Part shown: positions 1 to 40,000 of the stretch, piece by piece
How the letters are laid out: every line of letters starts with the position of its first letter
How positions within the stretch are numbered: the first letter of the stretch is position 1
Assembly (NCBI GenBank): GCA_035293665.1
Contig: DATGMK010000028.1
Span: 36,341-76,340 of the forward strand
Length of the DNA: 40,000 nucleotides
Source: Reyranella sp.
Lineage (GTDB): Bacteria; Pseudomonadota; Alphaproteobacteria; Reyranellales; Reyranellaceae
Reading direction: 5' to 3'
Position numbers and translations under genes: made by a program
Notes under the pieces: generated by a model
The model's database searches: none
What the model saw: the letters and a program-made list of their open reading frames with translations, nothing else
Told to the model about the DNA's origin: nothing

Positions 1-456
1 CGCGACCGCCTCGCGCTGGGGCCGGAAGGCGTGGGCATCCTGACCAGCTTCGACGGCATCGGCGCCTTCGTTGGGGCGCTGGCGTTGGCGATGTGGTTGA
101 CGCCCGGCTGGCACGCCCGCACCTATACCGGTGGCGTGGCGGTCTACCTCCTCGGCGTGATCGGCTTTGCCTTCGCGCCGACTTCGGCGCTGGCCGCCGC
201 CTCGCTGCTGGTGACCGGGCTCAGCGGCGCAGCCTTCGCCACCCTGCAGGCGACCATCGTCTATCTCGCCGCCCCGACCGAGATGCGCTCGCGCATGCTG
301 GGCGTGCTGTCGGTGTGCATCGGCACGGGTCCGCTCGGCTTCCTGCTGCTGGGCTGGCTGGCCGACTGGATCGGCGCCCCCGGGGCGACCGGGCTCACCG
401 GCGGGCTGGGGCTGCTGGCGCTCGCCGCCACCTGGCCGATGTGGCGCCGAATCTGA
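1..456 (+). CDS. MFS-type transporter, C-terminal part (5' end outside window)
   Basis: The reading frame is open from nt 1 (RDRLALGPEG...). The sequence is rich in hydrophobic helices, typical of the C-terminal half of a major-facilitator permease. Stop TGA at 454-456. Confidence 0.7.
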   Translation, partial: RDRLALGPEGVGILTSFDGIGAFVGALALAMWLTPGWHARTYTGGVAVYLLGVIGFAFAPTSALAAASLLVTGLSGAAFATLQATIVYLAAPTEMRSRMLGVLSVCIGTGPLGFLLLGWLADWIGAPGATGLTGGLGLLALAATWPMWRRI

Positions 457-631
457 CCGTCCGGACGTCCGGCCGCGTCCACTCGACGGGTGGACGCCTC
501 CGATGCCCATTCCATAAGGGTTTTGGGCCAGAGTCCAGGAATCCAGCACCATCCCCCCGGCAGGACGCCGGCTGGACTCGGGCTGGACTCCGGTCGGACA
601 CCGGGTGGACGTGAGACTGCAAAAGCTTCGA

Positions 632-1111
632 CTAGAGATAGCCGCCGCGGAAGCTGATCATCGGCGGGCGGTCCGAGGCGCTGTAGGCGATCACCTTGCC
701 CAGCGCGATCACCGTGCCATGGCGCTCGATCAGCTCGTCCAGAGCGCAGTCGATCACGCCGACGGAGTCGACCAGCGTCGGCGCGCCGGTCTTGAGCGTG
801 CTCCAGGCGCCCGGCAGGAAGCGGTCGGCGCCCTTGAGCTGGCCGCCGCCGCCGAATTCCTTGACCAGGGCGTCGCTGCCCTTGGGCACGTAGTTGATCG
901 CGAAATGGTTGCCCTGCCGGACCGCCGCAAGCGCCGAGGTGGTCAGCCCGATGGACACCATCATCATCGGCGGGCTGGCCGTCAGATGGGTGGCCGACAG
1001 GGCCAGAAAGCCCGCCGGTCCTTCCGTTCCCCTGGCCGTGACGATCGCCACGCCGATGGCGCGGCAGCCGATGGCCTTCCAGAAGGTCTTGGCGTCGATC
1101 TCGCTGTCCAT
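632..1111 (-). CDS. Flavin reductase-like FMN-binding domain protein
   Basis: ATG at 1111 with AAGGAG 8 nt upstream. FWKAIGCRAIGVAIVT...GFLALSATHLTASPPMMMVSIG resembles split-barrel flavin reductase domain proteins. Confidence 0.8.
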   Translation of the reverse strand: MDSEIDAKTFWKAIGCRAIGVAIVTARGTEGPAGFLALSATHLTASPPMMMVSIGLTTSALAAVRQGNHFAINYVPKGSDALVKEFGGGGQLKGADRFLPGAWSTLKTGAPTLVDSVGVIDCALDELIERHGTVIALGKVIAYSASDRPPMISFRGGYL

Positions 1112-1234
1112 GCCGGCTACTCCTTTTGCTGGGGACGAAGCTAGCAAAATGAAGGCCGGCTTGGCGTTACGAAAGAGCGACTTGCTCAGTGGTCCACTCC
1201 GCCGCGCAAGCGTGCGGAGAGGTGTGGCGGCTGG

Positions 1235-2116
1235 CTACACGCGGACGTGCGCCCCGATGAACGCCACCATGCGGTCGAACAGGTCGCCGGCCTTTGACAG
1301 ATCGGGCGACCCGCCCTGGCGGACCATGTCGATATATTCGAGCGCGATCGAGCCGCCGGCCTTCCGGTAATCGGCGCAGAAGCGCTGTGGCTCGTTGCCG
1401 TCGAACGGCGATTCCGGGTCCCGGTAGTCGTGCACGGCGTCGCCGCGGCTCTGATACCAAACGGCGGGCGGGGTGAGCACGTTCTCGCCGCGCTCCAGCG
1501 CCATCGTCGGGTTGCCTTCCGCCATGGCTTCCTCGGTGCGCCAGTACGAATCGTGGCGCGCGATGATCGACTCCAGCTTCTCGCGCTTGGCCATGCGGTA
1601 GCGGCTGAACGGGTTGATCACCGGCCATGACATGATCACGCAGCGCACGCTGGCATCCTGCGGCGGCGTGCCGGCCGGCAATGGGATCGCGGCATAACGC
1701 GGGTCGTCGGGCCGCATCGCGACCAGCATCGCGAGATGCCCGCCGCTCGACTGGCCCGAAAGGCCGATCAGGTCGGGCCGGGTCTTGAGCGCCGGCGCGT
1801 TCGCCTTGGCCCAGCGCACCGCATAGTTGATGTCCTGCACCGAGGCCGGATACGGATCCTCGTTCCCGGAGCGGAAGTCGAGCGCGATCGACACGACGCC
1901 ATGCGAGGCCATGTGCTGGTGGCGCAGCTTCTCGGTCATCCGATCGCTCTGGCACCACGCACCGCCATGGCATTCGACCATCGCCGGGAACGGTCCAGCG
2001 CCGCGCGGCTTGTAGATCGTTGCGAGCAATGGCTTGTCGCCGTGGCGCAGATATTCGACGTCCTCGACGTCGTAGGTGGCGGGCTTGACGTCGACGGCTG
2101 CGGCTGCAGTGGACAT
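1235..2116 (-). CDS. Alpha/beta hydrolase (esterase/lipase type)
   Basis: ATG at 2116 with a GGGAGG SD. HGGAW oxyanion-hole motif and GQSSGGH (GxSxG) nucleophile elbow. Confidence 0.85.
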   Translation of the reverse strand: MSTAAAAVDVKPATYDVEDVEYLRHGDKPLLATIYKPRGAGPFPAMVECHGGAWCQSDRMTEKLRHQHMASHGVVSIALDFRSGNEDPYPASVQDINYAVRWAKANAPALKTRPDLIGLSGQSSGGHLAMLVAMRPDDPRYAAIPLPAGTPPQDASVRCVIMSWPVINPFSRYRMAKREKLESIIARHDSYWRTEEAMAEGNPTMALERGENVLTPPAVWYQSRGDAVHDYRDPESPFDGNEPQRFCADYRKAGGSIALEYIDMVRQGGSPDLSKAGDLFDRMVAFIGAHVRV

Positions 2117-2276
2117 GGCATGCCTCCCTGGGCGTCCGGTTTTCCGCGGCCGCACTTTAGCGCAGATTCCTACCAAGGGCTCGTCCGGCCGTTGGGGCGA
2201 GAGGCAGCTCGCGAAATCCGACGGGACTGCCTCGCCTCTGTGGGTCCTGCCCTCCCTCTCTTGGGCTAAGGGCGCC

Positions 2277-2864
2277 CTATGCCTTGGGCGTGATCGAAGC
2301 CACCACCAGTTGACTGTTGATCGCCGTCAGGCTGTCGCCGCGCTTTACCCGTGGCAGCTGCTGGCGGCCAACATCGGAGGTCACGTCAAAGGTGCGCACT
2401 TCGCCTCCGCCGGGATTCACCAGCGTGATGGTGTTGGCGCCAGGATCGACGCCCACGATGGTCCAGTTGGCGATCAATTCCGACAGCCTGCCGCCGGCTG
2501 CGGCCTGGTTGGTTTCCACGGCGACGGCCACGGACCCGGCGCGGGAGGCCGGCGTCTGCACGCCGGGGCTGGAAAGCACGAAGGTGCGGGTATCCTCGAT
2601 GCCCAGCACAACGTAGTCGCCGACCCTCGTGCTGCTGATGTTGGCGGCCAGTGGGCTGACGTTCAGCACGCGCCGAGTGCCGTCAGCAGATATGACGGTC
2701 ACGGTGCGAGCGCCGGTATCGACTGCCGCTATTCTCCCTTCGAGTGCGTAGTGAGTCTTCGTCTGTATGCCGGCAGTGGCCTGATCGGGCTGCGCGAAGG
2801 AATGGCTGCTCGCCAGCGCCGAACCCGCGAGAGCACCGACGATCAGGGATCTTCTCTTGAACAT
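2277..2864 (-). CDS. Secreted protein with two internally repeated beta-rich segments, family not recognised
   Basis: ATG at 2864 preceded by GAGGAGGAAG. Signal peptide MFKRRSLIVGALAGSALASSHSFA. Two similar segments: GRIAAVDTGARTVTVISADGTRRVLNV...VGDYVVL and WTIVGVDPGANTITLVNPGGGEVRTFDV...RGDSLTAI. The ORF-track start at 3656 is an artefact. Confidence 0.7.
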   Translation of the reverse strand: MFKRRSLIVGALAGSALASSHSFAQPDQATAGIQTKTHYALEGRIAAVDTGARTVTVISADGTRRVLNVSPLAANISSTRVGDYVVLGIEDTRTFVLSSPGVQTPASRAGSVAVAVETNQAAAGGRLSELIANWTIVGVDPGANTITLVNPGGGEVRTFDVTSDVGRQQLPRVKRGDSLTAINSQLVVASITPKA

Positions 2865-2967
2865 GGTGGCTTCCTCCTCTTGGGCTGCAAGACGATTGAA
2901 GAAGTCCAGCGCGAGCTGCCCCTGACTTTGCGTTTGCTGAAGTATTGCAGGCTCCTCCTGTTCCGAA

Positions 2968-2981
2968 ATGACAATTGTCAT
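2968..2981. promoter_or_regulatory. Perfect 14-bp palindrome ATGACAATTGTCAT in a divergent promoter region (candidate operator)
   Basis: Read directly from the sequence. It lies in the A/T-richer spacer 2865-3008 between the secreted-protein gene and the MscS-family gene, 27 nt before ATG 3009. Confidence 0.4.
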
Positions 2982-3008
2982 CTCAACCGAGATTCGCATG
3001 CTCAAGCG

Positions 3009-5177
3009 ATGAGGCCGGCGAAGCCAGCCTCTTTCTTCTCGCTTGGCAGACCTTCTATCCAGGCACATGATGTGGCTGTGCCCAGGACGCTCGGAAGACT
3101 TGCGGCAGTTCTGGCCCTGACTCTCGTCGCGGCCATCGGGGGCGCCAGTGCGCAGACTTCGGCACCGCCAACGCCCCTCCCGCAGGATCAGTTCGACGCA
3201 CTGGTCAAGGCGATCACCCAATCTCTCTTCGAAAGGCTTAAAGCCGAGGGCGCGGCCACGCAGAAGCCCGTAGAAGAGAAGCGCAGTCGATTCGAGGTGG
3301 AAGCCAAGGACGAACCGGACGATGTCACATTGTTCGTCCAACAGGCCGGCCATGTAATGAGCGTCGGCATCCCTGCCCTGAGCACCGCGTTCGCCGACTT
3401 CGGCGAGGCACTCGACAGAGATCAGCGCGGCGGTTTGAGCCGCTCGCGATTCTTCCTGCTGGTCCTGGCGACAGCGGCCGTGGCCGTGGCGCTCGAGGCT
3501 GTGCTGCGCAGGCTGACGTCGCCGGCGCATGCCCGTCTGGCTGCGCAATCCGCTCCCGCCTTGGGCGTTCGCTCGCTGGCCGCCCTCGGTGCCCTGGCAT
3601 CGATCGATGGCGCGGGGGTGCTGCTCGTCTGGCTGGTCTATCGCGTCGCGGTCCATCTGTGGTTCGGCGGTACCACCGCCCAGAACACATTTGGCGCTGC
3701 CTTGTTACTCGCCATTGTCTACTGGCGCCTCTACGTGTTCGGCATCCGATGCATCGTCCGACCGGCCCTACCGGCAGCCCGGCTGTGCGACATAGGAGAT
3801 GAAGAAGCGGGGCGCATGTTGCGCCTGGTATCCCTCCTCGTTCTGATCGCCGTCGTGTCGCGGGCACTCAACTTCGGGCTGGCGGCCGCGCAGGCGCCAA
3901 CCGACGCCATTGCGGCCTGGCGGATCTTCACGGCTCCAGTCGTGCTCCTGATCCTGTTGATGTTCGTCGTGCGCGTGCGCGATGGGGCAAAGCAGTGGCT
4001 GGTGGGCCTGGCCCGCGTAGCACCGTGGAACGGGTTCCTGGGCCGGCACTGGGTACCCATCGCCAGCGTGGTGTTCGTGGCCCTGGTTGCGACCCAGATC
4101 TACGGCGCGCTCACCGAACACCTCAATGCACCGAACGCCGTCCTGTTGACCCTGAACCTCATCATCGGCCTCCTGGTGTTCGAGACGCTGTTGCAGGCGG
4201 TCGTGCGGCGGCTCGACAGCCAGTTGGAGGGGTTCACGCCGGCCGACGACCGGCAAAGGTTGCCCGACGTTCTCGCCCGCTGCGCACGGGTCTTCGTCCT
4301 GATTCTGGCGATCGTGGTGCTTGCCGAGAGCTGGGTCGTCAATGTGCTCGGTCTGATCGACGCACGAGCATGGGATCGATTGGCCGCCGTCGGCCGATCC
4401 ATAGGGCTCACCCTCTTCACCGCGTTCGTGCTGTGGGAGCTCTTCAAGTACGCGACCGAAGCCTACATGTATCGGATCTCCCAGAAGAACCTCGCGGGCC
4501 GCGGCGACAAACGGACCGCCGGCTCGATTGCCGAGCGCTTCGACACCCTGATGCCGATGATCAGGGTCACGGTGGCGACGATCATTGCAGTCATTGCAGC
4601 ACTGATCGCCCTCGACCAGCTCGGCGTCAACACGGCGCCACTGCTGGCAGGCGCCTCTGTGCTGGGGTTGGCGATCTCCTTCGGCAGCCAGGCCCTGGTG
4701 AAGGACATCGTCTCGGGCATCTTCTACCTGGCCGATGACGCATTCCGGGTCGGCGAGTACATCCGTTGCGGGCAAGCGGAGGGAACGGTCGAGGGTTTCA
4801 CCCTGCGCTCGATTCGGTTGCGGCACCCCAACGGCCAGATCCAGGTCATCCCGTTCGGCGAACTCGGCCAGATATCCAACTACAGCCGAGACTGGGCGGC
4901 CGTGAAATTCAACCTTCGATTCGCCCGAGACACCGACCTCGAGAAGCTGCGCGAGGCCACCACGAAGGTCGGCGCGGACATGATGACCGAGCCGGAGCTC
5001 AAGGCCGACATCCTCGAACCGATCAAGATCCACAGCGTCGCCGAGGTCTCAGACAACGCACTGGTCGTACGCTTCAAGCTCAAGACCCGTCCCGGCAACA
5101 TCGCGACCATTCAGGATCGCACGCTACGCCAGATGCTCAAGGAAATGCCCAACCTCGGCATCACCTTCGCCACCTAA
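3009..5177 (+). CDS. Large MscS-family mechanosensitive ion channel
   Basis: C-terminal core LLAGASVLGLAISFGSQALVKDIVSGIFYLADDAFRVGEYI...GTVEGFTLRSIRLRHPNGQIQVIPFG is the MscS pore-helix/beta-domain signature, with many TM helices upstream. The start is uncertain: ATG 3009, or GTG 3072, which would give MAVPRTLGRLAAVLALTLVAAIGGASA. The ORF-track start at 2076 runs antisense through the neighbouring gene. Confidence 0.85.
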   Translation: MRPAKPASFFSLGRPSIQAHDVAVPRTLGRLAAVLALTLVAAIGGASAQTSAPPTPLPQDQFDALVKAITQSLFERLKAEGAATQKPVEEKRSRFEVEAKDEPDDVTLFVQQAGHVMSVGIPALSTAFADFGEALDRDQRGGLSRSRFFLLVLATAAVAVALEAVLRRLTSPAHARLAAQSAPALGVRSLAALGALASIDGAGVLLVWLVYRVAVHLWFGGTTAQNTFGAALLLAIVYWRLYVFGIRCIVRPALPAARLCDIGDEEAGRMLRLVSLLVLIAVVSRALNFGLAAAQAPTDAIAAWRIFTAPVVLLILLMFVVRVRDGAKQWLVGLARVAPWNGFLGRHWVPIASVVFVALVATQIYGALTEHLNAPNAVLLTLNLIIGLLVFETLLQAVVRRLDSQLEGFTPADDRQRLPDVLARCARVFVLILAIVVLAESWVVNVLGLIDARAWDRLAAVGRSIGLTLFTAFVLWELFKYATEAYMYRISQKNLAGRGDKRTAGSIAERFDTLMPMIRVTVATIIAVIAALIALDQLGVNTAPLLAGASVLGLAISFGSQALVKDIVSGIFYLADDAFRVGEYIRCGQAEGTVEGFTLRSIRLRHPNGQIQVIPFGELGQISNYSRDWAAVKFNLRFARDTDLEKLREATTKVGADMMTEPELKADILEPIKIHSVAEVSDNALVVRFKLKTRPGNIATIQDRTLRQMLKEMPNLGITFAT

Positions 5178-5206
5178 AGCCTCCAGCGTGGCAGGCCATC
5201 AGAGCC

Positions 5207-5983
5207 TCAAGCCTCGCGGAACTCCTCGTTCAATCGGTCGGTGACCAGCATGTGGCCCGCCTTGTGGGTGATGCAGAACGGCGGACGGGCGGCCTCGATC
5301 ACCGTCTGTGGGGTCACGCCGCAGGCCCAGAACAACGGTACCTCGCCGGCCCGGATGTCCGGTTCGCCGCCATATTCGGGCCGGTCGATGTCGGCGATGC
5401 CGATCGCCTCGGGATCGCCGAAATGAATCGGCGCGCCGTGCACGCGCGGGAACCGCGAGGTGATCTCGATGGCGCGGATGGCGTTGGGGACGGTGAAGTT
5501 GCGCATCGACACCACCATGCGGCCATGCAGGCGTCCGGCCGGCACGGTATCGAGCTTGGTGCGATAGGTGCAGACCTTCTTGCCCTGCTCGATGTGCCGG
5601 ATCGGCACGCCCGCCTCGAGCAGCGCCGATTCGAACGAATAGGAGCAGCCGAGCGCAAAAGCGACGAGGTCGTCGCGCCACAAGGCGCTGATGTCGGTCT
5701 CCTCCGACACGGCCTCGCCGTCGCGGAACACCCGATAGCGCGGCAGATCGCACCGCACGTCGATGTCGGGGCCGAGCTCGGGCAAGCTCGGATCGCCCAG
5801 CGCGCTTTGCGCGATCAATGGACAGGGCTTGGGGTTTGCCGCGCAGAACGCGGCGAACTCGTCGGCCCAGTCGGCCGGCAGAATCACCAGATTCGCCTGC
5901 AGATGACCGGGCGCCAGTCCGGTCGTCACCGTCGTGTGTCGGCCGGCACGAATCTGCTGTCGCAAGAGCCTGGATGGGTTCAT
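5207..5983 (-). CDS. Putative hydro-lyase, UPF0317/DUF1445 family (D-glutamate cyclase-like)
   Basis: ATG at 5983 with a GGAGGGG SD. GLAPGHLQANLVILP...NPKPCPL...LGCSYSFE...MVVSMR...HGAPIH is typical of this family. Confidence 0.8.
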   Translation of the reverse strand: MNPSRLLRQQIRAGRHTTVTTGLAPGHLQANLVILPADWADEFAAFCAANPKPCPLIAQSALGDPSLPELGPDIDVRCDLPRYRVFRDGEAVSEETDISALWRDDLVAFALGCSYSFESALLEAGVPIRHIEQGKKVCTYRTKLDTVPAGRLHGRMVVSMRNFTVPNAIRAIEITSRFPRVHGAPIHFGDPEAIGIADIDRPEYGGEPDIRAGEVPLFWACGVTPQTVIEAARPPFCITHKAGHMLVTDRLNEEFREA

Positions 5984-6036
5984 CCCCTCCCCTCCGCCCT
6001 TTCCCTGCACGCGTCCAGTATATAGCCTTTGCACCC

Positions 6037-7209
6037 ATGCGTGCTGGCGAGATCGTCTTCACCGGAATGGATCGCGTGGTGTTCGGCCGACCGGCCGCCG
6101 ACGCGGTCGCGGAAGCAGCGGACCGGCTCGGCGCCCGGCGGGTGTTCATCCTCGGCAGCGCGACGCTCAACCGGAAGACCGATGTGGTCCGCCGGATCGC
6201 CGAGGCGCTGGGGTCGCGCTACGCCGGCGTACACGACGACATGCCCGGCCACAGCCCGCGCGACGCCGTGGTCGCCTGCGCCAACACGGCGCGCGACGCC
6301 GGCTGCGACCTGCTGCTGAGCGTCGGCGGGGGCTCGACGACCGACGGCGGCAAGGCGGTCACCCTGTGTCTCGAACACGACGTCCGCGAGCCGGACGGCC
6401 TCGAGCCCTTTCGCACCGTGGTCGACGAGATCACCGGCAAGCGGACCTTCCCGGAGTATCGCGCGCCGCGCGTCCGGCAGATCTGCGTGCCGACCACCTT
6501 GAGCGGCGGCGAGTTCAACGCCCGCGCCGGCGTCACCGAGCCGCGACTGCGGCTGAAGCAGGCCTATATCCATCCCGGCCTGATCCCGCTGCAGGTGATC
6601 TTCGATCCGGCGATCACCGTGCACACTCCCGAATGGCTGTGGCTCTCGACCGGCATCCGTGCGGTCGACCATGCGGTCGAGACCTACTGCTCGATCGACG
6701 GCAACGCCTACACCGACAGCACGTCGCTGCAGGCGCTGCGCCTGCTCGGGCGCGGGCTGCCGGCGGTGAAGCGCGATCCGTCCGACCTCGCGGCGCGCCT
6801 CGACTGCCAGATCGGCGCGTGGATCTCGATGATCGGCATCGTCGGCGGCACGCGCATGGGCGCAAGCCATGCGATCGGCCATGTGCTGGGCGGCAGCGCC
6901 GGCGTGCCGCACGGTTACACGTCCTGCGTGATGATGCCGGCCGTGCTGGCCTACAATGCCGAGGTGAACGGCGACCGCCAGGCTGAGATCAGCGCCGCGC
7001 TGGGTGCGCCCGGCAAGCCCGCGAGCGAAGTGCTCGATCACTTCATCTCGGGTCTCGGCCTGCCGCGTCGGCTGCGCGACGTGGGCGTCAAGCGCGAGGA
7101 CCTGCAGCGCATCGCCACCAACTGCATGCTCGACGACTGGACCTTCAGCAACCCGCGCCCGATCCACGCCGCGCAGGAGGTCATGCCGATCCTCGAGTCC
7201 GTGTACTGA
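6037..7209 (+). CDS. Iron-containing alcohol dehydrogenase family protein (maleylacetate reductase-like)
   Basis: N-terminus ...VFGRPAADAVAEAADRLGARRVFILGS..., GGGSTTDGGKAV nucleotide loop, and metal-site histidines SHAIGHVLGG...PHGYTSCV. The ORF-track start at 5818 overlaps the divergent gene, so ATG 6037 was chosen. Confidence 0.85.
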   Translation: MRAGEIVFTGMDRVVFGRPAADAVAEAADRLGARRVFILGSATLNRKTDVVRRIAEALGSRYAGVHDDMPGHSPRDAVVACANTARDAGCDLLLSVGGGSTTDGGKAVTLCLEHDVREPDGLEPFRTVVDEITGKRTFPEYRAPRVRQICVPTTLSGGEFNARAGVTEPRLRLKQAYIHPGLIPLQVIFDPAITVHTPEWLWLSTGIRAVDHAVETYCSIDGNAYTDSTSLQALRLLGRGLPAVKRDPSDLAARLDCQIGAWISMIGIVGGTRMGASHAIGHVLGGSAGVPHGYTSCVMMPAVLAYNAEVNGDRQAEISAALGAPGKPASEVLDHFISGLGLPRRLRDVGVKREDLQRIATNCMLDDWTFSNPRPIHAAQEVMPILESVY

Positions 7210-7239
7210 AGGCCCGCGCGATGCGTCGACAGGCGCCGG

Positions 7240-7455
7240 TTAGCGGCGAAGACGGCGCAGCGCCCCACCCTTGTGCATTGCAATGTGATCAGTCTTGTCG
7301 CTGCGGATCTCGTACTGCGGATCGTCCTCGCTCGCGTGATGGACGTATCCCTTGTAGGTCACATCGCTCGAATGCACGCGAATTATCCGGCCGCTGACGC
7401 GTCCGGCTTCCGAATTCCAACTGACATGGTCGCCGACCTTGAATGTCTTCACCAT
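7240..7455 (-). CDS. Small DUF2945-like (hypervirulence-associated TUDOR-like) protein
   Basis: ATG at 7455 (MVKTFKVGDHVSWNSEAGRVSGRIIRV...DDPQYEIRSDKTDHIAMHKGGAL). Only the last 71 codons of the 207-aa ORF look like a real protein. Confidence 0.7.
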   Translation of the reverse strand: MVKTFKVGDHVSWNSEAGRVSGRIIRVHSSDVTYKGYVHHASEDDPQYEIRSDKTDHIAMHKGGALRRLRR

Positions 7456-7614
7456 CGCCGGGATTCTCTCGACGCCTTCGTCCACACCAGAACGCATGGC
7501 CGCTTCGGCAAGTTCCGCACGCATTGGACCCGGTGAGAAGTGGCCGCCCTGGCGCTCCTGGCGATAGTCGCACTGGTCTTCGTTCTCAGCACAGAGGAAG
7601 TCACTGTCTAAGCC

Positions 7615-8016
7615 ATGTTCGATATCGAAATCTGCGAGGAGCGCAAGGTCGGGCTCGTCCGCTTCCACGGCGAACTGACCGAAGCGGACTTTGATGCGCT
7701 CGACGCGGCGGCACGGGCGGTCAAGGATGGGCCAGCCTACGATGTCATCTATGACATGAGCGGCATCGATCACGCGCATCTCGCGATCGATTTCGTGTCC
7801 AAGCGGGGTGCGCTTCCCCAGGCCAATCCCGGCAAGCAGCGCCTTTACGTCGTCCCCCAGCATGACCTCAAACTACTGGTGCGGCTCTATGCGGCTTACC
7901 AGGTTTCGAAGGGTTGGCAGCCGCCCGCGGTGGTCGACACCCTGCAAGACGCTCTCGATCGGCTGCAGATCGCTCGATCGGACTTCAAGCCCTATCCGTC
8001 CCCGCGACCGGCGTGA
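7615..8016 (+). CDS. Hypothetical protein (133 aa)
   Basis: Uninterrupted ORF with a normal amino-acid composition and no competing real gene on the other strand. The SD is weak or distant. No family recognised. Confidence 0.5.
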   Translation: MFDIEICEERKVGLVRFHGELTEADFDALDAAARAVKDGPAYDVIYDMSGIDHAHLAIDFVSKRGALPQANPGKQRLYVVPQHDLKLLVRLYAAYQVSKGWQPPAVVDTLQDALDRLQIARSDFKPYPSPRPA

Positions 8017-8050
8017 ACGGCACTCGCGCGCACCGCATCCGCTCGCTGGA

Positions 8051-8917
8051 CTAAGCGGCCTCCTCCAAAGACGAGCACGTTCCGCTGACGCGGGTCTGGC
8101 GCATGTAGCGGCGGTGGCGGTCTGCGTCGTAGCCGCTCCCGGCATGGATCAGGCAGCGGTTGTCCCAGAAAACGACGTCGCCCGGTCGCCAGGCGTGGTC
8201 GTAAACGTGCTCTGGCTGGATCGCGGCTTCGGTCAGTTCGTCGATCAAGGCACGGCCGGCAGCGTAGCTCATGCCTTCGATCTCGCGGACATGGGAGCCG
8301 AGAAACAGGTTCCTGGCACCCGTCGCCGGATTGGCCCGCACGAGCCGCTGGCGCACGGGCGGCAGCGTGGCCGCCATTTCGGGCGATACGGCATCGGGCG
8401 CCACCTTCGAGCGCGAAAACACGTAGTCGTGGATGGCGATCAGGGGATCGACCTCGGCCTTGCGCTCCGGCGAAAGGCGATCGTAGGCGGCGCGCAGGGA
8501 GACGAACATCGTCGTGCCGCCTTCGGACGGCGTCTCGTAGGCGCACATGATCGAGAGGAACGCCGGCACCGGTTTGAACGAGGCATCGGAGTGCCACATG
8601 TTGTTCCCGGTGAGGAAGATGGTCTTCTTGTGCGCGTTACCGAGCACCGTGCCGTCCTTCTGGACGTTGCCGATGGTGCCGAAATATTCGACCTTGCCGA
8701 CACTTGTGTGACTCGGCTCGGGATTGCCGAATTGCCGCGTGAGGGCGAGCTGGCGATCGTCATCCATCGACTGATCGGGGAAGCAGACGAACGAATACCG
8801 ATCGATCGCTGCGGCGATCTCCTGGACCAGATCGGGCGCGAGCGGCATGCCGAGGTCGACACCGCGGACGCTGGCGCCGAACTCGGGATGCAGCTCTTCG
8901 TATCGTAGTTGCGACAT
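8051..8917 (-). CDS. TauD/TfdA-family Fe(II)/2-oxoglutarate dioxygenase
   Basis: ATG at 8917 with GGAGAAA upstream. WHSDASF (HxD iron site), DNRCLIH and a C-terminal R..MRQTRV are typical of TauD/TfdA. Confidence 0.85.
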   Translation of the reverse strand: MSQLRYEELHPEFGASVRGVDLGMPLAPDLVQEIAAAIDRYSFVCFPDQSMDDDRQLALTRQFGNPEPSHTSVGKVEYFGTIGNVQKDGTVLGNAHKKTIFLTGNNMWHSDASFKPVPAFLSIMCAYETPSEGGTTMFVSLRAAYDRLSPERKAEVDPLIAIHDYVFSRSKVAPDAVSPEMAATLPPVRQRLVRANPATGARNLFLGSHVREIEGMSYAAGRALIDELTEAAIQPEHVYDHAWRPGDVVFWDNRCLIHAGSGYDADRHRRYMRQTRVSGTCSSLEEAA

Positions 8918-8964
8918 GGTTTCTCCACGTGCCTTGCGGTCAGGCCAATACCCCCAATCCACTG

Positions 8965-9207
8965 TAGTCTATGGCCTGGCTCTGAGTCCCCCCTTTTGCG
9001 CCTTGTCCATGGCGGTGGACCTTGACGATGGTGGCGCCGACCATGGCGTATTCCATGTCCGGATCGTCAGAGACGGACTCGAACAGCCGCTTGAAGACAT
9101 CGGCCGTGGCCCAGTCGCGGTAGCGCTTGAAGACCGTATTCCACCTGCCAACGAGGCCGGCAGGTCGCGCCAAGGGCTGCCGGTCCGCACGATCCACGAC
9201 ACCCGGA
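8965..9207 (-). pseudogene. IS5-family DDE transposase remnant (frameshifted, truncated at both ends)
   Basis: Two adjacent minus-strand frames carry ...WIVRTGSPWRDLPA... (about 9207-9150) and ...GRWNTVFKRYRDWATADVFKRLFESVSDDPDMEYAMVGATIVKVHRHGQGAKGGTQSQAI (about 9160-8965). Joined, they look like the N-terminal part of IS5-family transposases. No catalytic DDE region and no terminal inverted repeats are present. Confidence 0.75.
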
Positions 9208-9288
9208 AATCGATCGTTTGGCCCTCTTCATTTGATTGCCGCGATCGATCCCGCTCCGTACCATTCCTGCCGGCAACGGGAGGACAAC

Positions 9289-9807
9289 ATGACAAAGCGC
9301 CCGATGTATCTGCAGCACGTCAATGTTTACGTCCGCAACGTCGAACGGTCGAAGAAGTGGTACGAGGATCTGCTCGGCCTTCATGTCTACGAATATCGGC
9401 CGGGCTGGGCCGCCTTCCTGACCGCCGACGAGGAGCAGTCGCACGAAGTGGCACTTATGCAGTTGGGCGACGATGCGCCCCTGCAGCCAAAGGGTCAGGT
9501 GGGCCTGAACCACATGGCCTGGCGCCTCGAGAGTCTCGACGACCTCAAGGAGTTCTACAGAAGGATCAAGGCTGCAGGACAACCGATAGACCACATCTCC
9601 GATCACGGCATCTCGCTCGGCATCTACCTGCGCGACCCCGACGGCAACGGTGTGGAAGTGTTCTACGAGATGCCGCGCGCCGAGTGGCCGGTCGACTACA
9701 ACGTATTCACGCGCGAGAAGACCGGGAGCGGCCGCTTCCCTGGCCCTTGGGATGACGAGATCAGCCGCGGAGCCCCGCCTGCTCGAGTACAGACGGCGGC
9801 GGAATAG
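9289..9807 (+). CDS. VOC-family protein (glyoxalase / extradiol dioxygenase fold)
   Basis: ATG at 9289 with a GGGAGGA SD. LQHVNVYVRNVERSKKWYEDLLGL...HEVALMQ...LNHMAWRL...HGISLGIYLRDPDGNGVEVFYE matches the VOC fold pattern. Confidence 0.8.
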   Translation: MTKRPMYLQHVNVYVRNVERSKKWYEDLLGLHVYEYRPGWAAFLTADEEQSHEVALMQLGDDAPLQPKGQVGLNHMAWRLESLDDLKEFYRRIKAAGQPIDHISDHGISLGIYLRDPDGNGVEVFYEMPRAEWPVDYNVFTREKTGSGRFPGPWDDEISRGAPPARVQTAAE

Positions 9808-9872
9808 TCGCGCGGTAGCGTTATGCCGTTTTGCCCCGCCGGAGCCGGGAAAACGGTGTGCGGCGGGGGTAA

Positions 9873-9965
9873 TGGCGGAGAGGAAGGGATTCGAACCCTC
9901 GATACGGGTTTACCCCGTATAACGGTTTAGCAAACCGCCGCCTTCGACCGCTCGGCCACCTCTCC
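9873..9965 (-). tRNA. tRNA-Ser (anticodon GCU)
   Basis: The minus strand reads GGAGAGGTGGCCGAGCGGTCGAAGGCGGCGGTTTGCTAAACCGTTATACGGGGTAAACCCGTATCGAGGGTTCGAATCCCTTCCTCTCCGCCA. It has a 7-bp acceptor stem GGAGAGG/CCTCTCC, a TTCGAAT T-loop, a long variable arm (ATACGGG/CCCGTAT), anticodon loop TTGCTAA and an encoded CCA. Confidence 0.9.
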
Positions 9966-10113
9966 GCGAGCCCGTTAAGACCCCGGCGATCGATTTCCAC
10001 GACGGATGCGCCGCGGTTCTAGCGGCGGGGGTCGGGCGAGTCAAACACGATTGCAAATTTCCTCGTAAAATCAGGCCCTTGGCGCTCCGCGGAGGGCATG
10101 CGACGGTACCCGG

Positions 10114-11286
10114 ATGAGTACCCAGTCCCCTTCCTCGATCGAGATGCTGAAGCATCTCGTGGCGTTCGACACCACCTCGCGCAACTCCAACCTCGAGCTG
10201 ATCCAGTACATCCAGGGCTATCTCCACGAGTTCGGCGTCCGAAGCACTCTGGTGCCCAACGCCGAGGGGACCAAGGCCAACCTGTTCGCGACCATCGGGC
10301 CCGAGGCCGAAGGCGGCATCGTGCTGTCGGGCCACACCGACGTGGTGCCGGTCGACGGCCAGCCATGGGAGACCGATCCCTGGACGCTCACCGAGAAGCC
10401 CGACGGCAACCTCTACGCCCGCGGCACCTGCGACATGAAGGGCTTCATCGCCGCTGCACTGAGCCACGTGCCGGCGTTCCAGAAGGCCGAGCTCAAGGTG
10501 CCGATGCACTTCGCCTTCAGCTACGACGAGGAGATCGGCTGCCTCGGCGCCCATTCGCTCGCCGAGCGGCTGGTCGGCAGCGTGCCGCGGCCGCGCGCGG
10601 TGATCGTCGGCGAGCCGACCATGATGGGCGTGGTCAATGCGCAGAATGCCGGCGGCGGCCTCTACGCCACATTCACCGGCTTCGAGGCGCATTCGTCGAT
10701 GACCCATCTCGGCGTCAACGCCATCCACTTCGCCGGCGAGTTCATTCACTTCCTCAACGAGCTGCAGGAGGAGCTCGCGCAACGCAAGCATCCGCATCTC
10801 GACACCGTGCCGAACCACACCACGATCAATGTCGGCATCATCAACGGCGGCACCGCGGGCAACATCCTGGCGCGCGAGTGCACGCTCAACTGGGGCTACC
10901 GCACCCTGCCCGGCGACGACTATACCGAGGTGCAGCGCCGCGCCGAGGCCTACATCGCCGAGCTGCTGCTGCCCAAGATGAAGGCCAAGCATCCCGATGC
11001 CAACATCACGCTCAAGCGCCGCTCGTTCGTGCCCGGCCTCCTGCCGCAGGAGAACGAAGAGGCGGCCAAGCTCGCGCTGCAATGGACCGGTGGCAACCGC
11101 ACCTATGCCGTGCCCTACGGCACCGAAGCCGGCATCTTCCGCGGGCATGGCATCCCGACCGTGATCTGCGGGCCCGGCGACATCAGCCAGGCGCACCAGC
11201 CCAACGAGTTCGTCGCGAAGTCGCAAATGGACGCCTGCGACGCCTTCCTGGGCAAACTCATCCGGTGGGCCGAAGCACAGGCGTAG
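10114..11286 (+). CDS. argE: Acetylornithine deacetylase (M20 peptidase family)
   Basis: LVAFDTTSRNSNLELIQYI..., SGHTDVVPV...W...DPW, ARGTCDMKGF and an EEIGC metal ligand: the typical ArgE/M20 pattern. Confidence 0.8.
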   Translation: MSTQSPSSIEMLKHLVAFDTTSRNSNLELIQYIQGYLHEFGVRSTLVPNAEGTKANLFATIGPEAEGGIVLSGHTDVVPVDGQPWETDPWTLTEKPDGNLYARGTCDMKGFIAAALSHVPAFQKAELKVPMHFAFSYDEEIGCLGAHSLAERLVGSVPRPRAVIVGEPTMMGVVNAQNAGGGLYATFTGFEAHSSMTHLGVNAIHFAGEFIHFLNELQEELAQRKHPHLDTVPNHTTINVGIINGGTAGNILARECTLNWGYRTLPGDDYTEVQRRAEAYIAELLLPKMKAKHPDANITLKRRSFVPGLLPQENEEAAKLALQWTGGNRTYAVPYGTEAGIFRGHGIPTVICGPGDISQAHQPNEFVAKSQMDACDAFLGKLIRWAEAQA

Positions 11287-11288
11287 CT

Positions 11289-11362
11289 CTTGCCGGACCG
11301 CGGGCGTCCCGCCCGCTCTTCTCGTGTTCATGAGGCGGGCGAGACGCCCGCGGTCCGGCAAG
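11289..11362. terminator. Long GC-rich hairpin between convergent argE and dps (bidirectional terminator-like)
   Basis: CTTGCCGGACCGCGGGCGTC (11289-11308) is the perfect reverse complement of GACGCCCGCGGTCCGGCAAG (11343-11362). The stem extends inward by CGCCCGC/GCGGGCG around an 18-nt loop. It starts 3 nt after the argE stop and ends 2 nt before the dps stop. Confidence 0.6.
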
Positions 11363-11363
11363 A

Positions 11364-11876
11364 TCAGGCGTTGCGTGCCGCCTCGAACAGGAACCAGGTG
11401 CGCTGCTCGGTCTCGTCGACCCAGTTCTCGATCAGGCTGGCGGTGGCGATGTCGTTGTGCTCGTCGCACACCTCATGGAGCACCCGCATGTTCTTGGCGA
11501 GCTGCTTGTTGTCCTCGCGCAGTTCGGCGAGCATGTCCTGCGGCGTCACATAGTCGGCGTCGTTGTCGAGCACGCGCTGCAGCTTCTTGACCTGGCCGAT
11601 CGAATGCAGCGCCTTGCCGCCGAGCTTGCGCGCGCGCTCGGCGATCGGATCGATCATCGCGTAGATCTGGTCGGATTGATCGTCGAGCAGCAGGTGATAA
11701 TCGCGGAAGTGCGGCCCCGATACGTGCCAGTGGAAGTTCTTGGTCTTCATCCAGAGCGCGACAACGTCGGCCGCCAGGATGGCGAGCCCGCCGGTGATGT
11801 CCTTGGTCGCGTTGGCGCCGAGATCGGTGGGCGTCGCGAGATTTGCGGACTGACGGCTTTTGACGTTCTTGCTCAT
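11364..11876 (-). CDS. dps: Dps-family DNA-protection/ferritin-like protein
   Basis: ATG at 11876 with a GAGGAG SD. KTKNFHWHVSGPHFRDYHLLLDDQ...IAERARKLGG is the Dps ferroxidase-centre region. Confidence 0.9.
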   Translation of the reverse strand: MSKNVKSRQSANLATPTDLGANATKDITGGLAILAADVVALWMKTKNFHWHVSGPHFRDYHLLLDDQSDQIYAMIDPIAERARKLGGKALHSIGQVKKLQRVLDNDADYVTPQDMLAELREDNKQLAKNMRVLHEVCDEHNDIATASLIENWVDETEQRTWFLFEAARNA

Positions 11877-11937
11877 GGCTGAGACTCCTCGAGTAGCGGT
11901 CCTACTTTAGATAGGTTCCAAGTCAGACACCACAAGT

Positions 11938-12336
11938 CTAAAGGCTGGCGCAGATCGGCTGCTCGACGCGCAGTACGCTCTCCTGCTTGTAGCGCCGCCG
12001 GAAGCTGTCGACGATGGCCTGCACGCGCGACGCATGCGCCGGCGCGTCGAACAGCACGATGACCAGCAGCTTGGACCGTTCGCGCTCGATCGTCCCTTGC
12101 CGGTTGCGATATTGGCCGTAGATGTCGATCACGCTGAGCCCATTGGGAAAACGCGGCGTCACTTCCTCGTCGAGGAACGCCCTCCAGTCCGCCGGACCGA
12201 CCTCGCCGAAGTAGAGATCGACCTCCACGGCCGGCTTCAGCGATGCGGCGCAGGTGGACGTCGGCGCCGCCGTCTGGACAGCCGCCGGCGTGCAGGCGCC
12301 GAGCGCCAGCAACGCCGCGATCACTGTCCGCTTCAT
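11938..12336 (-). CDS. Lipoprotein, DUF3574-like
   Basis: Lipobox LALGAC after MKRTVIAAL. VDLYFG...WRAFLDEEVTPRFPNGLSVID..GQY resembles DUF3574 proteins. The upstream gene's stop lies 4 nt before its start. Confidence 0.7.
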   Translation of the reverse strand: MKRTVIAALLALGACTPAAVQTAAPTSTCAASLKPAVEVDLYFGEVGPADWRAFLDEEVTPRFPNGLSVIDIYGQYRNRQGTIERERSKLLVIVLFDAPAHASRVQAIVDSFRRRYKQESVLRVEQPICASL

Positions 12337-12340
12337 CCGG

Positions 12341-12973
12341 CTAGTTCAGGTACGGGACCGCCATGCCCTTGGTGACGGCTGGCCGCGCGTTGATCGTGTC
12401 GTACCAGCGCTTCACGTTCGGGAAGTCGGCGAGGTTCACCTGGTGCCATTCGTGACGCGCCGTCCACGGAAAGATCGCCATGTCGGCGATAGTGTATTCG
12501 GCACCGGCAGCATAGGCGTTGCCCGCCAGCTGCTTGTCGAGCACGCCGTACAGCCGCTTGGCCTCATCGACGTAACGCTTGATCCCGTACTCGATCTTGG
12601 TCGGCGCGGCGCGCAGGAAGTGATGCGCCTGGCCGAACATCGGCCCGACGCCGCCCATCTGCCACATCAGCCATTCATAGGTCTTGTACTTCTGCACCGG
12701 ATCCTTGGACAGGAACCTGCCGGTCTTGTCGGCGAGATAGATCAGGATCGCGCCCGATTCGAACAGGCTGATCGGCCTGCCGCCGGGACCGTCGGGATCG
12801 ACGATCGCCGGGATGCGGTTGTTCGGGCTGATCTTCAGGAACTCGGGCTTGTGCTGCTCGCCCTTGGAGATGTCGACCTTGTGCACGCTGTACGGCAGCC
12901 CGCACTCCTCGAGCATGATCGAGATCTTGCGGCCGTTGGGCGTGCCCCAGGTGTGGAGTTCGATCGTCGCCAA
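12341..12973 (-). CDS. Nu-class glutathione S-transferase (YfcG/YghU-like)
   Basis: Strong resemblance to E. coli YfcG (TPNGRKISIMLEE...FLKISPNNRIPAIVD...LFESGAILIYLADKTG...WLMWQMGGVGPMFGQ.HHF). No in-frame ATG is available. A TTG at 12973 has GGGGGAGAAAC upstream (GGAG 6 nt from the start). Confidence 0.85.
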   Translation of the reverse strand: MATIELHTWGTPNGRKISIMLEECGLPYSVHKVDISKGEQHKPEFLKISPNNRIPAIVDPDGPGGRPISLFESGAILIYLADKTGRFLSKDPVQKYKTYEWLMWQMGGVGPMFGQAHHFLRAAPTKIEYGIKRYVDEAKRLYGVLDKQLAGNAYAAGAEYTIADMAIFPWTARHEWHQVNLADFPNVKRWYDTINARPAVTKGMAVPYLN

Positions 12974-13005
12974 TGTTTCTCCCCCTAAGCTTGTCGGCTT
13001 GATTT

Positions 13006-13647
13006 CTAGATGTCGTCGCTCGAACTGTCGAAGCCTGAATCGTCGCCCGAATCGTCCGACATGTCGTAGTCGTCGGCCGCGCCGTCGTCCTGCGCGAGAT
13101 CGGCCGACGAGAGCTGGTCGGGCGGCATCAGCGGCGAGTTGTCGGACAGGGGCTGTACATCGGAGAAGGGCTGCACGCCGGACAGGGGCGAGGCAAAGGC
13201 CTGCGTGCTGTGGCCGAACATGTCGCGGATGCCTTCGAACAACAATGCGCCACCGGCAACACCTGCCGCGGTGGCGAGCGCCGATCGCAGGAAACCGCCG
13301 CCGGCCGGCGCCTGTGGCGCCTGGCCCCACGGTGAAGCCGGCGTGGGTGCCGGCTGCTGGACGGGGGCCGAGCCCCATGGCCCGGGGCGCGGCGCGTTGC
13401 CGAGGAAGCTGCCCTGCCCCGAGGCCTGGCTGCTCACCCGGTTTTCGAGTTCGGCGATGCGGGCCCGCGCCTGCTTCAGCGCCTCCTCCTGCACCAAGGC
13501 AGTCTGCACGAGGAGATAGGGCGAGGCCGGCTGGCGGGCGACATAGCTCGCAATCAGGCGCTCGGCCTCGGGATCGCGTTGCTGGTTCTCATATTGCTGC
13601 AGACGGCCGAACAAATCGGCGATCAGGTCGCGTTCCTGCTGTTGCAT
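13006..13647 (-). CDS. DUF2076-like protein with a low-complexity acidic tail
   Basis: ATG at 13647 with a GGGAGG SD. N-terminus MQQQERDLIADLFGRLQQ...PYLLVQTALVQEEAL, a Pro/Gly/Ala-rich middle and a DDYDMSDDSGDDSGFDSSSDDI tail. Confidence 0.7.
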   Translation of the reverse strand: MQQQERDLIADLFGRLQQYENQQRDPEAERLIASYVARQPASPYLLVQTALVQEEALKQARARIAELENRVSSQASGQGSFLGNAPRPGPWGSAPVQQPAPTPASPWGQAPQAPAGGGFLRSALATAAGVAGGALLFEGIRDMFGHSTQAFASPLSGVQPFSDVQPLSDNSPLMPPDQLSSADLAQDDGAADDYDMSDDSGDDSGFDSSSDDI

Positions 13648-13717
13648 GACGGTGCCTCCCTCCCAGGAAAGGGCACCGTGAACGTGGTTGTCGGCCCCCA
13701 GAGCGTCAAGGGGAGCG

Positions 13718-14041
13718 TCAAGGGTCCCAGTTATAGGCCGGGGTTCCGACAAGGGTTCCGAGGCGCAACCACCAGGGCCTGATCCAGAGCGTCCGCAGCA
13801 GGCCCTCGGCGCTCCAGCAGTCCTCGGCCAGCCGCGCCTCGACCTCGGCTTCATCCTCCGCGCGGAAGACCAGCAGCACGTCGCGGGTGCCGTCGAGCGG
13901 TCCGGCCAGCACCGCAATGTCGCGGACTTCCAGTTCGTTCATGAAGTCGGCATGCCGCCGCCAGTCGACCTGCTGGTCCATCGGCACGCTATCGTTCCAG
14001 GCTGGCCCGCGCGTGCGCATCACCGCGAACAGTTGCGTCAC
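13718..14041 (-). CDS. YciI-like small protein
   Basis: GTG at 14041 lies 2 nt after the upstream gene's stop (alternative ATG at 14020). LFAVMRTRGPAWNDS...HADFMNEL...VLAGPL...LLVFRAEDEAEVEARLAEDCW resembles YCII-related domain proteins. Confidence 0.7.
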   Translation of the reverse strand: MTQLFAVMRTRGPAWNDSVPMDQQVDWRRHADFMNELEVRDIAVLAGPLDGTRDVLLVFRAEDEAEVEARLAEDCWSAEGLLRTLWIRPWWLRLGTLVGTPAYNWDP

Positions 14042-14043
14042 GG

Positions 14044-14562
14044 TTACAGCCTCATGAAGTCCATGTACCAGTTGGTCTCCCAGCTGTTGCCCTCGTCGGC
14101 GGAGAAGGCCTGCTCCCAACGGGCGCCGCCTGCAGCGATGCGCGACCAGATGTAGCGGACGCGGATATCGCGGCCGTTATGCACGTCATCGCCGTAGAAC
14201 ACGCCGAACGGCCCGTCGGGACGCAGCGAGAAGCTGCCGTGGACTGGCGCACCGATCGCGCCGGGCCGGCGGCTATCGAGCCATTGGATCGTCCAGCGCC
14301 CGCTGTCGGGATCCCACAGGCGCAGGCTCATGCCGGTATAACGGCCGCCCGGCATGGCGATGTCGTACTCGTCGCTGTTGCCGAGGCCGCCCAGGATCTT
14401 GCGGGCGGCGCAGGTGCCTTCGAACTCGATCCAGTCGTTGCAGCCGGCGAGCCGGCGCACACGGTAGCGATGCTGGACACGCCAGATTCCCATCAGGAAA
14501 TCGAAATCCGCTGAGGTCGTCGCGGCGGGCCGGAGAACGGGACGGGCAAGGATCTTGAGCAT
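14044..14562 (-). CDS. Conserved hypothetical protein (DUF1579-like by eye)
   Basis: Full-length ORF. FDFLMGIWRV.HR...W.EFEGT...KILGGLGN.DEY...RWEQAFS.D.G.SWE.NWYMDF looks like a recurrent bacterial family. Not verified. Confidence 0.65.
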   Translation of the reverse strand: MLKILARPVLRPAATTSADFDFLMGIWRVQHRYRVRRLAGCNDWIEFEGTCAARKILGGLGNSDEYDIAMPGGRYTGMSLRLWDPDSGRWTIQWLDSRRPGAIGAPVHGSFSLRPDGPFGVFYGDDVHNGRDIRVRYIWSRIAAGGARWEQAFSADEGNSWETNWYMDFMRL

Positions 14563-14656
14563 GGCGGGCTCCTTTGGTCGTCCTCGTTCTAGGCCCGTCT
14601 ACCTGCCAACTTGTGTCAGGATATTTTTCCCGCTTCGCGTCGGTTACACTGCGGCG

Positions 14657-16762
14657 ATGATGGGGGTTCGTCGGGGGCTTGGAGCCAAGCTCTTCGCTAC
14701 GCTTTTGTTGCTCGGTGCCATCGCGGTCGTCGTGACGGCCTCGCTGGGCTATGTGCGCTCGCGCGATGCGCTCGAAGAGGCGATCTACAATCAGCTCACT
14801 GCCGCACGGCTCGCCAAGGCCCGCCAGGTCGAGACCTATTTCAAGACCACGCGCGACGACCTGCGGCTGCTTGCGAGCTCCAAGATGGTGGTCGATGCGC
14901 TGCGTGGCATGCGCGAGGGCGTCGACGAGCTCGACAAGGCGCGTCCGCCGGAGGAGATGCGCAAGAAGGTCGAAGCCTGGTACGCCGAACACGTGCTGCC
15001 CGACCTGCAGCGCATGTATGGCAAGGACGCCGTGCTGAAGAACTACCTTCCCGGGCAGCGCAGCGGGACCTACCTGCAATACCACTACATCGCCAACAAT
15101 CCGCAGCAAGGCGATCGGCGCGCCCTGCTCGACGACGCCGGCGACGGCAGCAAATACAGCGCCGTCCATGCGATCTACCATCCGCTGCTGCGCGCCGCCG
15201 CGCGCACCACCGGCTTCTGGGATTTCATGATCGCCGATGCCCGCGACAGCCGCTTGCTCTACGGCATGCTGAAGGAGATCGACTTCGCGACCTCGCTGCG
15301 CGACGGGCCCTATCGGCAAACCAACGTCGCCGCGGCGGTGGCTCGCTGCCTGGCGGCGACCGACCCATCGACCGTCTGCTTCGAGGATTTCGCGCCCTAT
15401 GTCCCATCGGGAGGCGCGCCCATCGCCTTCATGGCCGCACCGATCTTCGACAACGGAAGCGTCGGCGGGGTGCTGATCGCCCAGCTGTCGATCGAGGAGA
15501 TCGACAAGGCGGTAACCAGCAACCGGCAATGGCGGCGCGAGGGCTTCGGCAATACGGGCGAGGCGTACATCGTCGGGCCCAGTCACTATCTGCGCTCCGG
15601 CACGCGGGAGTTCTACGAAACGCCGGACGAGTATTTCGCCCTGCTCGCGAAGACCGGGACCCCGCCCGACGAGATCGATGCCATCCGCCGTTACGGCAGC
15701 CCGATCCTGCACCAGAAGATCCAGAGCCAGGCGACCAGTGCCGCCCTCGCCGGTGCCGAGGCCACCGGGCAGATCACCGACTTCGACGGCACGCCCGTGC
15801 TCGCGTCATGGGGGCCCCTCGCGATCCCCGGCGTGAAGTGGGCGCTGGTCGCCAAGAAGGACACGGCGGAGGCGTTTGCGCCGGTCGATCGGCTGCAGCG
15901 TGACCTGCTGCTGGTCGGTGGGCTGGCGCTCGTGGCGGTGCTGATCATCGGCGCGTGGCTGTCGCACTCGCTCGCGAGCCCGCTGGTCGAATTGACCGCC
16001 GGCGTCCGTCGCTTTGCCGCCGGCAACTACGACGTCAAGGTCTCCGCCCGCAGCAGCGACGAGATCGGCCAGCTCTGCACTGCGTTCAACAGCATGGTTG
16101 ACGAGATCCACGCCAAGAACGATGTGATCGAGGCGAAGAACCGCGAGAACGAGGAGCTGCTGCTCAATGTCCTCCCGGCGCCGATCGCCAATCGGTTGCG
16201 CGGCGGCGAGCACAGCATCGCCGACGGGTTCGCCGAGGTGACGGTGGCGTTTGCCGACCTGGTCGGCTTCACCGCGCTCTCGTCGGAGATGCCGCCGCAG
16301 AACGTGGTGGCGCTGCTGAACGGCCTGTTCACCCGGTTCGACCAGGCGGCGCAGGAACTGGGCATCGAGAAGATCAAGACGGTGGGCGACGCCTACATGG
16401 CGGTGTGCGGCCTGCCGACTCCCGTGCCCGATCATGCCGACCGGATGGTGCGCATGGCGATCCGCATGGTGCACATCTGCCGCGAGCATGGGCTGGAGAA
16501 CCGCGTCCCCTTCCGGCTGCGCATCGGCATCAACAGCGGCCCGGTGGTGGCGGGCGTGATCGGCCGCAGCAAGTACATCTACGACCTGTGGGGCGACACG
16601 GTGAACCTGGCGAGCCGCATGGAATCGGCTGGTGTTGCCGATTCCATCCAGGTGACCCGCTCGGTCTACGACCAGCTCAAGGACCGCTACGTTTTCGAGG
16701 CCCGGGGCACCCTCGACATCAAGGGCAAAGGCGAAGTCGAGGCCTGGCTGCTGCGGGTCTGA
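14657..16762 (+). CDS. Membrane sensor adenylate/guanylate cyclase (periplasmic Cache-like domain, HAMP, class III cyclase domain)
   Basis: ATG at 14657 (MMGVRRGLGAKLFATLLLLGAIAVVV, TM1), a periplasmic region of about 380 aa, TM2 LLLVGGLALVAVLIIGAWL, then HAMP (PLVELTAGVRRFAAGNYDVKV...DEIGQLCTAFNSMVDEI). Cyclase motifs FADLVGFTALS, KTVGDAYMAVCGLP, RIGINSGPVVAGVIG and DLWGDTVNLASRMES. Confidence 0.85.
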   Translation: MMGVRRGLGAKLFATLLLLGAIAVVVTASLGYVRSRDALEEAIYNQLTAARLAKARQVETYFKTTRDDLRLLASSKMVVDALRGMREGVDELDKARPPEEMRKKVEAWYAEHVLPDLQRMYGKDAVLKNYLPGQRSGTYLQYHYIANNPQQGDRRALLDDAGDGSKYSAVHAIYHPLLRAAARTTGFWDFMIADARDSRLLYGMLKEIDFATSLRDGPYRQTNVAAAVARCLAATDPSTVCFEDFAPYVPSGGAPIAFMAAPIFDNGSVGGVLIAQLSIEEIDKAVTSNRQWRREGFGNTGEAYIVGPSHYLRSGTREFYETPDEYFALLAKTGTPPDEIDAIRRYGSPILHQKIQSQATSAALAGAEATGQITDFDGTPVLASWGPLAIPGVKWALVAKKDTAEAFAPVDRLQRDLLLVGGLALVAVLIIGAWLSHSLASPLVELTAGVRRFAAGNYDVKVSARSSDEIGQLCTAFNSMVDEIHAKNDVIEAKNRENEELLLNVLPAPIANRLRGGEHSIADGFAEVTVAFADLVGFTALSSEMPPQNVVALLNGLFTRFDQAAQELGIEKIKTVGDAYMAVCGLPTPVPDHADRMVRMAIRMVHICREHGLENRVPFRLRIGINSGPVVAGVIGRSKYIYDLWGDTVNLASRMESAGVADSIQVTRSVYDQLKDRYVFEARGTLDIKGKGEVEAWLLRV

Positions 16763-16767
16763 CCCCC

Positions 16768-16860
16768 GTCGTCCCGACCGGAGCGCGAAGCGCGGAGCCG
16801 AGGGCCCCCTTTTGGGAGACGCATCCGCAAAAGAGGTCCCTCGACTTCGCTCGGGACGAC
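16768..16860. repeat. REP/MITE-like nested palindromic element, copy A
   Basis: Outer arms GTCGTCCCGACCGGAGCG.../...CGCTCGGGACGAC, inner arms GAGGGCCC.../...GAGGTCCCTC and a central CTTTTG...CAAAAG hairpin. Starts 5 nt after the cyclase stop codon. Confidence 0.7.
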
Positions 16861-16905
16861 GGAAAGCTGACAGAAGATGTCAGGTTTGCCTGCTAGGATC
16901 GCGCC

Positions 16906-17868
16906 ATGCGCGCGAGCCGATTGCTGTCGATCCTCCTGATGCTGCAGACGCGCGGCCGGCTGACTGCCGAGGCGCTGGCGGAGACGTTCGAGGTCTCGGT
17001 CCGCACGGTCTATCGAGACATCGAGCAGCTCAGCGCCGCCGGTGTGCCGGTCTATGCCGATCGCGGCCCAGGCGGCGGCTTCCAGCTGCTCGACGGCTTT
17101 CGCACGAAGTTGACCGGCCTGACCGAGAATGAGGCCGAGACCCTGTTCCTCTCCGGCCTGCCCGGCCCGGCGACGCAGCTCGGCCTCGCCGACCAGCTGC
17201 TGTCGGCCCAGCTCAAGCTCTCCGCGGCGCTGCCCGAGCGCAGCCGCACCAGCGCGCAGAAGATGGCGCAACGTTTCCATCTCGATCCGGTCGGCTGGTT
17301 CAGGAGCTCCGACCAGGCGCGATTGCTGCCGACCCTGGCGCACGCCGTATGGACCGAGACGGTGGTCGAGATCGGCTATCGTCGCGCACAGAGCATCGTC
17401 ACGCGCCGCATCCATCCGCTCGGTCTCGTGCTCAAGGCCGGCACCTGGTACGTCGTGGCCGAACGCAGCGGCGAGCGCCGCACCTATCGCGTCTCCAACA
17501 TCGAAGCGCTGACGCCGAGCGGCGACCACTTCACCCGTCCGAAGGACTTCGACCTCGTGCGGTTCTGGACCGAGTCCTCGCGTGCCTTCGAGGTCGGACT
17601 CTATCGCGAGCAGGCCGTGCTGCGCGCCTCGCCGCGCGCGATGATGCGGCTCGAGCGGCTCGGCGCCGCGGTGACGGACGCGGTACGCGAGTCGGCAGAA
17701 GCGCCGGATGATGACGGCTGGGTCCGGGTGACGATCCCGATCGAATCGATCGACCAGGCGGCCATCGACCTGCTCATGCTGGGGACCGAGGCCGAGATTC
17801 TGAAGCCGCGGGAGTTGCGCCGCCGCATCGCAGCTGCAGCACGGAGCATGGCCAAATTGAACGAGTGA
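16906..17868 (+). CDS. YafY-family transcriptional regulator (N-terminal HTH, WYL domain, C-terminal extension)
   Basis: MRASRLLSILLMLQTRGRLTAEALAETFEVSVRTVYRDIEQLSAAGVPVYADRGPGGGFQL is the HTH_11/DeoR-like head. VEIGYRR...RRIHPLGLVLKAGTWYVVAERSGERRTYRVSNI is the WYL core. Confidence 0.85.
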   Translation: MRASRLLSILLMLQTRGRLTAEALAETFEVSVRTVYRDIEQLSAAGVPVYADRGPGGGFQLLDGFRTKLTGLTENEAETLFLSGLPGPATQLGLADQLLSAQLKLSAALPERSRTSAQKMAQRFHLDPVGWFRSSDQARLLPTLAHAVWTETVVEIGYRRAQSIVTRRIHPLGLVLKAGTWYVVAERSGERRTYRVSNIEALTPSGDHFTRPKDFDLVRFWTESSRAFEVGLYREQAVLRASPRAMMRLERLGAAVTDAVRESAEAPDDDGWVRVTIPIESIDQAAIDLLMLGTEAEILKPRELRRRIAAAARSMAKLNE

Positions 17869-17920
17869 GGAACCCAAAAGCTCCCCCGGTCGTTCACGAA
17901 AAGGCACCAAGGAGGGACTT

Positions 17921-18127
17921 ATGGCCGTACCCAACGATGCCCAACATCTGACCGAGAAGATGCGGCATGCCTTTGCAGGCCTGCAGGATCAACTTCGCGA
18001 AGACGTCGACAAGGTCGACGAGCCGCAGCTCAAGGCCCTGTTCGAGGAATCGGCCGAGGTGATGGGCGCCTTGGCCAAGACCTTCGAGGACTACCAGCGC
18101 AAGAGCGAGCCCGCCTGGCGCTCATGA
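17921..18127 (+). CDS. Small helical hypothetical protein (68 aa)
   Basis: ATG at 17921 with a strong AAGGAGGG SD 5 nt upstream. The sequence is charged and helix-prone (AFAGLQDQLREDVDKVDEPQLKALFEESAEVMGALAKTFEDYQRK). No family recognised. Confidence 0.6.
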   Translation: MAVPNDAQHLTEKMRHAFAGLQDQLREDVDKVDEPQLKALFEESAEVMGALAKTFEDYQRKSEPAWRS

Positions 18128-18131
18128 GTCT

Positions 18132-18221
18132 GTCGTCCGAGCGGAGCGAAGGACCTCACGGCGGTGCGACGAGCATGCGATTGGCAATCGGCACGAGATC
18201 CTTCGCTTCGCTCAGGACGAC
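18132..18221. repeat. REP/MITE-like nested palindromic element, copy B (short variant)
   Basis: GTCGTCCGAGCGGAGCGAAGGACCTC (18132-18157) versus the reverse complement of GAGATCCTTCGCTTCGCTCAGGACGAC (18195-18221). Starts 4 nt after the stop of the 68-aa gene. Confidence 0.7.
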
Positions 18222-18250
18222 AAAAATATGAGCGTCGCCGTCCCAACGCT

Positions 18251-18967
18251 TTAGCGCACGACCTGCGCCGTCTGGCCGAACAGGATCTTGCGCTGCTCGT
18301 CGGTGTTGATGCCGGGCTGCTTGCGCAGCTCGGCGCCGACCGCCTTTCCCTTCACCACCGCCGGCCGCTCGCCGACCGATTTCTCGAACCAGCGCTGCAG
18401 GTTCGGGAAGTCCTTAAGCTTCTGGCCGAAGTTCTTGAAGCCGACCACCCACGGCCAGCTCGCCATGTCGGCGATCGAGAAGGCGCCGGCGAGGAACTCG
18501 CGATCGGCCAGCCGCTTGTTCATCACGCCGAACAGCCGGTTGACCTCGTTGCTGTAGCGCTGCTGGCCGTATTCCAGCTTGTCGACCGGATTGAACTGCG
18601 GCGCGTAGACGTTGAAGTGGTTGGCCTGGCCCGCCATCGGCCCCAACCCGCCCATCTGCCAGTAAACCCACTGCAAGGTCTCGTACTTGCCGCGCAGATC
18701 CTTCGGCAGGAACTTGCCGGTCTTCTCCGCGAGGTATTGGAGGATCGCCCCCGATTCGAACACCGAGATCGGCGCAGCTCCGCCCGCCGGCTCATGATCG
18801 ACGATCGCGGGCATGCGGTTGTTCGGGCTGATCCTGAGGAAGTCCGGCTTGAACTGCTCGCCCGTGCCGATGTTCACCGGGATGAGCTTGTACGGCAGGC
18901 CGCACTCCTCGAGCATGATGGAGATCTTCCAGCCATTCGGCGTTGGCCAATAATAAAGGTCGATCAT
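18251..18967 (-). CDS. yfcG: Nu-class glutathione S-transferase / GSH-dependent disulfide reductase (YfcG-like)
   Basis: MIDLYYWPTPNGWKISIMLEE...FLRISPNNRMPAIVDHEPAGG.PISVFESGAILQYLAEKTGKFLP...LQWVYWQMGGLGPMAGQANHF aligns almost colinearly by eye with E. coli YfcG. Confidence 0.85.
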   Translation of the reverse strand: MIDLYYWPTPNGWKISIMLEECGLPYKLIPVNIGTGEQFKPDFLRISPNNRMPAIVDHEPAGGAAPISVFESGAILQYLAEKTGKFLPKDLRGKYETLQWVYWQMGGLGPMAGQANHFNVYAPQFNPVDKLEYGQQRYSNEVNRLFGVMNKRLADREFLAGAFSIADMASWPWVVGFKNFGQKLKDFPNLQRWFEKSVGERPAVVKGKAVGAELRKQPGINTDEQRKILFGQTAQVVR

Positions 18968-19058
18968 GGGACGCTCCCGCGTAGGGCCAGGGTTTGGGGC
19001 GGGACTTTAGCCTGAAATCGTCGTACGGCTAGGCTTGTTCACCTGGAGGGGAAACACC

Positions 19059-19577
19059 ATGGCCATCACACTTTATGATTCGACGGTTGGCTCGTTCCTG
19101 CAGACCCTCGGCGCCGTCGAGGGCTTCCTTGCCAAGGGGCTTGCGCACTGCAAGGAGAAAAACGTCGATCCCAACGAGATCGTCGAGACGCGGCTGTTCC
19201 CGGACATGCTGCCCTTCCGGTTCCAGGTCGTGGCGGTGGCGCACCATTCGGCCGGCGCGCTCGCCGGCGCCAAGGCCGGCAAGTTCGGGCCGCCGGGCCC
19301 GTCGACCGCCGACTACGCGGGCTTGCAGAAGCTGGTGAGCGATGCCAAAGCGACGCTGGAGCAGGTCAAGCCCGAGGAGGTCAACGCGCTCGAGGGCAAG
19401 GACGTGCTGTTCTCGGTCGGCGAGCTCAAGCTGCCGTTCAAGGCAGAAGGCTTCCTGATGACCTTCTCGATGCCGAACTTCCACTTCCACGCCACGACGG
19501 CCTACGACATCCTGCGCTCCAAGGGCGTACCGCTCGGCAAGCGCGACTACATGGGCCGCATGAAACTGGCGAAGTAG
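19059..19577 (+). CDS. DUF1993-domain protein
   Basis: ATG at 19059 with a GGAGGGG SD. MAITLYDSTVGSFLQTLGAVEGFLAKG...RLFPDMLPFRFQV...NFHFHATTAYDILRSKGVPLGKRDYMG is typical of DUF1993. Confidence 0.8.
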   Translation: MAITLYDSTVGSFLQTLGAVEGFLAKGLAHCKEKNVDPNEIVETRLFPDMLPFRFQVVAVAHHSAGALAGAKAGKFGPPGPSTADYAGLQKLVSDAKATLEQVKPEEVNALEGKDVLFSVGELKLPFKAEGFLMTFSMPNFHFHATTAYDILRSKGVPLGKRDYMGRMKLAK

Positions 19578-19580
19578 GAT

Positions 19581-19647
19581 CATTGGACCGCGCCACTCTA
19601 GTGGCGCTCATGATCATGATGCGCCAGCGGAGTGGCGCGGTCCGATG
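19581..19647. terminator. About 66-bp imperfect palindrome between convergent genes (bidirectional terminator-like)
   Basis: GGACCGCGCCACTC (19585-19598) is the perfect complement of GAGTGGCGCGGTCC (19630-19643). Inner TGGCGC/GCGCCA arms flank a central TCATGATCATGA. It fills almost the whole 72-nt spacer. Confidence 0.55.
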
Positions 19648-19649
19648 AG

Positions 19650-20111
19650 TCAGCGCGCGGTGATTGCGTTGCGCACCTCGATCGGCCGCGCGATCCGGCT
19701 CAGGCCTTCGATGCCCTGGCCGGTGCCCAGGACGTGGATGGTGCCGTAGCCCAGCAAGCGGCCGAGGACCGACTGGTCGACATTCACCGTCTCGACCTTG
19801 TCCATGTTCATCTCGACCGTGTGGCGGCGCAGGAAGCCGGTCTTGTAGATGACGCGATGGTTGGTGACCGAAAGCTCGGTCATCTGCCGCGTGAACCAGG
19901 CGCTGAGCAGCAGCACAACGGCGACGGCCAAGACAAGCCAGCCGACATAGGTCGCCGTACGCTGGACCTTGGTCGCGTCCTGCAGGCCGTAGACCAGCAG
20001 GATCACGGCGATCGCCAGCAGCAGGAATGCCTTGAGGTAGTTGATCCAGTGCAGCCGGCCGATCACCTTGACGGTCTCGCCGGGCTGCAGAACGGAGTTC
20101 ACGTAGGCCAC
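19650..20111 (-). CDS. Membrane protein with bacterial PH domain (bPH_2/YdbT-like)
   Basis: Only the C-terminal 153 codons of the 506-aa ORF look real: AYVNSVLQPGETVKVIGRLHWINYLK, two TM helices, then TNHRVIYKTGFLRRHTVEMNMDKVETVNVDQSVLGRLLGYGTI. There is no in-frame ATG. Start is GTG 20111 (alternative TTG 20120), with GAGGA upstream. Confidence 0.7.
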   Translation of the reverse strand: MAYVNSVLQPGETVKVIGRLHWINYLKAFLLLAIAVILLVYGLQDATKVQRTATYVGWLVLAVAVVLLLSAWFTRQMTELSVTNHRVIYKTGFLRRHTVEMNMDKVETVNVDQSVLGRLLGYGTIHVLGTGQGIEGLSRIARPIEVRNAITAR

Positions 20112-20201
20112 GGCCTGCAACGTCCTCGTCGCGAAAAAGGTTGCGCGTGCAGGGTAGGCCCGCGCAGCATGTCGCGTCGACCATCCATTCGGGAATGTCC
20201 C

Positions 20202-21191
20202 ATGCAATTCGGCCTGTTCGGCGGCGCGCGCACCAAGCGCAGCGTCGGCCTGGAGGACAGCCAGGGTTACGAGAGCTTCATCGACTACGTCACCGAGGCC
20301 GATCGGCTGGGCCTCAGGCAGCTCTTCATGGTCGAGCACCATTTCACCGGCCAGGGCCAGGTCTCGGCGTCGATGACGGTGCTCGCCTATCTCGCCGCGC
20401 GCACGCGCCACATCCGGCTCGGCACCGCGGTGGTCGTGCTGCCCTGGCACAATCCGGTGCTTATTGCGGAACAAGCCGCAACTCTCGATCTGCTGAGTGG
20501 TGGCAGGGTCGACTTCGGCGTCGGCAAGGGGTACCGCCAGGCCGAGTTCGACGGTTTCTGCATCCCGATCGACGAAGCCACCGAACGCTTCGACGAGGCG
20601 ATGGAGATCATCCGCAAGGCGTGGACCACCGAAGGTCGTTTCAGCCATCGCGGCAAGCGCTGGCAGTACGAGAGCATCGTCGTCGAGCCCGAGCCCCTGC
20701 AGCGTCCTCACCCGCCACTGTGGCCCGCCGCCGGCAGCCACGACAGCATCCGCCGCGCCGCCCGCGAGGGCTACAACCTGCTGCTCGACCAGCTCGCGCA
20801 GACCGACCAGATCATCCAACGCATCGCGATCTTCCGCGCCGAATGCGAGAAAGTCGGCCGCCGCTACGATCCGCTGATGGTCGCCACCGCGCGGCCCTTG
20901 CAGATGATCCATCACGAGAGCGAGCGCGCCGCCGCCTACGCCACGCGCAAGCGCGTGCTGAGCGTGATCGGCGACCTCGCCCGCGACAAGCTGCCCGACC
21001 GGGTCGAGGATGACACCGCCCCGCTGCTCGGCACCCCCGACGAAGTGATCGCCAAGCTCAAGGAGCTCGAGGCGGGCGGCGCGACCAACATCCTGCTGGT
21101 CGATCCCAACGCCTCGGTCGCTAACCTCCGCGCCTTCGCCCGCGAGGTGATGCCGGCCTTCACCGCCCAACGCACGGCGGCGGCGGAATAG
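20202..21191 (+). CDS. LLM-class (luciferase-like) flavin-dependent oxidoreductase
   Basis: MQFGLFGG..., LFMVEHHF, IRLGTAVVVLPWHNPVLIAEQAATLDLLSGGRVDFGVGKGY and LLGTPDEVIAKLKELEAGGATNILL are hallmarks of luciferase-like monooxygenases. Confidence 0.85.
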   Translation: MQFGLFGGARTKRSVGLEDSQGYESFIDYVTEADRLGLRQLFMVEHHFTGQGQVSASMTVLAYLAARTRHIRLGTAVVVLPWHNPVLIAEQAATLDLLSGGRVDFGVGKGYRQAEFDGFCIPIDEATERFDEAMEIIRKAWTTEGRFSHRGKRWQYESIVVEPEPLQRPHPPLWPAAGSHDSIRRAAREGYNLLLDQLAQTDQIIQRIAIFRAECEKVGRRYDPLMVATARPLQMIHHESERAAAYATRKRVLSVIGDLARDKLPDRVEDDTAPLLGTPDEVIAKLKELEAGGATNILLVDPNASVANLRAFAREVMPAFTAQRTAAAE

Positions 21192-21195
21192 TCTC

Positions 21196-21313
21196 GTCGT
21201 CCCGAGCGGAGCGAAGCGCAGTAGAGGGACCTTTTCTCAACCAATAGCTGACAAATCGTCGAAACAAGGTCCCTCCACTGCGCCTCGCCACGCGAGGCTT
21301 CGGTCGGGACGAC
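21196..21313. repeat. REP/MITE-like nested palindromic element, copy C (long variant)
   Basis: GTCGTCCCGAGCGGAGCGAAGCGCAGTAGAGGGACC (left arm) versus GGTCCCTCCACTGCGCC...CTTCGGTCGGGACGAC (right arm). Starts 4 nt after the LLM stop and ends 11 nt before the next gene's ATG. The element's last 2 nt (AC) fall inside the ACGGGAG stretch just upstream of that ATG. Confidence 0.7.
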
Positions 21314-21324
21314 GGGAGTATGAA

Positions 21325-22161
21325 ATGTCACCAAGCCTCCTTCCTCCGTCAGGCTGGACCAGACCGCTGGCGATCTCCGTCAGCGTGATGCTCGAAGGCT
21401 GGACCGAGGATTCGGCGCCGGGCATTGGCCCGATGGGCAATCCGCTGAAGGCGGGCGTGCTCGACCTGCAGGCACGCTCGTGGGCCGAGTACGGGCCCAA
21501 GGTCGGCGCGTGGCGGCTGCTCGACATCCTGCAGAAGCTCGACGTGCGCGCGGTGTTCTATGTCAGTGGCCTGCTGGCCGAGCGCTACCCGGAGCTGATG
21601 AAGGCGATCGTGGCGGCCGGCCATGCCGTGGCGGCGCACGGCTGGGGCCAGAACATCATCCCGTCGTACCAGACCGACGACGAAGAGACGCGCGACCTCG
21701 AGCGCTGCCTGAAGGCGATCAGCGCGGCCACCGCGCAGCGGCCGATGGGCTGGCTCAGCCCGCGCTGCACGCCGAGCGCCCGCACCTCGGCATTGCTGGC
21801 GAAATGGGGCTTCGACTGGCACGCGGACTTCTTCGATTCCGACCTGCCCTACCGCTACCAGACGCCGAATGGGGCTATCGCCGCCGTGCCCTTCACCATG
21901 GAGGTGAACGACATGCCGCTCTATGTCCGCTACGGCGCCGAGCCCGAAGCCTTCACGCGCATCCTGCAGCGGATCGTCGGCAACTGGCCGCGGCTCGGCC
22001 GGCCCGCAGGCTGCCTCGATATCACCGTGCATGCCCACGTGTTCGGCCGGCCGTTCGGCGCCATCGAGTTCATGAACTGCCTGGAAGCGGCGCGGCGCTA
22101 CGAGGAATGGGCCTGGCTGACCGATCATCGGCGCTTGGCGGCGCTCTGCAAGGCGGGTTAG
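21325..22161 (+). CDS. Polysaccharide deacetylase (NodB-homology) family protein, PuuE-like
   Basis: LAISVSVMLEGW...AEYGPKVGAWRLLDIL...VRAVFYVSGLLAERYPELMKAIVAAGHAVAAHGW resembles the deacetylase/allantoinase PuuE group. Confidence 0.8.
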   Translation: MSPSLLPPSGWTRPLAISVSVMLEGWTEDSAPGIGPMGNPLKAGVLDLQARSWAEYGPKVGAWRLLDILQKLDVRAVFYVSGLLAERYPELMKAIVAAGHAVAAHGWGQNIIPSYQTDDEETRDLERCLKAISAATAQRPMGWLSPRCTPSARTSALLAKWGFDWHADFFDSDLPYRYQTPNGAIAAVPFTMEVNDMPLYVRYGAEPEAFTRILQRIVGNWPRLGRPAGCLDITVHAHVFGRPFGAIEFMNCLEAARRYEEWAWLTDHRRLAALCKAG

Positions 22162-22199
22162 GATCAATCAACCACATAAAAGTTGGGAGGAACGATCGA

Positions 22200-23450
22200 A
22201 TGCGCATCCAACGTCGTACTTTTGGCAAGCTGGCCGCCGGCGCCGCAGTCGGCATCGCCGCTCCGGCGATTGCGCAGAACAAGCCGCTCACCATCGGCTT
22301 CAGCATGAATCTGACCGGCCCGCTGGCCCCCAATGGCAAGGCGGCCCTGCTGGCTTCGCAGATCTGGGAAGAGGACATCAACGCGAAGGGCGGCCTGCTC
22401 GGCCGGCCGGTGAAGCTGGTCTACTACGACGACCAGTCGAACCCCTCGACGGTGCCAGGCCTCTACACCAAGCTGCTCGACGTCGACAAGGTCGACATCA
22501 TCGGCTCGAGCTACGCCACCAACATCATCGCCCCGGCAATGCCGATCGTGATGCAGCACGAGCGGACGTTCTTCTCCCTGCTCGGCCTCGCGGTGAACAG
22601 CGAGTTCCACTACAAGCGCTACTTCTCGATGACGCCGACCGGCGGCCCACGGCCCAAGGAATCGTTCGCCGAGGGCTTCTTCGAGGTTGCGGCGGCGCAG
22701 ACTCCCAAGCCGATGACCGTGGCGATGTGCGGCGCCGATGCCGAGTTCCCGCGCAACGCGATGGACGGTGCGCGCAACGTGATCAAGCGGCTCGGCCTGA
22801 AGCTGGTCTACGACAAGACCTATCCGCCGAACACCGCCGACTACACGCCGGTGGTGCGCGCCATGCAGGCGACCAACCCCGACATCTTCCTCGCCTGCTC
22901 GTATCCCGCCGACACGGTCGGCCTGATCCGCGCCAGCCACGAGGTCGGCTTCAAGCCGAAGATCTACGGCGGCGGCATGGTCGGCCTGCAGGCGACCGCC
23001 ATCAAGACGCAGCTCGGGCCGCTCCTGAACGGCATCGTGGTCTACGACTTCTGGCTGCCGTGGGCGGGCTTCGCGTCCGACGAGGGCCGCTCCTTCCTGA
23101 AGAAGTATCAGGCCAAGTCGGAGGCGGCCGGCGTCGACACGCTGGGCTACTACCTGCCGCCCTACGCCTACGCGCGCATGCAGGTGATCGAGCAGGCGGT
23201 CAAGGCGACCGGCGGCACCAACGACGACAAGCTCGCCGACTACTGCAGCAAGACCACCTTCAAGACCGTGGTGGGCGACGTCGCCTTCAACGATCAGGGC
23301 GAATGGGCGACGGCGCAGGTGATGGCGGTGCAGTTCCAGGGCATCAAGGGCAACGACGTGGCGCAGTTCACCAAGCCCGAGAGCGAAGTGATCCTGTGGC
23401 CGACCAAGTACAAGACTGGTAACATCATCTACCCGTACAATCCGGGCTGA
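22200..23450 (+). CDS. ABC transporter substrate-binding protein (LivJ/LivK-type, type 1 periplasmic binding fold)
   Basis: ATG at 22200 with a GGGAGGA SD. Tat/Sec-like leader MRIQRRTFGKLAAGAAVGIAAPAIAQ. TIGFSMNLTGPLAPNGKAAL...EDINAKGGLLGRPVKLVYYDDQSNP is typical of branched-chain-amino-acid-type binding proteins. Confidence 0.9.
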   Translation: MRIQRRTFGKLAAGAAVGIAAPAIAQNKPLTIGFSMNLTGPLAPNGKAALLASQIWEEDINAKGGLLGRPVKLVYYDDQSNPSTVPGLYTKLLDVDKVDIIGSSYATNIIAPAMPIVMQHERTFFSLLGLAVNSEFHYKRYFSMTPTGGPRPKESFAEGFFEVAAAQTPKPMTVAMCGADAEFPRNAMDGARNVIKRLGLKLVYDKTYPPNTADYTPVVRAMQATNPDIFLACSYPADTVGLIRASHEVGFKPKIYGGGMVGLQATAIKTQLGPLLNGIVVYDFWLPWAGFASDEGRSFLKKYQAKSEAAGVDTLGYYLPPYAYARMQVIEQAVKATGGTNDDKLADYCSKTTFKTVVGDVAFNDQGEWATAQVMAVQFQGIKGNDVAQFTKPESEVILWPTKYKTGNIIYPYNPG

Positions 23451-23491
23451 TGGAAGTATGGCGGCACGCCGCCATACTTTACAGGCGGGGC

Positions 23492-23528
23492 GGGGCGCAT
23501 CGCGCAAGCGATGCGCCCCTCGCTTTTG
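23492..23528 (+). terminator. Intrinsic terminator downstream of the binding-protein gene
   Basis: GGGGCGCATCGC-GCAA-GCGATGCGCCCC (perfect 12-bp stem, GCAA tetraloop) followed by TCGCTTTTG. A second hairpin (AAGTATGGCGG...CCGCCATACTT) lies at 23454-23479. Confidence 0.7.
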
Positions 23529-23551
23529 CGTTCCTCCTTGCGCTCCCGGGC

Positions 23552-24283
23552 CTACGCTCCCAGGTAGAATTCCCGGATCAGGTCGTTGTTGTTCAGCGCC
23601 TCGGCCGATTCGCCAGTGAAGGCGATCTTGCCGTGCACGATGACGTAGCCGCGGTCGGCGATCCGCACCGCCTGGGTGAAGTTCTGCTCGGCCATCAGGA
23701 CGGTCAGGTTGAAGCCGTCCTTCAGCTCCTTGATCTTGTCGATCGTGCGCTGCACCAGCAGCGGTGCCAGGCCGACCGACGGCTCGTCGATCAGCAGGAT
23801 TCGCGGCGCCGACATCAGCGCCCGCGCCAGCGCCAGCATCTGCTGCTCGCCGCCCGACATCGAGCCGGCAAGCTGCTTCGCGCGCTCCTTCAGCCGCGGG
23901 AAGGTCTCGAAGCAGAAATCGAGATTCTTGGCGATCGCCGAGCGTGCGGTCGGGCGGAAGGCGCCGAGCAGCAGATTCTCGGTCACGGTGAGCTTGGGGA
24001 ACAGCCGCCGGCCCTCCGGCACGAAGCCGATGCCGAGATCGACGATCTCCTCGGTCGAGCGCCCGACCAGCTCGTGCGTGGTGCCGTCGATCGTGGCGGT
24101 GATGGTTCCCGAGGCGGGCCGCACCATGCCCATGACCGACTTCATCAGGGTCGATTTGCCGTTGCCGTTGGTGCCGAGCAGCGCCACCGTCTCGCCGGCG
24201 CCGACCGACAGCGACACGTCGTCGAGCACGCGCACGGCTCCGTAGCCCGCAACCACGTTGGCAAGAGCGAGGCTACTCGCCAA
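23552..24283 (-). CDS. ABC transporter ATP-binding protein, LivF-like
   Basis: Walker A GTNGNGKST, signature MSGGEQQMLALARAL and Walker B ILLIDEPS. Confidence 0.9.
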   Translation of the reverse strand: MASSLALANVVAGYGAVRVLDDVSLSVGAGETVALLGTNGNGKSTLMKSVMGMVRPASGTITATIDGTTHELVGRSTEEIVDLGIGFVPEGRRLFPKLTVTENLLLGAFRPTARSAIAKNLDFCFETFPRLKERAKQLAGSMSGGEQQMLALARALMSAPRILLIDEPSVGLAPLLVQRTIDKIKELKDGFNLTVLMAEQNFTQAVRIADRGYVIVHGKIAFTGESAEALNNNDLIREFYLGA

Positions 24284-25007
24284 GGTAAGCCCTCACGACT
24301 TCCGGATCACGCACGACCTCCTTGGGATCGCCGTCGGCGATCTTGCGGCCGGCAACCAGCACGGCGAGGCGCTGCGAGAACGCCATCACCGCGCGCATGA
24401 TGTGCTCGATCATGATGACCGTGACGCCCTGCCCGTTCAGCCGGATCAGCAGCGCCAGGATCTCGTCGACCTCGGCGTGGCTCAGGCCCGCCATCGCCTC
24501 GTCGGCGATCAGCAGCTTGGGCTCGGCCGCCATGGCGCGGGCGAGCTCGAGCTTGCGCATCTCGATCTGCGTCAGGTCGCGCGGCAGGCGGTGCGCCTTG
24601 TCGCCCAGCCCGACCTGGCCCAACAGCTCGACGCAGCGCGTGAGGATCGCCGGGCCCGACAGCGAATGCCGTCCGCGGGCGTTCACCGCGTAGAGGATCG
24701 GGATGCGCAGGTTCTCGGCCAGGGTCAGGCTGCCGAACGGCCGCGGCAGCTGGAAGCTGCGGGCGAGGCCGAGCCGGGTGCGCTGGTGCGCCGTCAGCCC
24801 GTTCACCGGCGCGCCGTCGAAGCGCACGCTGCCCTGCTCGTTGTGCAGGGTGCCGCAGATGCAGTTCACCAAGGTCGACTTGCCCGAGCCGTTGGGGCCG
24901 ATCAGGCCGAGCCGCTCGCCCGGCTGGACCTCGAGATCGACCTCCTGCAGCGCAGTGAAGCCGCCGAAGCGCTTGCCGAGGCCCTCGACGTGCAACAGCG
25001 CGGTCAT
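24273..25007 (-). CDS. ABC transporter ATP-binding protein, LivG-like
   Basis: ATG at 25007 (MTALLHVEGLGKRFGG). Walker A GPNGSGKST and Walker B LLIADEAMAG. Overlaps the LivF-like start by 11 nt. Confidence 0.9.
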   Translation of the reverse strand: MTALLHVEGLGKRFGGFTALQEVDLEVQPGERLGLIGPNGSGKSTLVNCICGTLHNEQGSVRFDGAPVNGLTAHQRTRLGLARSFQLPRPFGSLTLAENLRIPILYAVNARGRHSLSGPAILTRCVELLGQVGLGDKAHRLPRDLTQIEMRKLELARAMAAEPKLLIADEAMAGLSHAEVDEILALLIRLNGQGVTVIMIEHIMRAVMAFSQRLAVLVAGRKIADGDPKEVVRDPEVVRAYLGE

Positions 25008-25993
25008 CGCCTTCTCCGCTGGAACAGACCGACGATACCCTGCGGCGCCAGGACCACGAAACCCACCAGCAGGAGGCCCGTGATCAGCACATTGACCGCC
25101 GAGGAGATGGTGACGCTGACATATTGCTGAAGCCCGCCGACTAGGACCGCGCCCACGACCGGGCCCAGCCAGCTGGACGTGCCGCCGATCAACGGCATGG
25201 CAATGGCGTTGACCGCGTAGTTCAGGTTGAAGCCGGACGCCGGATCGAGATACGAGACGTAATACGGCAGCGGCGCGCCGGCCATGCCCATGAAGGCGCC
25301 GGACAGCATCGTGGCGATCAGCTTCAGCCGCAGGGTGGGCACGCCCGACGCCTCGGCAGCCGCCTCGTCGTCGCGGATCGCGGCGAAGCCGTAGCCCAGC
25401 GCCGAGCGCTCGATCGCCCGCGCCGTGCCCAGCGCGGCGACGCACAGGCCGAGCATCACGATGAACAGGTACTCGACGTAGGCGCCGCCGATCAAAGGGG
25501 CGAAGCGCGGCGGCACCACGTAGGCACCGCGCGCCCCGCCGACGAAGTCCCAATTGGTGAACAAGGTCTGGACGACGACCGCCAGCGCGAGGGTGGCGAT
25601 GGAGAAGAACACGCCGCGCAGGCGCAAGGTGAGATAGCCCATTCCGAGCCCGACCAATCCCGCCATGACGCCGCCGACCAGCACCATCACGGGCAGCGGC
25701 ATCCATGGTGTGAGCTTGTGCATCACGACGCTCGAATAGGCGCCCAGCGCAAAGAAGGCGGCGATGCCGAAATTCACGTAGCCGGTATACCCGCCCAGGA
25801 TGTTCCAGGCCGTCCCGAGCACGATGTACTGCGCGACGACATATGCCGCGAAGAAGGCAAAGCTCTGGCCGATCCAGCGCGTGATGCCGAAGATCGCCAC
25901 CGCAGCGAGGATGAGCGCTCCGATGAAGGCGAGATTGCTCAGGCCGCGCAGGCCCTCGCGCTCCTCTTCCGCTTTAACGACCGAGGATACCAC
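25004..25993 (-). CDS. Branched-chain-amino-acid-type ABC permease, LivM-like
   Basis: Polytopic membrane protein. TAWNILGGYTGYVNFGIAAFFALGAY is the LivM signature. Its stop overlaps the LivG-like start (ATGA). Confidence 0.85.
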   Translation of the reverse strand: MVSSVVKAEEEREGLRGLSNLAFIGALILAAVAIFGITRWIGQSFAFFAAYVVAQYIVLGTAWNILGGYTGYVNFGIAAFFALGAYSSVVMHKLTPWMPLPVMVLVGGVMAGLVGLGMGYLTLRLRGVFFSIATLALAVVVQTLFTNWDFVGGARGAYVVPPRFAPLIGGAYVEYLFIVMLGLCVAALGTARAIERSALGYGFAAIRDDEAAAEASGVPTLRLKLIATMLSGAFMGMAGAPLPYYVSYLDPASGFNLNYAVNAIAMPLIGGTSSWLGPVVGAVLVGGLQQYVSVTISSAVNVLITGLLLVGFVVLAPQGIVGLFQRRRR

Positions 25994-26849
25994 TGGGCCT
26001 CACTGCGAGGGTGATGAGCAGCACGCCGAACGACACCGCCGGCGCCCAGGACGGCCCGAAGAAGGTCGCCGTGATGTTCTCGACGACGCCCAGGGTCACC
26101 GCCGCGATCACCATGCCGGGGAAGCTGCCGAGCCCGCCCAGCACGCAGATCGCGAAGATGCGGCCGATATATTCGCGGCCGAGCGACGGCTCGACCGGCT
26201 GGATGATGATCAGCGCCGCGCCGCCCAGCGCCGCCGTGGCGAAGCTGAGGCCGAAGGCGATGCGCTTGATCTTGGCCGGATTGGCGGCCATGAGCCGGAG
26301 CGCCTGCTGGTCCTGCGCCACCGCCTGGATGGCGCGGCCGATGAAGGTGCGCGACAGGAAGAGCTGCAGGCCCGCCACCATCGCCAGCCCGAGCAGGAAC
26401 GGCACCAGCAGGCGCCAGGGCAGCTCGATGAGGCCGAGATTGAGGTTCCCGGTCGTGTACCAGGCCTGCACCGACCGGTAGTCGACGCCGAAGGCGAGGA
26501 TCAGCCCGACCTCGGCGATGAACAGGATGCCGAAGAAGAACGACAGGCCGCGCAGCGACTGGTCGTCCCGTCGCTCGAAGGCGACGTAGTAGACCTGGTA
26601 GGCGAGCAGGCCCAGTACATAAAAGGCCGGCAGCGTGATCACGGTCGCGAGGATCGGGTCGATCCCGAACACGGTGTTGCCGATGAACGCGGCGTACGAG
26701 CCCAGCAGGATGAACGCCGGATGGGCGATGTTCACGATGTCCAGCATGCCGAAGGAAATCGCCACGCCGATCGAGACCGTCGCATAGAAGCCGCCGATCA
26801 GCAGCCCGGAGACCACGGCGTTGATCAGCAGACCGGCGTCGGCATCCAT
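25974..26849 (-). CDS. Branched-chain-amino-acid-type ABC permease, LivH-like
   Basis: ATG at 26849 (MDADAGLLINAVVSGLLIGGFYATVSIGVAISFGMLDIVNIAHPAF). Overlaps the LivM-like start by 20 nt. Confidence 0.85.
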   Translation of the reverse strand: MDADAGLLINAVVSGLLIGGFYATVSIGVAISFGMLDIVNIAHPAFILLGSYAAFIGNTVFGIDPILATVITLPAFYVLGLLAYQVYYVAFERRDDQSLRGLSFFFGILFIAEVGLILAFGVDYRSVQAWYTTGNLNLGLIELPWRLLVPFLLGLAMVAGLQLFLSRTFIGRAIQAVAQDQQALRLMAANPAKIKRIAFGLSFATAALGGAALIIIQPVEPSLGREYIGRIFAICVLGGLGSFPGMVIAAVTLGVVENITATFFGPSWAPAVSFGVLLITLAVRPSGILGR

Positions 26850-26954
26850 GGCATCGTCTTCCTCCCGCACGCGCGCGGCGATTATCGGTTCGCCGTCGCC
26901 CGTCAGTCTGCCGGGAGGAAACGGGGTTGCCTAGTCTTTTCTAGAGAGCCCTTT

Positions 26955-29323
<2,369 letters not shown>

Positions 29324-29327
<4 letters not shown>

Positions 29328-29746
29328 TGGGCCCCCTTCCTGCCGACCTTCGGCAGCTTGACGATCAGGCAGCCGTCCGCGACGCCGCTGATCGGCTGTT
29401 CATAGGTGCCGGCGGGCAGCCGGATCTGCCGCTCGAAGCGGCCCTGTGGCAGCTCGATGCGATGGATGACAGCGGTGCGCAGCTCGCGCGGCAAAACACG
29501 CTCGCCCCCGATCAGCAGGATGCCGTCACGGATGACAAGCTGCACCCGCTGCGGGTCCACGCCCGGCAGGGCCACCAGGACGAGGACGGCATCTTCGGTC
29601 TCGAGCACGTCGACCGGAGGCTCCCAGGACGGGGCCGCACTGCGGCTTGGCCCGGGAACCGTAAAAACTTCGCGGTGCAGCCGTTCGGCGCGTGCCAGCA
29701 TCTGCAGCGCCTCGGACCACATCCAGTTACGGGGATCTCCACTCAT
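29324..29746 (-). CDS. Hsp20/alpha-crystallin-family small heat-shock protein
   Basis: Alpha-crystallin domain PPVDVLETEDAVLVLVALPGVDPQRVQLVIRDGILLIGGER...RIELPQGRFERQIRLP...DGCLIVKLPK. No SD before ATG 29746. Confidence 0.85.
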
Positions 29747-29754
29747 GGCGCCCT

Positions 29755-29781
29755 ATATGGGGTGTGGGTTTAGTTTTGCAC
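29755..29781 (-). promoter_or_regulatory. Candidate sigma32 (RpoH)-type promoter for hsp20-lon
   Basis: The minus strand reads GTGCAAAA-N11-CCCCATAT-agggcgcc-ATG. CCCCATAT matches the E. coli-type sigma32 -10 (CCCCATNT). The -35-like element is poor compared with CTTGAAA. Confidence 0.25.
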
Positions 29782-29815
29782 GCGCCAGTCAGCCGGATGG
29801 TCAGTTACCGATCAG

Positions 29816-31102
29816 TTAGTTGCCGATGAGGGCCTGGTAGACGAGGTCGCGCATCAGATAGCGATAGGGCAGCCGCGCCGTCTGCGACTGCATCATGAAG
29901 ACCACGTACATGTGCTCCCGCGGATCGTGCCAGAAATAGGTGCCCCAGGCACCGCCCCAATAGTAATCGTTGGGCGAGCCGGGCAACGGATTGCGGCCCT
30001 GCTCGTTGCGCACCGCGAAGCCCAGGCCGAAGCCCTGGCCCATGCGGGCGCTGGGCTCCAGCGCCTCGAAGCGCCACATGTCGTCGCCCATCTTGATGTC
30101 GGGCGGCAGCTGGTCGGCAGTCATCAGGTCGATGGTCTTGCGCGATATGATCCGCGCGCCATCGAGCTGGCCGCCGTTGGCGAACATCTGCAGGAAGCGG
30201 GCGTAGTCGGCCGCGGTCGAGACCATGCCGCCGCCGCCCGACTTCCACGTCGTCTTCAGCGTGACGTCCGGAATGTTGGGCGCGACATTGTTCGGGCCTT
30301 CCTTCTGCGGATGGGCGCCGCGGTCCTTCTTGTCCGGCGAGACCTCGAAGCCGGTATCGCCGAGCCGGAGCGGCTTGGTGATGCGCTCCTCGATGAACTT
30401 GTCGAGCGGCATCCCCGAGGCGACCTCGATGACGCGGCCCAGCACGTCGGTCGACATCGAATATTCCCAGTGCGTGCCCGGCTGGTAGAGCAGCGCCAGC
30501 TTGGAGAGCTTCTCGGCCATCTGCGCGTTGGTCTGGTTGGCGTCCATCACCTTCATGTCGATGTAGGACTGCTTGACCGGATTGCTGCCGGCGAGGCCGT
30601 AGGTCAGGCCCGAGGTGTGGCGCATCAGGTCCTGGACCGTCATCGGCCGGAACTGCGGCTCGAGCCCGAGCTCGACCGTGCCGTCGGGGCTCTTCTTCCG
30701 GGTCGAGACCTTGGTGTCGGCGAAGGCGGGAATGTACTTGGAGACCGGGTCGGCCAGGGTGAGCTTGCCTTCCTCGACCAGGATCATCGCCGCGACCGAG
30801 GTGAACGGCTTGGTCATCGAGGCGATGCGGAAGATCGTGTCGGTCTTCATCGGCGCCTTGTTTTCCCTGTCGCGGTAGCCGAAGGCATCGAACATCGCGA
30901 TCTTGCCGTTGCGGGCGATCAGCACGACCGCCCCGGGCAGCTCGTTGTTCTTGACGCCTTCCTCGATGCGATCGCTGAGCCGCTTCAGGCGCGTGGCCAC
31001 GAAGCCGACCTCCTCGGGCGACTGCGCCTTGGGAATGCCCTGCGCCGCCGCGGGCAGCGCAATGCCCAGCGCCAACAGGGCAGCAATCGTCCGGACCAGC
31101 AT
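29816..31102 (-). CDS. Secreted serine hydrolase (beta-lactamase / class C, esterase EstB-like family)
   Basis: ATG at 31102 with a GGGAGGAG SD. Signal peptide MLVRTIAALLALGIALPAAAQG. SxxK motif in FRIASMTKPFTSVAAM. Confidence 0.85.
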   Translation of the reverse strand: MLVRTIAALLALGIALPAAAQGIPKAQSPEEVGFVATRLKRLSDRIEEGVKNNELPGAVVLIARNGKIAMFDAFGYRDRENKAPMKTDTIFRIASMTKPFTSVAAMILVEEGKLTLADPVSKYIPAFADTKVSTRKKSPDGTVELGLEPQFRPMTVQDLMRHTSGLTYGLAGSNPVKQSYIDMKVMDANQTNAQMAEKLSKLALLYQPGTHWEYSMSTDVLGRVIEVASGMPLDKFIEERITKPLRLGDTGFEVSPDKKDRGAHPQKEGPNNVAPNIPDVTLKTTWKSGGGGMVSTAADYARFLQMFANGGQLDGARIISRKTIDLMTADQLPPDIKMGDDMWRFEALEPSARMGQGFGLGFAVRNEQGRNPLPGSPNDYYWGGAWGTYFWHDPREHMYVVFMMQSQTARLPYRYLMRDLVYQALIGN

Positions 31103-31274
31103 GTATCTCCTCCCAAACTCGATGGCCGGCATCAAAGCACGGCGGGCTGGCCTGAGTCGCATTTGCGCATCGTCGCGCCGCAAAATTTGGCACGATTTTT
31201 CGAAGCGATCTCGACGTCCAGGGGGTAGCGGAAACCTCGCAAACTGCGCAAACCCACCCGCAGCCACGGCTGAG

Positions 31275-31297
31275 TACCGGAAATACCGGAAATACCG
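31275..31297. repeat. Short tandem repeat TACCGGAAA x2.5
   Basis: TACCGGAAATACCGGAAATACCG, read directly. It lies in the 363-nt non-coding spacer 31103-31465. Confidence 0.6.
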
Positions 31298-31465
31298 CTA
31301 ATTCGCTGGGCGGCGGGCATCGTCATCGACGCCACCATGCACGATCGCGGCGCTCAACACCTAATATGGACAATGGCCTCGACAATTCTCCAAGGAACCG
31401 GCGCGAGAATCCGGGTCCAATGCCCATCGTGAGACGTGCGCCGAGCCCTTATCCACAGGACTCAT

Positions 31466-32215
31466 TTAGCGGCGCCTCATCAGATAGGTGTCCATGATCC
31501 AGCCGTGGCGCTCGCGCGCCGCGCTGCGAACCCGGTGGATCTCGTCGGAAACATCCTTCAGGTCGCCCGCAATGAGGATCTCGTTCTCGGTTCCGAGATA
31601 GGCGCCCCAGTAGATGTCGATGTCCTGGTCGGCGAAGCGACGGTAAGCCTCGACGCCGTCGAGCATCACCACGACGCTGTCGACGCCGGCGGGCCAGCCT
31701 TCCGACAAGCGCCGGCCAGTGGTGATCTCGACCGGCTGCCCGACGGTATTGAGCGTGATCCGGTGGCGCGCGGCCAACGCCTGTACCGCGCTGATGCCGG
31801 GAATGACCTCGTATTCCAGTCCCTGACGCGCGGCGATCGCCTCGATGTTGCGGATCGTGCTGTCGTAGATCGACGGATCGCCCCACGCCAGGACCGCCCC
31901 CACCTGCCCGTCCGCCAGATTGTCGGCGATCATCTTCTCGAACCGCTCCTGCTTGGCGCGGTTGAGGTCGTCGACGCAGGCGGTGTAGTCGGCCGGCCTC
32001 GTATCGCGGGGCGGGCTCGGCTCCTCGACGACGCGATAGGCCTTGTCCGTGCAGTAGCGCCGGCAGATCTCGCGCCGCAGCTCGACCATGGCGTCCTTGG
32101 GGCTGCCCTTCTCCAGCATGAAGAACACGTCGGCCGAGTTGAGTGCCTTGGCAGCCTGCCGAGTGACGAAATCGGGATCGCCGGCACCGATGCCGATGAT
32201 GAGGACCTTCTTCAT
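31466..32215 (-). CDS. cobF: Precorrin-6A synthase (deacetylating)
   Basis: ATG at 32215. MKKVLIIGIGAGDPD...WGDPSIYDSTIR...VIPGISAVQALAA is the tetrapyrrole methylase fold, and the overall layout matches CobF. Only 7 nt separate it from the upstream stop, with no SD. Confidence 0.8.
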   Translation of the reverse strand: MKKVLIIGIGAGDPDFVTRQAAKALNSADVFFMLEKGSPKDAMVELRREICRRYCTDKAYRVVEEPSPPRDTRPADYTACVDDLNRAKQERFEKMIADNLADGQVGAVLAWGDPSIYDSTIRNIEAIAARQGLEYEVIPGISAVQALAARHRITLNTVGQPVEITTGRRLSEGWPAGVDSVVVMLDGVEAYRRFADQDIDIYWGAYLGTENEILIAGDLKDVSDEIHRVRSAARERHGWIMDTYLMRRR

Positions 32216-32222
32216 GGGGCGG

Positions 32223-33260
32223 TTAAAGCAAAACCCGCTCGACAAGCCAAACGCCGCCCATGATCGCAACCAGCACCGAGAGAATTTGCGGCAGCCGCGC
32301 GAGTCGGCGCGGCCGGGCCAGCCACATCAGCGGCGGCATGACGATCGCGACGAAGGCAAGCTGGCCCAGCTCCACGCCGACATTGAAGCCGATCAGCGCC
32401 CGCACCATCGCCGCACGCGGCAGGCCGAGCTCGGTCAGGCCCGAGGCGAAGCCCAATCCGTGGATCAATCCGAACACGGCCGCGATCAGCCAGCGCCAGC
32501 GCGATTGTGCCGGCGCCAGCAGGTTCTCGAGCGCGACCCAGATGATGGTCGCGGCGATCAATGGCTCGACGATCGAGGCCGGTATGTCGACGACGCCCAG
32601 CGCGGCCAGGCTGAGCGTGATGCTGTGGGCGATCGTGAAGCCGGTGACGATGCGCACGATCGGCCAGAAGCCTTTCGCCAGCGCCAGCAGCGCCAGCAGG
32701 AACAAGAGATGATCGGGGCCGCTCAGGATGTGCCCGGCACCCATGGCGATGAAGTCGAGCCAGCCGGTCTTGGCGGTGCCGGGATCGATCGTCGCCTCAC
32801 GGCGCTCTGCATTGAACACCAGCTCGACGGAGGGCCGCTCCGGCATGCGCACGCTCATCAGGGTCTGGAAGTGGCTGCCCAGCACATCGCTCCAGTCGTC
32901 ACGGATGCGCAGGGGACCGCCAGACCTGGCGCACGACAATGCCATCTCCAGCATCATCTTGCCGTCGCCGGTCCGCGAGCCCTGAAAGCGGATGCGGCCG
33001 GGCGTGCAGGCCTCGCCCTCCCGGTCGAAGCGCGCTGCCTGGCTCATCGCCGCCGCCACGCGCTCGGCCGCCATCGTGTCGCCACTGGCCGCGCCATCGA
33101 GCAGCCGGACGTTCTCCTCCTCCTGCTCGGCCGTGACCAGCGTCAGCCGGTAAGTGAGCCGGCTACCGTCGACCTCGAGCGTCGCCAGTCCCGTGCTGGT
33201 CACGTGGGCGCTCGCGGGAATTGCCAGCAGGACCAAGAGCGCCGTAAGCAAACGCTTCAT
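32223..33260 (-). CDS. HupE/UreJ-family metal permease with an extra N-terminal domain of about 145 aa
   Basis: ATG at 33260 overlaps the upstream stop (ATGA). Signal peptide MKRLLTALLVLLAIPASA followed by HV. The C-terminal 180 aa form a polytopic core with GAGHILSGPDHLLFLLALL (HupE-like H..G.DH motif) and FTIAHSITL. Confidence 0.8.
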   Translation of the reverse strand: MKRLLTALLVLLAIPASAHVTSTGLATLEVDGSRLTYRLTLVTAEQEEENVRLLDGAASGDTMAAERVAAAMSQAARFDREGEACTPGRIRFQGSRTGDGKMMLEMALSCARSGGPLRIRDDWSDVLGSHFQTLMSVRMPERPSVELVFNAERREATIDPGTAKTGWLDFIAMGAGHILSGPDHLLFLLALLALAKGFWPIVRIVTGFTIAHSITLSLAALGVVDIPASIVEPLIAATIIWVALENLLAPAQSRWRWLIAAVFGLIHGLGFASGLTELGLPRAAMVRALIGFNVGVELGQLAFVAIVMPPLMWLARPRRLARLPQILSVLVAIMGGVWLVERVLL

Positions 33261-33763
33261 CGCACCTGCTCCCACGCCTCGGCGAGGTAGGTCGGCAGCA
33301 AGACGACGCCCGCTTCGCCGTCGACCTTGGCGTAGCGCGCCGCGCCGAGCGGATTGGTGCCGCCAAACTGGATGACGAAGGCCGCGCCGCTCGCCGGCCG
33401 AACGGTGACGCGCAAACTGTCGGCGCCGAGCGCGTATTCCGACGGCGGCACGCGCGCCACCTCCTCGGCCGCCAGCACGCGCATAGGCGCGGCGTTGCGC
33501 AGCAGGCGCAGGCCGGCTTCGAGGCGCTCCGCCGTCTCGACCGGCGCCTCCCAACGCTCGCCATTGCGGACGAAGCGCCTGCGATCGGCGCCTCGCCTGA
33601 TCTCGATCTCACGGACCTGCTCCGGCGCGAAAGCCATCAGCCCGCCCGGCTTGAACTCGACCGCGATGTCGGGCCGGCCGCCCTGCAGCGCGAGCCCCAC
33701 CAGGAACGCGAAAGCCAGCGCCGCCGCGGCCGGCCATGCCCAGCGAGTCAGCGCCGGCGCCAT
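33257..33763 (-). CDS. Small membrane-anchored protein, DUF4340-like (tentative)
   Basis: ATG at 33763 overlaps the upstream gene by 16 nt. One N-terminal TM (WAWPAAAALAFAFLVGLAL), then a soluble domain. The family call rests mainly on its usual position after GldG-like genes. Confidence 0.55.
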   Translation of the reverse strand: MAPALTRWAWPAAAALAFAFLVGLALQGGRPDIAVEFKPGGLMAFAPEQVREIEIRRGADRRRFVRNGERWEAPVETAERLEAGLRLLRNAAPMRVLAAEEVARVPPSEYALGADSLRVTVRPASGAAFVIQFGGTNPLGAARYAKVDGEAGVVLLPTYLAEAWEQVR

Positions 33764-35220
33764 AGCCACACGCCCAGACCGGCGGACGCCACCGCACCCG
33801 GCAGCAGGATCACCGTCAGGATGAAGATCCAGCGCACCTGCGCGCTGGTCAGCGTCACCATCGGCAGCACCTCGACCGGCGGCTTGAGGTTCGGCAGCCG
33901 CTCCTCGCGCAGCAGCCACGACACGCCGGCCAGCACGATGTCGGCGTTGGCGAGGTAGGGGAAGAAGGAGTTGCTGGCAAAGTCGGCATCGCCGACCACG
34001 ATCATGCGGAACGGCCGCGCGTCGGCTGCCAGCTTGCCCTCGGCCGCGACCGCCAGCGGATACGGGCGGCGCTGCGCGCTTTCCGCCTCCTCGCGGTAGC
34101 GGGCGCGATCCTGCACGACGTAGCTCTGCGGGCTGCTCGCGAACAGGGCGACGGCACGGACGCCCTCGTGGGCGGCAGGCTCGACCGGGCGCGCGCCCGG
34201 ATAGAAGGACAGCGCCTGCGAGCGCGTCACCGGATGGCTGGCGTATTTCGTGATCGCGATCATCTGCTCGTCGGTGAAATAGTGGTCGACCGGATCGACG
34301 ATCACGCCGTTGCCGACCCGTGCGCCGGCATCGGCGATCACCGCCGCGAGCCGTTCCTCGATCGCGAAGTCGGGCTCGATCAGCAGCATGTAGCTGCCCC
34401 CGTCCAAGAGGTACGTTCGCAGCAGATCGGCCTCCACGGGCAGGTGGGGCGTGCGCGGATTGGCATCGACCAGCGCCGCGCAATCCTGCGGCAACGGCCG
34501 CCCAGGCCGCAGCTCGACCTTGCGCGGTTCCAGGCCGAGCTTCTCGAGCGCGCGCCGCATCCGGCCGAGGCCGTGCTGCTCCATCTGCACCAGCCCCATG
34601 CCCTCGCTGTTGTGGCTATGGCTGTGGCTGCCCTCGAAGTGGGTGTGGAACTCGAAGTTGTCGATGTCGTACTCGCCGTGGCCGGTGATGAAGCACACGA
34701 CCGGCTGCTGGCGCCGCAGCGCGCGCAGGATGCCGAGCGCGACCTCGCGGTCATCGGTCGTCAGGACCTGCAGGCGGTGGCTCGACGTGACGATCACCGC
34801 CGTGTTGTAGAGCTGCACGCCGAACGAGGAGGCGCGCGCGGGATTGCGGTCGATGTCGACCGCCTCGACCGCCAGCCGCGGATTGAGACGCGCGAGCAGC
34901 TCCAGCATCGTCGCCAGCCCCCGGCCCGCGGCGTTCTCCTTCTGGAAGAAGTAGACGACCTGCACGGGCTCCGTGAGGCCGCGCACGATGTCGCTCGCTT
35001 CGCGCGACGGAGTGAACGCCTCCTCCCGGGTGAAGTCGAGATGGGCATCATGGCGATAGACGGCGACATTGGCCGCGAGCGTCGCCGCCAGCGCGCCGCC
35101 GACCACGCCCAGCCGCAGAGCCCAGCGCCGCCAGCCCGCGCCATAGACCCGGATACGCAGTCCCGCGGCGAACAGCACCAACAACGCGGCCAGGCAGGCG
35201 AGCGACCAGAGCGCGCTCAT
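33748..35220 (-). CDS. GldG-like ABC-transporter auxiliary protein (ABC-type uncharacterised transport system)
   Basis: ATG at 35220 overlaps the permease stop (ATGA). N- and C-terminal TM anchors. LDFTREEAFT...VVYFF...RLAVEAVDIDRNP...NTAVIV...FITGHGE...RMIVVGDADFASN matches the GldG/ABC_transp_aux pattern. A His-rich insert, FHTHFEGSHSHSHNSEG, follows the GHGE motif. Confidence 0.8.
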   Translation of the reverse strand: MSALWSLACLAALLVLFAAGLRIRVYGAGWRRWALRLGVVGGALAATLAANVAVYRHDAHLDFTREEAFTPSREASDIVRGLTEPVQVVYFFQKENAAGRGLATMLELLARLNPRLAVEAVDIDRNPARASSFGVQLYNTAVIVTSSHRLQVLTTDDREVALGILRALRRQQPVVCFITGHGEYDIDNFEFHTHFEGSHSHSHNSEGMGLVQMEQHGLGRMRRALEKLGLEPRKVELRPGRPLPQDCAALVDANPRTPHLPVEADLLRTYLLDGGSYMLLIEPDFAIEERLAAVIADAGARVGNGVIVDPVDHYFTDEQMIAITKYASHPVTRSQALSFYPGARPVEPAAHEGVRAVALFASSPQSYVVQDRARYREEAESAQRRPYPLAVAAEGKLAADARPFRMIVVGDADFASNSFFPYLANADIVLAGVSWLLREERLPNLKPPVEVLPMVTLTSAQVRWIFILTVILLPGAVASAGLGVWLWRRR

Positions 35221-35918
35221 CTTTCGGCCAGCCGGCGCGTGGTCAGGAACAGCGCCAGCAGGGCGCCGCTCACGAAGTAGCCGATGTCGGAGACGAACAC
35301 CGAGCCCGTCACCATCGGCCGGAAGTGCCCGATCAGCGACAGGTTCAGCACCACGCTGTCGATCGGCGACGGCAGCAGGTAGGCGACGGAATCGGCGAAC
35401 CACAGCATCAGGCTCGCCCCGAGCGTCAGCGCCGCCGCCACGACCTGGTTCTCGGTCAGGCTCGACATCAGGAGGCCGATCGCGACGATCAGCGCGGCAT
35501 GGCAGACCAGGGCAAGATAGCCGCTTCCGATCGGTCCCCAGTCAGGCGAGCCATAGGCTTCGAGCAGGCCGGCATAGACGAAGGCGCCGCAATACATCGC
35601 CAGCACCAGCCCGTAGACCGCGAAGAACTTCGCCAGCACGATCCAGATCTCGCCGACCGGCGCGGTCAGCAGCAGCTCCAGTGTGTCGTTGCGCCGCTCC
35701 TCGGCGAAGGCGCGCATGGTAAGCGCCGGCACCAGCAGGATGGTGAGCACGTACATCTGGTGGAAGATGTAGATCAGGTTGGCGACCTTGGTCGCGAACA
35801 GGGTCAGGCTGAAGGTGTAGCCCAGCACCAGCAGGAACACCGCGGCCACGGTGTAGCCGATCGGCGAGCCGAAGGTCGCCAGCAGCTCCTTGCGCAACAG
35901 AATGCCCAGCGACCTCAT
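35217..35918 (-). CDS. ABC-2-type permease (GldF/NosY-like)
   Basis: The ATG (MRSLGILLRKELLATFGSPIGY) overlaps the ATPase stop (ATGA). AFAEERRNDTLELLLTAPV is the conserved ABC-2 loop. Six predicted TM segments. Coordinates follow the ORF track; my hand indexing of line 35881 differs by 1 nt. Confidence 0.8.
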   Translation of the reverse strand: MRSLGILLRKELLATFGSPIGYTVAAVFLLVLGYTFSLTLFATKVANLIYIFHQMYVLTILLVPALTMRAFAEERRNDTLELLLTAPVGEIWIVLAKFFAVYGLVLAMYCGAFVYAGLLEAYGSPDWGPIGSGYLALVCHAALIVAIGLLMSSLTENQVVAAALTLGASLMLWFADSVAYLLPSPIDSVVLNLSLIGHFRPMVTGSVFVSDIGYFVSGALLALFLTTRRLAER

Positions 35919-36697
35919 GCCAGCGACAGGAACCACTCTTCGAGATCGGGCGTGTCGGCCATCGCCCGCACACCGCGCAGCCGGCCGTCGAGCAGGATGC
36001 CGACCCGATCGGCCGTCTTCGCGACCTCGCCCAGCACATGGCTGCTCATCAGCACGGTGTGCCGGCCGGCCAGCCCACGGATCAGCGCGCGGATCTCTAT
36101 GATCTGGCGCGGGTCGAGGCCGTTGGCCGGCTCGTCGAGGATCAGCAGCTCGGGATCGTGCACCAGCGCCTGGGCGATCGCCGTGCGCTGGCGGAAGCCG
36201 CGCGATAGCGTGCGCGTGAGGCGGTCGGCGACCGGTTCGAGCGCCAGCGCCGCAATCACGCGCTCGACGGCATCACGCACCGCGCGGTCCCCGACACCGC
36301 GCAGCCGCGCCATGAAGGACAGGAACTCGCGCACCCGCATGTAACCATAGACCGGCGCCGCCTCGGGCACGTAACCGATGCGGCGGCGCGCCTCGAGCGA
36401 CTGCTCCACCGCATCGCAGCCGCACACTTCGAGCTGCCCGTCGGTCGGCAGCAGGTAGCCCGCGAGCAGGCGGATGAAGGTCGTCTTGCCCGAACCGTTG
36501 GGCCCGAGCAGGCCGAACACCTCGCCGCGCTCGATCTCCAGGTCAAGCGAAGCAAGCGCCACGGTGGACCCGTAGCTCTTGCTCAAGCCGCGCGCGATGA
36601 CGGCCGCGGTCAGGATCGCCTCCTGGAGCGAAGTTGGCTTCGTTCGAAGTGTGCGGCGAACCCCTCCCCATTCATATGGGGAATACGGGATGGACAC
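35915..36697 (-). CDS. ABC transporter ATP-binding protein (ABC-2 subfamily, GldA/CcmA-like)
   Basis: Walker A GPNGSGKTT, signature LSRGFRQRTAIAQAL, Walker B LLILDEPANGLD and H-loop SSHVL. The start is ambiguous. GTG 36697 has no SD. A more plausible start is CTG 36613, 5 nt after a perfect AGGAGG, giving MTAAVIARGLSKSYG. Confidence 0.85.
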   Translation of the reverse strand: MSIPYSPYEWGGVRRTLRTKPTSLQEAILTAAVIARGLSKSYGSTVALASLDLEIERGEVFGLLGPNGSGKTTFIRLLAGYLLPTDGQLEVCGCDAVEQSLEARRRIGYVPEAAPVYGYMRVREFLSFMARLRGVGDRAVRDAVERVIAALALEPVADRLTRTLSRGFRQRTAIAQALVHDPELLILDEPANGLDPRQIIEIRALIRGLAGRHTVLMSSHVLGEVAKTADRVGILLDGRLRGVRAMADTPDLEEWFLSLA

Positions 36698-36705
36698 ATC
36701 TGCTC

Positions 36706-36900
36706 ATGGTCCCTCTCCGCCACGAACGTGGGGGCGAGGATGGGGCCCATTGCGAAGCAATGGGAGGGTGAGGTGGTCGGCGTCACAAAAACGGTCGTGG
36801 CGTAACGAAAGAAAAGAATCCCGACACCTCTCCCTCCCCGCGCAAGCGCGGGTCCCCTCCCTCTCCCCACGCGTATGACGCGCGCGGAGAGGGCCTCCGA
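36706..36900. repeat. Cluster of GC-rich hairpins with CCCTCTCC/GGAGAGGG arms (second REP-like family)
   Basis: CCCATTGC-GAA-GCAATGGG (36746-36764); CCCGCGC-AA-GCGCGGG (36837-36852); CCCTCTCC (36859-36866) paired with GGAGAGGG (36886-36893). All lie in the 272-nt spacer upstream of the ABC operon. Confidence 0.5.
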
Positions 36901-36969
36901 TCAGATCTGTCCGTCCCGTAGCATCAGAATGGGCAGGGTTGGCTTTGTTCGACCGCAGGGACTCTCGCT

Positions 36970-37839
36970 TTAGTCGTAGAACTCGGGCGCCTTCTTGGCC
37001 GCCTTGAAGAGCTCGGCATCGTGGCCGATGAAGAGCTTGGCGTTGTCGACGTCGCGGATCTGCCGGATGTGCGCGTAGGTCTTGTAGGCGTCGCTCGGGC
37101 TGTAGGTGCCCGGGATCGGCGGCAACAGGTTCTTCTCCAGGCTCTCGGTCAGGTAGACGCAATCGCTGGTCAGGATCGCCGTGCCGGTGTTCTTGAGCTT
37201 GACGACCATGAACTGGCTGCCCTGGGTGTGGCCGACGCCCTTGAACAGCCGCACCGTGCCGTCGTCGAACAGGTCGAGATCACCGTTGAGGCGGATCGTC
37301 TTCATGTTCTTGGTCTCGGCGAAGTCGCCGGGAATGTAGTAGAGCGAGTAGCCGACGTCGGGCCACCACGCCGCCTTGAACTCGTCGTCCTGCGCGATCA
37401 GCGTCGAGTTCTTGAACTGGCCGACATTGCCGCCGTGATCGAGATGCAGATGGCCGACCGCGACGTACTTAACGTCGTCCGGCTTCAGCCCGATCTTCTG
37501 CAGCTGGACCGGGATGGCATCGTCCTTGGTCATCTTCAGGCCGAAGCCCTTGGCGAGCGGACCCCACCAGCCGTCGGCGTCGGTGATGGTCTTGTCGTTG
37601 TTGCCGGTGTCGAACATCACCACGCCCTTGGGGTGCTTGATGACATAGAAGCTCACCGGCGCCCAATCGACGTTGCCGGTGGCGCCGATCTGCAGGGCCG
37701 CCTTGGGGAAGCCGCCGAGCGAGCCCGAAGTGAAGACGTAGAGCTTGGGGCCTTCCTGGGCCGCCGCGGGCAGTGCGAACCCGAACAGAGCCGCAATGCA
37801 CGCCAAACTACGCAGGGGACGCAGGACACGGAAATCCAT
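36970..37839 (-). CDS. Secreted MBL-fold metallo-hydrolase (N-acyl-homoserine-lactonase-like)
   Basis: ATG at 37839 with a GGAGGAG SD. Signal peptide MDFRVLRPLRSLACIAALFGFALPAAAQ. HLHLDHGG (HxHxDH) zinc motif. Later conserved His in GVGHTQG and the Asp/His pair in FIGHD. Confidence 0.85.
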   Translation of the reverse strand: MDFRVLRPLRSLACIAALFGFALPAAAQEGPKLYVFTSGSLGGFPKAALQIGATGNVDWAPVSFYVIKHPKGVVMFDTGNNDKTITDADGWWGPLAKGFGLKMTKDDAIPVQLQKIGLKPDDVKYVAVGHLHLDHGGNVGQFKNSTLIAQDDEFKAAWWPDVGYSLYYIPGDFAETKNMKTIRLNGDLDLFDDGTVRLFKGVGHTQGSQFMVVKLKNTGTAILTSDCVYLTESLEKNLLPPIPGTYSPSDAYKTYAHIRQIRDVDNAKLFIGHDAELFKAAKKAPEFYD

Positions 37840-37921
37840 GGGTGCTCCTCCTACTGCCGTTATGCGACAAATCGTCCTGCGCGCGACCGGCTTCGTCAAG
37901 CCCGTCGGATTGCACAGCAGG

Positions 37922-37959
37922 CATATTCCGTCCTGCCGATTCCGGCCGGACGGAATATG
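37922..37959. promoter_or_regulatory. 12-bp perfect inverted repeat CATATTCCGTCC-N14-GGACGGAATATG (candidate operator)
   Basis: Read directly from the sequence. It lies in the 222-nt divergent spacer between the MBL hydrolase gene and the SRPBCC gene. Confidence 0.35.
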
Positions 37960-38061
37960 TCCTAGCGCCATCTCCGCCGTCGCTCGAGCGATCATGTCCG
38001 AAAACCGCCAGCCGGGCGCTGCGCGGCCGCCTAGATCATCCGCCGAACGACGGAGCATTCG

Positions 38062-38466
38062 ATGGCCACTCTTCGACGGCAGATCGCCCTCAGCGCCCCC
38101 GCAGCCAAGGTCTGGTCAGCGCTGCGCGACTTCGGCGCGGTGCATACCCGCGTGGCGCCGGGCTTCCTCATCAAGCTCGAGATGGATCCCCAGTCCAACG
38201 GCAGCGACCGCATCGTCACCTTCTTCAACGGCATGGTGGCGCGCGAGCGGCTGGTCACGGCGGACGATCATGAGTGCCGGCTGGTCTATTCGGTCGTCGA
38301 GGGCCGGGCGAGCCACTACAACGCGGCCGTCCAGGTCTTCCCCGAGGGGAACGGCAGCCGGCTGGTCTGGACGATCGATCTCCTGCCCAACGAATTGGCA
38401 CCGGCGATCGGCGGGATGATGGATCATGCCACCGGTTTCATGAAGAAGGCGCTCGAAACCGTCTGA
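38062..38466 (+). CDS. SRPBCC-superfamily protein (polyketide cyclase/dehydrase-like)
   Basis: MATLRRQIALSAPAAKVWSALRDFGAVH...ERLVTADDHECRLVYSVVEG...HYNAAVQVFPEGNGSRLVW is the usual SRPBCC pattern. Confidence 0.8.
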   Translation: MATLRRQIALSAPAAKVWSALRDFGAVHTRVAPGFLIKLEMDPQSNGSDRIVTFFNGMVARERLVTADDHECRLVYSVVEGRASHYNAAVQVFPEGNGSRLVWTIDLLPNELAPAIGGMMDHATGFMKKALETV

Positions 38467-38517
38467 ACCGCTCCTGGCCGCTTGAGCGTCCAGCGGCGGG
38501 GCCTTAAAGACCCCGCC

Positions 38518-39267
38518 ATGAAAATCGAAGCGCGTGACATCGACCACCTGACCCTGAGCGTGGGTTCTCCGGACGATCTGGCCAACAAGCTGCAGCAGCT
38601 CGGCTTCACCCTCACGCCGGAAGGCGTCGAGCCGCGCTGCATCTGCTTCCAGCCGGCCGAGGACGATGTGCCGAACTATCTCGAGCTGCTCGAGGGCGAG
38701 CCGGTCATCGAGCTCGCGGTCAACGTCGCCGAGCTCAAGGGCGAGCAGCGGACGCACAGCTGGGAGACCGAGGACGGTTTCGAGGTCGAGGCCGAGATGA
38801 CGGTGGGCGAATCGGAGGGCCCCCTGCCCTGGCGGCCGGTGCAGCAGGTGACTCCCGACGCCTTCATGGAGCCGGAATGGATCGTCCATCCCAACGGCGC
38901 GCTGGGCATGATGGCGGTGCACGCCGTGTCGGACGATCCGCAGGCCACCGCCAAGGAGCTCGGCTCGGCCTGGGGCGCGATCACCGAGGATCTGTTCGAC
39001 GGCTGCGTCATGGTGCAGACCGGCGCGGTCGAGCTGATGATCTGGTCGCCGGCGGCCTACCAGGCCGAATACAAGGACGTCGAGGCGATCGCGCCGGAGC
39101 AGAAGCCGGCGGTCGTCGGCATCGCCATCGCCGTCGAGCGCGCCCGGCCGCTCCAGGCGCTGCTGCGCGCCAACAACGTGCCGTTCGCCCTGACCGAGGG
39201 CGATCGCGTGATCGTGCCCGCCGAGCAGACCGACGGGCTGATGATCGAGTTCATGCCGCAGAACTGA
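38518..39267 (+). CDS. Two-module VOC/glyoxalase-like domain protein
   Basis: ATG at 38518 (MKIEARDIDHLTLSV...). Repeated beta-alpha-beta-beta-beta-like modules. HLTLSV and GIAIAV...LMIEF resemble glyoxalase-like domain proteins. Family not verified. Confidence 0.65.
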   Translation: MKIEARDIDHLTLSVGSPDDLANKLQQLGFTLTPEGVEPRCICFQPAEDDVPNYLELLEGEPVIELAVNVAELKGEQRTHSWETEDGFEVEAEMTVGESEGPLPWRPVQQVTPDAFMEPEWIVHPNGALGMMAVHAVSDDPQATAKELGSAWGAITEDLFDGCVMVQTGAVELMIWSPAAYQAEYKDVEAIAPEQKPAVVGIAIAVERARPLQALLRANNVPFALTEGDRVIVPAEQTDGLMIEFMPQN

Positions 39268-40000
39268 GGCGGGACCGTGCGGCGATCGCGAGATCCGGCC
39301 GATCGGTGGTGAAGACGTCGACCTGCAGCGCCAGCAGGCGGGCGATCGCCTCGGCGTCGTTGCAGGCCCAGCCGCCGATGCCGAGGCCGGCGGTGCGGAC
39401 GGCGGTGACGATATCGGCGCTCAGCATGTTCTGGCGCAGGCCGAGCGTCGGCACAGTCGCCGCCTTCGCCGTCGCGATGACGTTGGCCAGGCCGATGTCG
39501 ATCTGCACGTTGGGCGTCACCAGCCAGACGTGATGGGCCGGCCGCGCGGCCGCGACCGCCTCGAGCACGGTGGCGAGCTGGAAGCTGGTGAAGGCCGCGC
39601 GGTCGAGCATCTTCGCCTGACGGATCGACTCGGCGACGCGCGCCGCATGACCGCCGGGATACGGTACGCGGTCGGCGCCGCACTTGATCTCGATGCGCAG
39701 CACGATCGGCGTCGGGCGAAAGATCTCGATCACCTCGTCGAGCAGGAGCATGCGCTGGCCGCCGGTGCCCTTGAGCACGAGCTTCGAGAGCTCCGGCCAG
39801 TCGCGTGCCGCGACCGGCCCCTTCCCGTCGGTCGTGCGGTCGAGCGTGTCGTCGTGGATCACCACCAGCTTGCCGTCGCGCGTCGGATGGACGTCGAACT
39901 CGACCTGCTCAACCGGCAGCCGGGCGGTGTTCTCGAAGGCGATGCGGCTGTTCTCCGGCCACAGGAGCGCGCCGCCGCGGTGTGAAGCGATGTCGGTCAT
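39251..40000 (-). CDS. Glycerophosphodiester phosphodiesterase family protein (UgpQ-like)
   Basis: The ATG lies exactly at the window edge (39998-40000). MTDIASHRGG...PENSRIAFENT...VEFDVHPTRDGKLVVIHDDTLDRTT carries the GDPD catalytic motifs (HRG, E.D.H). Its 3' end overlaps the convergent VOC-like gene by 17 nt. Confidence 0.85.
   Translation of the reverse strand: MTDIASHRGGALLWPENSRIAFENTARLPVEQVEFDVHPTRDGKLVVIHDDTLDRTTDGKGPVAARDWPELSKLVLKGTGGQRMLLLDEVIEIFRPTPIVLRIEIKCGADRVPYPGGHAARVAESIRQAKMLDRAAFTSFQLATVLEAVAAARPAHHVWLVTPNVQIDIGLANVIATAKAATVPTLGLRQNMLSADIVTAVRTAGLGIGGWACNDAEAIARLLALQVDVFTTDRPDLAIAARSRLSSAA

Follow-up and report, generated by a model that had tools for sequence, protein, structure and literature searches.

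Permeases of the HupE/UreJ-2 type with an added periplasmic domain were described in 2025 as anglerases, in which a periplasmic domain starting with an N-terminal histidine is fused to the permease (Ang-1 and Ang-2; Franco Cairo et al., Nat Commun 2025, PMC12537917; PDB 9GCE). The sole characterised anglerase domain, RbAng-1a, binds Cu2+ and Ni2+ and is not stabilised by Co2+, and HupE-type permeases and anglerases have been proposed to be importers (PMC12537917). The reported gene neighbours of anglerases encode DUF4198, indigoidine-A and PfkB proteins, with no mention of ABC or GldG genes (PMC12537917); we also observed this neighbourhood in Rhodobacteraceae. The locus analysed here lies in a 40-kb stretch of DNA from a Reyranella MAG (the window) and encodes an anglerase-type HupE/UreJ-2 permease of 345 aa (32223..33260, minus strand; HupE_UreJ_2 168.7 bits). 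Its signal peptide (residues 1-18) is followed directly by His19, which is invariant among the homologues compared and would form the mature N-terminus. As in the anglerases, a periplasmic beta-sandwich of about 150 residues (~19-165) is fused to a PF13795 permease, here a six-helix HupE_UreJ_2 domain with H177-x5-D183-H184 and further conserved His, Glu and Asn residues in the TM helices. In the AF2 model (pLDDT 81.5), Foldseek matched the N-terminal domain to ZrgA (8f1b, E 8e-6), to the Ang-1 domain with Cu (9gce, E 3.5e-5) and to PA4063, with ZrgA as the nearest fold, as PMC12537917 reports for Ang-1. However, sequence comparison does not identify the domain as Ang-1: hhalign with the Rhodobacteraceae Ang-1 group gave a probability of 1%, and a sequence search of the PDB returned no hit at E<=10. 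It also differs in containing two invariant Cys residues and in its gene neighbours, namely an MBL-fold hydrolase, a GldG-type ABC-2 transporter and a DUF4340-like protein. The HupE/UreJ nickel permeases (PF04955) and the riboswitch-linked cobalt HupE proteins also have the HX5DH motif in TM helix 1 and, after processing, begin with His, whereas the window permease belongs to the PF13795 branch and bears the extra periplasmic domain. Several of its close homologues also match PF04955.

The ABC part of the locus recalls GldA, GldF and GldG of the Flavobacterium johnsoniae gliding system, with which it shares three protein families in the order ATPase, ABC-2 permease and TM-anchored GldG-type protein. 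In NCBIfam, the window ATPase and permease match GldA and GldF best, but the scores fall far below the equivalog cutoffs (217 bits against 402.6 for GldA, TIGR03522; 119 bits against 288.5 for GldF, TIGR03518), and the GldG-like protein has no hit to NCBIfam GldG. Moreover, the host is a proteobacterium without a gld/spr context, its GldG-like protein bears a His/Glu insertion missing from generic GldG, and MBL, DUF4340 and HupE/UreJ-2 genes are linked to it. A second comparison is offered by NosDFY-NosL, which 2022 cryo-EM work reportedly established as the assembly machinery of nitrous oxide reductase. Its operon, too, joins an ABC ATPase and an ABC-2-type permease to a large accessory protein in the periplasm, a metal chaperone and a metalloenzyme client that is likewise periplasmic. 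The window proteins are unrelated in sequence to NosD, NosL and NosZ; a GldG-type protein takes the accessory place, the metal-binding element forms part of the permease and the client would be the MBL hydrolase. NosDFY-NosL serves as a tentative functional analogy behind the mechanism proposed below. ZrgABCDE of Vibrio cholerae and PA4063-PA4066 of Pseudomonas aeruginosa also encode a periplasmic metal-binding module of the ZrgA/PA4063 fold and His-rich elements together with a non-canonical, mechanotransmission-type ABC transporter, and both ZrgA and PA4063 are Zn-binding proteins. In these operons, however, the permease is MacB-like instead of ABC-2/GldG, ZrgA is a free protein and regulation is by Zur; the direction of transport is disputed (PMC9820375 versus PMC11481552). 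The first-pass annotation was aware of no description of such a system. The long HupE/UreJ architecture was in fact published in 2025, whereas we found no description of the complete module in the searchable literature.

Direct reading of the minus strand confirmed six genes from 36616 to 31466, encoding the ABC ATPase, the ABC-2 permease, the GldG-like, DUF4340-like and HupE-like proteins and CobF. The GldA-like ATPase gene (35915..36616; ABC_tran 100 bits) and that of the GldF-like ABC-2 family permease of 233 aa (35217..35918; ABC2_membrane_2/3/4, 31-37 bits) meet in an ATGA overlap at 35918-35915. A second ATGA overlap at 35220-35217 joins the permease gene to that of the 490-aa GldG-like auxiliary protein (33748..35220; ABC_transp_aux 70.9 bits, DUF7088 23.8 bits). 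This gene in turn overlaps by 16 nt (ATG at 33763, stop ending at 33748) the gene of a DUF4340-like membrane-anchored periplasmic protein of 168 aa (33257..33763; DUF4340 29.7 bits, cutoff 25), which is linked to the HupE-like gene by an ATGA overlap at 33260-33257. Between the HupE-like stop TAA (32225-32223) and the cobF ATG at 32215 lie 7 nt, CCGCCCC, which hold no Shine-Dalgarno sequence, and no significant terminator was found between the two genes. All five junctions had been reported correctly in the earlier annotation, and its six family assignments were upheld by profile searches (Pfam, plus NCBIfam for CobF). The arrangement supports a single coupled unit of the five genes from the ATPase to HupE.

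That annotation overlooked a gene upstream on the same strand, which, judged by its conserved position, is the first gene of the unit. It encodes a secreted MBL-fold hydrolase of 289 aa from the AttM/AiiB-like lactonase family (36970..37839, minus strand; Pfam Lactamase_B 53 bits), which carries a Sec-type signal peptide and in which the HLHLDH metal motif is intact; the HxHxDH motif is kept in the MBL proteins of related loci. The score against NCBIfam AttM was 169 bits, below the cutoff of 390, and the closest PDB entries are AHL lactonases (e.g., 9khq, E 1.5e-33). An MBL gene precedes the cassette on the same strand in 38 of 40 assessable metagenome loci and in each of the 10 related loci that extend far enough, and the spacer to the ATPase gene is only about 9-30 nt in L086, L001 and L003. 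On the 5' side of the MBL gene, a promoter-like element, TTGACG-N17-GACGAT (37871..37899, minus strand), is followed by a leader of about 30 nt and AGGAGG. Although the consensus promoter scan did not call this element because its -10 hexamer is degenerate, TTGAC(G/T)-N17 hexamers with a short leader recur at the same place in nine related loci (L086, L001, L003, L005, L009, L007, L008, L087 and L088), and we infer a promoter function.

The five genes from the ATPase to HupE are present in L001-L010, in L086-L088, in two further contigs and in 80 metagenome loci. Among assessable metagenome loci, the DUF4340-like gene was found in 64 of 64, the permease gene in 64 of 64, the ATPase gene in 54 of 54 and HupE in 49 of 51. 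The same gene order recurs at about 33% GldG identity in MAGs of Azospirillum (L170) and Burkholderiaceae (L171), the MBL gene being retained in L170; the L171 contig begins at the permease, so that the MBL and ATPase genes are outside its reach. In a gammaproteobacterial MAG (L172), the module lacks HupE and keeps the MBL, ABC and GldG core. The absence of HupE there and from two of the 51 metagenome loci implies that the permease is not obligatory. The module thus occurs in Alpha-, Beta- and Gammaproteobacteria, and by comparison of these loci the conserved unit across Proteobacteria combines an MBL hydrolase with a His-rich ABC system of the GldG type and an anglerase permease of the HupE/UreJ-2 type.

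The GldG-like protein is predicted to place periplasmic thioredoxin-like and GIFT/IFT52-like domains between N- and C-terminal TM helices, and its AF2 model (pLDDT 70.5) matched the IFT52 N-terminal domain, OST48/WBP1 and thioredoxins in Foldseek. The His-rich loop noted previously in this protein is present as HTHFEGSHSHSH at 34647-34612, within a His/Glu-rich insertion at residues ~180-220 (34561..34683, minus strand; GHGEYDIDNFEFHTHFEGSHSHSHNSEGMGLVQMEQHGLGR). Eight of its residues (H181, E183, H192, H194, E196, H201, H203 and H216) are invariant in 31 GldG-like sequences down to 43% identity. Among 106 full-length representatives of the GldG family, an insertion of about 24 residues occurs only in the top-scoring subfamily. 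The insertion is predicted to be flexible (pLDDT <50), so the geometry of the site is not visible in the model. The distant DUF4340-like counterparts in L170 and L172 also carry His-rich or (HD)n stretches.

We propose, with moderate confidence, that the six genes from the MBL hydrolase to HupE form an envelope module for periplasmic transition-metal handling, with the hydrolase as the likeliest client and cobF as a passenger. The HX5DH motif, the N-terminal His and the GldG insertion make the metal role assumed by the first-pass annotation plausible, although not its dedication to cobalt and nickel for B12. The metal would be a divalent transition-metal ion (Zn, Ni, Cu or Co), handled in the periplasm and at the inner membrane. 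The N-terminal-His domain could capture the ion above the mouth of the HX5DH channel, and the ABC-2/GldG/DUF4340 complex might draw on ATP hydrolysed in the cytoplasm to move metal, or pass it on, at the periplasmic face by mechanotransmission, as in NosDFY or MacB-type systems. The secreted MBL hydrolase would be the likeliest client or beneficiary of the metal, and possibly the module metallates it.

The same proteins could serve metal efflux or tolerance, the ABC-2/GldG/DUF4340 complex expelling excess metal from the periplasm and inner membrane or sequestering it, and the HupE/UreJ-2 channel acting with the His-rich segments as a buffer. ABC-2 systems are typically exporters, and the long (HD)n and His-rich tracts resemble buffering or sequestering elements. 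An operon with a ZrgA-fold protein, that of PA4063, is now read as a pyochelin-cobalt exporter (PMC11481552), whereas the importer role proposed for HupE-type permeases and anglerases (PMC12537917) points the other way. We regard efflux as unlikely, as no metal-sensing regulator of the MerR, ArsR or CzcR type adjoins the module in any of the loci listed and metal supply accounts better than detoxification for the co-occurrence of a secreted metalloenzyme. No metal-responsive operator was found at the locus.

It weighs against metal handling that the usual cargo of ABC-2 transporters is a polymer, lipid or drug and not a metal. In another reading, the ABC-2/GldG/DUF4340 complex exports or processes a lactone, lipid or polymer instead of a metal, in connection with the AttM-like lactonase, with the permease supplying the metal of the lactonase or being merely syntenic. 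The relation of the MBL protein to AHL lactonases, the likeness of the GldG fold to the IFT52/OST48 scaffold domains, its lack of a known metal site, and the persistence of the core without HupE in L172 are in keeping with this. It also counts against a client role that the MBL gene might be present through synteny alone, its product acting as a lactonase in an unrelated process. Against a non-metal substrate, the His/Glu insertion is invariant and occurs in no GldG subfamily but that of this module, DUF4340-like partners with His-rich or (HD)n stretches are hard to reconcile with such a cargo, and HupE is rarely missing; we consider this explanation rather improbable.

The first-pass annotation had instead proposed a cobalt/nickel system devoted to cobalamin synthesis. 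In that model, cobalt comes from HupE and the GldG cassette, and cobF is integrated and co-regulated. Some HupE/UreJ genes are under B12 riboswitches, and there is literature treating HupE, cobalt and B12 riboswitches together. In the window, cobF (31466..32215, minus strand) encodes a precorrin-6A synthase (deacetylating) of 249 aa and is a full-length equivalog match to TIGR02434 (335 bits, cutoff 195.8). It is an ordinary CobF of the aerobic cobalamin pathway, unusual only in a position that is not conserved. The short gap without a significant terminator favours integration, and cobF is probably co-transcribed with the operon here by read-through of the 7 nt. The direct adjacency to hupE, however, was found only in the window and in L086 (90% identity). 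The first-pass annotation had named confinement of the linkage to this strain as a ground for rejection, and this applies to cobF but not to the linkage of the GldG cassette with hupE; the coupled unit holds for the five ABC-to-HupE genes and not for cobF. Two other members of the >=82% identity clade have readable downstream DNA; in both, one or two inserted ABC transporters split the pair, and neither gene has been lost. The distance from cobF to hupE is 4.9 kb in one relative and 8.4 kb in another, and in L001 a piece of the 3' end of hupE survives upstream of cobF. The adjacency appears to be ancestral to this clade, which speaks for the cobalamin model, but cobF is absent from all remaining assessable loci, which lie below ~82% identity, and from all 32 assessable metagenome loci. 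In the P0014 contig, cobF is preceded by an opposite-strand gene and therefore has its own promoter there. Searches confirmed the reported lack of an upstream B12 riboswitch, with no cobalamin or other riboswitch at gathering score in the whole window or at E<=1 in 31000-38300. The 40-kb window holds no other cob genes, and no hydrogenase, urease or cob cluster lies near the HupE/UreJ-2 gene; nor does the RbAng-1a result with Co2+ favour cobalt. From these neighbourhoods, we take cobF to be a lineage-specific passenger of a narrow Reyranella sub-clade, not a functional part of the module, which makes the cobalt/B12 reading weak and, in our estimate, very unlikely.

That the genes are unrelated and share only inherited synteny is scarcely credible, since the order spans three proteobacterial classes with its start/stop overlaps and is kept where the flanks wholly differ (L087, L088 and L170-L172), even if the flanking Glyoxalase_3, Polyketide_cyc2, beta-lactamase, HSP20 and Lon genes are largely conserved too in Reyranella-like genomes.

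In the window, the MBL and ATPase genes are parted by a palindromic MITE-like insertion of 327 nt (36640..36966) with 37-nt terminal inverted repeats (36684-36720 and 36884-36920) and a predicted RNA folding energy of -179.9 kcal/mol (z = -8.3). It is absent from L086, L001 and L003, and a related copy occupies the same spot in L005. GTG 36697, the ATPase start in the first-pass annotation, falls within this insertion, which is missing from relatives; conserved coding sequence begins at ATC/CTG 36616/36613. AGGAGG lies just 5' of that point (36624-36619), and both this Shine-Dalgarno site and the 5' coding sequence are conserved in relatives. The ATPase start is probably the non-canonical ATC/CTG at 36616/36613, with TTG 36586, the start used by gene callers, as the alternative.

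The module is a conserved and translationally coupled six-gene unit, which carries several independent metal-type signatures and includes a secreted di-metal hydrolase. All examined contigs with homologues of the long HupE-like protein keep the order ATPase, ABC-2 permease, GldG-like, DUF4340-like and HupE-like, with the gene for the metallo-β-lactamase (MBL)-fold protein upstream. A metagenome scan yielded 80 loci with 44-92% GldG identity, and among those with sufficient flank to judge, the DUF4340-like gene and the ABC-2 permease gene were each found at 64 of 64, the ATPase gene at 54 of 54, the upstream MBL gene at 38 of 40, and the downstream HupE gene at 49 of 51. Two loci of 59-62% identity, from a Stellaceae MAG (L087) and a metagenome contig (L088), keep the six genes though their flanks differ. 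GldG proteins of only ~33% identity that bear the His insertion described below occur in the same module in two MAGs, in the order MBL-ABC-ABC2-GldG-small protein-HupE in Azospirillum, and ABC2-GldG-DUF4340-HupE in Burkholderiaceae, where the contig begins at the permease. A gammaproteobacterial MAG has the order MBL-ABC-ABC2-GldG-small protein, without HupE. The most divergent alphaproteobacterial copies (metagenome loci L156-L168, GldG identity 44-47%) carry ~290 additional nt that separate the end of the ATPase match from the start of the permease; a longer C-terminus of the ATPase or one more small ORF may account for them.

A general linkage of HupE_UreJ_2 genes to GldG cassettes was rejected. 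In a genome survey, which scanned with the HupE alignment, took one genome per species and then used tblastn with the window proteins, the GldG cassette was confined to loci L001-L010. These come from MAGs of Reyranella or Reyranellaceae, from unclassified Alphaproteobacteria MAGs and from a single Hyphomicrobiaceae MAG. At the 75 other HupE_UreJ_2 genome loci, no GldG, DUF4340 or ABC-2 gene lies close by. A GldG-like protein 100% identical to that of the window carries the label Reyranella sp. MAG.

Direct reading of the minus strand from 31400 to 37000 bore out the gene junctions proposed in the first-pass annotation, namely ATGA overlaps at 35918-35915, 35220-35217 and 33260-33257, then a 16-nt overlap in which the DUF4340-like gene starts (ATG at 33763) before the GldG-like gene stops (stop ending at 33748), and, from the HupE-like stop (32225-32223) to the cobF ATG at 32215, a gap of 7 nt that lacks a Shine-Dalgarno sequence. 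The 5' boundary of the proposed operon did not stand. Its GTG start at 36697 lies within a 327-nt segment (about 36640-36966) that is missing from the related loci L086, L001 and L003, and the gene for the 289-residue MBL-fold protein (36970-37839) had been overlooked upstream. In relatives, the spacer between the MBL and ATPase genes is just 9-30 nt. The 327-nt segment between these two genes has 37-nt terminal inverted repeats and folds as a single long hairpin (-179.9 kcal/mol, z = -8.3), and a related copy, 76% identical, sits in opposite orientation at the same intergenic position in another relative (L005, 6390-6570). We read this palindromic segment as a MITE-like insertion; the element may weaken, or uncouple, transcription of the genes that follow. 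The conserved ATPase coding sequence begins ATCCTGACC (36616/36613), 2-5 nt past AGGAGG. The start is apparently a non-canonical ATC or CTG, and ATCCTGACCGCGGCCGTCATC (36608-36624) is kept in L086, L001 and L003; gene callers choose the downstream TTG at 36586, giving a protein of 223 aa.

All of the protein families assigned earlier were supported by profile searches against Pfam and NCBIfam. The Pfam matches comprise ABC_tran, ABC2_membrane_2/3/4, ABC_transp_aux, a weak DUF7088, DUF4340 and HupE_UreJ_2. The best NCBIfam matches of the ATPase and the permease are GldA (TIGR03522, 217 bits, cutoff 402.6) and GldF (TIGR03518, 119 bits, cutoff 288.5), and the third protein matched no GldG model in NCBIfam. 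Since neither the ATPase nor the permease reaches equivalog level and the GldG model is unmatched, we rejected an assignment to the GldA/GldF/GldG gliding-motility transporter. The DUF4340 match (PF14238) scores 29.7 bits (cutoff 25) and covers residues 104-163 only, and the orthologues match weakly or faintly. Small proteins encoded after the GldG-like gene have His-rich stretches in the Azospirillum MAG (L170, 8362-8934) and an (HD)n tract of about 40 residues in the gammaproteobacterial MAG (L172, 8356-9030); the DUF4340-like protein of the window lacks both kinds of stretch.

The GldG-like protein matches ABC_transp_aux (PF09822) at 70.9 bits against a cutoff of 34.7, and its AlphaFold2 (AF2) model has terminal transmembrane anchors, with helices at residues 2-64 and 459-489. 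Within residues ~180-220 (GHGEYDIDNFEFHTHFEGSHSHSHNSEGMGLVQMEQHGLGR), H181, E183, H192, H194, E196, H201, H203 and H216 are invariant in 31 sequences, of which the most distant have 43% identity. The wider family, sampled as 106 full-length representatives, generally has the GHGE motif, with occasional substitutions. The His/Glu insertion of about 24 residues is restricted there to the subfamily with the best scores against the query, the one that occurs in the module. The segment is modelled as flexible, with a pLDDT below 50; one of the structure predictions was run on an alignment without the L007-L010 rows. A sequence search of the GldG-like protein against the PDB found nothing. In fold searches the rest of the protein resembled a thioredoxin domain plus an IFT52/OST48 GIFT domain, and only scaffold folds were matched.

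The HupE-like protein contains HupE_UreJ_2 (PF13795; 168.7 bits, cutoff 24.5) at residues 170-315. An HX5DH motif in the first transmembrane helix, together with His and Glu residues in later helices, is the signature of the HupE/UreJ family known from HupE mutagenesis work. In an alignment of 31 homologues, H177-ILSGP-D183-H184, H212, E232, E245, H267 and E297 are invariant, further His, Glu and Asn residues are conserved in the helices, and C85 and C110 are also invariant. The N-terminus carries A-x-A|H19-V-T-S-T-G-L, with an inferred cleavage site, which is invariant in 31 sequences and present as well in the Azospirillum (L170) and Burkholderiaceae (L171) MAGs. The AF2 model (pLDDT 81.5) has a beta-sandwich N-domain followed by six long helices. 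Foldseek against the PDB matched the N-domain to Zn-binding ZrgA (8f1b and 8ezw, E about 1e-5; 8f1b with E 8e-6 and a target-normalised TM-score of 0.66), to PA4063, and to the Ang-1 structure 9gce (E 3.5e-5, TM-score 0.52).

These features are those of anglerases, an architecture published in 2025, in which a PF13795 permease is joined to an N-terminal-His domain that is proposed to capture metal ions for the channel (PMC12537917). In the HupE-like protein, His is predicted to be the first residue after signal-peptide cleavage, and a non-cytoplasmic beta-sandwich with a modelled 9GCE/ZrgA-like fold precedes PF13795. The N-domain profile had no PDB sequence match at E<=10, and in hhalign comparisons it reached a probability of 1% with the Rhodobacteraceae Ang-1 group and of 51% (E 1.5e-4) with N-domains of DUF4331-linked proteins. 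No sequence homology to the Ang-1 family was detected in these searches. We therefore file the protein as anglerase-type but not Ang-1, because the architecture is common to both and sequence homology is undetectable. The characterized RbAng-1a binds Cu2+ with a Kd of 74 nM and Ni2+ with a Kd of 220 nM, Co2+ gives no stabilisation, and its reported neighbours are DUF4198, indigoidine-A-like and PfkB genes, with ABC and GldG genes unmentioned (PMC12537917). The other long HupE_UreJ_2 proteins of the survey (L011-L085) also start with His right past the signal peptide, and their N-domains differ. Two kinds of neighbourhood occur: those in Rhodobacteraceae have a divergent DUF4198/PfkB/indigoidine-A cluster, and those in Burkholderiales, cyanobacteria, Verrucomicrobia, Acidobacteria and Bacteroidota have a TPR protein together with DUF4331 on the same strand.

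The MBL-fold protein begins with a signal peptide, and its HLHLDH motif is intact. Its nearest structures are AHL lactonases (PDB 9khq, E 1.5e-33), and it matches NCBIfam AttM at 169 bits, under the cutoff of 390. We rejected a quorum-quenching lactonase of the AttM/AiiB type, given the missed equivalog cutoff and a signal peptide where a cytoplasmic enzyme would be expected; the assignment to the MBL fold with HxHxDH stays.

From these features we infer a role for the module in handling a transition metal at the periplasmic side of the inner membrane. The complex of ABC-2 transporter, GldG-like and DUF4340-like proteins would provide ATP-driven conformational work, the anglerase-HupE protein would capture or gate the ion, and the MBL hydrolase is probably the client. 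Two other accounts are live: the module could serve efflux or buffering of metal, or its cargo could be something other than metal. A more specific form of the metal-handling reading, which we offer as a speculation with rather low odds, is an ATP-driven, NosDFYL-like periplasmic metal relay, that is, a dedicated metallation machine for the periplasmic di-metal MBL-fold hydrolase. In such a relay, the anglerase-HupE/UreJ-2 protein would again capture or gate the ion, the His/Glu insertion of the GldG-like protein would accept it, aided by the DUF4340-like partner, which in distant versions is itself His-rich or bears an (HD)n tract, and the ABC-2 ATPase and permease would power insertion of the ion into the Sec-exported, unfolded hydrolase. 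We know of no such metallation machine for MBL-fold enzymes. NosDFY-NosL serves here as an analogy for ATP-driven work, and the likeness is architectural only; the MacB-type Zrg/PA4063-66 systems offer a second analogy for ATP-driven conformational work. A NosDFY-type metallochaperone machine by homology was dismissed, as none of the Nos families (NosD, NosY, NosL) is among the NCBIfam or Pfam matches of the module.

Every component of the module is of a known kind. In the searchable literature we found no description of the His-insert GldG subfamily, nor of the near-obligate association that ties this subfamily, over three proteobacterial classes, to a secreted MBL hydrolase, to DUF4340 and to an anglerase-HupE/UreJ-2 permease. 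The module bears on how Sec-exported periplasmic metalloenzymes, including metallo-β-lactamase-fold proteins, acquire their metal, which is a largely unsolved question, as well as on the substrate that GldG-type ABC-2 cassettes have outside Bacteroidota and on the partners of anglerase-HupE/UreJ-2 permeases. It joins these three questions at well over 100 loci, which come from Alpha-, Beta- and Gammaproteobacteria of soil. The invariant His/Glu motif can be mutated and thus gives a testable entry to the function of His-insert GldG/DUF4340 cassettes, and to what anglerases feed.

None of this weight is carried by cobF and the B12 connection, on which the first-pass annotation had partly built its cobalt/nickel reading. 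The CobF assignment itself is secure at equivalog level and full length (TIGR02434 in NCBIfam, 335.2 bits, cutoff 195.8, profile positions 1-250 of 250). As an integral member of the operon, cobF fails: it was found at 0 of 32 assessable metagenome loci, and the window and L086 (90% identity; 9-nt gap) are the only places where it adjoins hupE. In a relative's contig (P0014, 82% identity), hupE is separated from cobF by a single SBP_bac_1-type ABC transporter and by a gene on the opposite strand, and in L001 (84% identity), two such transporters (SBP_bac_1/BPD_transp_1/TOBE_2) lie between them, with cobF 8.4 kb away. Directly 5' of cobF in L001 are ~40 nt like the hupE 3' end (19420-19463, compared with 32216-32260 in the window), which are the footprint of the two-transporter insertion into the ancestral hupE-cobF junction. 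Because of this remnant, we take the adjacency to be ancestral to a narrow clade and to have been disrupted afterwards by insertions, with both genes retained; the ~40-nt stretch may hold expression signals of cobF. No other cob gene and no urease or hydrogenase gene occurs in the 40-kb window. Since the adjacency is narrow and broken by insertions, and no other cob gene is in the window, the cobF linkage is essentially confined to this strain, which for cobF is an outcome that the first-pass annotation itself had named as refuting its reading, and the cobF/B12 element is incidental. The absence of a B12 riboswitch, noted at first pass, was borne out, with none at gathering score in the window and none at E<=1 in 31000-38300; at these two thresholds, the RNA searches gave only a tRNA elsewhere and a chance snoRNA match. 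With cobF alone in the window, its link unconserved and no riboswitch found, we rejected a hydrogenase, urease or B12 linkage, or B12/NiCo riboswitch control, for the HupE permease.

Upstream of the MBL gene, most orthologous loci have a TTGAC(G/T)-N17 hexamer arrangement and a short leader (37899-37871 in the window). By eye, without a formal motif search, the aligned upstream regions contained only this promoter-like element and a TATGC(A/G) motif, and no Zur, Fur, NikR or CsoR-type box was recognised. A promoter scan gave no σ70 consensus match, and a terminator scan gave no enrichment of terminator-like sites (5 observed, 2.3±1.5 expected). The divergent region 5' of the MBL promoter holds a near-perfect palindrome with 17-nt arms, CATATTCCGTCCTGCCG and CGGCCGGACGGAATATG (37922-37959), which is missing from L086.

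Elsewhere in the window, within 2076-5177, two minus-strand ORFs (2277-3656 and 3768-5033) had no Pfam match, and a plus-strand ORF of 1033 aa spans the same region. Downstream of the module, the HSP20 gene (29324-29746) and the start of the Lon protease gene (26955-29327) overlap by 4 nt, and L086, L005 and the P0014 contig share the syntenic block of beta-lactamase-family, HSP20 and Lon genes.
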